This document shows, piece by piece, positions 1 to 64,000 of a stretch of 64,000 bases of DNA. Each line of letters begins with the position of its first letter. Positions within the stretch are counted from its first letter, which is position 1. Below the pieces are notes generated by a model. It saw only the letters and a program-made list of their open reading frames with translations. It did no database searches and was not told where the DNA came from. The DNA comes from Candidatus Jacksonbacteria bacterium RIFOXYB2_FULL_44_15 (GTDB lineage: Bacteria > Patescibacteriota > Patescibacteriia > UBA9629). A program made the translations under genes and the position numbers. The stretch spans positions 19,277 to 83,276 of the forward strand of contig MHJY01000005.1 in the NCBI GenBank assembly GCA_001818235.1, given 5' to 3'.

Positions 1-87
1 CAATAATTCGAGCGATTTCTCATCGCCTTTTAGATATTTTTTGATTAATTGGGCGTCACTCGACACATCTGTCGTTACAGTAGACAT
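1..87 (-). CDS. 5' end of a gene running off the left edge. Its N-terminus MSTVTTDVSSDAQLIKKYLKGDEKSLELL resembles the start of sigma-70/ECF-type sigma factors. Partial.
   Basis: ATG at 85-87 on the minus strand, open to the window edge. Only 29 codons are visible. Confidence 0.3.
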   Translation of the reverse strand, partial: MSTVTTDVSSDAQLIKKYLKGDEKSLELL

Positions 88-143
88 AGAGACATAATAT
101 CAATAAACCTCCCGCTATCAATCGTATTCATTATATAATACGC

Positions 144-2426
144 TTATTTTTTAACTGTTGTTTCAAAAGAAAGGCGGGCAAAAAGGTAAGAAATTGTAGA
201 TTCAGCGCCCTGGTTTAGGTTAATAAATTTCTCCCCAATCCCATCATAACAGCCTCCAGTAGTCTGATCATAGACTACTTGCCCAAGAACATTGTCCCCC
301 AGAAACCAGTTAAACGCAATGTTCGCAAATTCTCCGTAATGCTTTTTTTTTGTCACTTGAAACATTAGATTGAGAGCTTCTACGGTGGCGGTGGCGTCTT
401 CCGGTTGCTGGTCAAAATACTGTCTGACCCCTGTCTTGGGAAACCAGCCACTTTGCCCGATAGGAATATACATATTGTTTTTAAAGGTATGCTTAATTAA
501 GAAGTTGAGGGTTATTTCCGACACTTTAAGATATTTTTTTTCGCCGGTTATTTTGTACCCGAGGAGGAGCGCTTCCGGCAGAATAGCATTTGAATATGTT
601 AAATAATGCTCAAACCATTCCCAGTCCGAAGAGTGGCTGTTTTCGTACAATGTGATCAACTGTTCACAACAGTTCCTTAATACAGCGAGATTCTTGGGTT
701 CTTTGTTTACTTCGCCGAAGTTGCTACGAAGGCGAGGCCGTTTTGAAAGCAGGCAATAAAGAGCCTTGATGTAAAAAGCGATTGCCCGCGGCGAGGAGAA
801 AGTAATATTGTTCTGGAAACTTTGTTCAAAAAGAGCATGAGCTTGTTTTCTAAAGTGTTTAGGTAGTTGTTTGGTAGTAGAAACTAAGGCGAGAGCATAG
901 AGCGCCCGGGCGCTGGGATCTTCGGAACTTTCCTGGACATTTTTTTGCTTATCTATATCGCGGTTCGAATTTACATAATTGTCAAAATAACCGTCAGGTT
1001 TAGCGACATGATTTATAAAATTAAAATATATCGAGGCGAGTTTTAGCGCGGTGCGGGTCCTAAATTTTTTGTAATAAAGCGCGACCGCAATTAAAGCACG
1101 GGCATTATCATCTAAAGTATATCCGGAAGATATATCTGGTTCGGTCAGCTTGGCAAACTGAATAATGCCAAAATCATCAGTTAATTTAGCCAAATGTTCA
1201 AGTTTTATCGGTGGAAGTTTTCTTTGTCCCAGAGTCAGCTCCGGCGCGAATCGTGAGAAATATTTTACGTAGGAATTGGCAACATTTTCCCATGTCATAT
1301 GCCTGGTGCGGAAATAAGCGTTTTTGCCCATTTGCAAGCACAATTCATTATTACTTACTAATTTTATGATCGCATCCGTATAAGCCTGTGGGTTTTTTAT
1401 ATCCACCAATAAGCCGACCTCATTGGTAATGTCTTGTTTGGCGTGAGCAAAGGCGGTGGATATAACCGGCCGGCCGCTACCAAGGGCGCAAGATAAAGTG
1501 CCGGAGACAGCTTGGTCAGGATTTATGGAAGTGGAAAGATAAACGTCAGTCGCCTCTAAAAATCGGCGGAGTTTTTTTACGTCAGAATAGGTATTATAAA
1601 AACGAACGTGATTGGTTAAACCAAGCTGGCGTACTTTTTTAATCAGAAAATTACGGTAGATTTCGCCTTCCTGTTCCAGAACAGCCGGATGAGTGATGCC
1701 GGCGATAAAAAATCGAACATTAGGGAATTTTTCTACCACCAAGGGCAGTGCCTCGATTACATATTCAATCCCTTTGCCAGGGCTAAGAAATCCAAAGGTC
1801 GAGAGAATTATGTTGCGAGATATGCCGCGGGCAGACTTGGCGCGCGCGCTGGTTCTATAAGGAACATGATGGATTCCATGTGGAATAACTTGAATTCGGT
1901 CAGGATCTAACCCATAATCCCGCTGGAGAATTTTTTTGGAAAATTCGGTCATGACGATTATTCCTTTCGAATATTTCATTATTTTTTGAACAATGTCGCG
2001 CATTTTTTCGACTGGAGCAGGAAGAACAGTGTGCATGGTAGTAACAACCGGTTTGCGAAGTTTTTCCAAAAAAAGCAGTAAATGTGATCCATATTCCCCG
2101 CCAAAGAGACCGAATTCATGTTGAATGTTGATTAGATGTACCTTTTTGAGCCGATTAAGTTTGTTGGCGGCGTTAACATAGTCTTCTTCGCGCGGCTGGC
2201 TTATCTGGAGAATTACTTTATTAGAATAGGGGAGATGGCTTACTTCCGTACGATTCAGCGCGACAATTTTTGATTTAACCGACTGTCCAAACATTTTATC
2301 AACAGCATTGCTAAGATCAGCGGTAAAGGTAGCGAGACCGCATCGTCTTGGCGGAAAGGTGGAGAGACAAACGATCCAACCTGCCTTGTTAGAAGTTTTT
2401 TTATTTGCTTTTGTTTGTTGAGTCAT
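144..2426 (-). CDS. Two-domain glycosyltransferase: an N-terminal GT4-type (GT-B) domain plus a ~370-aa C-terminal domain that looks like an (alpha/alpha)-toroid glycosidase-like module
   Basis: An STFPPRRCGLATF motif near the N-terminus is typical of GT4 enzymes, followed by a GIEYVIEAL...FFIAG core. The start is ambiguous: the track gives 2468, and Met15 at 2426 is preferred. Confidence 0.6.
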   Translation of the reverse strand: MTQQTKANKKTSNKAGWIVCLSTFPPRRCGLATFTADLSNAVDKMFGQSVKSKIVALNRTEVSHLPYSNKVILQISQPREEDYVNAANKLNRLKKVHLINIQHEFGLFGGEYGSHLLLFLEKLRKPVVTTMHTVLPAPVEKMRDIVQKIMKYSKGIIVMTEFSKKILQRDYGLDPDRIQVIPHGIHHVPYRTSARAKSARGISRNIILSTFGFLSPGKGIEYVIEALPLVVEKFPNVRFFIAGITHPAVLEQEGEIYRNFLIKKVRQLGLTNHVRFYNTYSDVKKLRRFLEATDVYLSTSINPDQAVSGTLSCALGSGRPVISTAFAHAKQDITNEVGLLVDIKNPQAYTDAIIKLVSNNELCLQMGKNAYFRTRHMTWENVANSYVKYFSRFAPELTLGQRKLPPIKLEHLAKLTDDFGIIQFAKLTEPDISSGYTLDDNARALIAVALYYKKFRTRTALKLASIYFNFINHVAKPDGYFDNYVNSNRDIDKQKNVQESSEDPSARALYALALVSTTKQLPKHFRKQAHALFEQSFQNNITFSSPRAIAFYIKALYCLLSKRPRLRSNFGEVNKEPKNLAVLRNCCEQLITLYENSHSSDWEWFEHYLTYSNAILPEALLLGYKITGEKKYLKVSEITLNFLIKHTFKNNMYIPIGQSGWFPKTGVRQYFDQQPEDATATVEALNLMFQVTKKKHYGEFANIAFNWFLGDNVLGQVVYDQTTGGCYDGIGEKFINLNQGAESTISYLFARLSFETTVKK

Positions 2427-3441
2427 AGGGAGCTTTTTTGAGTTCTGCCAACAGTTCGTCGAGATCAACCGATTTGGCGGCGATTAGCTTGTCGGCGGCT
2501 CCATAATAAATGTAAAGTCTTTTATCTTGCACCACTGCTCCGGTAGGAAAGACAACGTTATTAACGACGCCTTTTTTTTCCCAATCAGCTTCCGGGGAAA
2601 ACAGGGGCTCGGTTAATCGCCCTAAAACTTTCAGGGGATTTTTTAGATCAAGCAGGGCCGCGGTGGCATGATAGATTTTTCCGCGAGGGGAATTTTCCAC
2701 CCCGTGATAGATAAAAAGCCAGCCGTCTTTTGTTTCTATAGGCGGACAACCGCCGCCGATGTTATGGCTTTCAAACCAAAAGAGGGGATCAAGCACGATA
2801 AAATCATCTAAATTTTTTAAATGATCGCGCCAGTGATCTTCGGTAAATTCGGAGAAACTGTCAAAGTAAACAATTTGAATTCCCGGCAGAACGCGGTGGA
2901 TAAGAGCGAATTTATTATTGAATTTTTGGGGAAAGAGAGAGGCGTCTTTTTCGAACAGCAAAATATCTTCTCCGGCGCTTTCCTTGTAGATCGTTTCGAA
3001 CGTCGTATATTTATCTATGACTTTTGACTCGCGAAAATTGTCGCCTGCTTCTTGGTAAGAAATTTTCGGCGAGATCAGGCCCTGTTTGGCGAAGTGTGTA
3101 AGATCTTTACTTGTGGCGTAGGCAATCAGAGCGTTTTTGCCGTCATAGGCAGTGTAGAAAAGATAGTACGTTCCCTCTAATAGAGTGATTCTGGGATCTT
3201 CGACGCCCCTTTTTTCGTAATCATATTCCGGGCATAGAATCGGCTTGGTAAGTCTTTTGACAACTTTATCATTTTGGAGCTGGCAGTAGCCGATGGAAGA
3301 AACGTTATTCTGGCTAACTGCCCGATAGAACATATGAGTGATGCCATCTATCTGGATGCAGGCCGGGTTTAAAACGCCCTTATTTTCGAATTCCAGCTCT
3401 GTTTTTTCAATTATTATTCCTTCGTTTTTAACTGCGATCAT
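2401..3441 (-). CDS. GH130-family glycoside phosphorylase / DUF377-type beta-propeller glycosidase
   Basis: The N-terminal GVLNPA and the overall pattern fit GH130. It is co-oriented with the GT4 gene and overlaps it. Confidence 0.6.
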   Translation of the reverse strand: MIAVKNEGIIIEKTELEFENKGVLNPACIQIDGITHMFYRAVSQNNVSSIGYCQLQNDKVVKRLTKPILCPEYDYEKRGVEDPRITLLEGTYYLFYTAYDGKNALIAYATSKDLTHFAKQGLISPKISYQEAGDNFRESKVIDKYTTFETIYKESAGEDILLFEKDASLFPQKFNNKFALIHRVLPGIQIVYFDSFSEFTEDHWRDHLKNLDDFIVLDPLFWFESHNIGGGCPPIETKDGWLFIYHGVENSPRGKIYHATAALLDLKNPLKVLGRLTEPLFSPEADWEKKGVVNNVVFPTGAVVQDKRLYIYYGAADKLIAAKSVDLDELLAELKKAPYDSTNKSK

Positions 3442-3486
3442 GGGTTTGGATTTTTTAAATTAGTGAAACTTTTTTACCTCACCTAA

Positions 3487-3508
3487 TACCCCGCCTTTTG
3501 GGGCGGGG
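3487..3508. other. GC-rich hairpin (CCCCGCC-ttttgg-GGCGGGG) between the Dam-like MTase 3' end and the GH130 start. Possible U-tract-less terminator or island boundary.
   Basis: Perfect 7-bp GC stem seen directly in the sequence. No adjacent T-run on either strand. Confidence 0.3.
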
Positions 3509-3553
3509 GAGTGCGTTACTTTTGGCTGGCGTTTTAAAGTTGGACAGGCTTCT

Positions 3554-4621
3554 TTATTTTACGACCACATAATGCAAATACTCGACCGTTTTTTTTGCTT
3601 TATAATTGCGGTTTTCCGACGTGTCCGCTTTAAAACGATTATACTCTTTTGTAAAATGACCATACTTGCCCCTTAGGCTCATTATTTCCTTGATATCGTC
3701 CAAGGACATTAAGCCCTCATTGTTGTAGCTTAAAAAGATATATTTTACTTTTGCTTTTAAAATTAAATTTGTGAAAGCTTTTTTTACTTTTGTTCTTGAA
3801 CAATAAAGAGATTTTTGCTTTTCATACTCTCGTAACCCCGTTTTACCGTGGATTTTCGGATTGTCATACTTAGCCACTGTTTCTAATAAATGATAATTTG
3901 TTGCATATTGGCGGTGATTATATGGTGGGTCAAGATACAGAATATCGCCAGCGACCTTGCTTGCAAGTTCGTTGATATCCTCGTTGAATACTTGGTGCTT
4001 TTGGTCGTTTATTATCAGCTCTGCCGGTTTTAACACTAAGGGTGTTTGTGCCGTTTTTTTTAATTGTTTCAAAAATGCACCGTAGACCGAGGCGGTGTTT
4101 GCTCGCTTATCAATCGTTTCAATAAGCGTAGCCAAGAGAAAATAATACTCATTATTAGTAATCAACTTTTCTTTTTTCCACTTTTCAATTTCCGTTCTTA
4201 TCGCATCGCACCTTTTTCCATTTTCATCTGAAAAATATTGTCGTTGAAATTCCTTATTTTGCGTTCCACCCAAACAATAATTTTTGAATATAAACCCCTT
4301 TATTCCTTTAAGATTTGAAAGGTAATCACAAATAAAGTTTTTCCTCTCGGCAATTTCAATATTTTTCAGTTTTGGTAAAATTTTTATTAATTGCTGAAAA
4401 TTTAGATGTTCGTGGTTTTCAATGTACTGTTTATTGAGAACGAAACTATAATACTGAATATCGTTGGCAATAACCGTATATCCTTTCTTTTTGAAATAAG
4501 AGCCGACAATACCGGTTCCAGCAAATAAATCGCAAAAAACATGACAGTTTTTATCAATCACTTTACTTATTGATTCATCTAAAAATTCTAATAATGATAA
4601 TTTACTGCCGATATAGTTCAT
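3554..4621 (-). CDS. D12-class (Dam-like) N6-adenine DNA methyltransferase
   Basis: N-terminal MNYIGSK...FAGTG (motif I) and LYLDPPYNHRQY (motif IV, DPPY) in alpha-class order. Confidence 0.8.
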   Translation of the reverse strand: MNYIGSKLSLLEFLDESISKVIDKNCHVFCDLFAGTGIVGSYFKKKGYTVIANDIQYYSFVLNKQYIENHEHLNFQQLIKILPKLKNIEIAERKNFICDYLSNLKGIKGFIFKNYCLGGTQNKEFQRQYFSDENGKRCDAIRTEIEKWKKEKLITNNEYYFLLATLIETIDKRANTASVYGAFLKQLKKTAQTPLVLKPAELIINDQKHQVFNEDINELASKVAGDILYLDPPYNHRQYATNYHLLETVAKYDNPKIHGKTGLREYEKQKSLYCSRTKVKKAFTNLILKAKVKYIFLSYNNEGLMSLDDIKEIMSLRGKYGHFTKEYNRFKADTSENRNYKAKKTVEYLHYVVVK

Positions 4622-4623
4622 AA

Positions 4624-5793
4624 CTAATAATTTATTTTCTCAAAAAATAAATCAGCATTTTCTAAATGGTATTCAATATACTTCAGGCTATTACACCTTC
4701 GGGAATTTCTGGCATTAAAATCGTTGAAAGTATCAACAATCTTTTGATACCTTTCTGTAGTTTTATCATCTATTTTTTTGGAAACCAAATAGGGCTGTAT
4801 GTCACTTTGCCTATTCGGGGTGTAATACTGCTCTATCCAGTCAATATATCTTTGTATCTGCTTTGTATTGCTTATGTCCGCCTCTACCGACTTCAATTCT
4901 ATCGGCAACAAAACTCGTTGACCATTTTGGATGGTTGAGACCATAACATCAATTCGTTGCATACCAACCCCACAAGACACTTCATTGCCAAGCCATTCAA
5001 ATTCTAGATTTTCATCCAAAATGCAATTGTCTAAAGACTGATTTATTCCTTTTCCGATATTTCGTACAATGTATGCTTGTAGGTGCGTCTCGAAAGATGT
5101 ATTTGCACGATATTTAGTAACTAATCTCGGGAGTAAATTTATATTTTCCTTTCTGCCGGTATAGGTTTTCACATTGTCGTTAGTCAAAACAATTTTTTGT
5201 CCATTTTGGTCAAATGATAATTTATGGCCGCCGATGTTTAATTCTTGTCTGTTGTTCCTATCCCTTATCAATTGGCATAATCTTTCCGCTTCATAAATAG
5301 TTATCATAGTATTTCCTCTATTGCCTTTCAGCTTTCGATAAATTAAACTCCAAAGCATTTGATTCGGAGATTGCATATTTTTTATCTCATCTAATGCTTC
5401 CCACTCGGTTACGCCATCCGCATAAACCTTACTTGGTTCAATAAGTGTTCTGAAAGTTAAGGATTTCTCTAGTTCATTTGTCAAGTACTGTCCGTTGTCG
5501 TTGTTGTCTAAAAAAGACCAATCATTTTTGGCTTTGAAAATTCCAAAAAATTTTCCCTCAAATATTTTTTTTGAAAATTCTTGTTGTAGATAGAAAATAA
5601 CCTGATCGCCACTTCGCACTCTACTACCATCAGCTATCATCCCAACTAACATATTTTCTTTTGTGTGGTGTAGAATTGTATTTGAGGAATTATTAAAATC
5701 GATATGATTATTTTGTGCTCCAGTGCCGGCAAAAAGATATTCCAAATGTAGTTTGAAAGTGGTTGCACCAACAATGAATACGTGTGTTGTCAT
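4624..5793 (-). CDS. Putative nuclease: N-terminal PUA/EVE-like fold plus C-terminal PD-(D/E)xK core. Candidate restriction endonuclease (or modification-dependent) partner of the flanking MTases.
   Basis: GDQVIFYLQ resembles the EVE GDxVxFYHS motif. The C-terminus has RIDVMV...LPIELK (D...ExK). The gene is packed 2-3 bp from both MTase genes. Domain calls are by eye only. Confidence 0.45.
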   Translation of the reverse strand: MTTHVFIVGATTFKLHLEYLFAGTGAQNNHIDFNNSSNTILHHTKENMLVGMIADGSRVRSGDQVIFYLQQEFSKKIFEGKFFGIFKAKNDWSFLDNNDNGQYLTNELEKSLTFRTLIEPSKVYADGVTEWEALDEIKNMQSPNQMLWSLIYRKLKGNRGNTMITIYEAERLCQLIRDRNNRQELNIGGHKLSFDQNGQKIVLTNDNVKTYTGRKENINLLPRLVTKYRANTSFETHLQAYIVRNIGKGINQSLDNCILDENLEFEWLGNEVSCGVGMQRIDVMVSTIQNGQRVLLPIELKSVEADISNTKQIQRYIDWIEQYYTPNRQSDIQPYLVSKKIDDKTTERYQKIVDTFNDFNARNSRRCNSLKYIEYHLENADLFFEKINY

Positions 5794-5796
5794 AAT

Positions 5797-6426
5797 TTAG
5801 TTTTTAAAAATTAAAATATATTCGTGTTTAAAAATATAGTAATCGCTTGATAATGCTCTGTATTTCCAAATAGCTTCCTTGTTTTGTTTAGCTCGATTAC
5901 CCTCCATATTCTTAATTATAATACTTTTTAGAGTAAGCCCCAATTTTTGTGCTTCATTCAAACAATAAAATCCCAATGGGATCCATTTCCCTTGTGTATA
6001 TTTGTCGCCTATGACTATCGTCAAATATCTATTCTTCTCTAGCAAATCAAGCGTATTGCTGATTACAAGCGAAAATCCATTGAGAAAATCCCGCAAAGAT
6101 TTTGTGTTAGACAAATCCTTTTCGTGATTACTGAATTTGATAATGTTTGCATATGGTGGGTGTAAAATTGCCAGTTGTATATTTTTCTTTTTTTTGCGGT
6201 TTAGAATTTCGGTGATATTCGAAAAAGTATTTTTATCTGTACTATCACCCGCAACAAGTTCTGCAAAATAATTTTTATTATCTACGTTACTTTTAATGTG
6301 CTTTATCAGTTCTGGCTGAATATCAACTCCGATAAAATGCCTGCTCAAACTCTCCGCCTCATAGGCCGTTGTCCCACTACCTACAAATGGATCAAAAACA
6401 ACATCATTTCTTTTTGTATATCTCAA
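5797..6426 (-). CDS. pfam01555-like N4/N6 DNA methyltransferase with permuted motif order (X-I...IV-VIII); TTG start as tracked
   Basis: DPFVGSGTT (motif I) comes at residues 12-20. NIQLAILHPPY (motif IV) comes about 70 aa later. IIIKNMEGN...EAIWKY lies near the C-terminus. A further 67 in-frame codons upstream (to a stop at 6625-6627) encode the motif-X-like peptide HGNFIPQIPRQLI but contain no ATG/GTG/TTG. Confidence 0.6.
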   Translation of the reverse strand: MRYTKRNDVVFDPFVGSGTTAYEAESLSRHFIGVDIQPELIKHIKSNVDNKNYFAELVAGDSTDKNTFSNITEILNRKKKKNIQLAILHPPYANIIKFSNHEKDLSNTKSLRDFLNGFSLVISNTLDLLEKNRYLTIVIGDKYTQGKWIPLGFYCLNEAQKLGLTLKSIIIKNMEGNRAKQNKEAIWKYRALSSDYYIFKHEYILIFKN

Positions 6427-6842
6427 AATTAATTGTCGTGGAATTTGTGGAATAAAATTACCATGATAAAAACCATCATGCTTTCCAGATTTATCGCGTT
6501 CCGGAATAATCCAAAGACTATCGGTCCAAATTTCTGATTCTTTCCAATTATTTAGATTTAGATCATTAAAAATTGGTATATTTTTTTTAGCTCCAGCAAT
6601 TCTGTCGGGCTGGTTTATTCTTGGTTATTATTTTTTAGGAAAAGCGAAGTAAATCTGCTCTCTTTATTTTCCGTCAGGAGCGGTCATTTTCAAGTGTACG
6701 ATTTTTTCGTACACTTGGCTTCCTTCATTTTTCAATTTCCAGTCTTGCTTTTTTAGCTGCAAACCCGCCTCCAGGAGATTCTAATTTCAGTTGTCCTCCT
6801 TTTTGGGACAACTTGTTTTTTTCAACACAGTCAAAATTTAAG

Positions 6843-6914
6843 TCGGGGTACCGAGAGTCGAACTCGGAACCTCACGCACCCGAAGCGTGCGCCATACCAT
6901 TAGGCCATACCCCG
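6843..6914 (-). tRNA. tRNA-Pro (anticodon CGG)
   Basis: Hand-folded. Acceptor stem CGGGGTA/TACCCCG (7 bp, C1:G72, A73). U8, A14, G18G19, A21. Anticodon stem CACGC/GCGTG with loop UUCGGGU (U33, CGG, G37). 5-nt variable loop. T-arm CCGAG-TTCGACT-CTCGG. No encoded CCA. Confidence 0.85.
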
Positions 6915-6945
6915 ACTCAAACTTTGACAAAATAATTTTCAATTT

Positions 6946-7722
6946 TTACCACACCACCGCATTCCCCCTAAACACCGGCCCGTCGGTGCAAACAGTATGA
7001 TATTTGTCGTCAGCCAGTTTGACTGCACAGCCTAAGCAAATCCCTGTTCCGCAAGCCATTCGTTCTTCCAAAGAAACTTGGCTGGGTAAGTTCAAATTTT
7101 GAGCAACCGCGACTGCCGCTTTCATCATCGGCAAGGGCCCGCAAGCGATTACCTGTTGGATTTGATACTCGCTAATTTTTTTCTGCAAAAGTTCCGTTAT
7201 CAAACCTTTGTACCCAAAACTTCCGTCATCAGTGGCGCAGTCCACGCGCTTGCAATATCGCGCCAGTTCCAGGTGTCCGCATAACAAGTCGTTGCGGCGC
7301 GCGCCGAGAAAGCCGAACAAATTAACATTTTCCGCCCATTTTTTAGCCAGAAACAGAATTGGGCCGATGCCAGTGCCGCCGGCGACAATGGCGACTCGTT
7401 TAACGTCCGGTTCCAGCCAAAAACCATTGCCCAGTGGCCCGGTAATATATATCATAGCACCTTTTTTACTCTCGGCAAGGATTTGGGTGCCGCGGCCGAC
7501 AACTTTAAAAATTAATTCCAGCCGGCCTTTTTTGGGGTTGGCGAAAGAAATGCCTAAAGGACGGGGTAAAAGGGGATTTAAGCTGTGATCAACTTTAAGC
7601 TGAACAAACTGGCCGGGGATTGCCGTCTCGGCGATTTTCGGCGCCTCAAGCGTTAATTTAAAATTATCCGTGGCGATTTTTCGAATACTTAAAATTTTAG
7701 CGGATTCTAAGTGCTTAGCCAT
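6946..7722 (-). CDS. pyrK: Dihydroorotate dehydrogenase electron-transfer subunit (PyrK-like FAD/[2Fe-2S] oxidoreductase)
   Basis: FNR-like fold with the C-terminal cluster motif LEERMACGTGICLGCAV. Start taken at MAKHLESAKILSIRKIA to avoid overlap with the divergent pyrC. Confidence 0.7.
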   Translation of the reverse strand: MAKHLESAKILSIRKIATDNFKLTLEAPKIAETAIPGQFVQLKVDHSLNPLLPRPLGISFANPKKGRLELIFKVVGRGTQILAESKKGAMIYITGPLGNGFWLEPDVKRVAIVAGGTGIGPILFLAKKWAENVNLFGFLGARRNDLLCGHLELARYCKRVDCATDDGSFGYKGLITELLQKKISEYQIQQVIACGPLPMMKAAVAVAQNLNLPSQVSLEERMACGTGICLGCAVKLADDKYHTVCTDGPVFRGNAVVW

Positions 7723-7790
7723 AAATATATGGTTATCATAGCGGATTTTACTTGGGCGGGCAAGATGTGGTATATTGGAAATGTCAAAAT

Positions 7791-9107
7791 ATGTCATCAC
7801 TTCTTATTAAAAACGCCACATTAGCCAGCGGCCAAATCGTCAACATCTTTATCAAAGACGGGTTGATTTATGATATCGGTAACAAGTCGCCGTTGTGTGA
7901 TCAAAAAATCGATGCCCAAGGGCAATCAATAATTCCTGGGGTGATTGATCCACACGTTCATTTTCGCGTGCCAGGGGCTGAATATAAAGAAGATTGGCAA
8001 ACCGGCTCAAAAGCGGCGGTGGCTGGCGGTGTCACCACTGTTCTGGATATGCCAAATAACCAGCCAGCCATCACAACTCAAAAAACCTTAGATCAAAAAC
8101 GTCGTTTAATCAAAAATCAAAGTTACGTTAATTATGGTTTGTATCTTGGCGCGACTGCGTCAAATTTAAATGAACTCAAAACGGTTTCAGGCATCGCTGG
8201 AGTTAAAGTTTATTTAGGCAGTACGACCGGTGATTTGTTGGTCACAGATTACCAAATAGTTGAGGAAATTTTAGCTGAGACAAATCAAATAATCGCTTTT
8301 CATAGCGAGGACGAAGAGTGCATCAAGCAATTTTCAATTTTCCCACCAAGAAGGCGGGCAGGCAATTTTCAATTTTCAAACATAGCGAAGCGGCACAATC
8401 AACTACGTCCAGAAGAGTGTGCGGAAAAATCAACCGGCAAAATCATTGAGTTAGTAAAAAAAACCAAAAAGCGCGCTTATATTTGCCATGTTTCCGGTCA
8501 AAAAGAAATCGAGCTGATTAGGCAAGCCAAAGATCAAAAGTTACCGATATACGCGGAAGCTTCGCCGCATTATTTATTTTTAAATACGCAGTCAGCCATT
8601 GATTTAGGCAATTTCGCCAAAGTTAATCCGCCGATTCGTTCGGAAGTGTCCCAGCAAGCTCTCCAGCTGAGTCTTTCAAGCGGCTTAATTGATACCATTG
8701 GCTCTGATCACGCGCCGCATACCAGGGAAGAAAAAGAGGTTGATTACGCCCAAGCGCCGGCTGGCGTCCCAGGGGTTGAGACATCATTGTCCTTGATGCT
8801 AAATCTGGTCAATCAGGGGGCGATTACTTTGGCCAGACTGGTCGAGTTGATGTGTTCCACACCGGCGGATATTTTTAAAATAAGCAAGCGCGGAAAAATT
8901 GAACCCGGTTATTTTGCGGATTTGGTTTTAGTTGATCTTAAGTTGACTTATGAGGTTAAAAACAGTAAACTGTATAGTAAATGCGGGTGGTCGCCGTTTT
9001 CCGGCAGGCATTTAAAAGGCGTTCCGATGGCGGTGATTGTCGGTGGCCGATTAGTTTATCAAAAAGGGAAAATATTTGGGCCGCCCGGCGGATGCGAGGT
9101 TTTTTGA
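7791..9107 (+). CDS. pyrC: Dihydroorotase (amidohydrolase superfamily)
   Basis: DPHVHFRVPG metal-binding motif, ...CHVSG..., DHAPH. Start taken at MSSLLIKNATLASG (ATG 7791). Confidence 0.8.
   Translation: MSSLLIKNATLASGQIVNIFIKDGLIYDIGNKSPLCDQKIDAQGQSIIPGVIDPHVHFRVPGAEYKEDWQTGSKAAVAGGVTTVLDMPNNQPAITTQKTLDQKRRLIKNQSYVNYGLYLGATASNLNELKTVSGIAGVKVYLGSTTGDLLVTDYQIVEEILAETNQIIAFHSEDEECIKQFSIFPPRRRAGNFQFSNIAKRHNQLRPEECAEKSTGKIIELVKKTKKRAYICHVSGQKEIELIRQAKDQKLPIYAEASPHYLFLNTQSAIDLGNFAKVNPPIRSEVSQQALQLSLSSGLIDTIGSDHAPHTREEKEVDYAQAPAGVPGVETSLSLMLNLVNQGAITLARLVELMCSTPADIFKISKRGKIEPGYFADLVLVDLKLTYEVKNSKLYSKCGWSPFSGRHLKGVPMAVIVGGRLVYQKGKIFGPPGGCEVF
8327..8377. repeat. 16-bp perfect direct repeat GCAATTTTCAATTTTC x2 flanking the GC-rich core CCACCAAGAAGGCGGGCAG, embedded in frame in pyrC
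   Basis: Seen directly. It encodes the atypical pyrC segment FSIFPPRRRAGNFQFS. The core shares GGCGGGCAGGC with elements at 45611-45657 and 44941-44971. Confidence 0.45.
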
Positions 9108-9178
9108 TCTAAATTTTTCAAGTAAAATTTGCGGAAGCAGGGGACTGGCAACCGTGGCTTTTGTAAATTAATTTTTTT

Positions 9179-9553
9179 ATGATGAAAAAAATTTTAATCG
9201 TCGAGGACGAGCAAAGCCTGTTAAAATTGCTGGAGTTGAATTTTAAGAGTAGCGGTTACGAGGTATTTAAAGCGATCAACGGTGAAGAAGCCTTTGCCGT
9301 GGCGATGCGCGAGCAACCCAATTTAATCCTCTTGGATATTCTTCTCCCCGGCGAAAGCGGGATTAACGTTTTGGAGCGTCTAAAGAAAAACGAGAAGACA
9401 AAAGCCATTCCGGTCGTAATGCTTACCAATTTTAACGAGCCGGAAAGGATCGAACAGGCGAGAAAGAAAGGGGCGGTTGATTATTTAGTTAAAAGCAGTA
9501 ATGATCCATCAACGGTTCTGGAAAAAGTTAAGAAATATTTGGAAGAAGAATAA
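9179..9553 (+). CDS. Stand-alone response-regulator receiver domain (CheY-like)
   Basis: KILIVEDE...LILLDILLPGESG...PVVMLT, with the conserved Asp and Lys positions. 124 aa with no output domain. Confidence 0.8.
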   Translation: MMKKILIVEDEQSLLKLLELNFKSSGYEVFKAINGEEAFAVAMREQPNLILLDILLPGESGINVLERLKKNEKTKAIPVVMLTNFNEPERIEQARKKGAVDYLVKSSNDPSTVLEKVKKYLEEE

Positions 9554-9555
9554 TT

Positions 9556-9954
9556 ATGAAGGACAATTGGTATGTGGTTTTACTATGGCTTTCCGGTGCG
9601 ATCAGTTGGTTGCTTTTTGGCGCAGTGGTAATTTTTATCGGACCGGACGAATTGGGCATTTGGAGCAGATTTTTATTTTTGGTTACCAGCACCTTGGCAA
9701 ATTTTACTTTTTGGCTTATAATCCTTTATTATTTACGCGTTAAACTGCTCCGCTTCCAACCGGTTTTTCGACAATTTCATATCATTTTTCGGGAAAGTAT
9801 TTTGCTGGCCGGGTTATTTGCGGCAAGTTTATGGCTTTCACATTATGGTCGAATGAGTTTTTTTTATTTTTTGCTGATGTTTTTAATTATAGCGGGGATT
9901 GATCTGTTTTTTATTCTTTCTTATGACCAGCGACGTTATAAAAAAATTAAATAA
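9556..9954 (+). CDS. Small integral membrane protein (about 4 TM helices), unknown function
   Basis: Hydrophobic segments. Starts 3 nt after the receiver gene. Confidence 0.4.
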   Translation: MKDNWYVVLLWLSGAISWLLFGAVVIFIGPDELGIWSRFLFLVTSTLANFTFWLIILYYLRVKLLRFQPVFRQFHIIFRESILLAGLFAASLWLSHYGRMSFFYFLLMFLIIAGIDLFFILSYDQRRYKKIK

Positions 9955-10981
9955 AATTTACGCTGAAGCACTGGAAGAGGTGGGTAAAGGCAAGTTGTAT
10001 GCGCAGCGTAGAGTAGAATTGGAAATCAAATACCTTGGCCGAAAGGGTAAACTTAATGATGTCTTCAAAGAGATGGCGGTTTTAAGTGATAGCGCCAGAA
10101 AAGAAGTAGGCGTTTTGGCCAATAAATTAAAAAGTGATTTAAAATTGCAGTTGGGGCAGGCGCAGTTGCAGAACAAAAAAAGTGCCACGACTATAACTTT
10201 TGACGAGACAATCCCCGGCGCTCGGCCAAAGATCGGCAGTTTGCATCCGATAACGCAATTTTTGGAACGGATCATGGCTGTTTTTAGCACGCTCGGTTTT
10301 GAAATCGTCGAAGATCGCGAGGTGGAAACGACTGTTTATAACTTTGATAAATTAAATATTGCCTTCGACCACCCGGCCCGCGATATGTGGGATACGTTTT
10401 ATATAAAAATAAAAAATAAAAAAGAAAAAATAAAAAATAAGGAAGAATCATCTCTGGTTTTGCGGACGCATACTTCGCCGGTGCAAATTAGGGCGATGGA
10501 AAAACGCCGGCCGCCGGTTCGCTTGGTGGTGCCCGGGCGCGTTTACCGCCACGAAGCCACAGACGCTTCCCACGAGACTAATTTTTATCAATTAGAAGGA
10601 CTGGTAATTGACCGCAATATCTCGGTTGCGAACATGATATATGTTTTACACACGGTGTTGAAGCAATTATTTGGAGATAAAGTCAAGATTCGCATTCGAC
10701 CAAGTTTTTTCCCTTTTGTTGAGCCAGGCCATGAGGTGGATATGAGTTGTATTATTTGTGAACAAAAAGGTTGTTCGGTTTGTAGCGGCACTGGTTGGCT
10801 GGAAATGCTGGGCGCTGGCATGGTTCACCCGGTAGTTTTAAAGAATATGAAAGTCGATCCTGATAAATATTCTGGCTTTGCTTTTGGCATGGGCGTTGAT
10901 CGGCTAATAATGCTATATCACGGGATTAACGACATTCGATTGTCGTATTCCGGTGATTTGCGTTTTCTCAAACAGTTTTAA
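9923..10981 (+). CDS. pheS: Phenylalanine--tRNA ligase alpha subunit
   Basis: FDHPARDMWDTFY, RTHTSPVQIRAM, class II motifs. Start at MTSDVIKKLNK. Contains a 14-aa K-rich insertion encoded by an (AAAAAT)n tract. Confidence 0.9.
   Translation: MTSDVIKKLNKIYAEALEEVGKGKLYAQRRVELEIKYLGRKGKLNDVFKEMAVLSDSARKEVGVLANKLKSDLKLQLGQAQLQNKKSATTITFDETIPGARPKIGSLHPITQFLERIMAVFSTLGFEIVEDREVETTVYNFDKLNIAFDHPARDMWDTFYIKIKNKKEKIKNKEESSLVLRTHTSPVQIRAMEKRRPPVRLVVPGRVYRHEATDASHETNFYQLEGLVIDRNISVANMIYVLHTVLKQLFGDKVKIRIRPSFFPFVEPGHEVDMSCIICEQKGCSVCSGTGWLEMLGAGMVHPVVLKNMKVDPDKYSGFAFGMGVDRLIMLYHGINDIRLSYSGDLRFLKQF
10403..10440. repeat. (AAAAAT)n hexanucleotide tract inside pheS, encoding KIKNKKEKIKNK
   Basis: Seen directly. 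In-frame low-complexity insertion between the TFY and LRTHTS motifs. Confidence 0.6.
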
Positions 10982-10998
10982 ATCAATTTTGTTATTTT

Positions 10999-13368
10999 AT
11001 GAAGCTTTCATTAAATTGGTTAAAAGATTACATTAATTTAAACATTTCGCCCTCAGAGTTGGCGGAGAAATTAACGTTGTCTGGGACAGCTGTTGAGAGC
11101 ATTGAGCAATGCGGCAATCCTTATCAGCAAGTTATAGTCGGGGAAATTGTTGAAATAAAGCCGCATCCCAAAGCGGATCGTTTAAAGCTGGTGGAAGTAA
11201 ATGACGGCGCGCGTGAACGGACGATTGTCTGCGGTGCTTCTAACATCATGGCCGGACAAAAAGTTCCGCTCGCATTGCCGGGAGCCGAGTTGCCAAGTGG
11301 GGTAATTATTAAAACCGCGGAAATTAGGGGGCAGGTATCAGAGGGAATGCTATGTAGTAAAAAAGAGCTTGGTCTAGGCGAAGACCACACTGGCATATAT
11401 ATTTTACCAAATAAGGCACGGGTTGGTTGTCCTTTGGCCGAAGTCCTTGGAGTCGGCGAGCTGGATACAGTTTTTGATTTAGATTTAACGCCTAATCGAG
11501 GCGACTGTTTTAGTGTTCGCGGAATTGCCCGTGAAGTAGCCGCCATCACTAATACTAAAATTAGAAAGAAATTGGATAAACTCCAACTTAAGGCTAAAAA
11601 AAATTCACTTAAGGGTTTATTGAAAATTAAGGTGGAAGATCAAAAATTGTGCCCTAAATATTGCGCTCTAATTATTCGAAACGTTAAAATTAGCGAATCG
11701 CCTGACTGGCTAAAACGCCGTCTGGAAGCGGTTGGAATTAGGCCAATTAACAATATCGTCGACATCACCAATTATGTAATGATGGATTTGGGCCAGCCTT
11801 TGCACGCATTTGATTTGTCAAAAATTAAAAAAAATAAACAGGTTTCTGCAACAATTGGCGTGCGCCCTGCTATAACAGGAGAAAGTATTATCACTTTAGA
11901 CGGTCAAAATAGAAAGTTAGAGCCAGGAATGGTCGTTATTACTGACGGAGTAGAGCCGATCGCCGTTGCCGGTGTAATGGGCGGCGCATCCACCGAAGTC
12001 GGGCCTGATACCAAGACAATTGTTTTGGAAGCGGCTATCTTTGAACCTTCTGCCATCCGCCTTAGCTACCGAAATTTAGGATTACGAACCGAAGCGGCCA
12101 TCCGGTTTGAAAAGGGGATTGACTGGTCTTTGCCGGAACAAGCTCTGGCCATGGCCGGGCAGTTGCTGAGTGAGCTTAAAGCAGGCACTGTGAGTTCGCC
12201 GATTATCGTGCAAGCTACCCCCGAGAAAGCGCCTTCAGCAATAAAAGTCAGAGTTGATTATCTTAATCGGCTATTGGGAACAGATTTTAGCCGTGAGCAA
12301 ATTAGCCGCTCTTTGGCACGTTTAGACATCAAAAGCAGTCCGGCCAAGAGCGATAAAGGCTCAGTTCTTGATGTCGTACCCCCTTCTTGGCGGAAAGATT
12401 TAACAATTGCCGCTGATATTGCCGAAGAAATCGGGCGATTGCATGATTACAATAAAATTATTCCGCTTCCAATTTGCGCTGAAGTTTGCCAACCGGCGGC
12501 TAATCAACCGTATCAACAGAAATATGAGGCAAAACAGATTCTTAAATTTATCGGTTACAGCGAGATTTACACTTATTCTTTTTACGGAGAAGACGAAGCT
12601 TCTTTTCTGCCGGACGTTGGACATTTGGAGGTCTTAAATCCAATCAGTCCAGCGCAGAAATATTTGCGCTATTCTTTGTTGCCTTTGATATTGCGAAAAG
12701 CTTCAAAAAATTTGCGGCAATTGGAAAGCATCAAAATTTTTGAATTAGGCACGATTTTTAAAGATGCGCGCGACGCTATCTTGCCTCGGGAAGAGACTTA
12801 TCTTGCCGGGGCGGTTGCCGATAAAACAAAAGACATAAAAACTTTATTTCGAAGGCTTAAGGGTGATTTAGAAATATTATTTGATGAGTTTGGCGTTAAA
12901 CAAATTAGCTACGAAAAAACTGATAATTACGTTGATTTAATGATCGGCAATAATTGGTTAGGCCAGATCAAAATTCTCGGAGAAAGAGAAAAGGTCATTT
13001 TTAAAATTAAACAAGACATGCTGTTATTTAATTTAAATTTTGGGATAATAAGCAGTTTAATTGATGAACAAAAAAAATATACAGTCTTGCCGGCTTATCC
13101 GAGCGTTACCAGAGATCTGAGTTTTTTGGTTCCAGAAGACCTTAAATATAAAGATTTAATAAAAAGCATTTTAACCGGGGCAACTAGCATTTCCCATGTC
13201 GATTTAGTGGATGAATATTATTTGCCGGACCGCAGTCGCAGTTTAACTTTAAGGTTTATTTATCAAAGCCAGAGTCAAACTTTGCAAGGAGAAGAAGTCG
13301 ACAAAATTGAGAAATCGATTATTGCTAACTTAGTGAATAAATGGGGTGTTAAAATGCGCAACGCATAA
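10999..13368 (+). CDS. pheT: Phenylalanine--tRNA ligase beta subunit
   Basis: Follows pheS. N-terminal tRNA-binding/B3-4 pattern (MKLSLNWLKDY...), 789 aa. Confidence 0.9.
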   Translation: MKLSLNWLKDYINLNISPSELAEKLTLSGTAVESIEQCGNPYQQVIVGEIVEIKPHPKADRLKLVEVNDGARERTIVCGASNIMAGQKVPLALPGAELPSGVIIKTAEIRGQVSEGMLCSKKELGLGEDHTGIYILPNKARVGCPLAEVLGVGELDTVFDLDLTPNRGDCFSVRGIAREVAAITNTKIRKKLDKLQLKAKKNSLKGLLKIKVEDQKLCPKYCALIIRNVKISESPDWLKRRLEAVGIRPINNIVDITNYVMMDLGQPLHAFDLSKIKKNKQVSATIGVRPAITGESIITLDGQNRKLEPGMVVITDGVEPIAVAGVMGGASTEVGPDTKTIVLEAAIFEPSAIRLSYRNLGLRTEAAIRFEKGIDWSLPEQALAMAGQLLSELKAGTVSSPIIVQATPEKAPSAIKVRVDYLNRLLGTDFSREQISRSLARLDIKSSPAKSDKGSVLDVVPPSWRKDLTIAADIAEEIGRLHDYNKIIPLPICAEVCQPAANQPYQQKYEAKQILKFIGYSEIYTYSFYGEDEASFLPDVGHLEVLNPISPAQKYLRYSLLPLILRKASKNLRQLESIKIFELGTIFKDARDAILPREETYLAGAVADKTKDIKTLFRRLKGDLEILFDEFGVKQISYEKTDNYVDLMIGNNWLGQIKILGEREKVIFKIKQDMLLFNLNFGIISSLIDEQKKYTVLPAYPSVTRDLSFLVPEDLKYKDLIKSILTGATSISHVDLVDEYYLPDRSRSLTLRFIYQSQSQTLQGEEVDKIEKSIIANLVNKWGVKMRNA

Positions 13369-13384
13369 CTTTCGATAAATTTTT

Positions 13385-15496
13385 ATGGCGGAAGTAATTT
13401 CTGAAAGCAAGGCTCGATTAGAACGTCTTAAGAAAATTAAAGAACAGGGGATTAATCCTTACCCGGCTTCGACTTGTCGGACTCACCAGATCGCTGAGGC
13501 AGTGGCGAGTTTTGAACACTTGCTGGCGGCCGGGAACGAACTGGTTTTAGCTGGCCGGCTTTTAGCTTTACGGGATCATGGCGGTTCGACATTTGCTGAT
13601 TTAAATGATGGCAGTGGGCGTATACAGCTGTATTTAAAAAAGGATGAGATTGCCGGGGGGTTAAATTATCAGGATTTTTTAGATTTGATTGATCTGGGTG
13701 ATTTTGTCGAGGTCAAAGGTATTTTGTTTGTTACCAAAAAACAAGAGAAAACGCTTTTGGTAAAATCTTGGCGCTTGCTTTGTAAGGCTTTGCGGCCATT
13801 GCCTTCCCAGTGGTATGGTTTAAAGGACGCGGAAACCCGCTATCGGCATCGCTATTTAGATTTTTTGTTAAATCCGGAACTTAAAGAAGTATTTAACCGA
13901 AAGATGTTGTTCTGGAACAGTATGCGAAATTTTTTGATTGAACGCGGTTTTGTCGAGGTTTATACTCCGATATTGGAAAATACGACCGGCGGGGCAGACG
14001 CTCGGCCATTTGTTACTCATCACAATGCTTTAGGCGTTGATGTTTATTTGCGAATTTCGATGGGTGAATTATGGCAAAAGCGGCTGATGGTGGCTGGTTA
14101 CCCGAAAACTTTTGAAATCGGCCGGCAATTTAGAAACGAGGGCATTGATGCAGATCATTTGCAGGACTATTTGCAAATGGAGTATTATTGGGCTTATGCT
14201 GATTATATTCAAGGCATGCAGTTGACTACAGATTTGATTCGCCAGGTCGCACTTGCAACATTCAAAACATTGGTTTTTAATATCAATGGACAAGAAGTTG
14301 ATCTGGGACAAGACTGGCAAAAAATTGATTTTTACGCGGAGATTAAAAGGCAGACTGGTTTAGATCTTCGTACTGCCGCAACTGCGGAGATTCAAGCAAA
14401 ATTACGGGAATTAAATCTTGATTTCGAAGACACTGCCGAGCCGAGCCGACTGTGGGATCAATTATGGAAATATTGCCGCCGGCAAATTGTCGGACCGGCT
14501 TATTTAATCAATATTCCTGTTTTGATTTCGCCGTTGGCTAAACGCAGTGAATCAGATCCCGACGTAACGCAAAGGTTTCAACTAATTTTGGCTGGCAGTG
14601 AATTGTGCAACGGTTACAGCGAGCTGAACGATTCCCTGGATCAGCGCGAGCGATTTTTGGAGCAAGCTAAATTGCGAGCCGCCGGCGATGAAGAAGCCCA
14701 GATGAATGACGAGGAATTTATCGAAGCTTTGGAGTATGGAATGCCGCCAGTTTGCGGGCTGGGTATCTCGGAGCGATTGTTTAGTTATTTGGAAGGCAAG
14801 TCAATCCGCGAATGCGTGATGTTTCCTTTGTTGCGTCCAGTGGGATCAAATATCGAACCACCGGCATTAATTAACCCCAAAGTAACGTCAAAAAGCGCTC
14901 CCGGTGATATCGGCGTAACCCGCGAGCAGGCGCTGGCGCTATTGCGTTCTAACATCAAGAGTGCTAGTTTAATAAAACATCATTTAGCGGCTGAGGCGCA
15001 AATGGCGGCGTTAGCCAGACATTTTTTAACTACCGAGAAACATCATCAGGAGTTTATCGATCCAGAGGCCTGGGCGATGGTCGGTCTTTTACATGACATT
15101 GATTGGGAGTTAACGGCAAAAAAACCCAAAGAACATAGCCTAGCTGCCGCTCAGATTTTGCAAGAAAATAACTTTCGGCCTGATCTTGTCCGAGCAATTC
15201 GGTTGCATAATCATCTGCATGGCGAAGAGCCCCAAACTTTGCTGGAAAAAGCACTTTTCTGCGCGGAAGAATTAACCGGTTTAGTGGCGGCGGCGGCGTT
15301 AGTTCAGCCTGATCGGAAATTAGCAACAGTAACCGTTGAGTCGGTGTTAAAAAAGTTTAAAGACGCATCTTTCGCGCGGGGCGTAAATCGGGAAATAATT
15401 TTAAGATGCCAAGCGTATTTAGAGTTGGATGTACGTCAATTAATCGATTTGACGATTAGGGCAATGCAATCGATTGCTGGCGTGTTGGGACTTTAA
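13385..15496 (+). CDS. lysS: Lysine--tRNA ligase (class II) fused to a ~200-aa C-terminal HD-domain phosphohydrolase-like module
   Basis: FRNEGIDADHLQDYLQMEYYWAYADY (class II motif 2 region) and the ...CGLGISERL...MFPLLRP end of the LysRS core. Then HHLAAEAQ...VGLLHDIDWE (H...HD motif). Confidence 0.85.
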   Translation: MAEVISESKARLERLKKIKEQGINPYPASTCRTHQIAEAVASFEHLLAAGNELVLAGRLLALRDHGGSTFADLNDGSGRIQLYLKKDEIAGGLNYQDFLDLIDLGDFVEVKGILFVTKKQEKTLLVKSWRLLCKALRPLPSQWYGLKDAETRYRHRYLDFLLNPELKEVFNRKMLFWNSMRNFLIERGFVEVYTPILENTTGGADARPFVTHHNALGVDVYLRISMGELWQKRLMVAGYPKTFEIGRQFRNEGIDADHLQDYLQMEYYWAYADYIQGMQLTTDLIRQVALATFKTLVFNINGQEVDLGQDWQKIDFYAEIKRQTGLDLRTAATAEIQAKLRELNLDFEDTAEPSRLWDQLWKYCRRQIVGPAYLINIPVLISPLAKRSESDPDVTQRFQLILAGSELCNGYSELNDSLDQRERFLEQAKLRAAGDEEAQMNDEEFIEALEYGMPPVCGLGISERLFSYLEGKSIRECVMFPLLRPVGSNIEPPALINPKVTSKSAPGDIGVTREQALALLRSNIKSASLIKHHLAAEAQMAALARHFLTTEKHHQEFIDPEAWAMVGLLHDIDWELTAKKPKEHSLAAAQILQENNFRPDLVRAIRLHNHLHGEEPQTLLEKALFCAEELTGLVAAAALVQPDRKLATVTVESVLKKFKDASFARGVNREIILRCQAYLELDVRQLIDLTIRAMQSIAGVLGL

Positions 15497-15572
15497 TTTT
15501 TATCACAATACTTAATTACCAAAAATTCTGGTGCTACTTCTGACTTAATCAAGTTGGATAACGGCAGAGTTT

Positions 15573-15833
15573 ATGGTCAAAAAAATGAAGAAGATTCTTA
15601 CTCTCGCAGCTATCACTTTATTGTTAACTGCTTGTACCGCGACGGTACCAAAAACAGACGATGCTAATCCAACGTCAGAGCAAACTGGGGAAGTGGTGAA
15701 TCCGGAAACTGCTGATACTTTACCAGTAGTGGAAGAAGCGCCAGTCGGCACAGGCGAAGAGGTAATCGAACCGGCCATTCCGACAGAAGAAACCAATTCT
15801 TTAGAAAGTCCAACCGGTGAAGTAACGCCGTAA
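15573..15833 (+). CDS. Small secreted lipoprotein, Thr/Glu/Pro-rich
   Basis: Signal peptide with lipobox LLTAC. Confidence 0.4.
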   Translation: MVKKMKKILTLAAITLLLTACTATVPKTDDANPTSEQTGEVVNPETADTLPVVEEAPVGTGEEVIEPAIPTEETNSLESPTGEVTP

Positions 15834-15881
15834 AAGTTTATAAGGGTAAGAAATTAGCAACGTTTAATAAAGATTCTTAAA

Positions 15882-16553
15882 ATGAAAAAATTAATTGTCT
15901 TATTTTTTTGTATTATGTTACTAACTGCTTGCGCCAAAACTTTGCCTGAGTCCAGTTCTTCGACTCCGCAAGATAACTTGGCCACCGGGGAACGGGCAGT
16001 GCCGGCAATTACACCTCCGAGCGCGGAAGTTTTGTTGCCGCCGACCCCCGAAGACGTTGCCGCCTTGCCAAAGCAAGTCAATGTGACTTTAGTTACCAAT
16101 CAAGGCAATATCGAGATTCAATTGTTGCCGGAAAAGTCGCCCTTAGCTGTTGCAAATTTTTTAAAGCTTGCGAACAGTAGATTTTATGACGGAGTTAAGT
16201 TTCATCGGGTAATTCCGGATTTTATGATTCAAACCGGCGACCCGAATTCTAAAGATCGGGACCCGGCCAACGACGGCAGGGGGGGGCCAGGTTATCAATT
16301 TCCAGACGAAGTAACCGCTGATGACCAATTGGTTCGCGGTACGGTGGCGATGGCGAATGCAGGTCCAAATACTAATGGTAGCCAATTTTTTATCGTTACT
16401 GCCGAAAGCACACCTTTGTTAAACGGACAGTATACTATTTTTGGCAAAGTTACCTCTGGCCAAGATGTAGCGGAAAAAATTTCCCAAGTGGAGCGCAACG
16501 AACAAGACCGGCCAGCGCAGGATATCGTGATTTCGCAGATAGTGGTAAAATAA
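15882..16553 (+). CDS. Cyclophilin-type peptidyl-prolyl cis-trans isomerase, lipoprotein
   Basis: Lipobox LLTACAK. FHRVIPDFMIQTGDP and the GSQFFI cyclophilin signature. Confidence 0.85.
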   Translation: MKKLIVLFFCIMLLTACAKTLPESSSSTPQDNLATGERAVPAITPPSAEVLLPPTPEDVAALPKQVNVTLVTNQGNIEIQLLPEKSPLAVANFLKLANSRFYDGVKFHRVIPDFMIQTGDPNSKDRDPANDGRGGPGYQFPDEVTADDQLVRGTVAMANAGPNTNGSQFFIVTAESTPLLNGQYTIFGKVTSGQDVAEKISQVERNEQDRPAQDIVISQIVVK

Positions 16554-16590
16554 GTTAGTGAGTAATCAAAAACTAAACCCGATATACGGT

Positions 16591-17376
16591 ATGTTTGGTA
16601 TAGCCAAGTCGGTAATTATTATCATGGTAGTAGCAAGCCTGTCAGCTTGCTCCTTGCCTTTTTTGAAAAAGGCACCACCAGAAGCTTCTGGGGCAGAGTA
16701 TTTCCCGCCAACCAAAGAAGAAGTCGCGGCTTTAGATCAATTCGAAGAAATTAGAGCGACTATTCGGGTAATGGATCTGGGAAGTATTACTGTCCAATTG
16801 ATGCCAGAAAAAGCTCCAGTGGCCGTTGCCAATTTTATCAAGTTGGCAAAAGCGAACTTTTATAACGGGATAAAGTTTCACCGAGTTATTAAGGGTTTTA
16901 TGATTCAGACAGGGGACCCTAATTCCAAAGACAGCGATTCAACGGACGATGGTTTAGGCGGTCCTGGGTATACGTTTCCCGCGGAAATTATTCCAGAAGA
17001 AAGCGTGGTTCGCGGCACTTTGGCGATGTCCAGCGACAGCGCATCAACAAATAACGGTAGCCAATTTTTTATTATTTTAACCGAAAGTGCGCCTTGGCTA
17101 GAAGGACGCTATACGGTCTTCGGCCGGGTGACGCAGGGATTTCAGGCGGCCGATAATGTCGCCATGGTGCCGACTGATGGGAGCGGCCGTCCGCTTTCGG
17201 ACGTGGTGATTTCTTCGATCGTTATTGATGCGGTTGATGCGAATAAGTGGCAAGACAAGGTTGGGGAAGATCTCAAGAATTTGGAAAAAAATCCCGCGTC
17301 AAAAAATGCTACAGGCACTACAAACCAAACAACTCCCAAAAAGAATCCTCTATTTGATTTCGGCGGTATAAAATAA
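16591..17376 (+). CDS. Second cyclophilin-type PPIase lipoprotein (tandem paralog)
   Basis: FHRVIKGFMIQTGDPNSKD and GSQFFI. Lipobox SLSACS. Start set at MFGIAKS (ATG 16591), whereas the track begins at GTG 16558. Confidence 0.8.
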   Translation: MFGIAKSVIIIMVVASLSACSLPFLKKAPPEASGAEYFPPTKEEVAALDQFEEIRATIRVMDLGSITVQLMPEKAPVAVANFIKLAKANFYNGIKFHRVIKGFMIQTGDPNSKDSDSTDDGLGGPGYTFPAEIIPEESVVRGTLAMSSDSASTNNGSQFFIILTESAPWLEGRYTVFGRVTQGFQAADNVAMVPTDGSGRPLSDVVISSIVIDAVDANKWQDKVGEDLKNLEKNPASKNATGTTNQTTPKKNPLFDFGGIK

Positions 17377-17394
17377 AAGAGGATAACAAAATTT

Positions 17395-18744
17395 ATGCTA
17401 GACATTACTTTTATTCGCCAACATCCTGATTTGATCGCCAAGAATAATCAGATTCGCCATTGTCAAGTGCCAGTGGGCGATGTTATTAAATTAGATGACA
17501 AGCGGCGCCAGTTGATTCAAGATTTAGATGAGCGCCGCGCTTTGCGCAACCGCGAGTCGCAACATGGCGGCAAGGTCAGCGCGGAAAAAGTCACGGAATT
17601 GCAGGCAGTCAAAGCGGAGATCAAATCGATTGAAGGTGTTCTAAAAGAAGTGGAGCAGAAACTGGACGGATTATTAGTACAGTTGCCTAATTTGACTCAC
17701 GAATCCGTACCGATTGGTGCTGGTGAAAGGGATAACGTGATCCATAAAAAATGGAGCCCCGACGACCCACAGAGCGGGGAAGTAAAGAATCTGCCGTTTA
17801 AAGCCAAATTACACGCCGAGCTCGGCAAAGAATTAGATTTGATTGACGAAGCCAGAGGAGCAAAAATTGCGGGCGCTCGTTTTTGGTATTTAAAGCGCGA
17901 GTTGGTTTATTTGGAATTTGCCATTATTCATTATGCTTTAGATTGTTTGCGGAAAGAGGGTTTTGTGCCGATGTTGCCGCCGATGGTTGTTCGTGAGCGA
18001 GCGATGTACGGCACCGGTTTTTTTCCGGCCGACGAAAACGAAATTTATCGTCTAAGTAATCCAGCCGAGATAAGCGCCAAGGGCAGTGAGGCGCCAGAAG
18101 TTCGTTCCTCTGGTGTGATTCCATCTTGGGATCAAGGCGACCAATACTTGATTGGCACGGCAGAAGTGCCTTTAGCCGCCTATCACAGCGATGAGGTAAT
18201 TGACGTTAAAACACCGTTAAAATATTGCGGATTTTCTTCGTGTTTCCGGCGTGAAGCCGGAGCGTATGGCAAGGATCTAAAAGGAATTTTACGCGGTCAT
18301 CAATTTGACAAAATAGAGATGTTTATTTATGCGCGCGAAGGCGAAGCATGGCAAATGCATGAGTATTTGCAGGCGGTTGCCGAGCGTTTTTGGCAATCGC
18401 TCGAGATTCCTTATCAAGTATTATTGATGTGTTCCGGCGATATTGGCGCGCCTAACGCCAAAAAATATGACACAGAAGGATGGTTGCCAGGAGAGCGCCA
18501 GTATCGCGAACTGGGTTCTTGCTCGAATGATACTGATTTTCAAGCGCGGCGTTTAAATATCAAATATGTGGATGAGGAAACAGGTGAGAAACGTTATGTT
18601 CATACGTTAAACAATACTTATTGCGCTTTAGGGAGAACTATCATTGCCATAATGGAAAATTATCAAACGAAAGAGGGGACTATCAAGATACCTAAAGTGT
18701 TAAAACCATATTTATTTGGGATTGAGGAGATTGGCCCACGTTAG
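17395..18744 (+). CDS. serS: Serine--tRNA ligase
   Basis: MLDITFIRQHPDL N-terminus, coiled-coil arm, and class II core (FRREAG..., GERQYREL). Confidence 0.9.
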   Translation: MLDITFIRQHPDLIAKNNQIRHCQVPVGDVIKLDDKRRQLIQDLDERRALRNRESQHGGKVSAEKVTELQAVKAEIKSIEGVLKEVEQKLDGLLVQLPNLTHESVPIGAGERDNVIHKKWSPDDPQSGEVKNLPFKAKLHAELGKELDLIDEARGAKIAGARFWYLKRELVYLEFAIIHYALDCLRKEGFVPMLPPMVVRERAMYGTGFFPADENEIYRLSNPAEISAKGSEAPEVRSSGVIPSWDQGDQYLIGTAEVPLAAYHSDEVIDVKTPLKYCGFSSCFRREAGAYGKDLKGILRGHQFDKIEMFIYAREGEAWQMHEYLQAVAERFWQSLEIPYQVLLMCSGDIGAPNAKKYDTEGWLPGERQYRELGSCSNDTDFQARRLNIKYVDEETGEKRYVHTLNNTYCALGRTIIAIMENYQTKEGTIKIPKVLKPYLFGIEEIGPR

Positions 18745-18850
18745 ACATCGTATCTCATCCAAACGCGAAAGTCCTTTGTCCATGGTTCACACAATGGCTT
18801 AAAAATGGCCATTTGTTTGAATTTTAAGTAGACATTTTAATATATTTGAA

Positions 18851-19849
18851 ATGGCGCGACGCGATTATGCATCAAAAAAATCGCATATTTATAAATCGCC
18901 ACGCCGCGTAATTCGACGCGATAAATTAAGAAGGGAAGTTGCAAAAAAACGCTGGCTGGTTTTGCTCAAATTAATTGTGCTAAGCGGATTTTTTATTTGT
19001 ATTTTTTATTGGCTGTTTTTTTCGCCGCTATTCATGGTTAATAATCGAATTGAAGTTAGGAATAGCGTTGCTGGACAGGGAACGCATGAGGGGCTTAACA
19101 ATGCGATTAGGGAGGCTTTGTCAGGACGGGTATGGAAGGTCGTTCCGCGTGGAAATTTTTTTTTCATTCAGCCAAACCAACTAGCCGTCACTTTGTCGGC
19201 GCGCACTGATTTACGGCCGTTAATTTATAATTTAGCGGTCGTTAAAATTTGGCCTAATAAATTGATTATAACCTATAAAAGTCGTGTCGCGGTTTGGCGG
19301 GTAGAGATGCAGGAGCGGCTACTTGGTGGCCTCAGCGAGCCAGCAGATATTAGCCGGCCGACTAAAAGTCAAGCGGAAAAGGCGTTTATATCAACTGGGC
19401 AAAGTTTTCTAATCGATGCTGAAGGGGTAATGGTTTTAGACGGTAGTTTATCAACAAATGATCAGAAACGCTCAATTAAAATAGTGCCGATTCATTTGGT
19501 TGGGGCTAATATTGACACTAAAGTAAAATGGCAACCTGGCATGACGGTACTGGATAGGGAGTTGGTGAGTAATTTGGCTAAGTTGTTAAATTTTTGGACC
19601 GTTGCCGATAAGCAGGGATTACTGGGCAGAATAGATTATTTCGAAGTTGACTCAAAAATCAAAGACACAGTGGTGGTCGTTGGCCAAGGGAGGCGGGTCT
19701 ATTTTAACCTTGGCAATTCTTTACAAAGGCAGATTAATAATTTATCATTGACTTTAGAGCGAATCGGGACGCGAAAAAATTTGTTACAATACATAGATTT
19801 GCGTATTGATAGTCGTTCTTACGCGTGCTGTAATTTAGGCGTTTTTTAA
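18851..19849 (+). CDS. FtsQ/DivIB-like cell-division protein (cytoplasmic basic N-terminus, one TM, POTRA-like region)
   Basis: Basic N-terminus, TM LVLLKLIVLSGFFICIF, then FxVxNxIEVRN. Weak and by eye. Confidence 0.4.
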   Translation: MARRDYASKKSHIYKSPRRVIRRDKLRREVAKKRWLVLLKLIVLSGFFICIFYWLFFSPLFMVNNRIEVRNSVAGQGTHEGLNNAIREALSGRVWKVVPRGNFFFIQPNQLAVTLSARTDLRPLIYNLAVVKIWPNKLIITYKSRVAVWRVEMQERLLGGLSEPADISRPTKSQAEKAFISTGQSFLIDAEGVMVLDGSLSTNDQKRSIKIVPIHLVGANIDTKVKWQPGMTVLDRELVSNLAKLLNFWTVADKQGLLGRIDYFEVDSKIKDTVVVVGQGRRVYFNLGNSLQRQINNLSLTLERIGTRKNLLQYIDLRIDSRSYACCNLGVF

Positions 19850-19948
19850 ATGTTTTGAAATCATACGTTAATCCTTACTTTTGAGTTTTTATAATTTCAC
19901 ACAATATTTGCGAAGTTATAAAGCACTCAAAGGGCAGGTATTTAGTTT

Positions 19949-20209
19949 ATGCTTAATAAATTAATTATCACGATCGTCTTATTGATTCTCGGTTTTACTA
20001 CAATTATATTAGTGGGAATGGGGGAGGAGTTTGCCGAAAAGTATTTACCGCTGGCGGTTGTAGGAATAGTTATTATCTACCTCTTCTCCAGCTGGTATTT
20101 AGGATACTTTATTGCTACCCAAAAACCGCCGTTGACACTTATCTATTTAGGTTTGGCCGGTATCATTATTAGTTTTTTCAGCGGTTTTTTTATGGGCAGT
20201 AAAAAATAA
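19949..20209 (+). CDS. Small membrane protein (2-3 TM helices), unknown function
   Basis: Hydrophobic 86-aa ORF. Confidence 0.35.
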   Translation: MLNKLIITIVLLILGFTTIILVGMGEEFAEKYLPLAVVGIVIIYLFSSWYLGYFIATQKPPLTLIYLGLAGIIISFFSGFFMGSKK

Positions 20210-20314
20210 TTTTGTCAAGGGTTTAGGTTTAGGGAGGGGGCGTGTCTTAACGTCGCTTTACATAGATAAATCGACGTATGAATAAAAAAGAGTTTAATTT
20301 CAGCGCTTTTTTTA

Positions 20315-21298
20315 ATGCGTACTTTATCAAACAATCTTCAGCAAACGGTTAGGGAATCCATTACTAATTTTTTAGAATATTGTGAAATCGAAAAAGGCCT
20401 CTCGCCTAACACTGTTAAGAACTACCACCTCTATTTAAAAAATTTTACCGCCTGGCTGGCTGGCGTAAATTTAGCCAAATTAAAACCGCTGGATTTAACT
20501 AAACAACATATTTGGGATTATCGGCTTTATTTATCGCGTAAAAATAGCCATAAAACCAGCGTTAATTTAAACAAAGATACGCAATATCGTTATTTATCGG
20601 CATTACGGTCTTTATTTAAATATTTTGCTCATCAAGGCGTTCCTTGTTCACTGGCTTCTGATGATGTTGATTTACCTAAAACCTCTAAAGATGGCGCGAC
20701 GATTAAGTTTTTAGCGGTCGATCAGTTACAAAAATTTTTAGCTATGCCGGCTCCGGTTAACTTGCCAGGTTTGCGAGATAAGGCTATTATCGAAGTTTTG
20801 TTTTCTACTGGAATGCGCGTCGGCGAATTAGTCGGCCTAAACCGTAAACAGTTTAATTTAGATTATTTAAAGAAACAAGGAATAAAACATTTAGAGCTTT
20901 CTGTCAAGGGCAAGGGCGGTCGGGTACGAAATATATATTTTTCCCAGCGGGCGCTTAACTGGCTCACAAAGTATTTAACGGCCCGCAATGATAACAGCGC
21001 GGCTTTATTTATAAGTTTAAGCCGTAATCAAGGCGATAAGCTGGCGCAGCGGCGTTTGTCTATTAGGTCGGTTGAAAGGTTAATCGAAAAATACCGGCTA
21101 ATGTCCGGTATTCCGATAGAAATTACGCCGCATGTGTTGCGGCATAGCTACGCGACTTTTTTACTCGGTAAGGGCGCTGATTTACGCACAGTGCAAGAAC
21201 TTTTGGGCCATGTTGATGTTTCTACAACTCAAGTCTACACGCACGTTACCAATCCCCAACTTCGCGAGGTGCATCGGAAGCTGATGAATCCTGAATAA
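20315..21298 (+). CDS. Tyrosine site-specific recombinase XerC/XerD family
   Basis: The C-terminus [39 protein letters not shown] carries the R...HxxR...Y catalytic signature. N-terminal core-binding domain. Confidence 0.85.
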
Positions 21299-21325
21299 AT
21301 CGCGGCGGTATGTGGCGCGACTGCA

Positions 21326-21358
21326 AAATAAAAATGACCGCTGAAGACGGTCATTTTT
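21326..21358. terminator. Bidirectional rho-independent terminator between convergent genes
   Basis: AAAAATGACCG-ctgaaga-CGGTCATTTTT: a hairpin with an A-tract on one side and a T-tract on the other. Confidence 0.55.
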
Positions 21359-21372
21359 GGGTCAAATTAACT

Positions 21373-22233
21373 TTAATTATTATGGCATTTATCCAAAAGA
21401 GGTTGTAAGTATGCTGGTTCTAAATTAATGGCGGCTCGGCGGTATGCAATCGGTGTGATCCAGTCTTTTTCGTCGTCTACGATAAATAAATGCGACCAAT
21501 GATTTTTCAAGGCAATTTCATTTGCTTTTTTTTCCGCATCAGAAAATGCCGTTGGCCGACCGAGAAACGCACGATTATCAATGTTGATGGTGACGCCTGG
21601 TACGGTTGTTTGAATGTCATTTATCCTGTCATTTTCAAAATTTGTTTGCGCATTCACGCCTAATTCTTGATACATAATTTTCTCGGCTTCTGGTGAGAAG
21701 GGCTCGGCCGCGGAAATTTTCCACGGACTTTCTTTTTTGTAATTATCCGCTGTTCCTCCGCACGCGGGCCACCAGCCAGTGGCGGGATCCTGAAGATTTT
21801 TTTTATCGGAGTTTAAAAAGATTGGTATTTCTGTGCGGAGTTTGGGGTGCGGGACCCATCTTTTTGCATCAAAACTCGACCCGGCCGGATTTACATAATT
21901 CAACATATCAGGAATTTTCGGAACGCGTAGTTCTTGATCTTGGATAATTTCATTTAACTGATCGTAAATTTTTTTAAAATATTTGGTATACTCTTCACCT
22001 AAATGAGTTTGTAGGCGTTCTATAATTGCAATATCTTTATCTAATCCAGCTTCTCGCAGTTTCGTTTTAATTGAATACAGTTTTTCTAATAGCAGTTCTT
22101 GAGGCGATGATTCTTTTTTTTCCGGTGTTGCAGTTTCTACCGGAATTTCCTCCTGCGGAATTTTTCCCTGCTCTGTTGGTGATTTAGAATGCCTTTTAAA
22201 ATTTTCGTCGACTGGATTTTGGTTTTCTCGCAT
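21373..22233 (-). CDS. Hypothetical protein (286 aa), no recognisable domain
   Basis: Long ORF with coding-like composition and an acidic N-terminus. Confidence 0.4.
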   Translation of the reverse strand: MRENQNPVDENFKRHSKSPTEQGKIPQEEIPVETATPEKKESSPQELLLEKLYSIKTKLREAGLDKDIAIIERLQTHLGEEYTKYFKKIYDQLNEIIQDQELRVPKIPDMLNYVNPAGSSFDAKRWVPHPKLRTEIPIFLNSDKKNLQDPATGWWPACGGTADNYKKESPWKISAAEPFSPEAEKIMYQELGVNAQTNFENDRINDIQTTVPGVTINIDNRAFLGRPTAFSDAEKKANEIALKNHWSHLFIVDDEKDWITPIAYRRAAINLEPAYLQPLLDKCHNN

Positions 22234-22339
22234 AAAAAATGATCACACATACAAGCCAGTGGAGTTTACTAAAAGTTTAGCTCGTAGAGTGATTGATTTA
22301 GATAATTGTAAAAAGTCGCGGTTACGCATAAGATATAAT

Positions 22340-24226
22340 TCAATTATCGAGCTTGATATGTGCCTCTTTGAGTTGCTTTTCCTCGACTTCCGACGGCGCG
22401 TTCATCATTAAATCTTCGGCTTTTTGCGATTTTGGAAAAGCCATCATTTCACGGATGTTTGGCTCGCCGGCGAGAATCATGGCAATCCGATCAATGCCAG
22501 GAGCAATACCGCCGTGCGGCGGGGCGCCGTATTGAAAAGCAGTCAACATGTGGACGAATTCTTGCTTTTTATTTTCGTCAAAACCGATTAAGCTAAAGAT
22601 TTTTTCTTGCAAACGCGGATCATGAATTCTAATTGAGCCGCCGCCAACCTCTAAACCATTAATGACCAAGTCATATTGCCAGGATTTAACTTTGCCTGGG
22701 TCTGAGTCCAGTAGCGGCAAATCAGCCGGATTGGGCGCGGTAAACATATGGTGTGATGGCGCAAAGTGGCCATTTTCCGGTTCGCGTTCAAATAGTGGAA
22801 AATCAATGATCCAACAAATTGCCAGCTCATTAGGGTCAATTAACTTTAATTTTTTGCCTAATTCAAGCCGCAAAGCTCCAAGCGCGGCTTCCACAATTTT
22901 CCGTTCCCCGGCGCCAAAAAAGATTACATCTCCGGCGCTGGCCTCGGTAGTCGTCAAAATTGCCTTAAGTTCATCATCACTTAAGAATTTAATGATCGGT
23001 GAATTTAACAGTAATTTTGTTTGCGCAAGCAAAATAAGTTTTTTGCTGGCCGCATCGCTTGTCACGTCACCATTTTCGGCTGATTCTACTCGGATATAAG
23101 CTAAACCTTTGGCGCCATGTTCTTTGACTAAAACCGTTAATTTGTCAATTTCACCCCGTGATAATACTTTATCAGAGGCTTTGGCGTTAATTGTTCTAAT
23201 TACACCGTTTTTTTCTTTCATCGCTTGACTAAACACTTGAAAATTTGAGTTTTGTAGTTTGGCCGATAATTCTTTAATTTCCAATCCAAAACGAATATCA
23301 GGCCGATCAACGCCATACTTGACCATTGCTTCTTCAAATGGTATTTTAATCCATGATTTTTCAAGTTCAATTTTTTTGTTCAACAAACCATCACTAATTA
23401 AGCGCTTAAATACTGACTTGAACAAATTTTCTGTAAGGCTGATAATATCATCTCTTTCCACGAAAGACATTTCCATGTCCAGTTGAGTAAATTCTGATTG
23501 GCGATCCCCTCTTTGATCCTCATCGCGAAAACAACGGGCGACTTGATAGTAGCGATCAACGCCAGCAAGCATCAGTAATTGCTTATATTGTTGAGGCGAT
23601 TGGGGTAGCGCAAAAAATTTACCTGGATGTAGACGAGAAGGTACAATATAGTCGCGCGCTCCTTCGGGCGTGCTTTTTGTCAAAATTGGCGTTTCAATCT
23701 CTAAAAAATTTTCTTTATTTAGATATTCCCGAATATAATTAATCAGCTTGTGCCGTAAGGTGAGATTAGTAATCATGCGTTCGGTGCGCAGGTCCAAATA
23801 GCGGTATTTAAGTCGCAGTTCCTCGGTTACTGGGCTTCCACCAGAAGGCTCTCCAGTCGTAGCTGTTTTTTTAGGGCGCCATTCAACGATAAAAGGCGGA
23901 GTCTCGGAGTGGCTCAATATTTCTATCTTCTCTGCAATAATTTCGATTGAGCCGGTTTTCAAATTTGGGTTTACCATTTCCGGCGGGCGCGCTGTTACGG
24001 TTCCTTTAATTTTAACGACAAATTCCGGCCGGACGGTTTCGGCTATTTTCCAAGCAGGGTTTGCTTTTTCTGGATTAAAAGTGCACTGCGTCAGTCCGAA
24101 ACGATCACGTAAGTCAATAAAAATTAAGCCACCGTGATCACGGGTGGAATTGACCCAACCAGCTAGCTCGACTACTTGATCGATATGTTTGGTGGTTAAT
24201 TCGCCGCAGGTATGTGATCTAAACAT
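22340..24226 (-). CDS. aspS: Aspartate--tRNA ligase
   Basis: MFRSHTCGELT...GWV...RDHGGLIFIDLRD N-terminal anticodon-binding/OB fold. Class II core with FRDEDQRGDRQSEFTQLDMEMSF. GGGSIRIH near the C-terminus. Confidence 0.9.
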   Translation of the reverse strand: MFRSHTCGELTTKHIDQVVELAGWVNSTRDHGGLIFIDLRDRFGLTQCTFNPEKANPAWKIAETVRPEFVVKIKGTVTARPPEMVNPNLKTGSIEIIAEKIEILSHSETPPFIVEWRPKKTATTGEPSGGSPVTEELRLKYRYLDLRTERMITNLTLRHKLINYIREYLNKENFLEIETPILTKSTPEGARDYIVPSRLHPGKFFALPQSPQQYKQLLMLAGVDRYYQVARCFRDEDQRGDRQSEFTQLDMEMSFVERDDIISLTENLFKSVFKRLISDGLLNKKIELEKSWIKIPFEEAMVKYGVDRPDIRFGLEIKELSAKLQNSNFQVFSQAMKEKNGVIRTINAKASDKVLSRGEIDKLTVLVKEHGAKGLAYIRVESAENGDVTSDAASKKLILLAQTKLLLNSPIIKFLSDDELKAILTTTEASAGDVIFFGAGERKIVEAALGALRLELGKKLKLIDPNELAICWIIDFPLFEREPENGHFAPSHHMFTAPNPADLPLLDSDPGKVKSWQYDLVINGLEVGGGSIRIHDPRLQEKIFSLIGFDENKKQEFVHMLTAFQYGAPPHGGIAPGIDRIAMILAGEPNIREMMAFPKSQKAEDLMMNAPSEVEEKQLKEAHIKLDN

Positions 24227-24301
24227 GATAGAAGTGAAAAGTTAGATATGACATTAATAGTCTAGCAAAAAATGCTTATTTTAGCAACAAAACCCCATTT
24301 G

Positions 24302-27300
24302 CTAAATAGCGCTATCAGGGCAAATATTTTTAAAATCGCAAAATTGACAGACGTGCCGATTCGGGGTGGCCTTAAAATCGCGCTGTTTGATTTTTTGCGC
24401 GGCGACGATTAATTTATTTTTAACTTTTTCCATTTCATTCTCGGTACCGATAAAAGAGACACTCCCCTGTTGTAGGTGGTTCAGGTGATAAAAAGTCAAT
24501 TTTTTTGGTGGCGGATTATGATGAGCTAAGGCAATTTGATAAAGCAAGAGTTGTATTTTATCAGCCAGAACCGGTTTGGGATTTAATTTTCCGGTTTTAT
24601 AATCGATAATTTCAATCCCAGAAGCGTCAGGCAGTAAATCGATCCGATCGATCCGGCCCTTGAAGGCAAACTGGTCTAATTTAACGCGAAAATCTTCTTC
24701 CAGATAACGCGGTCGCGGCCAGTTAGCATGGTGCTGATTATAAAATTCTCGCAGAATTTTTTTTCCGGCCGCTAAGTAATCTTGTTTTTGCTGCGCTGTT
24801 TCAAACCAATCATCCTGCCAATTTTTAGCGTATATATTCATAATTTCCGCCAGCGTGATCAACTCCTGATCTTTCGGCGCGACTCCAGTTGCCCCAAATA
24901 AAGAGCTTTGGCTGGCATGGCAACGCATGTTAGTTAGTCGAAATATGGCTAACATCGTCTGGTGCATGGTGCGGCCAAAAGATAGCGTGGCTTTGCCTTT
25001 GTCCTGCGGAATTTTCAGAATGAATTGGTATTTATACTGTAAAGGGCATTTTTCATAAGCCGCGATCTGCGAATAGCTGAATTCCTTAGGTAAAGGGTAA
25101 ATAAATGGCTGGACAGTCGTGTCAGTCTCCAAAGCGGGTCGCAGAAATCCGGCTAAACCGTCATCCTGCCTTAGTTGATCGCCGGACTTTAAAATTTGCG
25201 TTTCAAACAAGAATAGAGATGGCTTAGTTTGACGACGGCCGCCATAATCGAGCGCGCAGGTTAAAAACAGACCGCGTTTGGCCCGGGTCAGCCCGACATA
25301 AAACAAACGGCGCTCTTCTTCAAGGTGTTCATCGCCTTCCGGCAAAATCTCCTTTTCTTTTATTAAGTCAGTCGGCAATTCAATCGCGTCTCCGCGGTTA
25401 ATTGTCGGAAAACGGAGATGGGCTAATCCCGGAATAAAAACATATTTGAATTCCAGTCCTTTAGCGCTGTGGATAGTCATAATTTTAAGCGCTTCCGGAC
25501 CAATATCCTCGACATTATAATTTAAGGCGCCAGTATCGCCAGCTTCCCGCACTAAATTGATGTGCTCAATAAAACCTTTGAGCGAGCGGTCATCATATAT
25601 TTGGCTGTATTCAACGCATTTTTTTAAAAATTGTTTTATAAGCTGGCACTGGGCGCGAGCCTTGGCCGGGGCGGTTTGTTCTAGCGCTAGGATGTGCTCG
25701 CGGTAGCGCGTATCGTGCAGAATTTTAACTAACATTTCAGTCGCGGCTAAGTTTTGACAGACTTTAGCATTGGCGACTAATTGGCTCATGATTTGTTCAA
25801 TCTTTGTTACCGCGTCAACCGTCATCTCTGGTATGGCGCGAACGTTATCCAGAGACTCTTGAAAAGTCCATTTTTTACGGTTGTGCCAGTAATTCAATTT
25901 GAGCAGATCAGCTTCCGGCAAATCAAAACCCGGAATAGCTAAAACTCGGGCCAAAGAAATTGAATCGGCCGGATCTAAGAGCGCGCGGCAATAGGCAAGC
26001 AGATCATTAATCACCGGCTGCAAAAACAAGCCCTGGCTAGCGACAAATAAATATGACATTTTGGCCTGTTCCAGCGCGTTTTTAAACAGGTCAGCTTGGC
26101 GGTTAGCGCGAAGTAAGATGGCGAAATCATTTAAGTTAGTTTCCCTGTCCGACAACAAGCAAGACTGAATTTTGGCGATGATAAAGCTAACTTCGGCCAG
26201 TTCATCGCGACAGAGTTTGAATTCGATTTGGCCTGCCAAGCTGGCGGGCAGGCCGGCGTCGGGAGTGGCGGCGAATAGTTTTTTATCTATTTTTTCAGTT
26301 TTTAAGCCAACCGCCTGACTATAATATTTATCCGGATGATTCAGCTGAAATTCCAGACGATCCGGATTATTATGCTGGATAAAATTATACGCCAGATCAA
26401 GGATATTCTGGCTGGAGCGGTAATTCGCAGTCAGCACGATTTTTTTGGCCGCCGGAAAATCGCGCTTGAAGTTTAAAATATTGCTGACCGAAGCGCCGCG
26501 GAATTTAAAAATCGATTGATCATCGTCGCCAACCACAGTCAGATTGCTCTGGGGATTAGTAAGACATTTAATTAATTGATACTGCGCCAAATTAGTATCC
26601 TGAAATTCATCAATCAAAATATATTTGAACTGTTGCTGATAATTGGCCAAAATATTTGGTCGGTCAGCGAACAGTTTGTTGGTGTAATAAATCAGATCGC
26701 CAAAATCCAATAAATTATTATCAACGAGCAATTGTTGATACTGAAAATAAGCGCTGGCTGTTTCCATAATTTGTTTAGCTCCGAGCGTTGCCGGAGTGTC
26801 GCCAGCCATCGTATTATCCTGATTAGCAGTTAGATTTTCCGCGTAGCGTAAATATTCAGCCGGAGTAATACCTTCGTCTTTGAGGCGCGAGAATAATTTG
26901 ATTAAAGCGTGAATAAATTTAGTCGGATTACCCAGCGGCCGGTAATAATCAAGATTAAATTTATGAAGATTTTTTCGAATGAGTAGCCAGCTGTCAGTGG
27001 TGGCGAGTAAACGGAAGTCCGGCGTCAGGCCGATATCCAAGGCGTGGAGCTCCAGAATCCGCTGGCCAAAGCTGTGAAAAGTGGAAATCCACAGGTCAAA
27101 TAAGCCATAAGGCACAAGTTTATCCACTCGCTCCTCCATCTCAGTCGCGGCTTTGTCGGTAAACGTCAACGCCAAAATTTCAGTCGGTTTAGCCAAACTC
27201 TGTTCAATCAGCCAGGCGATTTTATGCGTAATGACCGTGGTTTTACCAGTGCCAGCGCCGGCGATGATTAACAATGGGCCATTAGTATAAGTAACAGCTT

Positions 27301-27346
27301 TATGTTGTTCTTGGTTGAGTGATTGGAGAAGAGATGTACTTGACAT
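24302..27346 (-). CDS. UvrD/PcrA-family SF1 helicase fused to a C-terminal RecB/Cas4-like PD-(D/E)xK nuclease with a 4-Cys (Fe-S-type) signature
   Basis: GAGTGKTTV (Walker A). The C-terminus has IDRID...IDYKTGK...LLLYQ nuclease motifs, plus Cys in CPLQY and CQFCDFKNIC (C-x2-C-x5-C). Confidence 0.8.
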   Translation of the reverse strand: MSSTSLLQSLNQEQHKAVTYTNGPLLIIAGAGTGKTTVITHKIAWLIEQSLAKPTEILALTFTDKAATEMEERVDKLVPYGLFDLWISTFHSFGQRILELHALDIGLTPDFRLLATTDSWLLIRKNLHKFNLDYYRPLGNPTKFIHALIKLFSRLKDEGITPAEYLRYAENLTANQDNTMAGDTPATLGAKQIMETASAYFQYQQLLVDNNLLDFGDLIYYTNKLFADRPNILANYQQQFKYILIDEFQDTNLAQYQLIKCLTNPQSNLTVVGDDDQSIFKFRGASVSNILNFKRDFPAAKKIVLTANYRSSQNILDLAYNFIQHNNPDRLEFQLNHPDKYYSQAVGLKTEKIDKKLFAATPDAGLPASLAGQIEFKLCRDELAEVSFIIAKIQSCLLSDRETNLNDFAILLRANRQADLFKNALEQAKMSYLFVASQGLFLQPVINDLLAYCRALLDPADSISLARVLAIPGFDLPEADLLKLNYWHNRKKWTFQESLDNVRAIPEMTVDAVTKIEQIMSQLVANAKVCQNLAATEMLVKILHDTRYREHILALEQTAPAKARAQCQLIKQFLKKCVEYSQIYDDRSLKGFIEHINLVREAGDTGALNYNVEDIGPEALKIMTIHSAKGLEFKYVFIPGLAHLRFPTINRGDAIELPTDLIKEKEILPEGDEHLEEERRLFYVGLTRAKRGLFLTCALDYGGRRQTKPSLFLFETQILKSGDQLRQDDGLAGFLRPALETDTTVQPFIYPLPKEFSYSQIAAYEKCPLQYKYQFILKIPQDKGKATLSFGRTMHQTMLAIFRLTNMRCHASQSSLFGATGVAPKDQELITLAEIMNIYAKNWQDDWFETAQQKQDYLAAGKKILREFYNQHHANWPRPRYLEEDFRVKLDQFAFKGRIDRIDLLPDASGIEIIDYKTGKLNPKPVLADKIQLLLYQIALAHHNPPPKKLTFYHLNHLQQGSVSFIGTENEMEKVKNKLIVAAQKIKQRDFKATPNRHVCQFCDFKNICPDSAI

Positions 27347-27364
27347 GGATTATTTTGTCAATCC

Positions 27365-27390
27365 TTGACATATTATTATTATGGTAAAAT
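27365..27390 (+). promoter_or_regulatory. Candidate promoter (TTGACA with a short 14-nt spacer, and an extended -10 TGgTAAAAT) in the divergent region
   Basis: Sequence motifs only. A TGTCAAtccTTGACA palindrome lies at 27356-27370. Confidence 0.3.
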
Positions 27391-27533
27391 TTGACGGTCA
27401 AAAATAGTTACTGCCAATCGTGCCTGTTTTTTGCTAACTCTAGCTCAAAATGAGCCAATTGTTGTTCTGACGAAAGTGTCGGGCCATTAGTTGGGATTGT
27501 TGCGATATGATTCTCTAATCTCTTAGCCTATTT

Positions 27534-28076
27534 ATGCGTGGGTTGAGAGATTGGAGAAGCTATCCTACCAGCTTTTTCGATGCACTAAAAATTTATGGTG
27601 GGGACTATAAGGAGGGCATTATAATGTTCGGACGAAGAAAGAAAGAAATGCAAAAATTTTTAAATGAGCATAATATGGAAATTGTGGAAGATCTGGAGCA
27701 GGGGTCTCCTGTGCCTGTTGGCAAAACTACACTCATTTCCCTTTTGGAAAGGGGTGAGGAATCGGTAAATGGCAAGGTTATGTTTGAATGGGCACGCCAA
27801 AAATGCGCTAATGCAGGAGGTATTAGGCAGGCATTTAGAGACAAGAAAGAAATCGCCCATATCTACAATGAGGATAACTATTCCGCGCATATTCTCTATG
27901 AGGATCGCGATTATATCCGGATTTATCCTGCGACGGTTTTACGCGAACGTGGCGACGAGTCTGACGACCGTTATTTTATAACTCTACACATGCCCGCATG
28001 CAAGTGGCAACTGAACATTAAGAGAATCGAACGCAACTGGTTCGACTTCCAATATCGTGCGGTCGGCCGCAAGTAA
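27534..28076 (+). CDS. Hypothetical protein (start possibly at MFGRRKK, 27615)
   Basis: ORF followed by a strong terminator. No recognisable domain. Confidence 0.4.
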   Translation: MRGLRDWRSYPTSFFDALKIYGGDYKEGIIMFGRRKKEMQKFLNEHNMEIVEDLEQGSPVPVGKTTLISLLERGEESVNGKVMFEWARQKCANAGGIRQAFRDKKEIAHIYNEDNYSAHILYEDRDYIRIYPATVLRERGDESDDRYFITLHMPACKWQLNIKRIERNWFDFQYRAVGRK

Positions 28077-28098
28077 TTGGGGTTGTAAGTCAAGTTCG

Positions 28099-28139
28099 CA
28101 GTCACGTAGTATTACTTGCATACTACGTGACTCTTTTTT
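28099..28139 (+). terminator. Rho-independent terminator
   Basis: AGTCACGTAGTAT-tacttgc-ATACTACGTGACT followed by CTTTTTTT. Confidence 0.7.
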
Positions 28140-28249
28140 TAGTCCAACTTCAAACTCCTGACCGCCCTTCCCCCCCGCCCTTTACAGCCGCAGTTAATTC
28201 TGCTAACATAAAGGGTAGTTAATAGGCATTGACCTAATTTATTTATTTT

Positions 28250-28522
28250 ATGGCTCATAAAAAAGCAGGCGGTTCAACTCGATTAGGGCGTGATTCCAAA
28301 CCACAATATTTGGGAGTAAAAATTTATGGTGGGGAGGCGATTAAAGCCGGTAATATAATTGTCAGACAACGTGGAACGAAATTTCATTCAAGCACAAATG
28401 TCGGAATCGGACGCGACGACACTTTATTTGCGACTAAAGATGGAGTTGTTTTATTTAAGACTAGGAAAGTCAAGTGCTTTACCGGAAGTTTAAAAAAGCG
28501 AACTTTTGTCAGTGTTGTTTAA
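28250..28522 (+). CDS. rpmA: 50S ribosomal protein L27
   Basis: [24 protein letters not shown]... Confidence 0.9.
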
Positions 28523-28547
28523 AGAATCCGTCAAAAGGACCGGCATC

Positions 28548-28928
28548 TTAGTTATGTTTTCTTTTTAAATAGGCTTCTAGAATTAACATCGCCGCTAAAT
28601 CGTGGCGGTGTTTTTTTGTTTGCGGCTTGATTGCGCGAATCGCTTCGGAAGTTAATAATTCGTCTTCGCAGTCGATAGGCAGATTAAGGCGCTGGGTCAG
28701 TTCCTGTTTAAACTGTATGAGTTGCTCGTTATTTTTAGTATTTTTTTTGTATAGAGATTCGCCTAAAACGATTTTTTCTACGCCTTCAGTGGAGACAATT
28801 TTTTCCAGGTTTCGCAACAATTGGCGATCATTAGTTAAAACAGAATGGGGAAAGGCGATTGTTTCATTCTGATTTGATACGGCTAAACCGATATTTTTTT
28901 GTCCAAAATCAATGGCTAATATTTTCAC
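28548..28928 (-). CDS. ruvX: Holliday-junction resolvase-like RNase H-fold protein YqgF/RuvX
   Basis: MKILAIDFGQKNIGLAVS... Confidence 0.85.
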   Translation of the reverse strand: MKILAIDFGQKNIGLAVSNQNETIAFPHSVLTNDRQLLRNLEKIVSTEGVEKIVLGESLYKKNTKNNEQLIQFKQELTQRLNLPIDCEDELLTSEAIRAIKPQTKKHRHDLAAMLILEAYLKRKHN

Positions 28929-28933
28929 ATCAG

Positions 28934-29713
28934 TTATTGCGTTAAAATTAAAGTACCTGTTTTGGTTACGGCCACGGTATGTTCAAAGTGCGCTGACCAG
29001 GATTTATCCTGCGTGGCCGCGGCATAACCGTCTCGGCCGCGTTTAACGCGCGCCGAACCGGCGGCGACCATCGGCTCAATTGCCAAGGTCATTCCGTCTT
29101 TTATTTTCGCGCCGCGATTTTTTGGCCGCGTCTCGTCTATAGGGAAGAAGTTCGGCACTGACGGATCTTCGTGCACTTGGCGGCCGACCCCATGGCCGAC
29201 TAAAGAACGAATGACGGAAAAGTTTTGAGCCTCGACGTATTTTTGAATAGCCTCGCCAATGTCTCCAATGCAATTTCCCAATCGGCAACGGCTAATACCA
29301 ATTCGCAACGCTTCGCGTGTTACGTTGATTAGTTTTTGAGCTTCTGGAGATATTTCGCCGCAACCCACGGTAATGGCGGCATCAACACAAAGTCCGCCGT
29401 ACCATATGCCGCAGTCCAATCCGACCAGATCCCCTTTTTGGAAAATTTTGTTTTTTGCGGGCAATCCGTGCACCACTTCTTCGTTAACCGACACGCACAA
29501 CGCTGCCGGATATTTTCCCAAAAAACCGGTTTGATAATTTAAAAAAGCGGCCTTGGCGCCGGTTTTTGTTATTTCTTGATGGGCCGCTAATTCTAAAGTT
29601 TCTGCCGATAATCCCGGCTTAACAAGCGAGCCCAATTTTTTTAAAATGATGGCTAATTTTTGACCCCCTTGTCGCATTATTTCTATCTCGGCCGGAGTTT
29701 TATAAATTATCAT
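28934..29713 (-). CDS. map: Methionine aminopeptidase, type I
   Basis: MIIYKTPAEIEIMRQGG...; metal-ligand pattern D...D...H...E...E. Confidence 0.9.
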   Translation of the reverse strand: MIIYKTPAEIEIMRQGGQKLAIILKKLGSLVKPGLSAETLELAAHQEITKTGAKAAFLNYQTGFLGKYPAALCVSVNEEVVHGLPAKNKIFQKGDLVGLDCGIWYGGLCVDAAITVGCGEISPEAQKLINVTREALRIGISRCRLGNCIGDIGEAIQKYVEAQNFSVIRSLVGHGVGRQVHEDPSVPNFFPIDETRPKNRGAKIKDGMTLAIEPMVAAGSARVKRGRDGYAAATQDKSWSAHFEHTVAVTKTGTLILTQ

Positions 29714-29739
29714 ATTAAAGGTTATAAGAAGCTTTGCGT

Positions 29740-30402
29740 TTAGCTTGCCTTGTCGTGAATAACTAATTTTTTTTCAATTTCTTGATATACTTGCGGTATT
29801 GGCGGGTTGCCATCAATATCTATGATCTGCACAGCCGGTTGCCTACGGTAGTAATCAATTAATGGTTCAGTCTCTTGGTGGTAAATGGAAAGCCTTTGTT
29901 TGATGGCTTGAGCGGTTTCGTCGGAGCGGCGGAACAGCGGCAATCCATCAACATCGCAAAAACCATTTTTTTGCGGTGGCGCAAAGTGCAGATGGTAGGA
30001 ATGGCCGTTATCGCACATTAAGCGGTCGCTCAGCCTTTTGACTCCTTCTTCATCACTTAGATTTATTACTAATAAAATAGTAATTTGAGAGGTTTTACTT
30101 AAAAATTCAGCTTGGTTTTTGTTTCTGGGATAACCGTCTAAAATAAAACCAGCTTTACAGTCCGGTTTTTCAAGACGTACGGCGATCAATTTATTAGTTA
30201 ATTCATCCGGAACCAGTTCTCCCCGATCTAAATAATGCGTGATATCTTTGGCAAGCCGCGAATCATCATTTTGTATTTTACGCAAAATCGCCCCCATCGA
30301 GATATGGGGAATATGGAGTGACTTAGATATTAATTGCGCTTGAGTGCCTTTGCCCGAACCTTGGGGGCCAAATATTAATAAGCGCGGTTTAGATGCCTTC
30401 AT
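29740..30402 (-). CDS. adk: Adenylate kinase (with Zn-finger-like LID)
   Basis: LLIFGPQGSGKGTQA P-loop. LID with CDNGHSYH...CDVDG. Confidence 0.9.
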   Translation of the reverse strand: MKASKPRLLIFGPQGSGKGTQAQLISKSLHIPHISMGAILRKIQNDDSRLAKDITHYLDRGELVPDELTNKLIAVRLEKPDCKAGFILDGYPRNKNQAEFLSKTSQITILLVINLSDEEGVKRLSDRLMCDNGHSYHLHFAPPQKNGFCDVDGLPLFRRSDETAQAIKQRLSIYHQETEPLIDYYRRQPAVQIIDIDGNPPIPQVYQEIEKKLVIHDKAS

Positions 30403-31678
30403 AGTGGCGCATGATTAATTGGGAGTCGATTTGCTTGACGATTTCAATAACGACGCCAACTACGATAATCATGGATGCTCCACCGATCACTAAACTAAAG
30501 CCACCGGCTTTTTGCATCATCAGTGGTAAGAGAGCGATAATTCCTAAAAATAAAGCGCCAGCCAGAACAATTCGATTCATGGTGTGATTAAGATATTCCG
30601 CAGTTTCCCGTCCGGGCCGGATTCCGGGTATAAAACCGCCTTGCTTTTGCACGTTTTCGGCAATTTGTGTGGGTTGAAATATCACTGCGGTATAAAAATA
30701 TGTAAAGCCAACGACTAGGAGAAAGTAGACAATGCCGTAAAATGCTTGGTTTTTAAATAGTTCAACTGTAAATTGTGCGGCTGACGCGAGCCACGCAGAC
30801 TTGGCGCCGACTAAGAATTGCGCTAAAACCGTTGGAAATAGAATGACCGCAATCGCAAAAATAATTGGGATCATGCCGGATGGATTTACCCGAAGCGGTA
30901 ACATTGTTTTGGAACCGCCGTAAATGCGGGAACCCACTACTTGTCTGGCATAAGAGATAGGTATTTGCCTTTGTCCTTCGGTGATAAAAATTACCGCGGC
31001 AATTGTTATGAGCGCGATCAGTACAAAAAAAATGTACTGAGTGATGGCCCCGGGATTTGTCGTTAAGTCGGTCCATGCCTGAATTACTGATTGCGGCAAC
31101 TCTGCGACTATGCCGGCAAAAATTAATATTGATATGCCGTTGCCTAATTTACGTTCAGAAATTAACTCTCCTAGCCACATTAAAAAAATTGTTCCGGCAG
31201 TCACGCTCAGGATCGCCACTACCAATTGAAGGGAATTTTGCTGTTGCAGAATATTTACGCTGCCACCTCCGCTTTTAGATAAGAAAACAATGGTGGCATA
31301 AGCTTGGATAATAGCGAGTGGCACGGTTGCGTAACGTGTCCACTGGTTAATTTTTTGTCGTCCGCGTTCTCCTTCTTTCGAAAGCTCCTCAATTTTGGGA
31401 ACGACCATAGTGAGCAGTTGAAAAATAATCGAAGAAGTGATGTATGGGCCCAGTCCTAGCATAACGATGGAAAAATTTCGCAATCCCCCGCCGGTAAAGA
31501 TATTTAAAAGTCCTAAAATTTGATTGCCGGCCAGATAATTTTTTAGAGCGGCGAGGTCAACGCCCGGAACAGGTATATGAGCTAAAACGCGAAATACAAG
31601 CAAAAGCGCTAAAATAAAAATTACATCCCTGCGGAGGTCTTTTGCTTGCCATAGTTGTTTTAGTTTATTTAACTGCAT
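30389..31678 (-). CDS. secY: Preprotein translocase subunit SecY
   Basis: 10-TM pattern and operon position after L15. Confidence 0.9.
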   Translation of the reverse strand: MQLNKLKQLWQAKDLRRDVIFILALLLVFRVLAHIPVPGVDLAALKNYLAGNQILGLLNIFTGGGLRNFSIVMLGLGPYITSSIIFQLLTMVVPKIEELSKEGERGRQKINQWTRYATVPLAIIQAYATIVFLSKSGGGSVNILQQQNSLQLVVAILSVTAGTIFLMWLGELISERKLGNGISILIFAGIVAELPQSVIQAWTDLTTNPGAITQYIFFVLIALITIAAVIFITEGQRQIPISYARQVVGSRIYGGSKTMLPLRVNPSGMIPIIFAIAVILFPTVLAQFLVGAKSAWLASAAQFTVELFKNQAFYGIVYFLLVVGFTYFYTAVIFQPTQIAENVQKQGGFIPGIRPGRETAEYLNHTMNRIVLAGALFLGIIALLPLMMQKAGGFSLVIGGASMIIVVGVVIEIVKQIDSQLIMRHYEGI

Positions 31679-31686
31679 TGGGCTAA

Positions 31687-32130
31687 CTAATTGGTCAGTG
31701 AGCCACCAAGAGCCTTAATTTTTTCTGCGGCTCCTGCGGAGGTGGGAATATTTTTGATCGTCAATTTTTTTGTTAAAGTTCCGCCGTCGACAATCTTAGC
31801 ACTATGTTCGCGTTTGGTCAGTATTTTTTTTTCGATGAGCGTCTCTATGGTCACCAATTCTCCAATAGCATAGTTTTTTTCCAATAAACCCAATGTTAAT
31901 GTCAGGGGTCGTTTTTTTAATGATTTAAAACCGCCCAGTTTAGGTATTTTTTTTAGCAATTGGCGCATTGCCGATCGCCTTAAAAGCCCGCTGGCCCCGC
32001 CTGAGCGCGAGCGCTGCCCTTTAGAACCGCGTCCGGAAAAAGTACCCCGGCCGCTAGCATTGCCTCGCCCGACACGTTTACGGGGTTTAATTTTTTTTAG
32101 GGTCTGTAAATTGTGTAAACCGCTGGTCAT
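31687..32130 (-). CDS. rplO: 50S ribosomal protein L15
   Basis: GRGNASGRGTFSGRGSKGQRSRSGG. Confidence 0.9.
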   Translation of the reverse strand: MTSGLHNLQTLKKIKPRKRVGRGNASGRGTFSGRGSKGQRSRSGGASGLLRRSAMRQLLKKIPKLGGFKSLKKRPLTLTLGLLEKNYAIGELVTIETLIEKKILTKREHSAKIVDGGTLTKKLTIKNIPTSAGAAEKIKALGGSLTN

Positions 32131-32139
32131 AATTATTTA

Positions 32140-32619
32140 TTAATGTTTAAATTCAGAAAAGGCGTTGATTAACGCTTGTGAATTGCAAATTTTATTATTA
32201 GAGCCTAAAATTTTAGCCGAAATGTTTTCTATTCCAACTAAATCGCATAAAGTGCGAATTACACCGCCTGCTTTAAGGCCGGTTCCGGCCGGAGCGGGTT
32301 TTAACAGAATTAGACTAGCTTTATATTTAGTAGTTACGTTGTGCGGGATGCTTTTGTCCTCGGTAATTTTTATTTGGATGACATTTTTCCGAGCACGGCG
32401 AGTGGCTTTTTCGACGGCCATGGAAACATCGGCGCCTTTAGCAATGCCGATGCCGATTGTGCCTTTTTTATTTCCCAACCCGACTGTAACGCGAAACCTC
32501 AGTCTTTTGCCTCCGCGCTGAACGCGCGTTACTCTGGCCAAGTCCAATATTACCGACTGAAAATCATCATCCGGTCGAGGTGGTGCATTGTTTCTATTTG
32601 TTTTTTTCGAGTATATCAT
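32140..32619 (-). CDS. rpsE: 30S ribosomal protein S5
   Basis: ...RVTRVQRGGKRLRFRVTVGLGNKKGTIGIG...; directly abuts L15 with no L30 gene. Confidence 0.9.
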   Translation of the reverse strand: MIYSKKTNRNNAPPRPDDDFQSVILDLARVTRVQRGGKRLRFRVTVGLGNKKGTIGIGIAKGADVSMAVEKATRRARKNVIQIKITEDKSIPHNVTTKYKASLILLKPAPAGTGLKAGGVIRTLCDLVGIENISAKILGSNNKICNSQALINAFSEFKH

Positions 32620-32640
32620 ATAAAAAATTGCGGATTAGTT

Positions 32641-32976
32641 TTAAAAATTCAAACCCCCGTCTCTCAAGCCTTCAGCTAAAGCTTTAATTCGGCCATGATA
32701 CTTGTACCCGCCTCGATCGAAAACTATTTGTTTAATGTTTTTGCCTTGAGCCGCTTGCGCAATAAACTTGCCCAGCTGTTTTGCCTGGTCAATTTTATTG
32801 GAATATTTTTTAAGCTGTTTGTGGCTCCCGGCAAGCAGTGTTTTTTTTTGTTGATCGTCAATAAGCTGAACCCATAATCCAATCAAACTTCGATAAACCG
32901 AAAGCCTAGGCCGTTCAGCGGTGCCCTTAATTTTATATCTAATGCGGTTATGTCTAAACTGTCTATCCATAATCAT
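32641..32976 (-). CDS. rplR: 50S ribosomal protein L18
   Basis: RIRYKIKGTAERPRLSVYRS... Confidence 0.9.
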   Translation of the reverse strand: MIMDRQFRHNRIRYKIKGTAERPRLSVYRSLIGLWVQLIDDQQKKTLLAGSHKQLKKYSNKIDQAKQLGKFIAQAAQGKNIKQIVFDRGGYKYHGRIKALAEGLRDGGLNF

Positions 32977-32990
32977 TGTTGCTAGGCTAA

Positions 32991-33542
32991 TTAACGAGAC
33001 GCCGTTGCCGCTTGTTTGCCAGCCTTGCGACGAATCACTTCGCCTGCGTAGCTAATGCCTTTACCTTTATAAGGCTCTGGTTTGCGGTATGAACGGATTT
33101 TAGCGGCGGCTTGCCCAACGACTTGCTTGTCAATGCCAGAGATAACAATTACATTATTACCTTCAGTTTTTATTTCTAAATCATCGGGAATTAAAAAATC
33201 TATTTTGTGTGAATATCCCAACTCCAATACTAATTTTTTGCCCTCAATATTGGCGCGATATCCAACACCCGTGATATTCAGGCGTCTCGAAAAGCCGTCG
33301 GTTACGCCTTTGATATTGTTAACGATTAATCTTTGGATTGTCCCCCACAAGGCGTTTAATGATTTAACTTCCGGATTAGACACCCGAACCGTTAAGATGT
33401 TTTTTTCTCTGCCAATACTAACCGATGCCGGTATAATTAACTGTAATGTGCCCTTGGGTCCTTTGACGGTGACTAAATTAGGTTCCAATTTAAGATCAAC
33501 GTTTTCTGGGATATTAATTTCTTGTTTGCCGATTCTGCTCAT
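32991..33542 (-). CDS. rplF: 50S ribosomal protein L6
   Basis: MSRIGKQEINIP...; two-domain L6 pattern. Confidence 0.9.
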   Translation of the reverse strand: MSRIGKQEINIPENVDLKLEPNLVTVKGPKGTLQLIIPASVSIGREKNILTVRVSNPEVKSLNALWGTIQRLIVNNIKGVTDGFSRRLNITGVGYRANIEGKKLVLELGYSHKIDFLIPDDLEIKTEGNNVIVISGIDKQVVGQAAAKIRSYRKPEPYKGKGISYAGEVIRRKAGKQAATASR

Positions 33543-33545
33543 ATT

Positions 33546-33935
33546 TTAATAAATTTCACAGATGATTTCTCCGCCAACTTTTGCACGGCGGGCTTCCTTG
33601 TTCGTAATCAGTCCTCGGTCAGTGGAAATAACTGCGATTCCTAAATTATTTAATACTTTTGGTAACGTATTTGCCGAACAGTAAAGCCTACGGCCCGGTT
33701 TGCTGATTTTTTTTATGTGTTTGATCCGCGGCCGACCGTTTTTATCATAAGCCAATTGGACCGTAATGCTACGCTCTTGGCTGTTTATTGTAAAATTTTT
33801 AAGATAATCATAATTTTTCAGTAAAGTTAAAACAGCTATGCTTAATTTAGATAGCGGCACTTCTACTTCAGCTTTTTTGACAGCCAAAGAGTTTTGTATT
33901 CGATTTAACATATCAGCGATTGGATCGGAATGCAT
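33546..33935 (-). CDS. rpsH: 30S ribosomal protein S8
   Basis: DPIADMLNRIQNSLAVKKAEVEVP... Confidence 0.9.
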   Translation of the reverse strand: MHSDPIADMLNRIQNSLAVKKAEVEVPLSKLSIAVLTLLKNYDYLKNFTINSQERSITVQLAYDKNGRPRIKHIKKISKPGRRLYCSANTLPKVLNNLGIAVISTDRGLITNKEARRAKVGGEIICEIY

Positions 33936-33971
33936 AAGTTGTGTGATACTTAGTTAAAAGTCCTAAAAATT

Positions 33972-34157
33972 CTACCAAGAAGATTTACGTACTCCCGGTA
34001 AATTACCTTTTTCGGCCATTTCGCGTACGCAAATTCGGCACATCTGAAAATATCTTAAATACCCACGATTTCGACCGCAACGCCAACACCGATTAACAAC
34101 ACGAGTCGAGAATTTTGGTTTTCTTTTTGATTTTGCAACTTTCGATTTTTTGGCCAT
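33972..34157 (-). CDS. rpsZ: 30S ribosomal protein S14 type Z (zinc-binding)
   Basis: 61 aa, [10 protein letters not shown]...CRIC. Confidence 0.9.
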
Positions 34158-34160
34158 AAA

Positions 34161-34772
34161 TTATTTAGGTGTTTTTTTGTTTTTTTTGTTTCCAGTCCGT
34201 TTTTTGGTTGATTCCGGGCCTGTTTTGAAAGGAAATTTCAGCAATTGGAATAAGGCCATTCCTTCGTCTCGTGATTTCGCATTAGAAACAATCGAAATTT
34301 CCAGTCCATGGATTGTACTTGATTTTTCCGGGTTGATTTCCGAAAAAACTGTATTTTCTTTAAAACCTAAAGTTAAATTTCCTCGAGAATCGATGGAACT
34401 TTTTTCCAATCCTTGAAAGTCGCGCACGCGAGGTAAAACGCTGTCGATTATTTTACTTACTAAATCATACATTCTTTTACCGCGCAAAGTAACTTTAGCG
34501 CCCACCACTAAACCTTCTCGTATACCGAATCCGGCAATGGACAGTTTTGATTTAGTTAAAACTGGTTTTTGGCCGGTTATCACCATTAGATTTTCGACAA
34601 TATTTTGTTGAAACTGTTTATCTTTTTGACTCGCGCTTAATCCAACATTAACCACAGCTTTAATAAGTTTGGGTGTAGCCAATGCATTTTTGTAGCCAAA
34701 TTTGTCTTTTAGCTGAGGAACTATGTTGTTTAAGTAAAATTCCTTTAGAATCATATTTTGTTTAAGCTTCAA
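34161..34772 (-). CDS. rplE: 50S ribosomal protein L5 (with basic C-terminal tail)
   Basis: Operon position and L5 core. K-rich C-terminal extension. Confidence 0.85.
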   Translation of the reverse strand: MKLKQNMILKEFYLNNIVPQLKDKFGYKNALATPKLIKAVVNVGLSASQKDKQFQQNIVENLMVITGQKPVLTKSKLSIAGFGIREGLVVGAKVTLRGKRMYDLVSKIIDSVLPRVRDFQGLEKSSIDSRGNLTLGFKENTVFSEINPEKSSTIHGLEISIVSNAKSRDEGMALFQLLKFPFKTGPESTKKRTGNKKNKKTPK

Positions 34773-35076
34773 TCAGCTCTTGACATTTTTTACATTGCCG
34801 AATTTTTTTATTATCGGCAATTTTTTTAAATCCAACACGAGTATTTTTCCCGCATTTCGGACAGACTAGCGCCAGATTGGATAGATGCACCGGGGCGGGA
34901 AAATTAATCCGTTGGCCTTTTTCGCCTCCCCGACGCGATTTTAAATTTTTTGTCCGCAGGTTAATACCCTCAACGCTAGCTCGATCAATTTTAGGCAACA
35001 CTTGCAATACTTTGCCGGTTTTTCCGCGGCTGGCGCCAGCTAATATTCTTACCGTATCATTAGTTTTTATTTTCAT
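34762..35076 (-). CDS. rplX: 50S ribosomal protein L24 (KOW) with C-terminal Cys4 zinc-ribbon-like motif
   Basis: MKIKTNDTVRILAGASRGKTGKVLQV. The C-terminus has CPKCGKNTRVGF...CKKC. Start set at Met12 of the tracked ORF. Confidence 0.85.
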   Translation of the reverse strand: MKIKTNDTVRILAGASRGKTGKVLQVLPKIDRASVEGINLRTKNLKSRRGGEKGQRINFPAPVHLSNLALVCPKCGKNTRVGFKKIADNKKIRQCKKCQELIEA

Positions 35077-35139
35077 TTTGATAAAAGAACAAACGTCGCT
35101 TCCTGGCATTAATCAATCGCGCTCGCTTGCCCTTAGCAT

Positions 35140-35511
35140 TTATAATACTTCCGGAGCAAGAGAAATTATTTTTTTGTAACCTAAATCGCGCAGTTCTCGA
35201 GGAATAGGACCGAATATCCGGCTACCCTTTGGTTCTTTGGTTTTCCTGTCTATAATTACGCCTGCATTTTCACTGAATCGTAAACATATACCGGACGGCC
35301 GTTTCATTTCTTTTCTGGTTCTGACGATAACGCAGTGGACGACTTCGCCTTTCTTGACGAGCGATCGCGGCAGGGCTTCTTTTATTGAGCAAGTAACAAT
35401 ATCGCCGATTCGCGCGTACCTTTTCTTATATCCGCCCAATACCTTAAAAACAGCGATTCTTTTAGCGCCCGAATTGTCAGCCGATTTGATTATGGAACGT
35501 GCTTGTAACAT
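35140..35511 (-). CDS. rplN: 50S ribosomal protein L14
   Basis: [27 protein letters not shown]. Confidence 0.9.
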
Positions 35512-35539
35512 AGTAATGCAGATCGATGATTGTTAAATC

Positions 35540-35797
35540 CTAACTTACTGCTTTCACTTTTTTTACCACCGACCATTTTTTATCTTTTGACATTGGTCGG
35601 CAGGCTTCAATCATAACTTGCTCGCCTATTCGGCAGGAATTGGTTTCGTCATGTGCCTTGTATTTCGCGGAAACTGCAAAAATTTTATGATATTTAGAAT
35701 GTTTCTTTACGCGGCTCACTTCTATTACCACAGTTTTATTCATTTTGTTGGAAGTGACGACACCCTTTAGTTGTCGACAATAAGTTTGCTTTTTCAT
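35540..35797 (-). CDS. rpsQ: 30S ribosomal protein S17
   Basis: [17 protein letters not shown]... Confidence 0.9.
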
Positions 35798-35810
35798 GGT
35801 TCTAATAATT

Positions 35811-36008
35811 TTAATTTGATAAAATACCGAGAATTTGGGCGATCGCTATTTTAGTCACCCTAATTTTTCGGATATCTTTTAATTGCCGTTGTCCGGCTTT
35901 AAACCGCATTTTGCGTAATTCCTCTTTCTGTTCATTAAGCAGAAGGTGCAAGTCGCTGGGAGTCATCTTTTTAAGTGCTGTCATTTCCATACTTGGTATA
36001 TTTGACAA
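35811..36008 (-). CDS. rpmC: 50S ribosomal protein L29
   Basis: 65 aa, [16 protein letters not shown]; operon position. Confidence 0.85.
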
Positions 36009-36079
36009 TTAATTTTTGGCCCTGATAATTTTGATAATAAATGGATTGTATTATCCAGCCAAGTATCAAATGTCAAATA

Positions 36080-36502
36080 TTAATAGGTGATTTTAGAAAC
36101 GAACTTAGTTCTAACCGGCAATTTTGCTCCGCCAAGACGTGCAGCTTCTTCGGCCAGTTTTTTAGTTACGCCGTCAATTTCCAGAATAATCGTGCCTGGC
36201 TTAACATTCGTAACAAATCGATCAATATTCCCCTTGCCGCCTCCCATTGGAATTTCGTTGCCTTTTGCCGTGACTGGTTTGTCTGGGAAAATGCGTAGCC
36301 AAATTTTGCCGCCTTTTTGAAGGGATCTTCGAACGGCGCGACGGGTGGCCTCGATTTGCCGAGAATTTACCCAGCTTTCAGTCGTTGCTTTTAAGCCAAA
36401 ATTACCAAATGCCAGACTATTGGTACGAGTCGCGACTTTCCCACCGCTCATTCCAGAGTGTCGATGCCATTTTCGATGTTTTAACTTTTTTGGAAGTAAC
36501 AT
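36080..36502 (-). CDS. rplP: 50S ribosomal protein L16
   Basis: MLLPKKLKHRKWHR... Confidence 0.9.
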   Translation of the reverse strand: MLLPKKLKHRKWHRHSGMSGGKVATRTNSLAFGNFGLKATTESWVNSRQIEATRRAVRRSLQKGGKIWLRIFPDKPVTAKGNEIPMGGGKGNIDRFVTNVKPGTIILEIDGVTKKLAEEAARLGGAKLPVRTKFVSKITY

Positions 36503-36512
36503 ATCCTTTTAT

Positions 36513-37184
36513 TTAAACCGCGGTTTCGTCTTTATCGAACACTTGACCTTTGTAAACCCAAACCTTAATTCCAATGGCGCCCCATTTAGTATGTGCCGCC
36601 AATCTAGCATAATCAATATTAGCTCTCAAATTCTGAAGAGGCATTTGCCCGGTCGACGCTTTTTCGTCTCGAGCAATTTCCGCTCCGTTTAAACGTCCAG
36701 CCACCGTGATTTTAACTCCGTCAGCACCGTCTTTTTTCGCTAAAGCCACAATATTTTTCATCACTTTTCTAAAAGGCATTCTTTTTTCGATGAGTCTCCG
36801 GGCTTCCTGAGCCAATACCTCGGAGCACAAATTTGGTTTGGGTATTTCTTTGATCGTTAATTTTAACTTGTGCTCGCGATCAATCACTTTAATCAATTGT
36901 TTTTTCAATTTATCGCTTTTTTCGCCGCCGCGACCGATTATCACTCCCGGTTTAGCCACTTTAATAATAACTTCGACAACATTTTTTCCTGACCGCTCAA
37001 TCGATATTTTATCTAAGCCGACATCACCGACGTTTGCTTTCACCAGCCGTCTAATCCGTTCGTCTTCTTGAAGATATTTGGCAAAGTTGGCGCCGCCGCG
37101 AACAATCCAACGCGAATTCCAGGTAATAGCGGAATTTTTAATGTTGGAAATTCGTAATATGATTGGATTTACTTTTTTACCCAT
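36513..37184 (-). CDS. rpsC: 30S ribosomal protein S3
   Basis: MGKKVNPIILRI...; KH domain pattern. Confidence 0.9.
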   Translation of the reverse strand: MGKKVNPIILRISNIKNSAITWNSRWIVRGGANFAKYLQEDERIRRLVKANVGDVGLDKISIERSGKNVVEVIIKVAKPGVIIGRGGEKSDKLKKQLIKVIDREHKLKLTIKEIPKPNLCSEVLAQEARRLIEKRMPFRKVMKNIVALAKKDGADGVKITVAGRLNGAEIARDEKASTGQMPLQNLRANIDYARLAAHTKWGAIGIKVWVYKGQVFDKDETAV

Positions 37185-37209
37185 AGAATATCATTAAGCA
37201 CTTATCTGA

Positions 37210-37758
37210 TTAGCCGGCTTTGCGATTAAAAATTTTTGGCACAAACCCTTTTTTGGTTGCTTGATGTTTTTTTATTTCTTGATTGCCCGTTTTTTCGTCG
37301 CGAATTGCGCTTTTCTGCTCTTTTTTTAAATCCGTTAAACTCCGTACGGTTTTTATATTCTTTTTATTATCGGCAATCTTTTTTTTGTTGCGACTGGTTC
37401 GCTGATTGGATTTTTTTAAATTGACATTTTTTTCATCAAGAATAACAGTAACATGACTAGTTCTTTTTCTGATTGGGGCCGCTCGTCCAAAAGCCCGTGC
37501 GCGCGATCGTTTTAAGGTCGGCCCGCCATCAACAGTAATTATTTTAATAAATAAGTTATCGCGTTTTAAAGAATAGTTATGGATAGCGTTAGCGACAGCG
37601 GATTGAATCAATTTCGTTAAGGGCAGAGCGACGCGCTTGCCGCTAAATTTAAGCTGCCGAAGCGCGGTTTCGGTATCCAATCCACGAACCAGTTTGGCCA
37701 CTAGACCTACCTTTCTTGGCGCTTGGCGATAATTATTTAATTTAGCGATTACTTCCAT
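37210..37758 (-). CDS. rplV: 50S ribosomal protein L22 (with long basic C-terminal extension)
   Basis: MEVIAKLNNYRQAPRKV...; the ~70-aa K-rich tail is extra. Confidence 0.85.
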   Translation of the reverse strand: MEVIAKLNNYRQAPRKVGLVAKLVRGLDTETALRQLKFSGKRVALPLTKLIQSAVANAIHNYSLKRDNLFIKIITVDGGPTLKRSRARAFGRAAPIRKRTSHVTVILDEKNVNLKKSNQRTSRNKKKIADNKKNIKTVRSLTDLKKEQKSAIRDEKTGNQEIKKHQATKKGFVPKIFNRKAG

Positions 37759-37770
37759 AAATTATAAGGA

Positions 37771-38112
37771 TTATTTTGGCACTTGCGATTCGGCAGTGGC
37801 GGCTTTTTTAGTCGCGGCGGCGGCCGTAGCTACTTTTTGTTCCATGTCTTTTTGCATCCGACCGCCATGTCTGACAAATTTGCGAGTCGGTGAAAATTCT
37901 CCGAGCTTATGCCCGACCATATCCTCGGCAACAAAAACAGGTACATGCACTTTTCCATTATGCACGCCAATAGTGTAACCTATCATATCAGGAGTAATTA
38001 GGCAAGCGCGATCCCATGTTTTAAGCGCGGTTTTTGAATCTTTCTTAACGACCGCCAATTTTTTTAGCAGTTTTTTGTTAAGGTAAGGTCCTTTTTTAAG
38101 TGATCTTGACAT
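37771..38112 (-). CDS. rpsS: 30S ribosomal protein S19
   Basis: [16 protein letters not shown]...HNGK.HVPV.. Confidence 0.9.
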
Positions 38113-38132
38113 AAGTGTTGGCGATTTTAGCT

Positions 38133-38978
38133 CTATTTTTTCCGGCGATTTTTACGGCGCTGTAGTATTAGTTTATCGGAATATTTACGTTTTCTGTTTT
38201 TTACGCCAAGAGCTGGTTTCCCCCACGGCGTTTTGGGGTGTTTTAAACCAATTGGCTGATGCCCTTCTCCGCCGCCATGCGGGTGATCAACCGGGTTCAT
38301 TGATTTGCCCAAGACGGTCGGTCTGAATCCTAAATGTCGACGGCGTCCGGCTTTGCCCAGACGAATATTACTGTGATCTGCGTTGCTGACATCCCCGATC
38401 GTCGCTAAGCAATTTTTTTTAATTAAACGGATTTCGCCTGACGGCATTTTTATTTGCGCATAACCGCCCTCAGCCGCTTGGATAAGACACGACATGCCGG
38501 CACTTCTGGCGATTTCACCGCCTTTACCCGGCGTTAATTCGATGTTGTGAATCAGTATTCCGGAAGGAATTTTTTCCAGCGGTAACGCGTTGCCCGGTTT
38601 GATTTCGATATTTTGCGTAATAGAAGATAAAACAGAGTCTCCTTTTTTTAAACCTTTAGGCGCTAAAATATACTTTTTTTCTCCGCCGGAATATTCGATT
38701 AAAGCGATGTGCGCAGACCGGTTTGGGTCATACTCTAAAGAAATAACTGTTCCTGGAATATCAAAATTGTTTCGTTTAAAGTCGATTATCCGGTAATAGC
38801 GCTTGGCTCCCCCACCGCGGTGACGCACGGTAATTTTTCCCTGATTATTGCGACCCGCTTGTTTTTTTAAAGCGATAACTAATGAAGAAGCCGGACGTTT
38901 TTTATCCAAATAAGAGGTGTCCACTACGCTGGCGCCGCGTCGGCCTGGTGTTGTAGGTTGATAATACTTGATAGCCAT
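38133..38978 (-). CDS. rplB: 50S ribosomal protein L2
   Basis: [14 protein letters not shown]...; GGG..R at the C-terminus. Confidence 0.9.
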
Positions 38979-38981
38979 ATT

Positions 38982-39482
38982 TTAAATGCCCTCGTAAATA
39001 TCAAGAGTCTTACCAGTCGGCAAAGTGACGATTGCTTTCTTCCAATTTTTTCGTTTGCCCTTAATGCGTCCAAAGTGCGTGCTTTTTCCTTGACTGGTAA
39101 TAATGTTAATTTTTGTTGGTTTGATATTATAAATTGCAAAAATTGCTTTGGCGATTTCGATTTTATTCGCCTGGGGATGAATTTTGAAAACGTACTTATT
39201 TTCTTTAGTGAAGTGGGTGCTTTTTTCGGTAATATGTGGCGCAAGTAAAATTTCGGCATACTTCGCCGCCTTGGCAATGTTGGTTTTGTCCGCGACTGGT
39301 TTTCCAGCTGGTTTCTTACCGGTGTTTTTGGCGGATGATTTCGCGGCCGCCTTGCGTTGTGGCTTTTGTGGCTTGGTTTCCGCGGCAACGCCATTTTTTT
39401 TCGCGGCTGTTTTATTAACAGTTGCGGAAGGCTGGTTTGATTTATCGGTTAATTTTTTTGTAAATTTTTCGAATAACGCCAT
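38982..39482 (-). CDS. rplW: 50S ribosomal protein L23 with ~75-aa Ala/Lys-rich N-terminal extension
   Basis: C-terminal core LAPHITEKSTHFTKENKYVFKIHPQANKIEIAKAIFAIYNIKPTKINII. Confidence 0.85.
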   Translation of the reverse strand: MALFEKFTKKLTDKSNQPSATVNKTAAKKNGVAAETKPQKPQRKAAAKSSAKNTGKKPAGKPVADKTNIAKAAKYAEILLAPHITEKSTHFTKENKYVFKIHPQANKIEIAKAIFAIYNIKPTKINIITSQGKSTHFGRIKGKRKNWKKAIVTLPTGKTLDIYEGI

Positions 39483-39491
39483 ATTATTTTA

Positions 39492-40145
39492 TTAATTTTT
39501 TTGCGTTGCGCCCGTGTTCGCGGCGTGAGTTTTTTCGATTCTTTCGACACCCTTAACCGTGGTTAGTAAAGTGTCCGCCCAAAGCAATTCGCGCACATTT
39601 AAGCTGTCCGCCGCGGTTAGCTTAATTTTTTTGATTTGGCGGGCGGATTTAACGATCTTATCATCTTTGACCGGTAAACTGAGTAATATTTTTTTATCAT
39701 TAATTTTAAGATTTTTAAATAAATCAACAATATTTTTGGTTTTAATAACATCAAAAGACAATTGTTCCAAAATTATCAGCGCCTTTTCGTTCACTTTTTC
39801 GCTTAAGGCCATCATCAAAGCTTGCGTTTTAACCTTTTGATTGACTTTTATCTTAAAATTACGCGTATTAAGCGGCCCAAACGTAATGCCTCCACCGCGC
39901 CATAGCGGCGAGCGAATTGAACCATGACGCGCGCGGCCGGTGCCTTTTTGCTTCCATGGTTTCTTGCCGCCACCGCGCACTTCCCCGCGTGTTTTAGTAT
40001 GAGCGACATTAACGCGGCTATTGGCTTGTTGCGCGACGATGACTTGATGCAAGATCCAAGATTTCGTTTTAACTCCAAAAATTTTCGGATTTAACGATAT
40101 TTTCCCAGTTTCATGCCCCTCAATGTTGTAAATAGGTAAATTCAT
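39492..40145 (-). CDS. rplD: 50S ribosomal protein L4
   Basis: Operon position. ...RGGGKKPWKQKGTGRARHGSIRSP.. Confidence 0.9.
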   Translation of the reverse strand: MNLPIYNIEGHETGKISLNPKIFGVKTKSWILHQVIVAQQANSRVNVAHTKTRGEVRGGGKKPWKQKGTGRARHGSIRSPLWRGGGITFGPLNTRNFKIKVNQKVKTQALMMALSEKVNEKALIILEQLSFDVIKTKNIVDLFKNLKINDKKILLSLPVKDDKIVKSARQIKKIKLTAADSLNVRELLWADTLLTTVKGVERIEKTHAANTGATQKN

Positions 40146-40169
40146 TTTAATTTTCTTGCGGAAAGTGCA

Positions 40170-40796
40170 TTAAACGCTATTTTTAATCTTTAATAAAGTT
40201 CCGCGCGGACCGGCGATCGCTCCTTTTAAAAAAAGCTCATTTTTTTCCGGCTCAATTTTAATAATTTCTAAATTTTGCACTGTTATTTGGGTAAATCCCA
40301 TGTGCCCGCCCATGCGTTTTCCGAGAAAAACGCGTTGGGCATCGGTTGCGCCGATAGAGCCAGGCATCCGCGACTGATCTTTATGCCCATGCGTAGCCGG
40401 ATGGCCGTGAAAACCATGACGTCGAACCACACCCTGAAAACCTTTGCCTTTTGAGACGCTGGTTACTTTAACTTTTTCTCCGGCAATAAACATGTCCACG
40501 GTAATTTTTTCTCCAACCTGAAATGCTTGCTCTTTAATCCCTTTGGGAATTCGAAATTCGCGCAAAGTATTTAAATTTTTGCTGCATTTTTTTAAATGAC
40601 CGCGTTCGGGTTTACTTATGCGAGTGGCCGCAGTCTCCCCAAAACCCAGCTGAATTGCCTGGTAACCTTCTTTAGCTGAAGACTTTATTTGCGTTACATA
40701 ACACGGGCCAGCTTGAACTCGCGTTATCGGGATTAGCCGTCCGGTGGGGCTGAATATTTGGGTCATATTAAGTTTTTTGCCTAAAATGTATTTCAT
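40170..40796 (-). CDS. rplC: 50S ribosomal protein L3
   Basis: MKYILGKKLNMTQIFSPTGRLIPITRVQ.. Confidence 0.9.
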   Translation of the reverse strand: MKYILGKKLNMTQIFSPTGRLIPITRVQAGPCYVTQIKSSAKEGYQAIQLGFGETAATRISKPERGHLKKCSKNLNTLREFRIPKGIKEQAFQVGEKITVDMFIAGEKVKVTSVSKGKGFQGVVRRHGFHGHPATHGHKDQSRMPGSIGATDAQRVFLGKRMGGHMGFTQITVQNLEIIKIEPEKNELFLKGAIAGPRGTLLKIKNSV

Positions 40797-40801
40797 GCCG
40801 A

Positions 40802-41356
40802 TTACATTTTAATTTCGATATCGACGCCGGCTGGTAAGTTTAAATTTTGCATATCTTCCATAGTTTTGGCCGTCGGTTCGTAAATGTCAATTAAGCGTTT
40901 ATGCGTTCTGATTTCGTATTGGTCGCGCGCGTCCTTATGAACAAAAGTGGAGCGGAGGACAGTAAATTTTTTTATGTCCATCGGCAAAGGAATCGGTCCG
41001 ACTACTTCCGCGCCGCTGCGCCTGGCTGTATCGATAATCGTTTTTGTTGATTTATCGATAACTTTATGATCGTAAGCCATTATTTTAATCCGAATTCTAG
41101 TTTTTGCTTTTTCTTCCTTTTCTTTGCGAGCGGGAGCGGGCTTCTTGTGGCTTTTCAAGTTTTCTTTTGGTTTTGAATCAGCCGGAATTTTTTCGTTATC
41201 ATCGGCAACAACTGGAGCGGCAACCGCGATTGCGCTATTTTTTTTGATATTTTTAACTTTGGGCTTACGCGCGCTAGTAACTTTTTCGGGCATAGCTTCG
41301 GCGGTGGTAGGTTCCGTTGTAGTTGTATTAGTAGAAGTGGTTTTTTTATCTGCCAT
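40802..41356 (-). CDS. rpsJ: 30S ribosomal protein S10 with ~85-aa low-complexity basic N-terminal extension
   Basis: C-terminal core [38 protein letters not shown]. Start ambiguous (MADKK chosen). Confidence 0.85.
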
Positions 41357-41412
41357 AGTTCTTCTTCTCATAATCACTCCGCGTAAATAATTTAAGGGAG
41401 TGATAAAATAAG

Positions 41413-41448
41413 GAGCCCCGGTTAAAAAGAGTCGGGGCTCTTTATTTT
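41413..41448. terminator. Hairpin terminator/attenuator between tuf and rpsJ
   Basis: GAGCCCCGG-ttaaaaaga-GTCGGGGCTC with a T-tract on the plus side and UUAUUUUAU on the minus side. Confidence 0.5.
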
Positions 41449-41459
41449 AAGTCTCAAGA

Positions 41460-42653
41460 TTATTTGATAATTTTCGTTACCACGCCACAGCCTACTGTCC
41501 GGCCACCTTCACGAATGGCATAGCGCATTTTTTCTTCCAAAGCTACCGGCATCAGCAATTTTATTTTTAAGCTGACGGTATCTCCAGGCATTACCATTTC
41601 GGTGCCCTCTGGCAATTCGACTTCTCCAGTTACGTCTGTGGTGCGAATGTAAAACTGCGGTTTGTAACCTTTAAAAAACGGAGTATGCCGGCCGCCTTCC
41701 TCTTTGGATAAGACATAAACTTCTGCTTCGAATTCAGTGTGAGGAGTAATTGAGCCGGGTTTAGCGAGTACCATGCCGCGAGAGACTTCATCTTTTTTGG
41801 TGCCGCGCAACAACAAACCAGCATTGTCTCCGGCGCGTCCTTCATCCAGTTGTTTATTAAACATTTCGATGCCGGTTACCACTGTTTTAAAGCTTTTTTC
41901 TCGCATACCAACTATTTCCATTTCTTCGTTTACTTTAACAATACCGCGATCAATTCTGCCGGTTACCACTGTACCGCGACCCTCGATGCTAAATATGTCT
42001 TCTATAGGCATCAGGAAAGGTTTGTCAACGTCTCTCTCCGGTACAGGAATGTATTCATCCATCTGTTTGATTAATTCCAAGATCGGTTTTATTTTTTCCG
42101 CGTCAGTGGGGTTTTGCAGAGCCTGTAAAGCGGAACCGCGGATAATCGGAGTTTTATCACCCGGAAATTCATACTTATTGAGCAAATCGCGAATTTCTTC
42201 CTCCACTAAATCAATTAATTCCGGATCTTCCACTTGGTCAACTTTATTTAAGAAGACGATGATGTAAGGGACGCCGACTTGCCTGGCCAACACAATATGC
42301 TCGCGGGTTTGAGGCATCGGGCCGTCGGCCGCAGACACAACCAAAACCGCTCCGTCCATTTGGGCGGCGCCAGTGATCATGTTTTTTACGTAATCAGCGT
42401 GTCCTGGACAATCAACGTGGGCATAATGCCTTTTATCGGATTCGTATTCAACGTGAGCAGTGGCAATGGTGATTCCGCGTTCGCGCTCTTCTGGAGCATT
42501 ATCTATTTGATCAATTGATTTATCTTGTGCATTTTTCCCTTGTCCGCGTAAAACTTGCAAAATAGCTGCTGTTAATGTGGTTTTGCCATGATCAACGTGT
42601 CCGATTGTTCCGACGTTGACATGGGGTTTTGTACGTTCAAATTTTTCCGCCAT
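41460..42653 (-). CDS. tuf: Elongation factor Tu
   Basis: [26 protein letters not shown]. Confidence 0.95.
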
Positions 42654-42770
42654 GATTTACATTTTTACGAAATAACCCCTCCGAATTCATCGCGGAGAGT
42701 TTTACCCAGTTATTTCGCGTATAATTTTAATTATTAAATAAGTGGTTTAAAAATAAGAAAAAAACAATTT

Positions 42771-43184
42771 TTATTCTTCGATTGTTTCCAGATAAAAATT
42801 ATCTTCCTCGTTTGTTGCTTCTTTGTCAAGATCGAAATCGGCTTCTCCATGTTTCGAGTCCTGACAATTGTTTGTCAAAAGAAAACTATTATCCAGCTCA
42901 GGATTAGTTTCTGCCAAATTCCATTGTGCAATATCAAAATTGATTTTAGCTAAAAGTTCATCGCTTGTCAAGTTTTGGGGTGCCTGGGCAATTGCGGAGC
43001 CCCTTGTTTCTAGCTGGTTAATGTTTTCTGGCGAGCTATCGTCACCACTTTTCCGCCTTAATTTTTGGTATGCGCCGTAAGTCATGAGTACGCTTTGCGG
43101 GGCACCTTCTTGGTCGACGATGATTATTTTTTCGCCATCCTCCAGCGGGGAAAGCAATTTAATTGTTTGTATTTGATTTTTCAT
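42771..43184 (-). CDS. Phd/YefM-like antitoxin-fold N-terminal domain with long acidic C-terminal tail; orphan (no toxin partner seen)
   Basis: IKLLSPLEDGEKIIIVDQEGAPQSVLMTYGAYQKL resembles the Phd/YefM fold. Overlaps the pheA 3' end by 26 nt. Confidence 0.35.
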   Translation of the reverse strand: MKNQIQTIKLLSPLEDGEKIIIVDQEGAPQSVLMTYGAYQKLRRKSGDDSSPENINQLETRGSAIAQAPQNLTSDELLAKINFDIAQWNLAETNPELDNSFLLTNNCQDSKHGEADFDLDKEATNEEDNFYLETIEE

Positions 43185-44463
43185 ATTTTTTTTGCGGCGC
43201 CAAGGTAATCGCCAAAGTATCGAGGTAATCTATATAATATCGCAGATCATCGATATTATAATTCGCCAGATCGCGTACCGACACTTCTTTATTTTTTAGA
43301 AGTTTGATGACTATGGCTTGCAGTTGGCGCGACATTTTAAACATTTGTTGATAAGGCTTTACGAGCCCGCTAAAAGGTTTGATTTTGGCCAGCAGTGTCG
43401 CTTCTCTGGATTGATCAAGAATTTGTTGCTGGTGATTAAATTTGTATAAAGCCACTGCCGGGATCAAAAGCGCTCTGGTTAATAGAATTTTTTTGGTGGC
43501 CGGTGAACTGGCGGGCTGGCGGAGAATTTGTTTTTTTAATAATTCCAGCTGTGCCCGGACAAGCGGATGTTGCTGGTTTGCCTTAAAGATTTGTTCGATT
43601 CGTTTAACGTTATAAGTAATGATTGCTTGTCGGTTATAAGTGCCAAGCTGGGGATAACTGCCGAGAACAGTAACTTGCGGATGGATTTTTTTGAGGCGGT
43701 TGAAAAGTTTTTTGGCCAACGGATCCGCGGCATCAACCAATAAATCAATAAAAAAGCCGTATTTCCACGGTTGATGCAGAAGCGGCCGCGATTGGATAGA
43801 GGTTAGGCTGATGGCGTTTTCGGCGAAAGCTTCGAGCAGGTGTTGCAAAGCGCCGACTCGATCATGGATAACCAAATAAAGGCTTGTTTTGGTGGGCAAG
43901 GCATAAGGCGCGATTCCATGCATGGAGGCTTGATTTTGGCCGACCACCCAAAAGCGAGTTAGGTTGTTTTTACTATTGCTGATATTTTTGGCCATTATGG
44001 ACAGCCCGTAAATTTTGGCGGCCGCGCTGGACGCGATCGCGGCGCTTTTCGGCTCATGAGTGGCGATAACAACGGCTTGGGAAGTGGATCCGGTTTCTCT
44101 TTGCGCTACCCCGGGTAAATTGGTTTTCAGCCATTTGCTGGTTTGGGCCAGCGCATGGGGGTGAGAATAAATCACTTTTATTTTATCGAGGCTTGTTTCT
44201 TTGGAGAGCAAGTTTTGAATTACCGGCAGATTAAGCTCAGCGATTACTTTTAATTTTTTTTCCAAAATAAAATCAAGCGTGCGAATAACCATGCCTTCAA
44301 GGGAATTTTCGACTGGCACAATGCCCAAGTTCCCTGGGTTAGCCTGAACCGCCTCCAAAACCTCTTCGATATTATTTTCCGAGATCAGTTGGCTGGGGGC
44401 AAAAAATTGTAGGCCGGCTTGGTGGGTAAAAGAAGCGCCTGGCCCTAAATAATAGACTTGCAT
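43159..44463 (-). CDS. pheA: Prephenate dehydratase (PDT + ACT domains) with ~150-aa C-terminal extension
   Basis: YYLGPGASFTHQA...VPVENSLEGMV (PDT) and SLYLVIHDRVGALQHLLEAF (ACT). Confidence 0.7.
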   Translation of the reverse strand: MQVYYLGPGASFTHQAGLQFFAPSQLISENNIEEVLEAVQANPGNLGIVPVENSLEGMVIRTLDFILEKKLKVIAELNLPVIQNLLSKETSLDKIKVIYSHPHALAQTSKWLKTNLPGVAQRETGSTSQAVVIATHEPKSAAIASSAAAKIYGLSIMAKNISNSKNNLTRFWVVGQNQASMHGIAPYALPTKTSLYLVIHDRVGALQHLLEAFAENAISLTSIQSRPLLHQPWKYGFFIDLLVDAADPLAKKLFNRLKKIHPQVTVLGSYPQLGTYNRQAIITYNVKRIEQIFKANQQHPLVRAQLELLKKQILRQPASSPATKKILLTRALLIPAVALYKFNHQQQILDQSREATLLAKIKPFSGLVKPYQQMFKMSRQLQAIVIKLLKNKEVSVRDLANYNIDDLRYYIDYLDTLAITLAPQKKYEKSNTNN

Positions 44464-44523
44464 ATGTAGTGATTAAAGCATATGATAATTTAGTAATTTA
44501 GTCAAAGTAAATGAGTCAAATTT

Positions 44524-45609
44524 ATGAGCATTAATACCGATATGGCGCAAAAGCCAAAATTGGTTGTTATTCTTGGGCCCACGGCTTCGGGCAAAACGAG
44601 CTTGGCACAGGCGTTGTGTCAAAAATTTTCCGGTTTTATTATTTCCGCTGATTCGCGGCAGGTTTATCGGTATTTGGATATTGGGACAGCAAAAGTAGAG
44701 ACGCCAGCTGATTTACAGTTTTTACGCCGGCAACGGCAAGAAAACTTGGCTGATGGTCGAATTTCCGCGGCAGAATATCTGATCGAGATGCGCGGAATCA
44801 ACAATTATATGATTGATCTGGTAGAGCCGAGTCAGGATTATAATGTGGCGCTGTATCAGAAGGATGTTTATAGCATTTTAATTTCTAATTTTCAATTTCT
44901 AATTTCTAATCAAATTTCAAATTTCAAATTTCAAATGCCTACCTTGCCAACTGGCAGGCGGCAGGCAGGTCAAAAGTCAAATATCTTTTTGGTGGGAGGG
45001 ACGGGTCTCTATATAGATGCGATTGTGGATAACTGGATGTTGCCGGCTGGTGAGCCAGATCTGAAGTTGCGCGAAGTGCTGGAGCGTGAGCTGGAACGCG
45101 ATGGACTTGAGACTCTCTATAATCGCTTGATTAAACTTGATCCAGATTGCGCGTCATTCATTCAAACTAAAAACCCGCGGCGAGTGGTGCGGGCTTTGGA
45201 ATATGTGCTTGCCACTGGAGGCAAATTTTCCGCTGGTCGAGGCAGATCAGAACGTCAATTTAATGTTTTAAAAATCGGTTTTGATTGGCCGAGGCAGGAA
45301 TTGTATCAGCGAATTGATGCCAGCGTGGAGGCGCGAATTAAACTTGGGATGATTGAAGAAGTCGAAGAACTGTTGAAAATGGATGGTTTGAGTTTTGAAC
45401 GTTTACAACAGTTTGGTTTGGAATATCGAGTGATATCAAATTATCTGATAGGAAAAAGCGGATCTTTAGCCGAGCTGATTCAACGGCTCAAATGGGACTC
45501 CCATGCTTATGCCCGTCGCCAGCTCACCTGGTTTCGGCGGGATAAGGAGATTCAGTGGGTCAAAAATGCGGCGGAAGCTGAGAAGTTAGTGGCGGAGTTT
45601 ATTAAATAG
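44524..45609 (+). CDS. miaA: tRNA dimethylallyltransferase
   Basis: LVVILGPTASGKTSLA...IISADSRQVYRYLDIGTAKV...VGGTGLYIDAIV. Contains a ~35-aa repeat-encoded insertion. Confidence 0.85.
   Translation: MSINTDMAQKPKLVVILGPTASGKTSLAQALCQKFSGFIISADSRQVYRYLDIGTAKVETPADLQFLRRQRQENLADGRISAAEYLIEMRGINNYMIDLVEPSQDYNVALYQKDVYSILISNFQFLISNQISNFKFQMPTLPTGRRQAGQKSNIFLVGGTGLYIDAIVDNWMLPAGEPDLKLREVLERELERDGLETLYNRLIKLDPDCASFIQTKNPRRVVRALEYVLATGGKFSAGRGRSERQFNVLKIGFDWPRQELYQRIDASVEARIKLGMIEEVEELLKMDGLSFERLQQFGLEYRVISNYLIGKSGSLAELIQRLKWDSHAYARRQLTWFRRDKEIQWVKNAAEAEKLVAEFIK
44876..44981. repeat. Heptanucleotide AATTTCN / ATTTCAA tandem tracts followed by a GC-rich GGCAGGCGGCAGGCAGG core, inside miaA
   Basis: Seen directly. 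Encodes ILISNFQFLISNQISNFKFQMPTLPTGRRQAGQKS between conserved MiaA blocks. Confidence 0.55.
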
Positions 45610-45610
45610 T

Positions 45611-45657
45611 GGCAAGTATCCCGCCTACGCAAAGGCTTCGGCGGGCAGGCAAGTATC
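45611..45657. repeat. Short element: direct repeats GGCAAGTATC x2 flanking the palindromic GC core CCGCC-tacgcaaaggcttcg-GCGGG, between convergent miaA and tatD
   Basis: Seen directly. Shares the AAGGCTTCGG core with 46332-46393 and 52322-52383, and GGCGGGCAGGC with the pyrC insert. Confidence 0.5.
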
Positions 45658-45666
45658 AAGAACTGG

Positions 45667-46596
45667 TTAATCTTTAATCAAGAAGAATTTTTCCCCATTT
45701 TTTTGCGTCATCTCAATAACTTCAGCCACGCTGATTTTTTTTATGGTAGCAATTTTTTCGGCGACATACTCTACATACAATGGTTCGTTGCGCTGGCCGC
45801 GAAAAGGTTCTGGACTTAAATACGGGCAATCGGTTTCGATCATTAACCGGTCAAGCGGAATTTGGCGGATCGCGTCAATCAAATAGTCGTTAACATTTTT
45901 ATAAGTGATAACGCCGGTTACAGAAATGTAAAAACCAATGTCCAGAAATTTTTGAATGTGCTCAAAGTCGGCTAAACAGCAATGGAGAACGCCGCGAATT
46001 CCGTCATTGCGAGGAATGAGCGAAGCGAATGACGAAGCAATCTCTGATTTTGGGATTGCTTCGCTACGCCTTTCGAACTCCGCTCGCAATGACCGTAACA
46101 AATCATCGTAAGCATCAAACGTATCACCCGTCGGACGGCAGTGAATGACTAAGGGTTTGTTAAGTTCATTAGCCAATTTAACGTGTTCGAGAAATAATTC
46201 GCGTTGAGCGTCATGGTTGTCAGCAACTCTATAATAATCAAGCCCAGTCTCCCCGATCGCCACGACTTTAGGATCACCGGCTAACTCTTTAAATTTTTGA
46301 TAGTCCCAAATGTGAGCCGGATTATTATTTGCATAGATTCCTGCTTTCCCTCCTTCGCACAAGGCTTCGGAAGGGCGCGGCGCAGGAATGACAGAGAGAT
46401 GTGTTGGATGCAAACCGACGGTCGCGAAAATCGGGTCATGTTTAAATTCTTGAGCGATGTCGACAGCTCGCTTCGACGTCGCAAACTCAGTTCCAACCAA
46501 ATTTAAAAACATCCCTTTGGCGAGGGATTTGGTTATTATTTTATGGTAATCTTGGGCGAAGGCTTTAAAGTTTAAATGAGCGTGGGTGTCGTACAT
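45667..46596 (-). CDS. tatD: TatD-family metal-dependent DNase/hydrolase carrying an in-frame 21-aa repeat-element insertion
   Basis: MYDTHAHLNF; ...VAIGETGLDYY. The insertion SVIPAPRPSEALCEGGKAGIY lies between the HP and VVAIGE blocks. Confidence 0.85.
   Translation of the reverse strand: MYDTHAHLNFKAFAQDYHKIITKSLAKGMFLNLVGTEFATSKRAVDIAQEFKHDPIFATVGLHPTHLSVIPAPRPSEALCEGGKAGIYANNNPAHIWDYQKFKELAGDPKVVAIGETGLDYYRVADNHDAQRELFLEHVKLANELNKPLVIHCRPTGDTFDAYDDLLRSLRAEFERRSEAIPKSEIASSFASLIPRNDGIRGVLHCCLADFEHIQKFLDIGFYISVTGVITYKNVNDYLIDAIRQIPLDRLMIETDCPYLSPEPFRGQRNEPLYVEYVAEKIATIKKISVAEVIEMTQKNGEKFFLIKD
46332..46393. repeat. 62-bp palindromic repeat element (copy A) inside the tatD CDS, in frame
   Basis: CATAGATTCCTGC...AAGGCTTCGGAAGGG...GCAGGAATGACA, with terminal inverted repeats. 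About 55/62 identical to copy C at 52322-52383. Confidence 0.65.
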
Positions 46597-46597
46597 T

Positions 46598-47095
46598 TTA
46601 TATCCCCGGTATCGCTATACTTATATATTTTCCGAGCCAAATGAAGAATGGGACTAATCGCGATTCAGATAGTAATTTTGGAAGTTCCGAAGACCATGCG
46701 TAAGCCTGAAAAAAATAAAAGAAAACCGCCATAACCACTATTGAACCGAAAAAAGCGACCAATCCCCCGCCCAAACGATTGACTGTTTTTAAAAGCGGTA
46801 AGTTGAAAATTTTGTTGGCGATTTCCACTGCCAGCGACAAAAACAGCGAAACGAACCAGTAAACGACCACAAAAGCCGCAACTTTCCCGAGCGCGTTATT
46901 ATTAAGAAGATAAGGCGCAAATAGCGGCGCCAATATTTTGGAAAATATTCCGGCCAGAAAGATGCTGACGATAATCGTCGCCAAATTTCCCACCACCCGG
47001 ATAGCGCCGAAAAAGAAACCTAAGCACGTGGCGAAGATCAAAAAAAATATTATCAGAAAATCAAAAATTGAAAGTGAAGTAAATAATTGAGACAT
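46598..47095 (-). CDS. CvpA-family small membrane protein
   Basis: 4 TM helices. MSQLFTSLSIFDFLIIFFLIFATCLG pattern. Confidence 0.5.
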   Translation of the reverse strand: MSQLFTSLSIFDFLIIFFLIFATCLGFFFGAIRVVGNLATIIVSIFLAGIFSKILAPLFAPYLLNNNALGKVAAFVVVYWFVSLFLSLAVEIANKIFNLPLLKTVNRLGGGLVAFFGSIVVMAVFFYFFQAYAWSSELPKLLSESRLVPFFIWLGKYISIAIPGI

Positions 47096-47097
47096 AG

Positions 47098-48108
47098 TTA
47101 TTCATTGTCCGTTACCGGGCAGAATTTTTTGATTTGGCTGGCCTCCATGGATTTAACTGTTTTTACCAGGCCGTCCTCAATCGGCGTGATGGGTAGCCAA
47201 CCTAAGCGTTCTTTGATCAAAGTTATGTCAGGAATCGGTTCTGGGTCGCGGTACGGCAAGGGCGGTTCGAACGTAATTCGGGAGCGGGAATCAATAATAT
47301 TAATAACCGCTTGGGCGATGTCTTTGAGTTTGTAGAGGTATTCCCCGCCGATGTTAAACGGGCCGCTTTCGCCGGAGCGCATCATGGCGATTAAGCCGTC
47401 CACCATATCTCCGACGTAGCAGAAAGTGTTGGTTGCCGTTTCGCCGCCGTAAATTATAACGTCCTCGTGTTTAATCGCCTGGTCAACAAAGTCTGGCACG
47501 ATCCGGCCGTCACCAACTCGCATGCGCGGACCGTAGGTGTTAAATAGTCGGGCGATTTTGGTGGGAAAGTTGTACTCAGCTCCGTAATAAACCACTAAGT
47601 TTTCGGCAAAACGCTTGCCGTCGATATAGCAGGCGCGCGGGCCCAGGGTTTCGACAATGCCCCAAGCCGTTTCTTTGACCGGTTGCAGATTATCGGCGAC
47701 GCGGCCATAAACTGCGCTGGACGAAGTAAAAAGAAATTTGGAGTGATACTGACGCGCGATTTCCAAAGCGTTACGCGTAGCGTGAGAATTAGCCAAGCAG
47801 GTTTGGAGCGGCAGGCGGTCGTAATCTTTAGGAGAGGTTGGGCAGGCTAAGTGATAAATCTCTTCTATGCCGTAGACCTGTACTTTAAATTTATGCAGTT
47901 CATCAAATTTATCCAGAAAAATCGGTTCGATTAAATCGTATTTAATAAACTCAAAATTAGGCAGGCGCAAAAATTCCTCGATATTATAAAAATCACTGCT
48001 GATAAAATTATCAATGGCGATAACATTGTTATCTTTGGATTGGGTCAGATGACTTACCAAATGGGAGCCGATAAAACCGGCGCCGCCGGTAATAAGGATA
48101 TTCTTCAT
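47098..48108 (-). CDS. NAD-dependent sugar-nucleotide epimerase/dehydratase, UDP-glucuronate decarboxylase (UXS)-like
   Basis: MKNILITGGAGFIGSHLV; YxxxK region; YIDGKRFAENL. Confidence 0.75.
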   Translation of the reverse strand: MKNILITGGAGFIGSHLVSHLTQSKDNNVIAIDNFISSDFYNIEEFLRLPNFEFIKYDLIEPIFLDKFDELHKFKVQVYGIEEIYHLACPTSPKDYDRLPLQTCLANSHATRNALEIARQYHSKFLFTSSSAVYGRVADNLQPVKETAWGIVETLGPRACYIDGKRFAENLVVYYGAEYNFPTKIARLFNTYGPRMRVGDGRIVPDFVDQAIKHEDVIIYGGETATNTFCYVGDMVDGLIAMMRSGESGPFNIGGEYLYKLKDIAQAVINIIDSRSRITFEPPLPYRDPEPIPDITLIKERLGWLPITPIEDGLVKTVKSMEASQIKKFCPVTDNE

Positions 48109-48126
48109 AATAGTGAACGGCTGGCA

Positions 48127-48906
48127 TTAATCAATTCGTAAAAAGCGTTCGCCGCTTTCTATCCCGATCGTTCCGGTTGCCGTTTGTAATTTTAAAGTAT
48201 AACGTTTTAGACCAAGACCGCAGTTTTTGAAAATGAGCGTGGGGGCAAAAGTGGCAGTCGCCCCATTTTTTATTTGATCCTCTTGGGGCCTGATTGCTCC
48301 GGCGATTTTAAGGCAAGGGTCGGTTGTTTCCAATTTAAGCGCTAAATTTTTTTTCTGCCAACTGCCGGCTGAATTGTTTTTGATTTTAATTGACGCGGTA
48401 ATCTGCCGCCATTTAGATAAAACCGCGACCGGCAGTTTTGTTTCCGTTAAAACCGCTAAGTGAACTGGTTTGACTTCAATAGTTTTATAAAGAGCGCCGC
48501 CTTTGATCGGTTGATTTTTGTAGGTCAATATAAATTTTACATCATAAAGGCCGGAATGGCTAGGGGCGTGGATAACATCGCTAAAGTTTGCGATTTGGCT
48601 GGGTTCGACCGTCGAGATTTCGTGATAATCGATTTCCGCCGGATTAAAGCCAAGCGGATTCCCTTGGCGATCGGTGATTTTTATTTTCAGATAAGTCGAC
48701 TCCCAGCTGATAATGCCCTTATTTTTAAAACTGATCTTAACGCTCAAGAAATTGTTGGGATATGCCCGGGTGTCAATTTTATCGCTAAACCATAAAGCCG
48801 CGCTGTCGCCGGCGAGTTTTAAAAGTTCGATCGGATCTTGGGGCGCAAAATTAGCCGGAGCAGCTGCTTTCAGGGCGCGGCGGCTGTTGATCAGGCCGGC
48901 GCCCAT
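48127..48906 (-). CDS. C-terminal portion of the S8 protease (end of catalytic domain GAGLINSRRALKAA plus beta-rich C-terminal domains), separated from the upstream part by a frameshift
   Basis: Starts 2 nt after the S8 ORF stop, in a different frame. The N-terminus matches the canonical subtilisin GxGxxN...A segment. Confidence 0.55.
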   Translation of the reverse strand: MGAGLINSRRALKAAAPANFAPQDPIELLKLAGDSAALWFSDKIDTRAYPNNFLSVKISFKNKGIISWESTYLKIKITDRQGNPLGFNPAEIDYHEISTVEPSQIANFSDVIHAPSHSGLYDVKFILTYKNQPIKGGALYKTIEVKPVHLAVLTETKLPVAVLSKWRQITASIKIKNNSAGSWQKKNLALKLETTDPCLKIAGAIRPQEDQIKNGATATFAPTLIFKNCGLGLKRYTLKLQTATGTIGIESGERFLRID

Positions 48907-48908
48907 TT

Positions 48909-49988
48909 TTAGAGCGAGATCAGGATTTTGGGCGTCAAGGAATCGGCAGTGTCGGCAATAATCGCGGCGATTTGTTTATTGCTGTAGTTACCGTTAAATG
49001 ATTTGATGAGTGCCGCTAAACCGCTCACTTGGGGCGCCGCAAACGATGTCCCATTCCACAGGCCGCTGTAGGCGGCGTTAAAAGGCTCGCCTAATTTAGG
49101 ATTCATTGTCTGGGTGCTAACCATATCCACGCCTGGCGCGTTGATATCCAAACAAGTCAAACCAAAATTGGAAAAGTCAGCTTTGCTTTTATTTTTATCA
49201 ACCGCGCCGACGCCGATTACCCAGTCGTCTTGAGTGTCACGATAACAGGCCGGATATACTGGCACAGTATCTAAATCGCCGCCGTCGGAAGTGGACAAAG
49301 TGCCGAGCGCGTCATTGCCGACTGCGGCCACGATGACGATGCCTTGTTGATAGGCGTATTTAATGGCTTCCTGTAGTTCGGTGGTATTACTGCGGCCGAC
49401 AAAACTTAAATTGATGATGTCGGCGCCTTCTTTTACGGCGTAACGAATGGCCTGGGCGGCATCACCGGTATAACCTTCGCCGATACTATTTAAAGCGCGC
49501 AGGGCCATGATTTTTGATCGCCAACTGATGCCGGCGATTCCCAGGCCATTATTGCCGCTCCCAGCGATAACGCCGGCGACGAGCGTACCGTGGCTCACCC
49601 CTTCGGTGGAATAATTTTTAAATTGCGGATTTGGGTCATTGTTGTTATCAACAAAATTCCATCCGTAAACATCATCAATATAACCGTTATTATCATCATC
49701 CCTGCCATTATCAGCTATTTCGTCTTGATTTATCCAGATATTGTCTTTTAAATCCGGATGATCCAAATCAACTCCGCTGTCAATTACCGCTATCACTACG
49801 TCCGGCGAACCGACCGAATAGCCCCAAGCTTGGTCGACTTGGGTCATTCCAATATAATATTGCGTATCAAAATGAGGATCGTTAGGAGTAACGGTTAGAG
49901 CTTGGGCAACGGTGGGAATCAATAGAGCTAGTAATAACATCATTCCCAAAGAGGCAGTTCGAGTTTTAGACAAGGTATTAAAAATCAT
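48909..49988 (-). CDS. Subtilisin-like serine protease (peptidase S8), secreted; catalytic domain N-terminal part
   Basis: Signal peptide. VIAVIDSGVDLDHPDL (Asp), HGTLVAGVIAG (His), GTSFAAPQVSGLAALI (Ser). Confidence 0.8.
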   Translation of the reverse strand: MIFNTLSKTRTASLGMMLLLALLIPTVAQALTVTPNDPHFDTQYYIGMTQVDQAWGYSVGSPDVVIAVIDSGVDLDHPDLKDNIWINQDEIADNGRDDDNNGYIDDVYGWNFVDNNNDPNPQFKNYSTEGVSHGTLVAGVIAGSGNNGLGIAGISWRSKIMALRALNSIGEGYTGDAAQAIRYAVKEGADIINLSFVGRSNTTELQEAIKYAYQQGIVIVAAVGNDALGTLSTSDGGDLDTVPVYPACYRDTQDDWVIGVGAVDKNKSKADFSNFGLTCLDINAPGVDMVSTQTMNPKLGEPFNAAYSGLWNGTSFAAPQVSGLAALIKSFNGNYSNKQIAAIIADTADSLTPKILISL

Positions 49989-50003
49989 GATTCATGAATT
50001 TTG

Positions 50004-51296
50004 TTACTCCTCTATTCGCTTGATTCCAGCACCGAGTTCATTCAGACGGACTTCCAGGCGTTCGTAACCGCGGTCGATAGTATTTTCGACGTCATTAATC
50101 ATAGTTTCGCCGTCAGCGACCAGGCCCGCGATTACAAACATGCCGCCGCCGCGAATGTTGGGGCTTTTGAGTTCATACGACGAAAGTGGTGTGGGGCCGG
50201 TAATTATTGAGCGGTGAGGGTCACAAACAAGCGCGCTTGCGCCCATGCGGACAAGTTCCGGAATGTGCCGCATTCGGTCTTCGAACAATGGATCGTGAAT
50301 TAAGCTGGCGCCCTGACATTGGGTGGCGAGCAAAGAAAATGGTTCTTGCAGATCAGTCGGAAAACCGGGATACGGTAGAGCCTGAACTTTAAAAGGTTTA
50401 AGGTTGTGGCTTCGTTTAATTTTTAAGGACCAAGTACACTCACCAGTTTGTCCAACAGTAATATCAGCGCCGATTTCTTTTAATTTTAATAAAACAATGT
50501 CCAAATGATTAACGTCTAAGTCGCAGATTGTGAGTTCGTCTCCAAGGAGCGTTCCAGCTACTGCCATGGTCCCTGCTTCCAGCATATCCGGAATTATTTT
50601 GTGAGTAGCGCCGTTTAATTTTTGGACGCCATTGACGGTAATTTGATTATTCGGTTCGATTTTGATTTGAGCGCCGGCACTGTTTAAAAATTTGATTAAA
50701 TCTTGGACGTGCGGTTCCTGGGCGGCTAACTTTATGGTTGTGTTCCCATTGGCTAACACTGCCAGCATAATGGCATTTTCCGTCGCGGTCACGGAGAATT
50801 CCGGTAGGGTGATTGCGGCGCCGTTTAATTTATCAAGCGTAATTTTTAAATTGGTTTTGCCTTGTTCGTCTTTTTGGGAATTGATGTTTGCTCCAAATTG
50901 TTGCAAGATCGCCAGGTGGGTGTCCAATGGGCGGTTGCCCAAAAAACAACCTCCGGGTTCCGGCAGTTCGACCCCGCCAAACCTCGAAAGCAACGGACCG
51001 ATTAAAAGTACCGAGGAGCGCATGGTTTTGATCAATTGATCATTAAGATTTTGCAGAGTTGTTGGTTCGGTATTGATCGTTACCTGATGGTCGCCGGTCC
51101 ACTGGATTTGCGCTCCCAGGGACATCAATAAATCGAGCATTTTGTAGACGTCGGAAACCCGCGGCACATTATCCAAAACGCAAGGGTGCTTAACCAAAAG
51201 ACAAGCGGCGATTATCGGCGTGGCCGCGTTTTTTGAACCGTTTACTTTAAATTCTCCGGTAAGCGTTTTAGGACCGGTAATGATAAATTTAGACAT
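50004..51296 (-). CDS. murA: UDP-N-acetylglucosamine 1-carboxyvinyltransferase
   Basis: MSKFIITGPKTLTGEFKVNGSKNAATPIIAACLL. Start set at Met31 of the tracked ORF. Confidence 0.9.
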   Translation of the reverse strand: MSKFIITGPKTLTGEFKVNGSKNAATPIIAACLLVKHPCVLDNVPRVSDVYKMLDLLMSLGAQIQWTGDHQVTINTEPTTLQNLNDQLIKTMRSSVLLIGPLLSRFGGVELPEPGGCFLGNRPLDTHLAILQQFGANINSQKDEQGKTNLKITLDKLNGAAITLPEFSVTATENAIMLAVLANGNTTIKLAAQEPHVQDLIKFLNSAGAQIKIEPNNQITVNGVQKLNGATHKIIPDMLEAGTMAVAGTLLGDELTICDLDVNHLDIVLLKLKEIGADITVGQTGECTWSLKIKRSHNLKPFKVQALPYPGFPTDLQEPFSLLATQCQGASLIHDPLFEDRMRHIPELVRMGASALVCDPHRSIITGPTPLSSYELKSPNIRGGGMFVIAGLVADGETMINDVENTIDRGYERLEVRLNELGAGIKRIEE

Positions 51297-51696
51297 TCTT
51301 TTTTTTGCGAAACAAACTTCGTCGTTTAGTGTACCAACGCATTCTTTCAGTACAATCCAGTTGATTTTTTTTACGGCAAGCGGCAACCGGATATTTTTTA
51401 GCTAAAATTTTGATTTTTTCTTGAAGCGTGGTGCTAAGGTCGATTTTTAAAATGTCTGACATAGCAAGGACGCCGTATAAAACGTCAACCAACTCGTGAT
51501 GGACTTCCTTGGCAATCAACGGGTCATGCAGATATGCATCTTCGTCCCAGACAAAATGGTCCAATAGCTCGCCGGCTTCGACTGCGATGTCTTTGGCAAA
51601 AGTTGCGGCCGAGGCTTTCTGCCAGTTACGTTCCAAGCGAAATTTTTGGCAGAGTTCGCGCAGTTCGGATATGGTTGTTTTTTGGTCAGAGAACAT
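51289..51696 (-). CDS. MazG-like nucleoside triphosphate pyrophosphohydrolase (small single-domain)
   Basis: TISELRELCQKFRLERNWQK...AVEAGELLDHFVWDE... The EExxE/D pattern fits MazG. Start at MFSDQ. Confidence 0.6.
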   Translation of the reverse strand: MFSDQKTTISELRELCQKFRLERNWQKASAATFAKDIAVEAGELLDHFVWDEDAYLHDPLIAKEVHHELVDVLYGVLAMSDILKIDLSTTLQEKIKILAKKYPVAACRKKNQLDCTERMRWYTKRRSLFRKKKNV

Positions 51697-51723
51697 AACG
51701 GAATTACTATTATATGGATTCCT

Positions 51724-51751
51724 GCTTTCGCAGGAATGACAATCAAGTGTA
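51724..51751. repeat. Minimal copy (B) of the palindromic element: only the terminal inverted repeats remain (GGATTCCTGC-tttc-GCAGGAATGACA)
   Basis: Seen directly in the intergenic gap between the lipoprotein gene and the MazG-like gene. Confidence 0.5.
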
Positions 51752-51758
51752 ATGATTA

Positions 51759-52229
51759 CTATCGTTTCAAGACGTCCGAGGCAAACTGCCATTCAATTAA
51801 ATCCCCGGCTTTTAGGCGATAAGAGGATGCTCCGACTGGCGCGTAATTTCCATTAATAAAATATTGCCAGAATTTACCATCTTGGCCGTTAGGATAATCG
51901 CCGATTTGGGTCACTAATACTCCGAGTCCGCCATAACTTTGAGACTTCAAATAAATCTGGCGATCATCCAGAATTTTTTTCATCACCGGCCAGAGCAATT
52001 CTTCTTTTCCTGCGGTTAAGGAGTAATTCGCAATTATTTTATCATTACCGAGATCGATTTGCAAGGTGACGGTAGCGGTGCTGGGGACGGTATTTGGCTC
52101 AATCGCTGTTGGTATTTGATCGTCAGTCGGCGTTGGCGCTTGACGATCGATCAAAGTGCAGGCGCCGAGAGTCAGACTTACAACTCCAAAAACTAGCAAT
52201 GTCAAAATCAAAAATCTGAGTCGTTTCAT
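51759..52229 (-). CDS. Secreted lipoprotein, unknown function
   Basis: Signal peptide with lipobox LTLGAC. Confidence 0.4.
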   Translation of the reverse strand: MKRLRFLILTLLVFGVVSLTLGACTLIDRQAPTPTDDQIPTAIEPNTVPSTATVTLQIDLGNDKIIANYSLTAGKEELLWPVMKKILDDRQIYLKSQSYGGLGVLVTQIGDYPNGQDGKFWQYFINGNYAPVGASSYRLKAGDLIEWQFASDVLKR

Positions 52230-52271
52230 AAATTATAGGACTTATGTGTTTAATGAGTAGACATATAATTT

Positions 52272-52297
52272 TGTCATTCCCGCGCAGGCGGGAATCC
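52272..52297. repeat. Minimal inverted copy (C') of the palindromic element (TGTCATTCCCGC-gcag-GCGGGAATCC)
   Basis: Seen directly. 24 bp upstream of the full copy C. Confidence 0.5.
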
Positions 52298-52321
52298 AGT
52301 ATTTAATTTATCTATATAAGT

Positions 52322-52383
52322 CATAGATTCCCGCTTTCCCTCTTACGCTCAAGGCTTCGGAAGGGCATGGCGCGGGAATGACA
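52322..52383. repeat. 62-bp palindromic repeat element (copy C), intergenic
   Basis: CATAGATTCCCGC...AAGGCTTCGGAAGGG...GCGGGAATGACA. About 55/62 identical to copy A. Confidence 0.65.
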
Positions 52384-52423
52384 AAATACGTTAAAATCGA
52401 ATTTTGCGATATGCTCTTGGAAT

Positions 52424-53206
52424 TTAGTTAACAGCATCGCGCGCGGCGTGGATTTGCAAGATTTCTTGCGCCAACTCGTGGTAAGCTAACGCTCCAGCGG
52501 AAGTCGCGTCGTAATTTAAAATCGGTTGCCCGTATGAAGGCGCTTCGGCCAGGCGGATGCTTCGCGGGATCACGGATTTTAATATTTTATCGGGAAAATA
52601 TTTTTGAAGTTCAGCCAAAACTTCCCGCGCCAGCAATGTCCGCTTATCATACATTGTAATTAAGGCGCCAAGAATATTCAAATCAGGTTTCAAATGTTCT
52701 TTGATTAAATTAATCGTTTCCAGTAGCTGGCCTAAACCTTCCAAAGCGTAATACTCCGCCTGGATCGGGATCAAAATTTCCTCGGCAGCCACTAGTCCGT
52801 TGATCGTTAAAAGGCCAAGCGAGGGCGGACAATCAATAATAATGTAATCGTAACCTGAAAGCGTTTGAATTAAAGATTTTAGCCGGAACTCGCGCTCCGG
52901 ATGGTCAACCAGCTCGATATTGGCGCCGGCTAACGCACTGCCGGAGGGCGCCAAGTGGAGCCGGTCTTCGGCACCGCCCAGAATAATTTTATCAACCGGC
53001 GTTTGGGCAATGATGGCGTGATAAATATTTTGATCCAATTGCTTGTGGTTTATGCCTAAACCGCTGGTGGCATTAGCCTGCGGATCAATATCCACGAGTA
53101 AAGTTTTTTGATTAAAATAAGCCAAATAACTGGCAAGATTAATTGCCGTCGTGGTTTTTCCGACGCCGCCTTTTTGGTTAACAACGGAAATTATTTTAGT
53201 TGGCAT
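52424..53206 (-). CDS. ParA/Soj-family partition ATPase (no adjacent parB)
   Basis: KIISVVNQKGGVGKTTTAINLASYLA, the deviant Walker A. Confidence 0.8.
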   Translation of the reverse strand: MPTKIISVVNQKGGVGKTTTAINLASYLAYFNQKTLLVDIDPQANATSGLGINHKQLDQNIYHAIIAQTPVDKIILGGAEDRLHLAPSGSALAGANIELVDHPEREFRLKSLIQTLSGYDYIIIDCPPSLGLLTINGLVAAEEILIPIQAEYYALEGLGQLLETINLIKEHLKPDLNILGALITMYDKRTLLAREVLAELQKYFPDKILKSVIPRSIRLAEAPSYGQPILNYDATSAGALAYHELAQEILQIHAARDAVN

Positions 53207-53343
53207 ATGATGCTTAAATTTCATCAACCTCAATTGCACTTTATCACATCTAATTGGCTCTCACAAGGGATTGGGCGATTTCAAAAAAAGCCCCCCGAAT
53301 TAATGTGGAGGGTCTTTTAATTAAGTAAACTTATATTAAATAT

Positions 53344-54126
53344 TTATTTAACCAAGTAACTAACGTTTACTTCGACGATCAGTTCTTGTGAGCCGTTCGG
53401 CACAATCGGACTGCCAACCGCGCTACCGCCTCCCATGCCGGTACTTTTATAATAGGCCATGTCGTTGTACTCCGGTGAGGCGACAACATTTTCCCACCAG
53501 CCAACGATTTTTCCGAATTTTACGCCTAGGGCGCCGGCAAGCTCAGTACTCTTTTTCCGAGCGTCAGTGATGGCGTTAAGGCGCGCTTCTTGTTTGAGTT
53601 CGTTTAATTTGGAAGTGGTAAAGGTGACGCCGTTAATTTGATTCGAGCCAGCCGCCCCGGCTGCGGCGATAATTTTGGCGATGTTGTCGGCGTTTTCCGT
53701 AATGTCTCTAACTTTGACAATGATAGTTTGATTAGCATTGTAGCCGCCCAATTTCTGGACGCTGTCAACGTAGTCATATTGTGGTGAGAGCGTGTAACTT
53801 TGAGTTTGAATATCCTCTTTGGGGATGCCGGCCTTGACGATGGCGTCATAAACCTTGTTCATTTTATCATTCAACTGACGCAGGGCATCTTCAGGTTTCG
53901 GGGCTTTGTCGACCTGGACGCCTAAACTAACATTAGCTTCATCAGGCTGATAAGATATTTTTCCTTGGCCGGTAACGCTAACTTGGTACTGTCCGGGGTT
54001 GACTATCCGGTCACGGATAATGGCCGTGGTTACTACGCCGGCAATCAAAATCATGCCGACAATTGCCGCGGCTGTCTTGCCGCCGGAAGTGCAACAAACG
54101 TGGCCATCAGAATTAGGTTGGTTCAT
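53344..54126 (-). CDS. SIMPL/DUF541-domain periplasmic protein
   Basis: N-terminal TM, then YQVSVTGQGKISYQPDEANVSLGVQ..., typical of SIMPL/DUF541. Confidence 0.6.
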   Translation of the reverse strand: MNQPNSDGHVCCTSGGKTAAAIVGMILIAGVVTTAIIRDRIVNPGQYQVSVTGQGKISYQPDEANVSLGVQVDKAPKPEDALRQLNDKMNKVYDAIVKAGIPKEDIQTQSYTLSPQYDYVDSVQKLGGYNANQTIIVKVRDITENADNIAKIIAAAGAAGSNQINGVTFTTSKLNELKQEARLNAITDARKKSTELAGALGVKFGKIVGWWENVVASPEYNDMAYYKSTGMGGGSAVGSPIVPNGSQELIVEVNVSYLVK

Positions 54127-54226
54127 AAATAAGAGAGACTGCCGTTGCAGTCAAAAAACACAAACCACAACAGCTAGTCGTTTAAATAGTTTGCGCATTT
54201 TAGCATACTTTATCGGGCACTGCAAA

Positions 54227-54649
54227 TCATAACTGCAAGTCACCTAAATAGTATTTACTAAGAAGGTCACGAGCTTTTGGTGAATGTGGCGTGCCAGAAC
54301 CCATGGGCCGTGTTTCGAACAGCGTCGTCGCGTCTTGGCCGCAATTAGGCACGATTCTATTAGCCCCACCTGGATGTGATGCAATAAACTTGGTGACATC
54401 ATAGACCTTGCCGTCAATTACCAGCCAGCAGTTATCGGCTTTTTGGTGTTTGATGATTTCGCGCATGGTCAACGGTAATTGCGTGGGCGCTGGTTTAGTC
54501 AAATTTGCGCTGGCAGTAGAAGGCGCAATCGACGCGGGCGCGGTACCTGTAGCCGGATTTGTCGTGTCGGCGCTTGGCTGGCTGTTTGATACTGCCGAAC
54601 AAGCGCTTAGTGTTAGTGTGAACATAAAAGCAATGATTATTTTTTTCAT
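54227..54649 (-). CDS. Lipoprotein with cytochrome b5-like heme-binding domain
   Basis: Lipobox LTLSAC. KHQKADNCWLVIDGKVYDVTKFIASHPGG. Confidence 0.65.
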   Translation of the reverse strand: MKKIIIAFMFTLTLSACSAVSNSQPSADTTNPATGTAPASIAPSTASANLTKPAPTQLPLTMREIIKHQKADNCWLVIDGKVYDVTKFIASHPGGANRIVPNCGQDATTLFETRPMGSGTPHSPKARDLLSKYYLGDLQL

Positions 54650-54651
54650 AG

Positions 54652-55476
54652 TTATATTTTTAAAACGTTTTTTTGATAATACTCTTTAAATAATTTTTGC
54701 AATTTTTTGGTTTGCGGAAAACTTGAAGCGATTTCGACCTCGTCAATCTGGCGGATCGGCAAAACATTTTGCGAAGTGCTGGTGATAAAGAGTTCGTCAT
54801 AATTTTTGATTGTATTTAAAGCGATATCTTTTTCTTCGATTTTAAAATGCCCGGCTGTCACCCCCAATAATATTTTACGCGTGATGCCGGATAAAATTTT
54901 CACGGTTGGCGGCGAAATTATGGTATTCGCTTTGATCGCGAAAAAGTTACTGCGGCTGCCTTCGCGGATATTGCCGTCATGATCAATCAACAGCGCCTCG
55001 ATTGCTCCCCTTTTTTTAGCTTCGCGCAGAGCGAGGAAACCTAGCAGTAGATTTTTACTTTTACATTGCGGTAAAGACCGCTCGCCATGGTAAGTTATTA
55101 CTTTAACGCCTTGGCTGTAATAAGTGTTTGGATAATAAGTCAGTCCGGTAACTTGGATGATATAAAGTTGAGCATCCTGATTTTTATCAACATCACCGAT
55201 TAAAACTATCCGCAACAAGGCGTCGGCGGTTTGATTTTTTGTAACGAGCAGTTCCAGCCAGTTCAAAATTTGTTCTTTGGTGAACGAATGTCCCAGATCC
55301 ATCAGCTGGGCTGATTCTATCAATCTGTCTACATGATATTCCGGGAAAAAGATTTTGCCTTGCACTGTCTTGAGCGAATCATAAACCGCGAAATCAAAAA
55401 AATAACCCTGATTTTTGATCGAGATATTGGCCTGGGATTCATCAATTAGATTTCCATTGTAGATGGCAAAGGGCAT
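54652..55476 (-). CDS. PLP fold-type IV aminotransferase (branched-chain/D-amino-acid aminotransferase or ADC lyase-like)
   Basis: Class IV pattern: ...FDFAVYDSLKT..., EYHVDRL, and a catalytic Lys region. Confidence 0.7.
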   Translation of the reverse strand: MPFAIYNGNLIDESQANISIKNQGYFFDFAVYDSLKTVQGKIFFPEYHVDRLIESAQLMDLGHSFTKEQILNWLELLVTKNQTADALLRIVLIGDVDKNQDAQLYIIQVTGLTYYPNTYYSQGVKVITYHGERSLPQCKSKNLLLGFLALREAKKRGAIEALLIDHDGNIREGSRSNFFAIKANTIISPPTVKILSGITRKILLGVTAGHFKIEEKDIALNTIKNYDELFITSTSQNVLPIRQIDEVEIASSFPQTKKLQKLFKEYYQKNVLKI

Positions 55477-55550
55477 GGTGATAAAAATTTCAATTTAAAC
55501 TAGGTTTGTCATCCCGAGCTTGTCGAGGGATCTCTTACTTGAGCCATTGT

Positions 55551-56015
55551 TTATGAAAGGGATTCCTCGCTAACGCTCGGAATGACAGTTTTGAGATGAC
55601 CGCACTTAATCTTCGATAGATCCGAATTAATAATCACCGGCTTGACCGCCTCGATTTCTGATTTGTAATATTCAATTTTCGGTATCGGATTCAACAAAAA
55701 GATTTTTTTATATAAAATATGGGCAAAGCCGATTTCCATTAATGTATTTCCGCCGATGTAATTTTTGATGCCTCGCCGGTCGTAATTTAAAACCAAGATG
55801 GCGTCGGACTTTTTTATTTCCTTATAAAATTCACGAATCGCGTCTTTTTCGTTTTTGTGATAGACGGTCAGTTTTTCCTTTTCCTTGGTGCTTTTGTCGA
55901 TATAAGCTGGCGCGAAAGAGGAAACAACCGCGCTATGCCCCAGTTTTTCCAATTCTTTTTTTATTTCCAGCATTTTTTCGGTAAAAACCATGCTGGCGCA
56001 AATGGCGATTTTCAT
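55551..56015 (-). CDS. Nucleoside 2-deoxyribosyltransferase / DNPH1-like Rossmann-fold protein
   Basis: MKIAICASMVF...LGH... and GGNTLMEIGFA resemble the PF05014 family G.T..E.G.A motif. The last ~10 codons overlap repeat copy D. Confidence 0.5.
   Translation of the reverse strand: MKIAICASMVFTEKMLEIKKELEKLGHSAVVSSFAPAYIDKSTKEKEKLTVYHKNEKDAIREFYKEIKKSDAILVLNYDRRGIKNYIGGNTLMEIGFAHILYKKIFLLNPIPKIEYYKSEIEAVKPVIINSDLSKIKCGHLKTVIPSVSEESLS
55560..55587. repeat. Short copy (D) of the palindromic element (GGATTCCTCGC-taacgc-TCGGAATGACA)
   Basis: Seen directly. It forms the 3' end of the preceding CDS. Confidence 0.4.
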
Positions 56016-56022
56016 AATTTAG

Positions 56023-56871
56023 CTATAATGATTTAGATTTTTTTGTCTGCAATCTTTTTTTATCTATGCGTTCCAATTGTTTTATTTCTTTTTTGACCGC
56101 TCTAATGTGTTTTTCTGCCGGTATATTTTCTGGTGTTATCCCGCCAATTTCTTTAATGGTTTGTCTTACTTTACCGCCAACCATAAAATGAGTTTGCGAA
56201 GCTGAATAGTCTCCTTGTATTTTATTTTTTCTTAATTTTTCATCAGTCTGTGTAATACGAAACAAATTTGCCGCCAATTCGGTAGAGCCAGCTCTGTCTA
56301 ATAACTCGCCTTTCTTTATTCCTTTTTTTTGCTCAATATCTGTCAATGGCATTCCGTAAAGACCTTTATAGCCAGCATTATTAAACAAACCAAACTTTGT
56401 TACGCCAGCTTGTTTAGCTGTTGAAAAAAGCTTTTTGTTGTGGTTGGATACCTCGTTGCGGATGAATAGTCTTTTTGAAGTATCTGGCAATTGCTCATAA
56501 ATCTCCTGTTTTCTTGTTTGGATGGCAAAATATGTTTGCGCCAGAGCTATTTCCGGTTTATTAGGGTCTCCATTTTGGGCTATCAAATAGCAAGCATATC
56601 GGTCTAATTTGTAATTTTTGATCTCTCTGATCGTATTTGAGCCAATTTCGACCATTTTAACCGTTCGGTTAAAATGGTTATCCACAGCCTGACCGCTATT
56701 TATACAGGCGCGAGCCGCTCTCGCAATCACTTCTTCTGCCTTTTGCCAATTTCCATATCCCAATAAAGGCATTAGTTCACGCGCCTCCCAATACTCAATC
56801 CCGTTTTCATCAATTTTTTTAATGCCCTCAAAATTTTTATGAGGAGCAGAGGGTATTATTGCTTTAGTCAT
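56023..56871 (-). CDS. dinD: DinD-like (DNA-damage-inducible protein D family) protein
   Basis: ENGIEYWEARELMPLLGYGNWQKAEEVIARAARAC...RYACYLIAQNGDPNKPEIALAQTYFAIQTRKQE matches my recollection of the DinD family. Start at MTKAII. Confidence 0.55.
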   Translation of the reverse strand: MTKAIIPSAPHKNFEGIKKIDENGIEYWEARELMPLLGYGNWQKAEEVIARAARACINSGQAVDNHFNRTVKMVEIGSNTIREIKNYKLDRYACYLIAQNGDPNKPEIALAQTYFAIQTRKQEIYEQLPDTSKRLFIRNEVSNHNKKLFSTAKQAGVTKFGLFNNAGYKGLYGMPLTDIEQKKGIKKGELLDRAGSTELAANLFRITQTDEKLRKNKIQGDYSASQTHFMVGGKVRQTIKEIGGITPENIPAEKHIRAVKKEIKQLERIDKKRLQTKKSKSL

Positions 56872-57051
56872 AATTTTTATTTTACACATTAAACAAAAGA
56901 AAGGCAAATTAACGCGCACCATTGCTCATAATATCGTTACAAAAAAACGACGCGGGGATTTGAATGGACAAAAAAAGTGGCTGATGTTTTTATCATAGCT
57001 ATAAACTAAGATAGAAACAAAAGCCACAACATTTTTCACAATCCGTATAAA

Positions 57052-58938
57052 CTACGTCGGAGAGACCTTGCCGTCTCTTTGCGACATGTTATAACGCTCT
57101 AGCAACGCACGGCGGTATTGCGTCGTTTCCTCGGCAGTGAACGCATCACCATTGATCACTGACGAAAAGACCGTCCATAGCTCTGGCGCCGCCTCGATTT
57201 TGTGCGACAACCGACTCGCCATCCGCCGCCCAAATGGTGTGCCAGGTAGAGGACTGGTACAGAAAAGCGAGAAGTTAACGCGCGTTTTACTACCGCGAGT
57301 AATTTTGTACAGCACTTCCAGATTTTGCTCCAGTCTGGCGCGATTTACCGCCGATTCCTCGGGCGCGCCAATCATAACCGCTAGATTCAGAAACGGTATC
57401 TCTGTTTCTAACAAATGTTTGATTATATTTGACGCTTCGGGTGTATGCAAGCGATCAAGTTTCGTTAAACGACTTTCTCGTAAAAGAGAATCTTCTAAAG
57501 GTAGTAACAACCGATGCGCACCGGAAAAACATATTTCATCATGAGAGTTCCAAAAAAGTGCTTCGAACAACTCTTTTTTTACCTTTCCGTTACGATCAGT
57601 TAACCGTTGTGTTTCCAAACCCACCGGGAACTCCCACGCGACATTTTGATCACGCATGTAGTTGAATATCGCAATCAACTCTGATGGCCGACGTAACAGT
57701 AAATTATCATCGCTGATCATAAAGAGTTGGCAACCTGCTTGAATATAATGATCGAAGTGTCGAATAACTTCCGAAACTGGCAATCGCCAGAGCTGTGTAT
57801 TTGCCTCGGTACAATATTCACACACACCGCTACAGCCGCGGGACGTTTCAAAGTATGCCGCAAATCCATTTTTTGATATGATTCCTGAAACAATTGGACC
57901 GCCGCCACTTTCAGTATAGCGGGTCTGATCAAAGCCGATCAGCTTGAAATCGAATAATTGTGGTCGGAAAGTACGGTTAATTCCGCCAAGAATTTTTCGA
58001 TCATTCGGTTGGATACCTCTACTTAGAGCAGAAAAAAAATTTGACAGTGCTACATCTCCATCACCTATACCGATATAGTCGGCGCCAGCCTTGAAGTAAA
58101 ATTTATGCCGCTCTGGGGTGCCAGCATCACGACCGCCGACAAGAATTAAAGCAGTAGGATGCGATTTTTTGATAATCCGCATCACTGTTGCAATACTATT
58201 TGCTTCGGCCGTGAAATTCGCGGTCAAAACAAATACATTTGCATCAGTGTTCATGATTCGCGTGGAGTAATCGCCAACAAGGTGGCGAGTTAACATCATC
58301 TCACCGTACTTGATTGGCGGCAAATATTCATCACCAATCTGGTCTCGCCATTTAGTTGAATCATCGAGACTTCGTAAATCGAGTAACTTGACTTTAAAGT
58401 CCTCCTGCAAGCAAGACGCTAACGCAACCTGACTTTGCGGCCAGGTATTAGTTCGAACAGGATTAAATGGCACATTGCCATTCAATAAAACTGGACATGG
58501 TTGAACGACCAACGCGATCCTCAGTTTTTTATTGTCCAGTCTGATAATTGCACACATAGTCCAGCTTTCGTGCCCGATGGCTTGAAAATTTACCGATCCC
58601 TTTGCAGAAATTGGTTTATTTTCGGTAGCCATCTGTTTGACAATATCAGGAGTTTGTGTAATCCACCAATTTTCTCGTTGCATCCGAGGGTCAACGATAA
58701 AATGAAATTTATGATCTTTTGGATTATATTCCAAACAATCGTCAAAATCATTGTAATGCCAGTTAGGCACTGGCGGATTGATATTAACTAGAAACAAAAA
58801 CAAAATAAGCAATACTATCACTATTCGCTTCATGCTGATCCTCCTGTTAAAATTGCAGTTTTTTTGACAAAGACCTAGAGTTAATAAGATACCATAAAAT
58901 ATATAAAAAATCAATAGAAACAGGTAATGTGCAGACAC
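57052..58938 (-). CDS. B12-binding (class B) radical SAM enzyme with N-terminal membrane anchor
   Basis: RGCSGVCEYC (CxxxCxxC). B12-binding domain ILVGGRDAG...GIGDGDV. N-terminal TM MKRIVIVLLILFLFLV. Confidence 0.7.
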   Translation of the reverse strand: MSAHYLFLLIFYIFYGILLTLGLCQKNCNFNRRISMKRIVIVLLILFLFLVNINPPVPNWHYNDFDDCLEYNPKDHKFHFIVDPRMQRENWWITQTPDIVKQMATENKPISAKGSVNFQAIGHESWTMCAIIRLDNKKLRIALVVQPCPVLLNGNVPFNPVRTNTWPQSQVALASCLQEDFKVKLLDLRSLDDSTKWRDQIGDEYLPPIKYGEMMLTRHLVGDYSTRIMNTDANVFVLTANFTAEANSIATVMRIIKKSHPTALILVGGRDAGTPERHKFYFKAGADYIGIGDGDVALSNFFSALSRGIQPNDRKILGGINRTFRPQLFDFKLIGFDQTRYTESGGGPIVSGIISKNGFAAYFETSRGCSGVCEYCTEANTQLWRLPVSEVIRHFDHYIQAGCQLFMISDDNLLLRRPSELIAIFNYMRDQNVAWEFPVGLETQRLTDRNGKVKKELFEALFWNSHDEICFSGAHRLLLPLEDSLLRESRLTKLDRLHTPEASNIIKHLLETEIPFLNLAVMIGAPEESAVNRARLEQNLEVLYKITRGSKTRVNFSLFCTSPLPGTPFGRRMASRLSHKIEAAPELWTVFSSVINGDAFTAEETTQYRRALLERYNMSQRDGKVSPT

Positions 58939-58983
58939 ATATGGCGGTTTTTGCTTAAATTGCCTCGCAGACTAGCTATTTTA

Positions 58984-60243
58984 CTAGCAACTATTCCCAG
59001 CGACGAAGCCGGTGGTCCAGCAAAGCTGTAAGCTGTAGCCGCCAGAAGGCCGGTCAATATTCAAAACATCGCCGACGAGATACAGATTTGGTATGAGGCG
59101 AGATTGCATAGTTTTAAAATTGATTTCTTCCAGCTCGACGCCGCCTGAGGAAGCGATCGCTTTGTCTGCCCCGAGCAGTCCTTTTACGTGCAGAGGAATT
59201 TCTTTAAAGAGCGTGATTAATTTTTTCCGGTCAACACTTGGCACACTGTGATTCGGCGTGTCGCCATTCACTTTTGCAAGTGTGAGTAATTCGTGCACCA
59301 AGGCAGTAGGCATAAGTTTAGCGAGTGTATTGGCTAATTTTTTATTACTGTCATCAACGAAAAGATTTTGAAGTTTAATTTTTAACGCACCATGATCAAA
59401 ATTCGGAAACAGATCAAGGGCGATAGTAACCTCGCCGTTTTTTAACAATTCACCGATTTCTTTGCTCATATTAAGCACGGTCGGTCCGCTAATGCCGAAA
59501 TGGGTGAACAGCAGGCTGCCTTTGTAAATTTTTTGTTTTTTATTGTTTTGAAAAGTAGTTAGTTTAACATCATCCAGTGTCACTCCGCTGATTTTTTTTG
59601 TCCACGCATCTGCCAATTCTATCGGCACCAGCGCGACATCAGTATCAATTATCAAGTGTCCTAATTTGCGGAGCCACAGAAATGCTTCGCCGGTTGAACC
59701 GGTTTCCGGATGTGAATTGCCGCCAGTAGCTAGGATGCAGGCGCGCGTTTCCAGCGCTTGGCCGTCAGCCAACTTGATAGTGATATGTGCAGAAGCCGCA
59801 GAACTAAATATACCGGCAACTGTTTGGCCGGATTGTAGCTCAACATTTCCTTCTTTTAAATAATCAACTAACACCTCAAGAATTGATTGCGCTTTATCCG
59901 AAACCGGGAAAACTCTACCTTCGTCTTCAATTTTTGTCGCCAAGCCGCGCTTATTAAAGAAATCAAGCGTATCTTTAACATTAAACTGCGCGAAAGCGGA
60001 AAAAAGAAACTTGTCGCTGTCTTTATACCGAGCGAGCATGGTCCGCGTTTCCGGACAATTGTTCGTCACGTTACAGCGTCCGCCGCCGGTCAGCAGAAGT
60101 TTTTTGCCAAGGGTCGGATTCTTTTCGAGCAGTAAAACTTTTTTCCCTCGCTCCCCGGCTCTCCCAGCGGCCATCATCCCAGCCGGGCCTGCGCCGATAA
60201 CAACAACGTCCCAGAGCATTTTTTTTTGTTGGTTAGCTTTCAT
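58984..60243 (-). CDS. HI0933/YhiN-family FAD-dependent oxidoreductase
   Basis: VVVIGAGPAGMMAAGRAGERGKKVLLLEKNPTLGKKLLLTGGGRCNVTN. Confidence 0.75.
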   Translation of the reverse strand: MKANQQKKMLWDVVVIGAGPAGMMAAGRAGERGKKVLLLEKNPTLGKKLLLTGGGRCNVTNNCPETRTMLARYKDSDKFLFSAFAQFNVKDTLDFFNKRGLATKIEDEGRVFPVSDKAQSILEVLVDYLKEGNVELQSGQTVAGIFSSAASAHITIKLADGQALETRACILATGGNSHPETGSTGEAFLWLRKLGHLIIDTDVALVPIELADAWTKKISGVTLDDVKLTTFQNNKKQKIYKGSLLFTHFGISGPTVLNMSKEIGELLKNGEVTIALDLFPNFDHGALKIKLQNLFVDDSNKKLANTLAKLMPTALVHELLTLAKVNGDTPNHSVPSVDRKKLITLFKEIPLHVKGLLGADKAIASSGGVELEEINFKTMQSRLIPNLYLVGDVLNIDRPSGGYSLQLCWTTGFVAGNSC

Positions 60244-60244
60244 A

Positions 60245-60814
60245 CTAAAAAATCATTTCGTCCAGCAAGGCCGTTACCCCGATTTTCTTTTTCGCGGAAT
60301 AAGGAATAACCAGATGCCCGCCGATCACCTCTTGAATGTTCTCCAGCTGGCTTTCGTACTCTGATTTTTTGATTTTGTCTATTTTATTCGCGACGACAAT
60401 AATATTTTTTTTATATTTTTCCAAGCAACGGAGTATTTCCAAGTCATTTTCTTGCGGGCCGATGTGTGCATCAATAATCAATACTATTTTTTCCTGGATG
60501 TACGGCGAGGTGAACAAGTACCAGTTAATCAATTGTTCTAATCTGTCACGCAAGGCTTTCGATGTCCTGGTAAATCCATATCCCGGCAGATCGACTAAGT
60601 AGAACGAGTTATTTATTAAAAAAAGGTTAATTTCCTGCGTGCGCCCGGGAAAGGAACTGGTGCGAGCCAAAGCCTTTCGCTCCACCAAAGAATTGATGAC
60701 CGAAGACTTGCCGACATTGGAACGCCCGATAAAAGCAATCTGCGGTTTGCCGTCATCAAGGATCTCGTTAGTTCCGACGACGCCTTTTATAAATTTTGCC
60801 GAGGATATTTTCAT
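60245..60814 (-). CDS. engB: Ribosome-biogenesis GTPase EngB/YsxC
   Basis: IAFIGRSNVGKSSVINSL (G1), DLPGYG (G3), NKID (G4). Confidence 0.85.
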   Translation of the reverse strand: MKISSAKFIKGVVGTNEILDDGKPQIAFIGRSNVGKSSVINSLVERKALARTSSFPGRTQEINLFLINNSFYLVDLPGYGFTRTSKALRDRLEQLINWYLFTSPYIQEKIVLIIDAHIGPQENDLEILRCLEKYKKNIIVVANKIDKIKKSEYESQLENIQEVIGGHLVIPYSAKKKIGVTALLDEMIF

Positions 60815-60834
60815 AAATTTTTTTGAATGTTTGA

Positions 60835-62304
60835 TTACAGCGCGCCTAAATCAATAATATCATCAATCTGAATTTTAGAAACAAAATCAGGAATATGGCT
60901 GACGAGAATCAGCGCGCCTTTGTACGCGTCGAGTGCTGACGCGATCACCGGCAAATGGCGGAAATTGATGTGATTTGTCGGCTCATCAAGAATTATCAAG
61001 CCTGGTTTCATCAAGACTAAGCGCGCGAAAGCCAGCAGTCCTTTTTGACCTTCGGATAACATTTTGATTTTGCTCGCCAGCGTTTTTCCGTCGAGCAGAA
61101 ATCCGGCGGCCACTGACCGGAGCTGTTGTTCGTCTTTCTCGGCCATGACTTCTTCCAGGCTGTTATAGGCTGTTTGCTCAAAATCCAGCATCGAGAAATC
61201 TTGTCGATAATAACCAGTCTTGATGTCCGGGCCAATTGTCGCCCCAGTCGCTTTGCCGGCAACGATCTTCTCGAGTAAAGTACTTTTTCCGATACCGTTC
61301 GGCCCGGCGATTAAAAGATGCGATCCCCGGCGCAAAACTAAATTGACGTCCTTGGTAACCGGCTGGCCGTTTTTAATAATGCCAACTTGCGGCAGGGAAA
61401 TTACCGTGCCGTTGAAACTGGCCGGAAATTCCTGAACCGGAATGTCGAAACTGCGAATCGTTTTGTCCTCGCGGCGCACGTCAACTCTGCTTTCTTCCAT
61501 ATCATCCGCGGCATATTCACGCATACGTTTGGCGACCGCGCGTAACTTGCCGCCCTTATGCGCGAACACTTCTGCCTGCGCTTTCTTTTTTTTGATTTCC
61601 GTTTCTGCCCGGGCGTTCTGCTGGCGCTCGCGCTCGATCCGATCGGCAATTTCCGCAACAACATCAAGATAATTACCAATATATTTTTCAATTTTATGCG
61701 TATGAACATCAAGATATAAGACGGTGTCGGTAAAACAATTAAGGAATTCCGCGTCATGGGAGATGATGATCAGGGTTTTATCATATTCCAAAAGATAGCC
61801 CATCAGGTGATTGATGCCGGTTTCGTCAAGGTTATTAGTCGGTTCATCCAGCAAAAGAATATCAGGATCCTGAATCAGCGCGTAGGCCAGTAATAATCGC
61901 GCCTGTTGGCCGCCGGAATGCGCGCTGACTTTTTTTGTCAAAACCGTTGTTACGTTGACGGCATTAAGGACATCATTGATGCGCTTATCAAGATTGTACG
62001 GTTTTTCCGCGAACGTCGTGGCAAACCAGTCGCGGACAGTCAGCTCCATTTGTTCCGGCGGGATGACTTGCTTGGCGATGCCGATGGTCGCGTCAGACGG
62101 TGTAACGAAGATGCCGCCTTTATTTAATTTGACTTCACCTAAGATCAATTTAAAGAGCGTTGACTTGCCTGCTCCGTTTTGGCCCATGAGCGCGACTTTC
62201 GCGCCGTTGCGTACGCCAAAACTAACCTCATCTAAGACAGGCTTACTTTCGACATAACTAAATTTCGCGTCGCTAAAACGCAATACAATGGTATCGTTCG
62301 CCAT
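60835..62304 (-). CDS. ABC-F family ATPase (two tandem ABC domains, no TM domain)
   Basis: Two Walker A sites (GQNGAGKST and GPNGIGKST) and two LSGGQ-like signatures. 489 aa. Confidence 0.8.
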   Translation of the reverse strand: MANDTIVLRFSDAKFSYVESKPVLDEVSFGVRNGAKVALMGQNGAGKSTLFKLILGEVKLNKGGIFVTPSDATIGIAKQVIPPEQMELTVRDWFATTFAEKPYNLDKRINDVLNAVNVTTVLTKKVSAHSGGQQARLLLAYALIQDPDILLLDEPTNNLDETGINHLMGYLLEYDKTLIIISHDAEFLNCFTDTVLYLDVHTHKIEKYIGNYLDVVAEIADRIERERQQNARAETEIKKKKAQAEVFAHKGGKLRAVAKRMREYAADDMEESRVDVRREDKTIRSFDIPVQEFPASFNGTVISLPQVGIIKNGQPVTKDVNLVLRRGSHLLIAGPNGIGKSTLLEKIVAGKATGATIGPDIKTGYYRQDFSMLDFEQTAYNSLEEVMAEKDEQQLRSVAAGFLLDGKTLASKIKMLSEGQKGLLAFARLVLMKPGLIILDEPTNHINFRHLPVIASALDAYKGALILVSHIPDFVSKIQIDDIIDLGAL

Positions 62305-62436
62305 TACTCATCAGCTTACTCGATAATGGCGGATTTGACAATGGGGAGGATGGCGCATTACTCGCCTCACCGCTTGACATTATCAGTTATATATTTTGAA
62401 TAAAGCGAGCTTTGGTGATTGTGGATAAGGCTACTT

Positions 62437-62465
62437 TTGATTTTCGGTGGATTTTCGGGTATAAT
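62437..62465 (+). promoter_or_regulatory. Sigma-70-like promoter (TTGATT-17 nt-TATAAT) for the lexA-MTase gene. The spacer contains a direct repeat GATTTTCGG x2. The palindrome TAACTT-acta-AAGTTA at 62504-62519 is a candidate operator.
   Basis: Sequence motifs only. Confidence 0.4.
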
Positions 62466-62526
62466 AAATTCAATATATCATTACTATTTTTTTAGTCAAT
62501 AAATAACTTACTAAAGTTACCCACAT

Positions 62527-64000
62527 ATGCACACACCCACTAAAAAACAAAAACAAATTTTAGATTTCATCACCTCTTACATAAACAAGCATGGCATATC
62601 CCCTACCATAGAGGAAATGTCTAAACACTTCAAACGTGCAGTTGGTACGATTCATGAACACGTAGAAGAATGCGTAAAAAAAGGATGCATTAAAAAAAAT
62701 AGTAATTCTTCGCGCGGCATTGAATTATACAAACAATTCGAAATGATAAAAATTCCGTTGTTGGGCACTATTACCGCCGGCCAACCCATCGAAGCAGTAC
62801 AGGAAAAAGAAACAATCGCCATCGCTAAAGATCGATTGCCGCATTCTGGCAGCTTTTTTGCTTTAAAAGTTACTGGCGATAGTATGATTGAAGAAAATAT
62901 TGCAGATGGTGATTATGTAATTGTAAAACAACAAACAACGGCCGAAAATGGGCAAAAGATTGTGGCACTTATAAACGATAATGATGCAACTTTAAAAAAA
63001 TTTTATAGAGAAAATAACAATATACGATTACAACCTGCAAATCAAAAATTTCAGCCTATTTTTGTTAAACCAGAAAATTTTAAAATCCAGGGTGTCGTTG
63101 TAGATATAATTAAAAACACAAAATTTCAACCAAATGTTATTTTTAAAAAGGAAGAAACCACAGCAACCAAAACCAAAGGGTCCTATAATTTTGAGGATAT
63201 CAAAAGGCTACTAGGCAAACCATATTTTGAAACAGACAATTGTTTTATTTATAACGTGGATTGTTTAAGTGCGATGAAGAAAATTGAAAGAGAAGCCATC
63301 GACCTAACAGTTACAAGTCCTCCGTATAATATCGGAAAGGAATATGAAACCGATAAACCTATACAAGAATATATAGATTGGTGCAAACAATGGATGAATG
63401 AAGTATACGGAATCACAAAACAAAATGGCTCGTTCTGGCTAAATTTAGGTTATTTTGAATTTCCTCAAAAAGCAAAAGCCCTCCCCATTACCTATCTATT
63501 ATGGGATAAAACTCCATTTTATTTAATTCAAGAAGTTGTCTGGAATTATGGCGCCGGAGTGGCAGCGAAGAAATTTTTATCTCCACGCAATGAAAAATTT
63601 CTTTGGTACGTGAAAAATCGAGAAAATTATTTATTTAATCTTGATAATATAAGAGATAAAAATGTTAAATATCCCAACCAAAAGAAAAATGGCAGACTAA
63701 GATGTAATCCGCTTGGCAAAAATCCCTCAGATGTGTGGCAGATACAAAAAGTTACATCTGGTAAAGATAGGAGCTCAAAAGAAAGAACTGAACACCCAGC
63801 ACAGTTTCCCGAGGCTTTAATTGATAGGATCATTTTAGCATCGAGTAACAAAAAAGAAGTCATATTAGACCCCTTCTTAGGTTCTGGCACTTCTGCCATC
63901 TCTGCTTTAAAGAATGAAAGAAAGATTATTGGCTTTGAAATTTCAAAAAAATATTGTGGGATCGCCGAACAAAGAATAATAAAGTTACTAGAAAATCAGA
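62527..64000 (+). CDS. LexA-like repressor (wHTH + S24 autopeptidase) fused in frame to a pfam01555-type SPPY (likely N4-cytosine) DNA methyltransferase; 3'-partial (runs off window)
   Basis: ATG 62527. No stop through 64000 (491 codons, checked by hand). It is absent from the ORF track because it is open-ended. The LexA NTD is QKQILDFI...HGISPTIEEM...SRGIELY, with cleavage site LLGTITAGQPI and catalytic VTGDSM...ATLKKF. The MTase has TVTSPPYNIG (motif IV) and ILDPFLGSGTSA (motif I). Confidence 0.75.
   Translation, partial: MHTPTKKQKQILDFITSYINKHGISPTIEEMSKHFKRAVGTIHEHVEECVKKGCIKKNSNSSRGIELYKQFEMIKIPLLGTITAGQPIEAVQEKETIAIAKDRLPHSGSFFALKVTGDSMIEENIADGDYVIVKQQTTAENGQKIVALINDNDATLKKFYRENNNIRLQPANQKFQPIFVKPENFKIQGVVVDIIKNTKFQPNVIFKKEETTATKTKGSYNFEDIKRLLGKPYFETDNCFIYNVDCLSAMKKIEREAIDLTVTSPPYNIGKEYETDKPIQEYIDWCKQWMNEVYGITKQNGSFWLNLGYFEFPQKAKALPITYLLWDKTPFYLIQEVVWNYGAGVAAKKFLSPRNEKFLWYVKNRENYLFNLDNIRDKNVKYPNQKKNGRLRCNPLGKNPSDVWQIQKVTSGKDRSSKERTEHPAQFPEALIDRIILASSNKKEVILDPFLGSGTSAISALKNERKIIGFEISKKYCGIAEQRIIKLLENQ

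Follow-up and report, generated by a model that had tools for sequence, protein, structure and literature searches.

A nuclease gene held between two DNA methyltransferase (MTase) genes raises the question of whether its product cuts DNA that lacks the MTase mark, as in a type II restriction-modification (R-M) system, or DNA that carries a modified base. We examined such a locus in a 64,000-nucleotide stretch from Candidatus Jacksonbacteria bacterium RIFOXYB2_FULL_44_15 (the window), in which ORF calling placed a D12 MTase (M2), a 389-aa nuclease and a permuted N6_N4 MTase (M1) on the minus strand, flanked by tRNA-Pro(CGG) on one side and a GH130 gene on the other (Table 1). The genes are close-packed, with gaps of 2 nt between M2 and the nuclease (4622-4623) and 3 nt between the nuclease and M1 (5794-5796), just as an earlier note on this DNA had described, and the motifs that it quoted (NYIGSK, FAGTG, DPPY, GDQVIFY and RIDVMV...LPIELK) were all found in the translations. 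With a probability of roughly 0.55, we favour a mobile type II R-M system, in which methylation by either MTase would stop the EVE-domain nuclease from cutting and CATG is the probable site.

Table 1. Features of the cassette and its borders, in window coordinates.
Feature	Position	Strand	Support
Spacer between M2 stop and GH130 start, with GC hairpin 3489-3508	3442..3553	-	
M2, D12-class (alpha) N6-adenine DNA methyltransferase, 355 aa (predicted)	3554..4621	-	PF02086, PADLOC MTase_II
EVE-NucS nuclease, 389 aa, probable restriction endonuclease	4624..5793	-	
Nuclease C-terminal PD-(D/E)xK domain, ~residues 231-389	4627..5103	-	
Nuclease middle region, ~residues 141-230	5104..5373	-	invariant alignment columns, pLDDT
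Nuclease N-terminal EVE (PUA-superfamily) domain, ~residues 1-140, including GDQVIFY	5374..5793	-	
M1, N6_N4-type DNA methyltransferase, 260 codons from orthologous start	5797..6579	-	PF01555, PADLOC MTase_II
Non-coding spacer between tRNA and M1, hairpin 6789-6813 (terminator-like scan)	6580..6841	-	
tRNA-Pro (anticodon CGG), 3' end towards cassette	6842..6914	-	ARAGORN; Rfam RF00005, 62.3 bits

The cassette stands out from its surroundings in composition. Its GC content is 0.332, against 0.427 in the rest of the window, and it forms both the lowest-GC 3-kb stretch (window mean 0.424, sd 0.024) and the largest tetranucleotide deviation in the window, with GC3 values of 0.28-0.34 in its genes versus 0.39-0.50 in neighbouring genes. 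Furthermore, in relatives (L020, L031, L032, L040 and L054) tRNA-Pro lies 80-470 bp upstream of GH130 and the cassette is absent, indicating that the cassette is an insertion. These compositional and locus comparisons, both proposed as checks in the earlier note, thus bear out the AT-rich foreign insertion that it had seen by the 3' end of tRNA-Pro. The tRNA 3' end indeed faces the cassette, but the description "abutting" was loose, as 262 nt (from the real M1 start) or 415 nt (from a TTG ORF start) lie between them. ORF calls revealed no integrase gene, and the tRNA 3' end is not significantly repeated (flank-versus-flank local alignment score 26; shuffles 19.6 +/- 2.6, maximum 31). The cassette therefore shares with tRNA-targeting genomic islands the insertion on the tRNA 3' side, the absence from relatives and the deviant composition, but differs from them in having neither an integrase gene nor attL/attR copies of the tRNA 3' end. 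We conclude that it was acquired horizontally, which documents an integrase-less insertion at the tRNA-Pro/GH130 junction. The cassettes are mobile: amino acid identities of 72-94% link copies from several CPR phyla whose gene surroundings are unrelated.

We then analysed the nuclease, which is identical to an NCBI "DUF91 domain-containing protein" of Candidatus Jacksonbacteria RIFOXYC2_FULL_44_29. The EVE/PUA plus PD-(D/E)xK architecture recognised earlier proved correct, both folds being confirmed as an N-terminal EVE domain and a C-terminal NucS/FokI-like PD-(D/E)xK domain. The catalytic candidates are E235, D282 (codon 4948-4950), E299 (4897-4899) and K301 (4891-4893), the last three of which are invariant in an alignment of homologues down to 28% identity. 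A near-invariant segment, WSLIYRKLKGNRGxTMIT (residues 148-165), precedes a helix and a beta-hairpin; the segment is probably flexible or in contact with DNA, and residues 141-160 of the structural model have low confidence (pLDDT 55-60). In Pfam, NCBIfam and PADLOC scans, only EVE- and NucS-type matches were obtained, with no DpnII-family restriction endonuclease (REase) and no match to the PADLOC REase models. The NucS-type scores were 19.6 bits for Pfam NucS_C (cut-off 24) and 20.9 for NF003270 (cut-off 216). Unlike NucS/EndoMS (DUF91), the protein thus scores below the Pfam cut-off, carries EVE instead of NucS_N at its N-terminus, and is found in an R-M operon rather than a repair context; it also differs from FokI-type type IIS endonucleases, whose recognition is by helix-turn-helix domains, in having an EVE domain. 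In the favoured reading, it represents a type of restriction endonuclease not characterised before, composed of an EVE domain, a flexible middle and a NucS/FokI-like domain. The family comprises ~2,650 clusters at 90% identity and ~300 at 50%, and is common in CPR/Patescibacteria, with further members in Clostridia, Planctomycetota and viral contigs.

Pfam and PADLOC matches also substantiated the earlier reading of two amino-MTases of different classes flanking the nuclease. M2 matches PF02086 at 3.3e-52 and PADLOC MTase_II PDLC03257 at 5e-111, with FAGTG as motif I and DPPY as motif IV. Phage proteins named, by similarity to the H. pylori enzyme, "ulcer associated adenine specific DNA methyltransferase" share 37-38% identity with M2, an LlaI methylase shares 34% and M.FokI 29%, and M2 is predicted to be an alpha-class N6-adenine enzyme with kinship to the NlaIII/HpyI/FokI group. 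A Dam-type assignment was tried and rejected (the Dam subfamily model TIGR00571 gave 22.9 bits, its cut-off being 114.85). M1 matches PF01555 at 5e-23 in two stretches and PADLOC MTase_II PDLC03351 at 1e-94. Its motif order, I (FVGSGTT) then IV (HPPY), is circularly permuted relative to PF01555, since the N-terminal FVGSGTT aligns to the C-terminal end of the profile, and it is collinear with a Trm11-like MTase (5e71).

The family and permutation of M1 had been correctly read before, but the gene is longer than the 5797-6426 then assigned. Its reading frame stays open as far as 6626, and orthologues beginning MPIFNDLNL set the start at 6579, where the window has ATA (6579-6577) instead of the expected ATG; ten orthologues start with ATG-CCx/ACT/GCA, whereas ATA CCA ATT stands in the window and in four assemblies, and NCBI places the start at an ATT at 6573. 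M1 has lost its ATG in this genome, so that protection probably rests mainly on the D12 enzyme; partial decay of the local copy is a possibility that counts against the favoured reading. It is improbable, in our view, that this copy is a non-functional remnant, whatever the family does elsewhere. Besides the ATA, such decay would fit the lack of a fourth gene and of a C-protein gene (three-frame translation of 6580-6841, in which Rfam detected no RNA family either) and the unavoided CATG of the host window. However, the nuclease and M2 are full length and keep all family-invariant residues, M1 is otherwise intact and 85% identical to its L005 orthologue, NCBI annotates it with the ATT start, and the sequence is identical in four assemblies.

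To relate the nuclease to its neighbours, we compared 15 distinct, independent contexts with an intact nuclease gene. In 15/15, the nuclease gene adjoins one or more intact MTase genes from the M1 and M2 families, usually with a gap of 2-10 nt. Denoting the nuclease as N, the C-protein as C and an IceA1/NlaIII-type endonuclease as ICEA, the arrangements are M1-N-D12 (window, L005, L014), the same with a HARE-HTH protein (L008, L010, L012/13), C-M1-N-D12 ending at a contig end after D12 (L007), N-D12 (L006), M1-N (L105, L009), M1-N-ICEA (L011), N-ICEA-212 aa-D12 (L099), and all four of M1, N, D12 and ICEA (L016/17, L098, L100/101). The components thus mix and match, either MTase or ICEA being dispensable, while the nuclease never occurs without an MTase; in the single degraded copy (L106), the nuclease has degenerated along with its MTase. 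C-proteins are typical of type II R-M systems, and genes for XRE-type C-proteins of 67-77 aa immediately precede the operon or the nuclease gene in L007-L010, L016 and L098 (the nuclease gene itself in L016 and L098).

This linkage bears on a contrary prediction from the architecture. The modification-dependent endonucleases of the PUA superfamily (VcaM4I/TspA15I, EVE-HNH; MspJI/AspBHI, SRA-PD-(D/E)xK; ScoA3V) likewise have an N-terminal EVE, SRA or YTH domain fused to a nuclease domain, although the nuclease module here is of the NucS/FokI-like PD-(D/E)xK type. All characterised EVE/YTH/SRA-type nuclease fusions are modification-dependent (PMC6765204), and the architecture alone therefore predicts the opposite of methylation-blocked cleavage. 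EVE-NucS would then be a modification-dependent (type IV / IIM-like) nuclease travelling with MTases in a mobile operon, its EVE pocket reading a foreign modified base, e.g. 5mC, 5hmC or non-cognate 6mA. Fuller cassettes would add an NlaIII-type REase, so that unmodified and modified invaders are both restricted, and the window would have lost its classical REase, leaving the MTases and a type IV nuclease. Indeed, a conventional REase is already present in the ICEA-containing cassettes, and Bell et al. suggested that EVE proteins associated with R-M systems allow both modified and unmodified DNA to be restricted (PMC7641849). A type IV enzyme needs no MTase, however, yet a same-family MTase adjoins the nuclease in every context examined, whereas PUA-nuclease fusions are almost never near DNA MTases, with <6% having one within 3 kb (PMC6765204); the absence of a nearby cognate MTase was the very criterion of Lutz et al. 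2019 for modification-dependent PUA fusions. The two-gene forms without another nuclease (L006, L105) still keep an MTase, C-proteins can directly precede the nuclease, and, in cassettes without ICEA, conservation of the nuclease is similar to that of the MTases. Such a modification-reading hybrid, also raised in the earlier note, is accordingly unlikely, though it retains some weight.

The ICEA gene suggests a different role for the nuclease. It occurs in more distant cassettes, L011, L016 and L098-L101 (PF05315 at 8.7e-70 in L098; PADLOC REase_II at 2e-28 in L100), and a tblastn search with three ICEA-type proteins found none in the window. EVE-NucS might be a partner subunit of ICEA, or a latent "retaliation" nuclease with a possible RNA or ssDNA target, the window copy being a remnant of a larger cassette. 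PrrC is a latent nuclease embedded in the EcoprrI R-M system, and a PrrC-like nuclease embedded in an NlaIII-type system is a possibility here. In L098 and L099, the nuclease and ICEA genes are separated by 2 nt or overlap by 4 nt, JGI names family members "predicted RNA-binding protein", RNA or single strands are often bound by EVE/PUA/YTH domains, and several cassettes encode a further nuclease-like protein (HARE-HTH + PD-(D/E)xK-like, NERD or Mrr_N). We nevertheless consider an accessory role distinctly unlikely: ICEA is missing from at least 9/15 contexts in which the nuclease is intact and highly conserved, the order around ICEA varies (N-D12-ICEA-M1 in L100/101, ICEA-C-N in L016), and R.NlaIII-type enzymes of Neisseria and Helicobacter are generally known to act alone with one MTase (PMC2749054).

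Since related cassettes also carry this IceA1/NlaIII-family endonuclease, CATG is the probable site; IceA1 and R.NlaIII share 52% identity, and CATG is the specificity of hpyIM (PMC2749054). The observed/expected (O/E) ratio of CATG was 0.51 around 11 cassette loci, counted in their flanks, versus 0.87 in 38 phylogenetically narrow control CPR loci (Mann-Whitney p = 5e-5), and L006 has 2 CATG sites where 40 are expected. GATC and ACGT were also rarer in cassette loci than in these narrow controls, and the window itself shows no avoidance of CATG (O/E 1.02-1.04). The cassettes share with the NlaIII and IceA1-HpyI (CATG) systems a D12 "NYIGSK...DPPY" N6-adenine MTase of the same broad group, an ICEA gene (in related cassettes) beside the same two MTases, and CATG depletion around most copies. 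Unlike them, the window has no ICEA but a permuted N6_N4 MTase and the EVE-NucS nuclease, whereas classical NlaIII/HpyI systems consist of two genes, with neither a second MTase nor such a nuclease. Where an NlaIII-type ICEA is already present, a second isospecific REase looks redundant, an observation that counts against the favoured reading.

The earlier note had instead drawn an analogy with DpnII/MboI/LlaDCHI systems, in which M2 would be Dam-like, M1 DpnA-like and the nuclease a GATC cutter. A D12-class and an N6_N4-class MTase around a nuclease in a tight operon do resemble DpnM and DpnA, M1 matches H. pylori DpnA chains at ~5e-7 over the motif I region, and most cassette-bearing loci are poor in GATC (O/E 0.46). 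However, the nuclease lies outside the DpnII family and the cassette holds no REase of that family, M2 fails the Dam subfamily model and has HpyI, LlaI or FokI types as its nearest annotated relatives, and M1 differs from the beta-class DpnA by its motif order. GATC is not avoided in the window (O/E 0.91), and the conventional REase that co-occurs in related cassettes is of the IceA1/NlaIII type, pointing to CATG. The GATC analogy is thus not supported, and we regard this scheme as very improbable; of the alternatives in the earlier note, we favour the first in its wider sense, a two-MTase type II R-M system with an unusual REase.

In DpnII systems, DpnM and DpnA each protect host DNA at the same site. 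The mixing and matching of our cassettes suggests, likewise, that both MTases modify one site and that either alone would protect host DNA. We infer that the nuclease of this putative type II R-M system cuts DNA without the MTase mark, the EVE domain inspecting the target base and rejecting a methylated one. Both MTases have the SAM-binding motif I and catalytic motif IV of type II systems, and they adjoin an endonuclease gene with an intact catalytic motif, a co-occurrence seen throughout the census. Separately, the HARE-HTH, Mrr_N or NERD protein of other cassettes could be the real partner, which also speaks against this reading. EVE might, with a modest chance well short of even, be a true methyl-base reader coupled to its own MTases, either taking their 6mA as an "off" or self signal, or directing the nuclease against modified invaders while the MTases guard unmodified DNA. 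Either version would make this an R-M system sensing modification state through a flipped-base reader pocket, which to our knowledge has not been described for type II.

PUA/EVE-nuclease fusions currently serve as a bioinformatic signature of type IV restriction, partly through their rarity near DNA MTases, and the constant MTase linkage of EVE-NucS is unusual for such an architecture. If EVE-NucS is a methylation-blocked REase, reading of unmodified DNA is a further use to which the EVE fold has been put, the rule based on architecture faces a large exception, and the family could be the source of a new restriction enzyme, of CATG type or other; if it is a modified-base reader coupled to MTases, it represents a new defence logic. 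The cassette also extends the view of CPR bacteria, poor in CRISPR, as dependent on mobile R-M cassettes.

Finally, the GC hairpin beyond M2, previously placed at 3487-3508, is real but lies at 3489-3508 and is unremarkable, with a 7-bp stem, no T-tract and a folding energy of -19.6 kcal/mol (z -1.76 versus shuffles).

On sequence grounds, we classify the three-gene cassette between tRNA-Pro and GH130 as a probable type II restriction–modification (R-M) system with a previously uncharacterised EVE plus NucS-like nuclease, here called EVE-NucS. The three minus-strand ORFs lie where the earlier note had placed them, with intergenic gaps of 2 and 3 nt, and its impression of an AT-rich block was borne out by the GC content of the cassette (0.332, vs 0.427 in the remaining window). 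Indeed, no other 3-kb stretch of the window is as poor in GC (window mean 0.424, sd 0.024), the tetranucleotide deviation of the cassette is the largest, and GC3 is 0.28-0.34 in its genes vs 0.39-0.50 in the neighbouring genes; the block is compositionally foreign. The GC hairpin described next to it is real but unexceptional, and promoter and terminator scans gave counts not above those of shuffled sequence. Another hairpin, with a 9-bp stem, just downstream of tRNA-Pro (6789-6813), is followed by a T-run and reads as a plus-strand intrinsic terminator, antisense to the cassette.

Cassette genes, gene orders and associated features in the window and in loci retrieved from other genomes or contigs (L numbers). 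M1, permuted N6_N4 MTase; N, EVE-NucS; D12, D12-class MTase; ICEA, IceA1/NlaIII-type endonuclease; C, controller protein.
Feature	Locus	Position	Strand	Remarks
D12 MTase	window	3554-4621	-	ORF, 355 aa
EVE-NucS (middle protein)	window	4624-5793	-	ORF, 389 aa
M1, N6_N4 MTase	window	5797-6426; revised gene 5797-6579	-	ORF with TTG start; revised to orthologue start
GC hairpin	window	3489-3508		z -1.8, without T-tract
tRNA-Pro(CGG)	window	6842-6914	-	3' end towards cassette
LexA-S24-MTase fusion ORF	window	about 62530 to 64000	+	runs off window end
Same fusion	L012	1495-2952		485 aa
M1-N-D12	window, L005, L014
N-D12	L006
M1-N	L105 (viral contig), L009
M1-N-ICEA	L011
All four genes	L016/17, L098, L100/101
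N-ICEA-212 aa-D12	L099
C-M1-N-D12	L007			contig stops after D12
M1-N-D12 then HARE-HTH protein	L008, L010, L012/13
HARE-HTH protein	L008	3456-4190		245 aa, after D12 MTase
HARE-HTH protein	L010	3381-4115		245 aa, after D12 MTase
HARE-HTH protein	L012	12248-12985		245 aa, after D12 MTase
HARE-HTH protein	L013	3161-3898		245 aa, after D12 MTase
Trio	L014 (Pacebacterium)	6512-12240		directly downstream of dnaA-dnaN, replication-origin region
Cassette context	L012			MGE-like region
Cassette context	L016 (Peregrinibacterium)			adjoins groES/EL
Cassette context	L005			ahead of murD

The middle protein has the same sequence as a protein listed by NCBI as 'DUF91 domain-containing protein' from Candidatus Jacksonbacteria RIFOXYC2_FULL_44_29 and, as a single query, gave only sub-threshold matches, to NucS_C and PRK00809. 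An alignment of 58 family members (28-56% identity) matched the EVE-like UPF0310 structures 2p5d (7.6e-5) and 1wmm (2.3e-4), and PF01878 (EVE) and NucS_C were matched by 30 and 16 of the 58 members, respectively. With D282, E299 and K301 invariant in the alignment, the EVE plus PD-(D/E)xK architecture that had been guessed by eye proved right. A first AF2 model from a shallow MSA (72-94% identity) had a pLDDT of 64, returned only nuclease-domain matches and was superseded by a deeper-MSA model. The PADLOC REase models did not match the nuclease, sequence searches of the PDB gave relatives at the domain level only, and tblastn found one weak match in plasmids and none in phages. No description of the family was found in the EVE survey of Bell et al., the 'END nuclease' preprint, Lutz et al. 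(PMC6765204) or a literature search on DUF91.

The D12 enzyme is a clear member of PF02086 (3e-52) and matches PADLOC MTase_II (5e-111), so the D12 half of its provisional D12/Dam-like label stands, while the Dam half falls with a score of 22.9 against the Dam subfamily cut-off of 114.85. Its nearest annotated relatives (37-38%) are phage proteins named 'ulcer associated adenine specific DNA methyltransferase', which is the label of H. pylori HpyI, and others are an LlaI methylase (34%) and M.FokI (29%). Plasmid relatives of the D12 enzyme are part of other two-MTase systems and gave no guidance.

M1 matched PADLOC MTase_II (1e-94) and, in two stretches, PF01555. The permuted character proposed for it holds (motif I, then IV), since FVGSGTT, matched by the last part of the PF01555 profile, stands at the N-terminus of M1 and precedes HPPY; M1 is collinear with Trm11-like enzymes. 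The gene is, however, longer than first drawn. Its frame continues past the TTG at 6426 in the upstream direction and encodes a conserved 'SLWIIPERDKSGKHDGFYHGNFIPQIPRQL' segment, and all ten orthologues begin with ATG-CCA-ATT-TTT-AAT-GAT (MPIFNDLNL) or a close variant. Because the orthologues start there with ATG, we extended M1 to a start codon mutated to ATA (6577-6579, minus strand), with the window reading ATA-CCA-ATT at 6579-6571. The same sequence is found in four independent assemblies of this population, and the NCBI annotation uses an ATT start at 6573, two codons downstream of the ATA. M1 is either weakly translated from a non-canonical codon or becoming a pseudogene, and the local copy of the cassette may be partly decayed because of this ATA; the nuclease and D12 MTase genes are intact.

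We then compared the 15 distinct contexts in which intact members of the nuclease family occur. Either MTase or ICEA is dispensable across these contexts, but in all 15 the nuclease adjoins one or more intact MTases, always from the M1 and D12 families. This pattern suggests that both MTases protect one and the same site and that EVE-NucS would be toxic when the site is unprotected, and we infer that the nuclease is a methylation-blocked restriction endonuclease. By comparison, Lutz et al. counted a DNA MTase within 3 kb for fewer than 6% of the PUA-superfamily nuclease fusions, and argued for their modification dependence from this scarcity (PMC6765204); the MTase-linked EVE-NucS family is unusual among such fusions as a systematic exception. 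The main rival reading, in which the EVE domain reads a modified base and the nuclease is a type IV-like component accompanying an NlaIII-type R-M system, is unlikely in view of this strict linkage, above all in the two-gene forms with no other nuclease. C-proteins also speak against it: XRE-type HTH proteins of 67-77 aa are encoded directly ahead of the operon in L007-L010 and directly ahead of the nuclease in L016 and L098.

The ICEA proteins belong to PF05315, the IceA1/NlaIII family (8.7e-70 for the L098 protein); the L100 protein matched PADLOC REase_II (2e-28) and is 54% and 43% identical to those of L016 and L011, respectively. EVE-NucS could alternatively be an accessory or retaliation nuclease, or a partner subunit of ICEA, but this is less probable still, as most contexts have no ICEA and the gene order is variable. 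For a methylation-blocked endonuclease, the fuller cassettes would resemble two fused isospecific R-M pairs. At the position equivalent to that of the HARE-HTH protein, whose C-terminal half is weakly PD-(D/E)xK-like (PDDEXK_5 0.044, Hjc 0.045), L009 and L016 encode Mrr_N-domain and NERD proteins, respectively; all three are possible additional cassette nucleases. In L010 (352-2298), single frameshifts split both M1 and the nuclease, as pseudogenes or assembly errors. The only decayed copy, on the viral contig L106 (5034-5881), has a nuclease without its first ~50 residues and C-terminus and a D12 fragment of 78 aa on the opposite strand. It adjoins a 775-aa N6_Mtase-type protein and an apparent IS200/IS605 TnpB-like gene.

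CATG is the putative recognition site, as indicated by the link with ICEA and by the resemblance of the D12 enzyme to the NlaIII/HpyI type: IceA1 shares 52% identity with R.NlaIII, and hpyIM, the neighbour of iceA1, is CATG-specific (PMC2749054). The DpnII/GATC analogy of the earlier note is essentially refuted by the failed Dam model, the lack of GATC avoidance in the window and the ICEA of related cassettes. For 11 cassette-bearing loci, the flanks gave a CATG O/E of 0.51, vs 0.87 for the 38 CPR loci used as controls (Mann-Whitney p = 5e-5), a phylogenetically narrow control set against which GATC and ACGT were likewise lower; in the L006 flanks, 2 CATG were observed vs 40 expected. This avoidance, consistent across other cassette hosts, agrees with a CATG site as supportive rather than decisive evidence. 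In the window itself, CATG is not avoided (O/E 1.04), in keeping with a recent arrival, in view of the low GC, or with a weakened system, in view of the lost M1 start.

The cassette is an insertion between tRNA-Pro and GH130, and is mobile. It was absent from all 80 loci that we examined for relatives of the window's GH130 gene, and the distance from tRNA-Pro to the downstream GH130 is 80-470 bp in L040 (CGG, 145 bp), L020, L054 and L031/L032, vs 3.4 kb in the window. Nuclease homologues sharing 72-94% identity are present in Wolfe-, Buchanan-, Pace-, Harrison-, Nomura- and Peregrinibacteria as well as other MAGs, and the trio was found in unrelated neighbourhoods. A contig scan with the single nuclease protein returned only 7 loci. 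Of the proposed integration at the tRNA 3' end, the insertion itself is upheld; neither an integrase nor a significant direct repeat was found at the cassette. The best flank repeat (3403-3435 vs 6728-6760, 76% over 33 nt) was rejected as an att site, its score of 26 being attributable to chance (shuffles 19.6 +/- 2.6, maximum 31). The tRNA-Pro to GH130 interval is 2.7-5.6 kb in L021, L026 and L078, with a P-type ATPase in L021 and a SAM-MTase plus a 336-aa ORF, by eye Fic/RhuM-like, in L026; genes may have been gained repeatedly at this junction.

Finally, GCWGC (GCAGC/GCTGC) is, by a wide margin, the most under-represented 5-mer of the 64-kb window (23 observed vs 98 expected, O/E 0.23; next-lowest word 0.65). 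We rejected it as the site of the cassette, which is compositionally recent, and the avoidance of GCWGC is inconsistent among other cassette hosts (O/E 0.13-0.83; low in L005, 0.31, and L009, 0.13). The rarity of the word is suggestive of sustained pressure from a TseI/ApeKI/BbvI-like R-M system elsewhere in the genome. The ORF at the window end fuses a LexA-like DNA-binding domain, an S24 peptidase (GDSMIE) and a beta-class N6_N4 DNA MTase that carries SPPY as motif IV (N4-cytosine-like) and ILDPFLGSGTS at its C-terminus. The fusion may represent a self-regulating MTase or one cleaved in the SOS response, and is possibly related to the GCWGC avoidance.

Follow-up and report, generated by a model that had tools for sequence, protein, structure and literature searches.

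Three short GC-rich segments in the 64,000-nucleotide stretch of DNA analysed here (the window) lie between direct repeats, one in pyrC, one in miaA, and one just after miaA, and the original prediction took them for a small mobile family that generates target-site-like direct repeats and is tolerated inside essential genes. The locus therefore raises the question of whether these segments share an origin and of what the repeats around them represent. The reading that we favour, with a probability of roughly 0.6, is that they belong, together with a further site in a helicase gene and two copies nested in larger repeats, to a widespread class of ultra-short GC-rich palindromic modules, i.e., non-autonomous selfish DNA of the same kind as REP sequences, small dispersed repeats (SDRs), and Rickettsia palindromic elements (RPEs). 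The features concerned, designated S1 to S4 plus the nested copies, are as follows.

8328..8341, forward strand: S1 left heptamer array, CAATTTT twice, forming the 16-bp repeat together with G8327 and C8342
8342..8362, forward strand: S1 core CCCACCAAGAAGGCGGGCAGG, 21 nt or 7 codons (PPRRRAG), within pyrC
8363..8383, forward strand: S1 right heptamer array, CAATTTT CAATTTT CAAACAT
26231..26251, forward strand: S4, a 21-nt insert absent from the sites of the original prediction
44875..44937, forward strand: S3 left heptamers within miaA, made up of about 8 TAATTTC / CAAATTT units and closing with CAAATG
44938..44969, forward strand: S3 GC-rich core CCTACCTTGCCAACTGGCAGGCGGCAGGCAGG, 32 nt (PTLPTGRRQAG), the most divergent copy
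44970..44985, forward strand: S3 right heptamers TCAAAAG TCAAATA TC
45613..45619, forward strand: S2 left heptamer CAAGTAT
45620..45649, forward strand: S2 core CCCGCCTACGCAAAGGCTTCGGCGGGCAGG, 30 nt, the best-preserved copy, intergenic
45650..45663, forward strand: S2 right heptamers CAAGTAT CAAGAAC
46348..46380, forward strand: nested hairpin of the S1-S4 family, at the middle of a composite palindrome of 60 bp (46334-46393)
52338..52370, forward strand: nested hairpin of the S1-S4 family, inside an intergenic composite repeat (52273-52385)

Anatomy and relatedness of the inserts

In pyrC (S1), GCAATTTTCAATTTTC occurs at 8327-8342 and 8362-8377, both copies being perfect and set at a period of 35 bp; the repeat extends to 19 bp if one mismatch is allowed (starts at 8324 and 8359), and, an A-rich tract excepted, no exact direct repeat at close spacing in the window is longer than the 16-bp form. 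Its two copies are read as QFSIF and NFQFS, within ...CIKQFSIFPPRRRAGNFQFSNIAK... of PyrC. A tandem duplication of a 35-bp unit was ruled out, as the spacer was not found after the second repeat. At S2, GGCAAGTATC at 45611-45620 and 45648-45657 flanks CCGCCTACGCAAAGGCTTCGGCGGGCA between the miaA stop codon (45607-45609) and a convergent tatD-like ORF ending at 45667, while within miaA (S3) 8.4 tandem copies of AATTTCA (44880-44936) precede GCCTACCTTGCCAACTGGCAGGCGGCAGGCAGG, after which comes TCAAAAGTCAAAT, the whole encoding ISNFQFLISNQISNFKFQMPTLPTGRRQAGQKSN. All three repeats, of 16 bp in pyrC, of 10 bp following miaA, and of heptamers within miaA, thus lie where the original prediction had placed them. 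Their description as target-site-like did not hold, however: the flanks are short tandem heptanucleotide arrays (CAATTTT; CAAGTAT; CAAATTT/TCAAATG) with units in head-to-tail order, in phase and with an identical unit on either side, not target-site duplications of variable length. TRF reported period 7 at 8328-8342, 8363-8379, and 44880-44936. The palindrome of high GC content, CCCGCC…GGCGGGCAGG, is placed precisely where two heptamer units meet: in S1 and S2 a whole heptamer comes directly before the insert, and in S3 the insert begins 6 nt into a unit.

Four matches to GGCGGGCAGGC with at most one mismatch were found in the window versus 0.77 expected, and four or more were reached in 0 of 100 shuffles. 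The fourth exact copy (26243-26253) marks S4, an insert within the hairpin GGCCTGCC-AAGCTGGCG-GGCAGGCC (26230-26254) that is read antisense as LPASLAG in a UvrD/PcrA-like helicase ORF, 24302..27346(-), and at which no heptamers were present. The composite at 46334-46393 is likewise genic, forming an in-frame insertion of 21 aa in the tatD-like gene, and GGCGGGCAGG is common to all copies in the window. A covariance model built from family members ranked S2 first at 47.8 bits (S2 itself being a training sequence), followed by the nested hairpins at 46348..46380 (31 bits) and 52338..52370 (30 bits), both also training sequences, with S4 (17 bits, E 0.4), S1 (13 bits, E 2.5), and S3 (11.7 bits, E 4.2) just below the training copies. 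This ranking supports, at the level of sequence, a single dispersed repeat family comprising S1, S2, S3, S4, and the two nested copies, and so upholds the relatedness of the three sites first noticed. Because the E values of S1 and S3 are only 2.5 and 4.2 and the S3 core folded no better than its shuffles, the membership of these two comes mainly from the shared 3' core and architecture. The S2 core folds at -7.3/-9.2 kcal/mol; in the S1 core the hairpin has decayed, and its CCCACC/GGCGGG arms reach complete pairing only if G.T pairs are counted, on the bottom strand (-4.6 kcal/mol, z -2.8, compared with -1.9 kcal/mol on the top strand).

Across the family, members range in length from 18 to about 40 nt around the canonical form CCCGCC-T[GA]CGCC[GA]AGGCTTC-GGCGGGCAGG. 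The hairpin pairing is kept in 90% of alignment cells versus 32-59% when the partner is slid, and three pairs are altered on both sides. Position -1 of the junction is C in 96% of cases and position +1 is C/T in 90% and never A, and the relative orientation of hairpin and heptamers is fixed. Rfam 15 returned only tRNA for the 64-kb window at the gathering threshold, and no match at the elements of seven element-bearing loci at E<=1; literature searches by sequence string and by CPR plus palindromic or heptamer repeats found no description of this hairpin family.

Orthologous loops and independent assemblies

The inserts are identical in independent assemblies, which rules out an assembly artefact. 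Specifically, the PyrC 90% cluster holds nine members on about 30 contigs (NCBI, ENA, JGI) with an identical insert wherever the region is covered, the exact MiaA protein occurs on 23 contigs, and a UvrD/PcrA-like helicase variant (99% identical) retains S4, so that the concern about repeats collapsing on re-assembly is answered by the independent recovery of the same PyrC and MiaA proteins. Members of the 90% clusters are nearly clonal, and no polymorphism in array length or hairpin presence was found within the species. Of the mobile element originally proposed, the family membership stands; because all population variants of the species carry the inserts, with no filled/empty pair found at high DNA identity, transposition itself is something that we infer.

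When compared with orthologues, the inserts proved to be lineage-specific additions to PyrC, MiaA, and the UvrD/PcrA-like helicase, with the qualification that the L001 PyrC (64% identity) shares the core. The seven residues of S4 are missing in nine helicase orthologues, and the S3 core is missing in MiaA orthologues. The same MiaA loop in four lineages (the window, L004, L005, and L006) carries differing hairpin variants within differing heptamers, namely (CAATATC)n|CCCGCCCGCC..GGGCAGG|CAATATC in L004, (CAAAGTG)n|..|CAAAGTG in L005, and CATGTTC|..|CATGTTC in L006. Two further lineages, L251 and L252, have heptamers in the orthologous loop without a hairpin, for instance (TCAAATG)3 in L252 versus TCAAATG|hairpin|TCAAAAG in the window, and other MiaA orthologues have neither heptamers nor hairpin. 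In the L001 PyrC, the same loop holds GGCGGGCAGG plus (CAAATGT)2, with AAGRQ in the insert, the core being identical to that of the window pyrC at 13/13 positions versus 67% in the flanking coding DNA. The PyrC orthologue at 62% identity and all more distant ones are without the GGCGGGCAGGCAA core, and in a PyrC NJ tree the window, L001, and element-free P0004 lineages form a near-trichotomy, which is compatible with a single origin as well as with independent gains. The AlphaFold model of PyrC has a mean pLDDT of 90.8, and the only segment below 50 (residues 185-193) coincides with the insert, which is thus predicted to be the sole disordered loop of an otherwise confident model, in agreement with the earlier view that such inserts are tolerated in housekeeping genes.

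Distribution across genomes and nesting

The family extends well beyond this genome, over CPR phyla and others. Metagenome contigs with the canonical 29-30-mer numbered more than 100, and numerous genomes of CPR, Omnitrophota, and Desulfobacterales also carry it, these figures being a lower bound; CPR accounted for at least 22 of 80 named loci, the others belonging to Omnitrophota, Desulfobacterales, and further phyla. The 29-mer is identical in hosts of 32-66% GC, which could reflect strong functional constraint, and an L028 copy (Paceibacterota) shares 27 of the 30 core positions of S2 and has an identical heptamer. Most canonical copies lie between genes or within MITE-like repeats (such nesting was seen in L051, in L132/L198, and at 46334 and 52273 in the window); about 77% are non-coding, and 18-21 of 92 lie in long ORFs. 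Pfam-confirmed host ORFs include a MurC-like ligase, another Mur ligase, ValRS, CysRS, UvrC, DnaG, LigA, SecA, TsaD, and RecJ. All three reading frames are in use among the coding copies, …RRRAG…, …AGRQ…, and …FGGQA… being three frames of one DNA. The inverted copies at L051 were considered as IS ends with a transposase, a possibility ruled out by their being 135-nt MITE-like repeats between nuo genes. Units of the TTGGTCA/TGACCAA type adjoin the hairpin in L051, L084, and L089. The viral contig collection gave four matches only, and phage carriage is therefore not favoured as the main vehicle.

The pattern used in the genome scan required CAANNNNCAA on the right flank. Among the matches listed, about 48 of 121 came from low-GC genomes and carried a left arm, and about 30 had the same heptamer abutting both ends, an association inflated by the forced CAANNNNCAA, which also accounts for a sense bias of about 20:1. 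In a set free of this constraint, a flanking 7-mer repeat accompanied 17 of 98 copies of the canonical core versus 2 in the control, so the family is not a general maker of direct repeats as had been supposed. No strand bias was seen in that set relative to GC skew (31:30) or to neighbouring ORFs (18:20), and its coding copies showed no strand preference (8 sense versus 10 antisense); these counts do not support strand-specific insertion linked to replication or transcription.

Origin of the module and likeness to known repeats

In the mechanism that we propose, copies of the module would be made in trans at further sites, with a folded single strand or a recombination/repair process as the probable route. 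One preferred site would be the unit boundary in A/T-rich tandem heptanucleotide arrays (units starting C-A/G-A), where insertion would always occur in one relative orientation and yield [heptamers]-hairpin-[same heptamers]. The arrays would be simple-sequence repeats of unstable length, expanding and contracting through slipped-strand mispairing, and because of this the flanks would come to resemble long perfect direct repeats. Within genes, the survivors would be stop-free, frame-keeping copies in permissive surface loops, translated and then slowly decaying; S1, S3, and S4 may be old degenerate copies fixed in this Jacksonbacteria species. A bolder version, which we put forward only tentatively, would see here an undescribed cross-phylum class of hairpins of about 30 nt (CPR/Patescibacteria, Omnitrophota, Desulfobacterales) that integrates in fixed orientation at heptamer boundaries, or whose arrays are footprints of insertion and excision with 7-bp duplication, and that, in bacteria with reduced genomes, routinely reshapes the surface loops of essential proteins.

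The hairpin might instead be a selected nucleic-acid signal, such as a hairpin acting in RNA stability or processing, a non-canonical terminator, a REP/BIME-like protein-binding or supercoiling site, or a DNA-uptake-type signal, with the coding copies as tolerated by-products. The largely non-coding location of canonical copies, the identity of the 29-mer in very different hosts, the occupation by S2 of the whole spacer between two convergent genes, and the stronger conservation of the GGCGGGCAGGCAA core than of adjacent coding DNA all fit such a role. We nevertheless regard it as unlikely, given that both orientations occur without bias towards neighbouring genes or GC skew, that copies sit in essential ORFs and disordered loops and decay there (S1, S3), that nesting within other repeats is typical of selfish modules, and that no Rfam family was matched. 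An intrinsic terminator at S2 was ruled out, since CAAGTATCAAG follows without a T-run and the full hairpin was not called as a terminator; all that the scan called there was a partial 6-pair stem (minus strand), with calls overall as numerous as in shuffled sequence. It is very improbable that the segments are ancestral functional protein loops rather than DNA elements. This possibility, named at the outset as a counter-case, is half borne out by the AAGRQ-containing insert with the GGCGGGCAGGCAA core at the same position of the L001 PyrC, but that core is also an intergenic DNA repeat, as at S2, and not a conserved protein feature; moreover, length and sequence vary in close orthologues, the segments are missing in more distant ones, one DNA is read in three frames and antisense in different proteins, and the loop is predicted to be disordered.

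It could also be argued that no mobile element is involved and that slippage made low-complexity loops in which local quasi-palindrome or template-switch mutation produced GC-rich cores alike by composition only. Among the long simple-sequence repeats of bacteria, those with units of seven nucleotides are the commonest, and they are thought to derive from slippage (PMC4679880). The heptamer-only loops in orthologues and the lack of significant structure at S3 would agree with this origin, yet local mutation cannot yield the same 13-30-nt sequence at unrelated loci in unrelated phyla, nor the correspondence of the Paceibacterota copy to S2; on these sequence comparisons the explanation is improbable and strongly disfavoured. 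We give hardly any weight to translational-bypass ('byp'-like) elements or assembly artefacts: the GC-rich hairpins with matching flanks in an A/T-richer genome do recall mitochondrial byps and phage T4 gene 60, but the ORFs are read through in frame and a hop from one repeat copy to the other, 35 nt away, would put pyrC out of frame, and the identical sequences of independent assemblies argue against an artefact.

Selfish palindromic modules, the reading we prefer, have several described relatives. The SDR4-6 repeats of Nostoc punctiforme and its relatives are reportedly dispersed modules of about 21-27 nt, some of them hairpins, found inside tandem heptameric repeats, MITEs, and each other, without coding capacity and with an unknown mobilising activity. 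The present elements share the size of a few tens of nucleotides, the setting in tandem heptamers, and the nesting in MITEs and other repeats; they differ in their hosts (CPR, Omnitrophota, Desulfobacterales, and others instead of cyanobacteria), in often lying in frame in housekeeping genes, and probably in sequence. RPEs are said to be selfish and translated in frame in conserved genes at fold-compatible surface regions, and such in-frame insertion at structurally permissive sites is seen here; they are, however, about 100-150 bp long, not known outside Rickettsia, and not known to occur with heptamer arrays, whereas the elements here measure 18-36 bp, with cores of 21, 30, 32, and 21 nt, and are unrelated in sequence. 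Yeast mitochondria contain mobile GC clusters, including the optional in-frame var1 GC cluster, and Magnusiomyces contains 'byp' elements; these are GC-rich palindromic mini-elements, 30-50 bp long, that stand between short A/T-rich repeats on an A/T-rich background and sometimes lie in coding sequence. They are organellar and eukaryotic, and byps are skipped by the ribosome, while the present copies are in frame and evidently translated.

REP/REPIN sequences are GC-rich imperfect palindromes mobilised by RAYT tyrosine transposases (PMC3116915, PMC3733652) and resemble the present modules as non-autonomous, high-copy palindromes of 20-40 bp that build larger composites. In contrast to them, there is no GTAG/CGTC tag here (GTAG in 2/109 and CGTC in 6/109 of the 12-nt left flanks), the copies are not only extragenic (S1, S3, and S4 are inside ORFs), those in the window are singletons and not inverted doublets, and the sequence is near-identical across phyla. 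Tandem arrays of 7-nt units are over-represented in certain bacteria, as in cyanobacterial STRR and the TAACTGA repeats of Beggiatoaceae (PMC4679880), and the arrays here are of this type; by their descriptions, however, those lie largely between genes and have no conserved hairpin embedded in them. MITEs have TIRs of 15-30 bp and lengths of 70-300 bp, versus arms of 6 bp and 18-40 bp here, and their fixed-length target-site duplication is not seen, with the 7-mer repeat flanking only the minority of unbiased copies given above.

If the favoured reading is true, a single very small hairpin has made its way into many uncultivated phyla and has been a recurrent source of loop insertions in CPR core enzymes, which would bear on how streamlined genomes tolerate selfish DNA. 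Peptides such as …FGGQA…, …SAGRQ…, …LRRAGK…, and 7-residue periodic stretches of the ISNFKFQ type would then have to be annotated as repeat DNA and not as protein motifs, and insert-bearing loops would have to be masked in CPR marker alignments and phylogenies. The fixed hairpin-heptamer arrangement could give a way into the long-standing question of how bacterial heptanucleotide arrays arose, and into the mobilisation of repeats too small for MITEs.

Hairpin cores and heptamer arrays in the window

The sites and their layouts are listed below, with a slash marking the junction between a 7-nt tandem unit (heptamer) and the GC-rich hairpin core.

7752–9107 (+): dihydroorotase gene (pyrC), host of site S1.
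8342–8362: S1 core; CAATTTT CAATTTT / CCCACCAAGAAGGCGGGCAGG (21 nt) / CAATTTT CAATTTT CAAACAT.
26231–26251: S4, inside a UvrD/PcrA-like ORF at 24302–27346 (−).
44938–44969: S3 core, inside miaA; …CAAATTT CAAATTT CAAATG / 32-nt core / T CAAAAGT CAAATAT.
45620–45649: S2 core, 3' of miaA; CAAGTAT / CCCGCCTACGCAAAGGCTTCGGCGGGCAGG (30 nt) / CAAGTAT CAAGAAC.
46334–46393 and 52273–52385: composite repeats whose outer hairpin is of the GTCATTCC[CT]GCG…GC[GA]GGAATGACA type and which have a CCCTC…CAAGGCTTCGGAAGGG hairpin of the S1–S4 family at their centre; the former is an in-frame 21-residue TatD insert, the latter intergenic.

The sequence observations of the original prediction were reproduced: GCAATTTTCAATTTTC occurs at 8327–8342 and 8362–8377 in pyrC, the two copies being read in different frames (…CIKQFSIFPPRRRAGNFQFSNIAK…); two copies of GGCAAGTATC bracket a GC-rich hairpin beyond the miaA stop codon (45607–45609), in the 57-nt spacer before a convergent tatD-like ORF; and an array with a 7-nt period (8.4 copies) within miaA is followed by GCCTACCTTGCCAACTGGCAGGCGGCAGGCAGG and then by TCAAAAGTCAAAT. 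Their reading as target-site-like direct repeats did not hold, as the junctions of S1–S3 show tandem heptamers instead, with the GC-rich piece placed at a unit boundary. The three cores are palindromic (arms CCCGCC and GGCGGG, then CAGG); that of S2 folds well, that of S1 folds on the bottom strand only, via a G.T pair, and that of S3 folds no better than shuffled sequences. With up to one mismatch, GGCGGGCAGGC has four matches in the window against 0.77 expected. Its fourth exact copy, at 26243–26253, belongs to S4, a 7-residue (21-nt) insert missing in nine orthologues.

A covariance model was built from 19 family members, including S2 and the hairpins nested in the two composite repeats. 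Covariation support was modest, with 90% of cells paired compared with 32–59% when the partner was slid, and three pairs changing on both sides. S2 scored 47.8 bits and the nested copies 31 and 30, all three being training sequences, while S4 (17), S1 (13) and S3 (11.7) scored low beside them and are accordingly degenerate members of the family. All nine matches in the window, weak ones included, were on the + strand, the richer of the two in G along most of the window; this excess may reflect chance or composition, since an unbiased metagenome set had no such bias.

Inserts in orthologous and other housekeeping genes

In distant orthologues the loop that holds the PyrC insert has about 10 residues fewer, and among close ones it varies. 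In a 64% identical orthologue (L001), the same loop reads GCCAAATG / CCCCTCCAATAATGCGGCGGGCAGG / CAAATGT CAAATGT CAAAGAT, sharing a 13-nt 3' core with S1 (13/13 identical, compared with 67% in the adjacent coding DNA) and having a different heptamer, while a 62% identical orthologue (L003) lacks the GC core. As the branching of the three lineages is close to a trichotomy, one gain plus one loss fits as well as two gains do. In the AlphaFold2 model of PyrC, which is confident (mean pLDDT 90.8), the sole segment below 50 comprises residues 185–193 (PRRRAGNFQ), a coil between two helices.

The MiaA loop preceding the FLVGGTG motif is hypervariable across the Jacksonbacteria clade, and one design recurs in three loci with different heptamers and hairpins: (CAATATC)3 / 36-nt hairpin / CAATATC in L004, (CAAAGTG)2 / 36-nt hairpin / CAAAGTG CAAAGTT in L005, and CATGTTC / double hairpin / (CATGTTC)2 in L006. 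Two further loci, L251 and L252, carry heptamer arrays with no hairpin, the latter having (TCAAATG)3 at the position of the window's TCAAATG / hairpin / TCAAAAG, and three orthologues (P0148, P0149, P0150) have neither heptamers nor hairpin. A second MiaA loop of L006 (1170–1290) shows another design, (CAAAAAGTG)x2, a perfect 10-bp hairpin ACCTGGTCGC-ACAAG-GCGACCAGGT, then CACAGTCT…CACAGTCT, and inserts at this position also occur in P0144, P0152, P0153 and P0155. In the helicase relatives P0262, P0265 and P0270, a loop other than that of S4 holds peptide inserts of the heptamer type (…IQNSKFKIQN…, …QIQNSKFKIPN…).

Elsewhere, Pfam assigned the element-spanning ORFs to bona fide housekeeping genes, namely a MurC-like ligase, ValRS, UvrC, DnaG, LigA, SecA, another Mur ligase, CysRS, TsaD, and RecJ. 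Coding copies use all three frames of one DNA (…RLRQGFGGQA…, …ACAEDSAGRQ…, …PRLRRAGK…), and the heptamers beside them encode 7-residue periodic peptides. The MurC-like gene of a Saccharibacteria locus (L027) contains a tandem pair of hairpins separated by one CAATTTC heptamer and translated as …PSFAKASAGRQFPRLRQSFGGQA…. Since the PyrC, MiaA, and helicase proteins recur, inserts included, in many independent assemblies, collapse or mis-assembly of repeats was ruled out as their source. Comparison of the sequences revealed no filled/empty pair of sites in DNA of high identity.

Distribution across genomes and metagenomes

With the pattern GGCGGGCAGGCAANNNNCAA, a search covering a single genome for each species returned at least 120 loci. 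Among the matches listed, about 48 of 121 were in genomes below about 53% GC with a CCC.CC left arm, about 30 had the same heptamer (up to one mismatch) abutting both ends, and the modal core was the 30-mer CCCGCCTGCGCCGAGGCTTCGGCGGGCAGG; matches in high-GC genomes look like chance. Of the 80 loci with titles, 22 or more were from CPR bacteria (Saccharibacteria, Gottesman-, Levy-, Uhr-, Peregrini- and Dojkabacteria, Paceibacterota, and Parcubacteria), and others came from Omnitrophota, Desulfobacterales/Thermodesulfobacteriota, Opitutaceae, Neomarinimicrobiota, Bacteroidetes, and Clostridia. A Paceibacterota copy (L028) is identical to S2 in 27 of the 30 positions of the core, with the same CAAGTAT heptamers beside it.

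Because GGCGGGCAGGCAANNNNCAA forces a heptamer-like right flank, metagenomes were searched with the core alone (CCGCCTRCGCCRAGGCTTCGGCGGGCAGG), and 98 non-redundant copies among the matches listed were analysed. A flanking 7-mer repeat was present in 17 of them (9 abutting), compared with 2 in the control; wherever heptamers occurred, their side and orientation never varied, and the units following CAGG began C-A/G-A. Junctions were biased (C at −1 in 96%; C/T and never A at +1). Of the 92 listed copies with sufficiently long flanks, 71 were non-coding, 8 sense-coding, and 10 antisense-coding, and the listed copies showed no bias with respect to GC skew or to neighbouring genes. Many sat in the middle of larger palindromes or of MITE-like repeats, as do the window's two nested copies, and only four contigs of the viral collection carried the core. 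An Omnitrophica locus (L051:1–3250) contains three MITE-like repeats of about 135 nt between nuo genes, with the hairpin and TTGGTCA/TGACCAA heptamers, the unit of the cyanobacterial STRR2 repeats. In L220, set against L149/L161 and L132/L198, the hairpin has flanks resembling two different conserved context families, one on the left and the other on the right, an arrangement that recombination at the hairpin would produce.

Nature of the family and its relation to known elements

The best-supported reading, by analogy with REP, Elhai's small dispersed repeats (SDRs), and Rickettsia palindromic elements (RPE), is that the hairpin family would be a non-autonomous selfish palindromic mini-repeat whose mobility we infer. 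Heptanucleotide arrays would be its favoured context, and selection would filter copies inside coding sequence. The heptamers may be landing pads (the orthologues that carry heptamers alone point this way), footprints of 7-bp duplications, or slippage products stimulated by the hairpin; intergenic copies may also have a functional role. A terminator was rejected, given the absence of a T-run.

Unlike REP, the family lacks a GTAG/CGTC tag and is not confined to extragenic space; it differs from RPE in size and from MITEs in lacking long TIRs and a constant TSD. Elhai's SDRs are reportedly very small, resident in heptamer arrays, and nested in MITEs, features that the family shares. No Rfam family matched the element, and the literature search found neither the hairpin sequence nor such elements in CPR described. 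The kind of element is already known, while the hairpin family itself, the hairpin-in-heptamer design, the cross-phylum spread, and the prevalence in CPR housekeeping genes appear undescribed. The predicted element family is indeed dispersed and tolerated in essential genes; it is not specific to the window's genome, occurring in CPR and other phyla, and the flagged inserts are more general than could be seen from the window.

Two other repeats were observed. An unrelated 91-bp palindromic repeat (46003–46093; GTCATTGCGAGGAATGAGCGAAGC…GATTGCTTCGCTACGCC…CTCGCAATGAC) lies in frame in the tatD-like gene and encodes …AIPKSEIASSFASLIPRNDG…, residues missing from the L004 orthologue; together with the composite at 46334–46393, this gene thus holds two different palindromic inserts. 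An A-rich period-7/21 array (AAAAATA x5) at 10405–10447, in a PheS-like ORF (9899–10981), encodes …IKIKNKKEKIKNKEE… and constitutes a heptamer tract without a hairpin, again in an essential gene.

Follow-up and report, generated by a model that had tools for sequence, protein, structure and literature searches.

The tatD gene of a Candidatus Jacksonbacteria bacterium from groundwater contains, in frame, a 62-nt segment that recurs in the same contig as an intergenic copy. What kind of DNA is this, and how did it come to be translated within a conserved protein? An earlier note, made from the sequence, had described a new MITE-like family with terminal inverted repeats (TIRs), behaving like the Rickettsia palindromic elements (RPEs). 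Here we analyse the whole 64-kb stretch of DNA (the window), its sibling assemblies and related contigs. As a whole explanation, we consider the 62-nt element likely to be a nested DNA hairpin of the known NTS/dRS3 type, inserted in a CPR coding sequence.

Hairpin units in the window

The tatD copy (46332-46393) and the intergenic copy (52322-52383), 62 nt each, are identical at 55 positions (89%), as the earlier note had stated. The following features are considered below.

45611-45657, minus strand: element E, which is the inner module (CCCGCC-GAA-GC-CTTT-GC-GTA-GGCGGG) with no NTS arms around it.
45667-46596, minus strand: tatD (PF01026), 309 aa, the host of two insertions.
46003-46093, both strands: second tatD insertion, a convergent doublet of two 40-nt GTCATTGCGAG...GAAGCAATC units (46003-46042, plus strand; 46054-46093, minus strand).
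46332-46393, minus strand: copy A, long-form NTS-type hairpin in tatD; the minus strand reads TGTCATTCCTGCG, then the 33-nt inner hairpin, then AAAGCAGGAATCTATG.
51715-51742, minus strand: copy B, short hairpin GTCATTCCTGCGAAAGCAGGAATC, whose stem has T-A in place of C-G, a compensated change.
52271-52298, plus strand: copy C', canonical short hairpin TGTCATTCCCGCGCAGGCGGGAATCCAG, compared below with the NTS consensus, the dRS3 pattern and the SRM expression.
52322-52383, minus strand: copy C, intergenic long form in the spacer between parA and a DUF4430 gene, in a convergent doublet with copy C'.
52338-52370, minus strand: inner 33-nt hairpin module of copy C, present or absent across sibling assemblies.
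55508-55586, both strands: convergent doublet of F (55508-55532, plus strand, GTCATCCCGAGC...GGGATC) and D (55561-55586, minus strand, GTCATTCCGAGCGTTAGCGAGGAATC).

Elements D (about 55560-55587) and E were found as first described. Copy B was present too, but the coordinates given for it before (51724-51751) were about 9 nt off. Element D supplies the final 11 codons (VIPSVSEESLS) of a deoxyribosyltransferase-like gene, and the stop codon of that gene comes after it. Doublets of the F/D type are seen twice more just past the window end. Element E lies between the convergent genes miaA and tatD and has the 10-nt direct repeat GGCAAGTATC on its flanks. Copy B is situated directly upstream of the likely start of a MazG-like gene.

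All adjacent hairpin pairs in the contig (6/6) are convergent, and about one third of the hairpin copies in it lie within coding sequence. The short forms B and C', each with a stem of 8 bp and a loop of 4 nt, fold far better than shuffled sequences (z -4.5 and -5.1; 0/200). The repeat copies and this folding bear out the proposal of a dispersed family of hairpin repeats. Folding of the 62-nt copies taken alone was not significantly better than that of shuffles (z -0.1 to -2.1).

The outer hairpin and the NTS/dRS3 motifs

All eight units in the window open with GTCAT and close with ATC, and are oriented hairpins with non-palindromic flanks (GTC upstream, C downstream). In the outer hairpin the stem ATTCCYGC/GCRGGAAT (8 bp) is flanked by GTC on the 5' side and by C on the 3' side. 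The arms of this hairpin have the same orientation in copies A, B and C, and the C-to-T variant in the stem is compensated by G-to-A. Of the 28 positions of the NTS consensus CGTCATTCCCGCGMAVGCGGGAATCYRG, 27 are shared by the segment 52272-52299, and 100 shuffles gave no match. Copy C' fits the dRS3 pattern ATTCCC-N8-GGGAAT, a part of that consensus. The published SRM expression, HGTCWYN(0-2)YYVSBRHN(0-5)WNVSBRGN(0-2)RNCYNB, is fitted by copy C' only, with 0.16 chance matches expected. The 62-nt copies fall outside it because its loop limit is 5 nt, and copy B fails because of its T-A stem variant. In copies A and C both NTS arms are intact around a 33-nt loop insert. As judged from sequence, the outer part of the 62-nt element belongs to the 'Ssn-related motifs', being a canonical hairpin of the NTS/dRS3 type.

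Hairpins of this type, spread over many bacterial phyla, have already been described (Chenal et al. 2025, Nat Commun 16:2388; PMC11893778). The Neisseria nuclease SsnA is a single-domain GIY-YIG protein of about 95 residues (cd10448), which binds the hairpin as single-stranded DNA and cuts a few bases upstream; loop extensions of the hairpin are tolerated in vitro (PMC11893778). The ssnA gene is typically placed between two NTS-type hairpins, and intragenic copies in N. meningitidis amount to 2% (PMC11893778). The units in the window resemble this system in the oriented hairpin with its 8-bp stem and GTC and C flanks, and in being multi-copy and clustered. They differ in having a CPR host, a group absent from the main text of that paper (PMC11893778), in the far larger fraction of coding copies in this contig, and in the 33-nt inner hairpin of the 62-nt form; binding and cutting are here only predicted.

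The similarity to NTS hairpins bears directly on the MITE interpretation. Under it, a transposase would recognise the ends of a mobile 62-bp unit as TIRs, and the short copies would have arisen from that unit by decay. Two near-identical copies with inverted ends fit this description, as do a DDE transposase gene about 1.1 kb past the window end and the direct repeats around element E, which resemble a target duplication. Correia elements and other bacterial MITEs are also small non-autonomous repeats able to disrupt or fuse with genes. However, the supposed ends by themselves form a complete 24-28-nt hairpin, conserved across phyla and nearly identical to NTS, so that the unit consists of one hairpin and not of a pair of ends bound by a transposase. 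The arms have asymmetric, oriented flanks, unlike symmetric TIRs. Long copies differ cleanly from short ones by an internal module of 33 nt, which is polymorphic at one locus. No target-site duplication was observed at copies A and C, and, the nearby DDE transposase aside, no matching IS ends were found. A MITE is thus very unlikely, and what had been taken for TIRs is the stem of the NTS/dRS3 hairpin. The order of derivation is reversed as well: the short copies are the basic canonical form, from which the nested 62-nt form is derived.

Another possibility is that the hairpins are regulatory structures of the host, either terminators or mRNA-stabilising stem-loops, and that the coding copies are incidental. 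It is true that the intergenic copies lie where genes end, in short spacers that separate either convergent genes (E) or genes of the same direction (B, C/C' and F/D), and that the short forms are stable hairpins. On the other hand, no T-run follows the hairpins, and the same sequence is found in both orientations and inside the coding regions of unrelated genes. Near-identity across phyla would be unexpected for ordinary terminators. SsnA does not bind the RNA form of the hairpin (PMC11893778), and an Rfam scan of the window yielded just one tRNA, with no family match at the hairpins. We consider a primarily regulatory role highly improbable; as an exaptation, it could co-exist with the origin from NTS/dRS3-type hairpins favoured here.

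Two in-frame insertions in tatD

Copy A spans the third base of codon 68 to the first base of codon 89 of tatD, with the translation SVIPAPRPSEALCEGGKAGIY, and the in-frame peptide (S)VIPAPRPSEALCEGGKAGIY adds 21 residues to the protein. In an alignment of 24 proteins, the segment is missing from the nearest TatD homologues (P0003-P0009; BLASTP identity, 47-51%), in which HPxHL runs straight into xxxxxxHxWDY. More distant homologues have unrelated loops of 15-20 residues at this site. The 21-codon insertion claimed before is thus upheld by the nearest homologues, but a second, larger insertion (46003-46093) had been overlooked. It folds as a 91-nt palindrome (z -5.5 to -6.2) and is translated as SLRAEFERRSEAIPKSEIASSFASLIPRND, which is absent from the nearest homologues in the same alignment. 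In its surroundings some native residues seem to have been replaced, not merely interrupted. The TatD structure 1j6o in PDB contains neither inserted segment. The reading of both segments as insertions rests on alignment, because the closest TatD is only 53% identical and offers no empty site in a close relative.

The tatD product retains all residues that are invariant in the alignment, including the conserved His, Glu and Asp positions. An AlphaFold model of the protein has a mean pLDDT of 87.8, which drops under 50 in two stretches only, residues 70-90 and 189-197. Both insertions are probably extra, disordered loops on an intact TIM barrel, and the model agrees with the earlier suggestion that the element is tolerated as an additional loop. 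Stop-free frames of the element were no commoner than in composition-matched shuffles, and the idea that it is specially built for translation was dropped.

Hairpins can disturb assembly, and two assemblies are indeed gapped at copy C; the tatD copy could in principle be a product of assembly or of chimeric reads. It could also be a native TatD loop that happens to resemble the repeat, since distant homologues have loops at this site. However, the tatD locus and the TatD protein are identical in GCA_001818275.1, GCA_003531545.1 and the ENA and JGI assemblies, with 50 index blocks. Since the sequence is found in at least six independent assemblies of one Candidatus Jacksonbacteria population, the tatD copy is not an artefact. 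The close match of all 62 nt to the intergenic copy and the loop-free nearest homologues oppose a native loop. Both versions are effectively refuted.

The inner module, its distribution and a possible Ssn link

In the long form, the apical loop of the NTS-type hairpin contains a module of about 33 nt, built up from a 6-bp stem through a GAA/GAA internal loop and a GC/GC step to a small loop. A search pattern fixing the 5' arm and CCGAAGCCTT only, and leaving the 3' halves unconstrained, matched 28 genome loci and 56 metagenome loci. Among these were 47 distinct complete nested copies, in which the unconstrained 3' halves complete both stems. Pairing holds in 97.3% of the stem cells; both sides are changed in 19 cells, as against 3.7 in shuffles (0/500). 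Covariation, computed across 43 sequences, supports the stems, with the covarying pairs CG35/UA6 and UA25/CG7/AU3/GC1. The C(UUCG)G tetraloop suggested by the earlier note is not part of this structure, which places CTTCGG in the stem and the symmetric internal loop.

Nor is the family limited to CPR-like genomes, for the nested form was also found in Rickettsiales, Rhodospirillaceae, Planctomycetota and others. The published motif expression is blind to this part of the family, as the conserved inner hairpin exceeds its loop limit. In other metagenomic or uncultured-genome contigs the long form lies in frame inside MreB (L020, in the same frame as in tatD), TruB (L026), RNase HII (L091, on the opposite strand) and a Wzy-type (Wzy_C) ligase (L064), each host being checked by Pfam. 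Beyond the window end, at a distance of 3-4 kb, a MiaB-like gene contains a hairpin doublet.

This behaviour parallels, by analogy, that of RPEs. These are elements of about 100-150 bp in ten Rickettsia-specific families (Ogata et al. 2000, 2002, as summarised in PMC10969869), located in frame in unrelated housekeeping genes, translated, and tolerated where the fold allows (PMC10969869). The likeness lies in the in-frame, read-through insertion into conserved genes (twice in tatD; MreB, TruB, RNase HII, Wzy_C) and the lack of the segment in homologues, and to this extent the RPE-like behaviour proposed at first is borne out. The present element differs from RPEs, compared by description only, in its length of 62-63 nt, its composition of a 24-28-nt hairpin with a nested module, and its cross-phylum distribution. 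A link is possible because the Ssn paper names Rickettsia among SRM-rich genomes (PMC11893778). A literature search for palindromic coding insertions in CPR/Patescibacteria returned nothing relevant, and within the papers searched the assertion that none had been reported stands uncontradicted.

The inner module may itself be variable. When about 60 kb was compared among sibling assemblies, a single multi-base indel emerged, the inner module (33 nt) of copy C. The window and three ENA assemblies contain it; GCA_001818275.1 does not, and copy C is there a plain hairpin GTCATTCCCGCGAAAGCGGGAATC. Two further assemblies have N-gaps exactly at the module boundaries, and in GCA_001818275.1 gap closure might have generated the short allele, which would then not be a natural one. 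The module also occurs alone, as element E in the window and in contig L001. The copy C locus seemingly has two alleles in a natural population, one containing the inner hairpin and one lacking it, and is a testable case of turnover.

No GIY-YIG gene was found in the window by regular-expression and phmmer searches, or within about 8 kb on either side in sibling assemblies, and in this the locus differs from the NTS/SsnA arrangement. Related contigs do contain the hairpin-gene-hairpin cassette. In L090 and L097, from the same aquifer project, a GIY-YIG gene of 103-118 aa has GTCATTCCCGCGAAAGCGGGAATCTATACAAATAGTAAT ahead of it and an inverted copy overlapping its 3' end. Three more hairpins follow the gene, and a long form 5 kb away is unlike copy A at 2 of 57 positions. 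Contig L005 has the same arrangement with the other hairpin types known from the window. The L090 and L005 proteins are assigned at the level of the Pfam GIY-YIG family only (L090 via precomputed PF01541 of P0125), and NCBIfam has no model for an Ssn-type family. An Ssn-like gene is nearby at only 2 of about 75 long-form loci, with no clear enrichment. A homology search with the L090 protein retrieved more than 7,900 relatives, none labelled Jacksonbacteria.

The convergent doublets raise the alternative of a REP/REPIN-type system, in which the GTCATTCC hairpins would be mobilised by a RAYT, an IS200/IS605-like Y1 transposase, instead of an Ssn nuclease. Convergent pairs forming larger hairpins are the hallmark of REPINs, and to these likenesses may be added the short GC-rich hairpins and the small gene flanked by repeats. 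However, REPs are extragenic by definition, whereas the hairpins here are often intragenic. Their sequence is also different from that of REPs, and is the one biochemically bound by SsnA. The related contigs have these exact hairpins around genes for a GIY-YIG nuclease, not a Y1 transposase, and no Y1 transposase domain was observed among the called genes of the window and its flanks (about 80 kb). The RAYT mechanism likewise is presumed to act on single-stranded DNA hairpins, and the analogy was drawn by the Ssn authors themselves (PMC11893778). There is little chance, in our estimate, that a RAYT is responsible.

The hairpins of this Candidatus Jacksonbacteria genome comprise single units and convergent doublets, the latter being similar to hairpin-ssn-hairpin cassettes that lack the gene. 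On the NTS/dRS3-type reading, an Ssn-type nuclease that acts on hairpins extruded in single-stranded DNA may help, or may once have helped, the copies to spread, and the inner module may enter or leave at the exposed loop. Many copies would fall in coding sequence because the genome has very little intergenic space. Those that survive there would be the ones that keep the frame, contain no stop codon and occupy a surface loop, and they would persist by selection alone, not by any use to the protein.

Such a scheme joins the Ssn/hairpin system, known mainly from Neisseria and reported to be almost never intragenic, to the Rickettsia puzzle of palindromic DNA inside genes. Extra loops in TatD, MreB, TruB and RNase HII of CPR bacteria may be repeat-derived and not functional, which bears on annotation and structure prediction. 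A broader version, which we regard as doubtful, is that the inner hairpin is independently mobile, that Ssn-linked hairpins are a major active source of peptide insertions in CPR bacteria, and that they maybe underlie RPEs. Were it true, the inner hairpin would be among the smallest mobile units known, moving in and out of NTS-type apical loops in single-stranded DNA. Ssn-linked hairpins would then be a still active source of lineage-specific insertions in CPR housekeeping proteins, and the same system might account for the palindromic elements of Rickettsia.

Finally, copy A has a 3' tail, CTATGCAAATAATAAT, similar (16/18) to the one behind the hairpin that precedes the ssn gene in L090. We did not regard this tail as belonging to the element, since the sequence there is rich in A and T and similar residues are present in homologues.

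Copies of the repeat and the inserts in tatD

The 62-nt copies of the repeat were recovered by a repeat finder at exactly the coordinates of the earlier note (copy A, 46332-46393; copy C, 52322-52383), with 89% identity. Copy A extends from the third base of codon 68 to the first base of codon 89 of tatD and encodes the peptide SVIPAPRPSEALCEGGKAGIY. The short hairpins fold far more strongly than their shuffles; the 62-nt copies alone fold no more strongly than shuffles (z -0.1 to -2.1).

Features of the window and of the same contig past its end (retrieved locus L035)
45611-45657: element E, solo inner hairpin module without NTS arms, CCCGCC-GAA-GC-CTTT-GC-GTA-GGCGGG
45667-46596 (minus strand): tatD, TatD-family hydrolase (PF01026, E 2e-69)
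46003-46093: second tatD insert, missed by the earlier note, 91-nt palindrome (z -5.5 to -6.2)
51715-51742: copy B, short hairpin with ends as in the 62-nt copies, 8-bp stem, 4-nt loop (z -4.5)
52271-52298: copy C', short hairpin with the same ends, 8-bp stem, 4-nt loop (z -5.1)
L035 3443-3499: third long form, 57 nt, near the following doublet
L035 5136-5285 (about 3-4 kb past the window end): nested hairpins, GTCATTCCGAGCG... and GTCATCCCGAGC..., forming a convergent doublet within a MiaB-like radical SAM gene of 543 residues

Among more than 7,700 relatives of this TatD, the best, besides the protein itself, is 53% identical, and the named matches are from Patescibacteria or Jacksonbacteria. 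In an alignment of 24 proteins, the close homologues P0003-P0009 have HPxHL joined directly to xxxxxxHxWDY, with no residues between, and the segment is missing from the Thermotoga TatD 1j6o, too. On this alignment copy A is an in-frame insertion. The closest homologue, P0002, has a different low-complexity insert, SKFKIQNSKLQFKIQN, in the same loop, and therefore this loop is a permissive site. In the AlphaFold model computed from the same alignment (mean pLDDT 87.8), values below 50 occur only at residues 70-90, the copy A insert, and 189-197.

The identical TatD protein occurs in 50 index blocks, among them two genome assemblies at NCBI as well as Rifle aquifer groundwater assemblies from ENA and JGI, under the names Candidatus Jacksonbacteria or Parcubacteria GW2011_GWA2_42_28; thus the tatD insert is not an assembly artefact. 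Over 20 kb, six sibling loci differ from the window at hardly any base. The second tatD insert is built of two convergent 40-nt GTCATTGCGAG...GAAGCAATC units. It encodes about 30 residues without counterpart in homologues and seems partly to replace a short native stretch.

NTS-type hairpins and the nested form

The dRS3 pattern pointed to work by Chenal et al. 2025 (PMC11893778), who give the Neisseria Transformation Sequence (NTS) as CGTCATTCCCGCGMAVGCGGGAATCYRG and separately describe an Ssn-related motif (SRM) of degenerate sequence. The nuclease SsnA binds the NTS hairpin only as single-stranded DNA and cuts a few bases upstream (PMC11893778). Positions 52272-52299 agree with the NTS consensus in 27 of 28 bases (no matches in 100 shuffles) and also fit the SRM expression (0.16 matches expected by chance). 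In copy B the same hairpin has one C-G stem pair turned into T-A, a compensated change. Therefore the ends, earlier taken for terminal inverted repeats of a mobile unit, form the stem of an already described hairpin. The short copies are the canonical NTS form rather than derivatives, and it is the 62-nt form that is derived.

All eight GC-rich units of this kind in the window start with GTCAT and end with ATC. They lie within 10 kb (46.0-55.6 kb), similar to the clustering of NTS reported in Neisseria. The window's first 45 kb, where the operon for ribosomal proteins and genes for tRNA synthetases lie, has none. Adjacent hairpins are convergent in all six pairs of the window and the DNA just past its end.

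Copies A and C consist of GTCATTCCYGCG, about 33 nt and AAAGCRGGAATC. A search pattern with only the 5' arm and CCGAAGCCTT fixed produced 28 loci in one-genome-per-species bacterial genomes and 56 in metagenomes; a few of the matches are chance ones, in ordinary genes. The genome loci come from Patescibacteria groups, Rickettsiales, Rhodospirillaceae, Planctomycetota and others, and thus the nested form is not CPR-specific. In the complete elements (47 distinct sequences) the 3' halves, free in the pattern, close both stems. Covariation was tested on 43 of these for an outer 8-bp stem, an inner 6-bp stem, a GAA/GAA internal loop and a GC/GC step: 97.3% of cells are paired, falling to 30-53% in shifted registers, and there are 19 double-change cells versus 3.7 in shuffles (0/500). 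The previously proposed C(UUCG)G tetraloop is absent from this structure.

A second solo inner module, like element E, was found in another retrieved locus, L001. On both sides of element E stands a perfect 10-nt direct repeat, GGCAAGTATC, the only hint of target-site duplication in the hairpin family.

The inner 33-nt module of copy C is the sole multi-base difference among the sibling assemblies in about 60 kb compared. It is present in the window and three ENA assemblies and missing from NCBI GCA_001818275.1, which has the plain hairpin GTCATTCCCGCGAAAGCGGGAATC. This short allele could be a gap-closure artefact of that record. Two further assemblies have N runs exactly at the module boundaries, as would be produced by an assembly-graph bubble from two co-existing alleles. 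Copy A is not a recent donor of the module, since 5 of 33 inner positions differ.

In-frame copies in other genes

Long forms in frame in the middle of Pfam-verified genes (other retrieved loci)
L020: MreB, same frame as in tatD
L026: TruB
L064: Wzy_C ligase
L091: RNase HII, opposite strand, adjoining a short NTS

The coding copies are read in three or more frames or orientations, so the encoded peptide is not what is being selected; stop-free frames are no more numerous than expected from the element's composition. Unit D (55561-55586) provides the final 11 codons of the deoxyribosyltransferase-like gene. Just past the window end, the contig contains the third long form, two more doublets and the doublet within the MiaB-like gene. 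Of the NTS copies of N. meningitidis, only 2% fall within genes (PMC11893778).

The original observation is thus confirmed and extended. The in-frame behaviour similar to that of Rickettsia palindromic elements (RPE), seen in tatD, holds; the reading as a MITE and a new, CPR-specific family does not. Three features are new compared with the published NTS/SRM description: a conserved nested form whose inner hairpin may be mobile, the occurrence in a CPR genome, and the high frequency with which in-frame copies are tolerated in coding sequence.

The miaA gene (44524-45609, plus strand) has between two Pfam matches a stretch of about 40-47 residues, ISNFQFLISNQISNFKFQMPTLPTGRRQAGQ... (44866-44975), consisting of AT-rich AATTTC-type tandem repeats followed by the GC-rich hairpin GCCTACCTTGCCAACTGGCAGGCGGCAGGCAGG. 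This appears to be a third type of repeat inserted in frame. The SKFKIQN peptide of P0002 is similar to this stretch. The UvrD-like helicase gene (24302-27346, minus strand) contains a perfect 8-bp GC hairpin, GGCCTGCC-AAGCTGGCG-GGCAGGCC, at 26230-26254, encoding AGLPASLAGQ, which could be one more small repeat in frame, akin to the GGCAGG motif of miaA. At 48936 the window lacks one base present in all six sibling assemblies, which splits a 620-residue Peptidase_S8 gene into ORFs 48127-48906 and 48909-49988. Either this version contains an error of sequencing or assembly here, or the strain has a frameshift of its own.

Association with GIY-YIG nucleases

SsnA is a 94-residue single-domain GIY-YIG nuclease whose gene usually lies between the hairpins (PMC11893778). 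No GIY-YIG gene was found in the window or about 8 kb on each side. Loci L090/L097 of the same aquifer project contain one with a full cassette of hairpins: GTCATTCCCGCGAAAGCGGGAATCTAT... upstream in the gene's own orientation, an inverted copy overlapping its 3' end, and three more hairpins after it. These loci also carry, 5 kb from the nuclease gene, a long form that differs from copy A by 2 nt. Locus L005 has the same arrangement with GTCATTGCGAG and GTCATTCCGAG hairpin types. The protein family of the L090 nuclease is very large; the top matches are 63-77% identical, and named members among them represent several phyla, including one CPR lineage. By inference, the convergent doublets of the window look like gene-less versions of the hairpin-GIY-YIG-hairpin cassette. 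The hairpins of this Candidatus Jacksonbacteria may depend on an Ssn nuclease.

Next to the hairpin-rich stretch lies a mobile or defence island (62305-64000; L035/L036 6360-9778), with a LexA-like and N6/N4 methyltransferase-domain gene (from 62305, running off the window end) beside a ScaI-type restriction enzyme gene, a DDE transposase and an HTH gene. After several of the hairpins, an AT-rich CTATRCAAATAGTAAT-like tail with TATAAT-like hexamers immediately precedes a start codon (46375-46320, minus strand; 51717-51690; upstream of the L090 GIY-YIG gene); this tail could belong to the element or be a promoter that faces outward.
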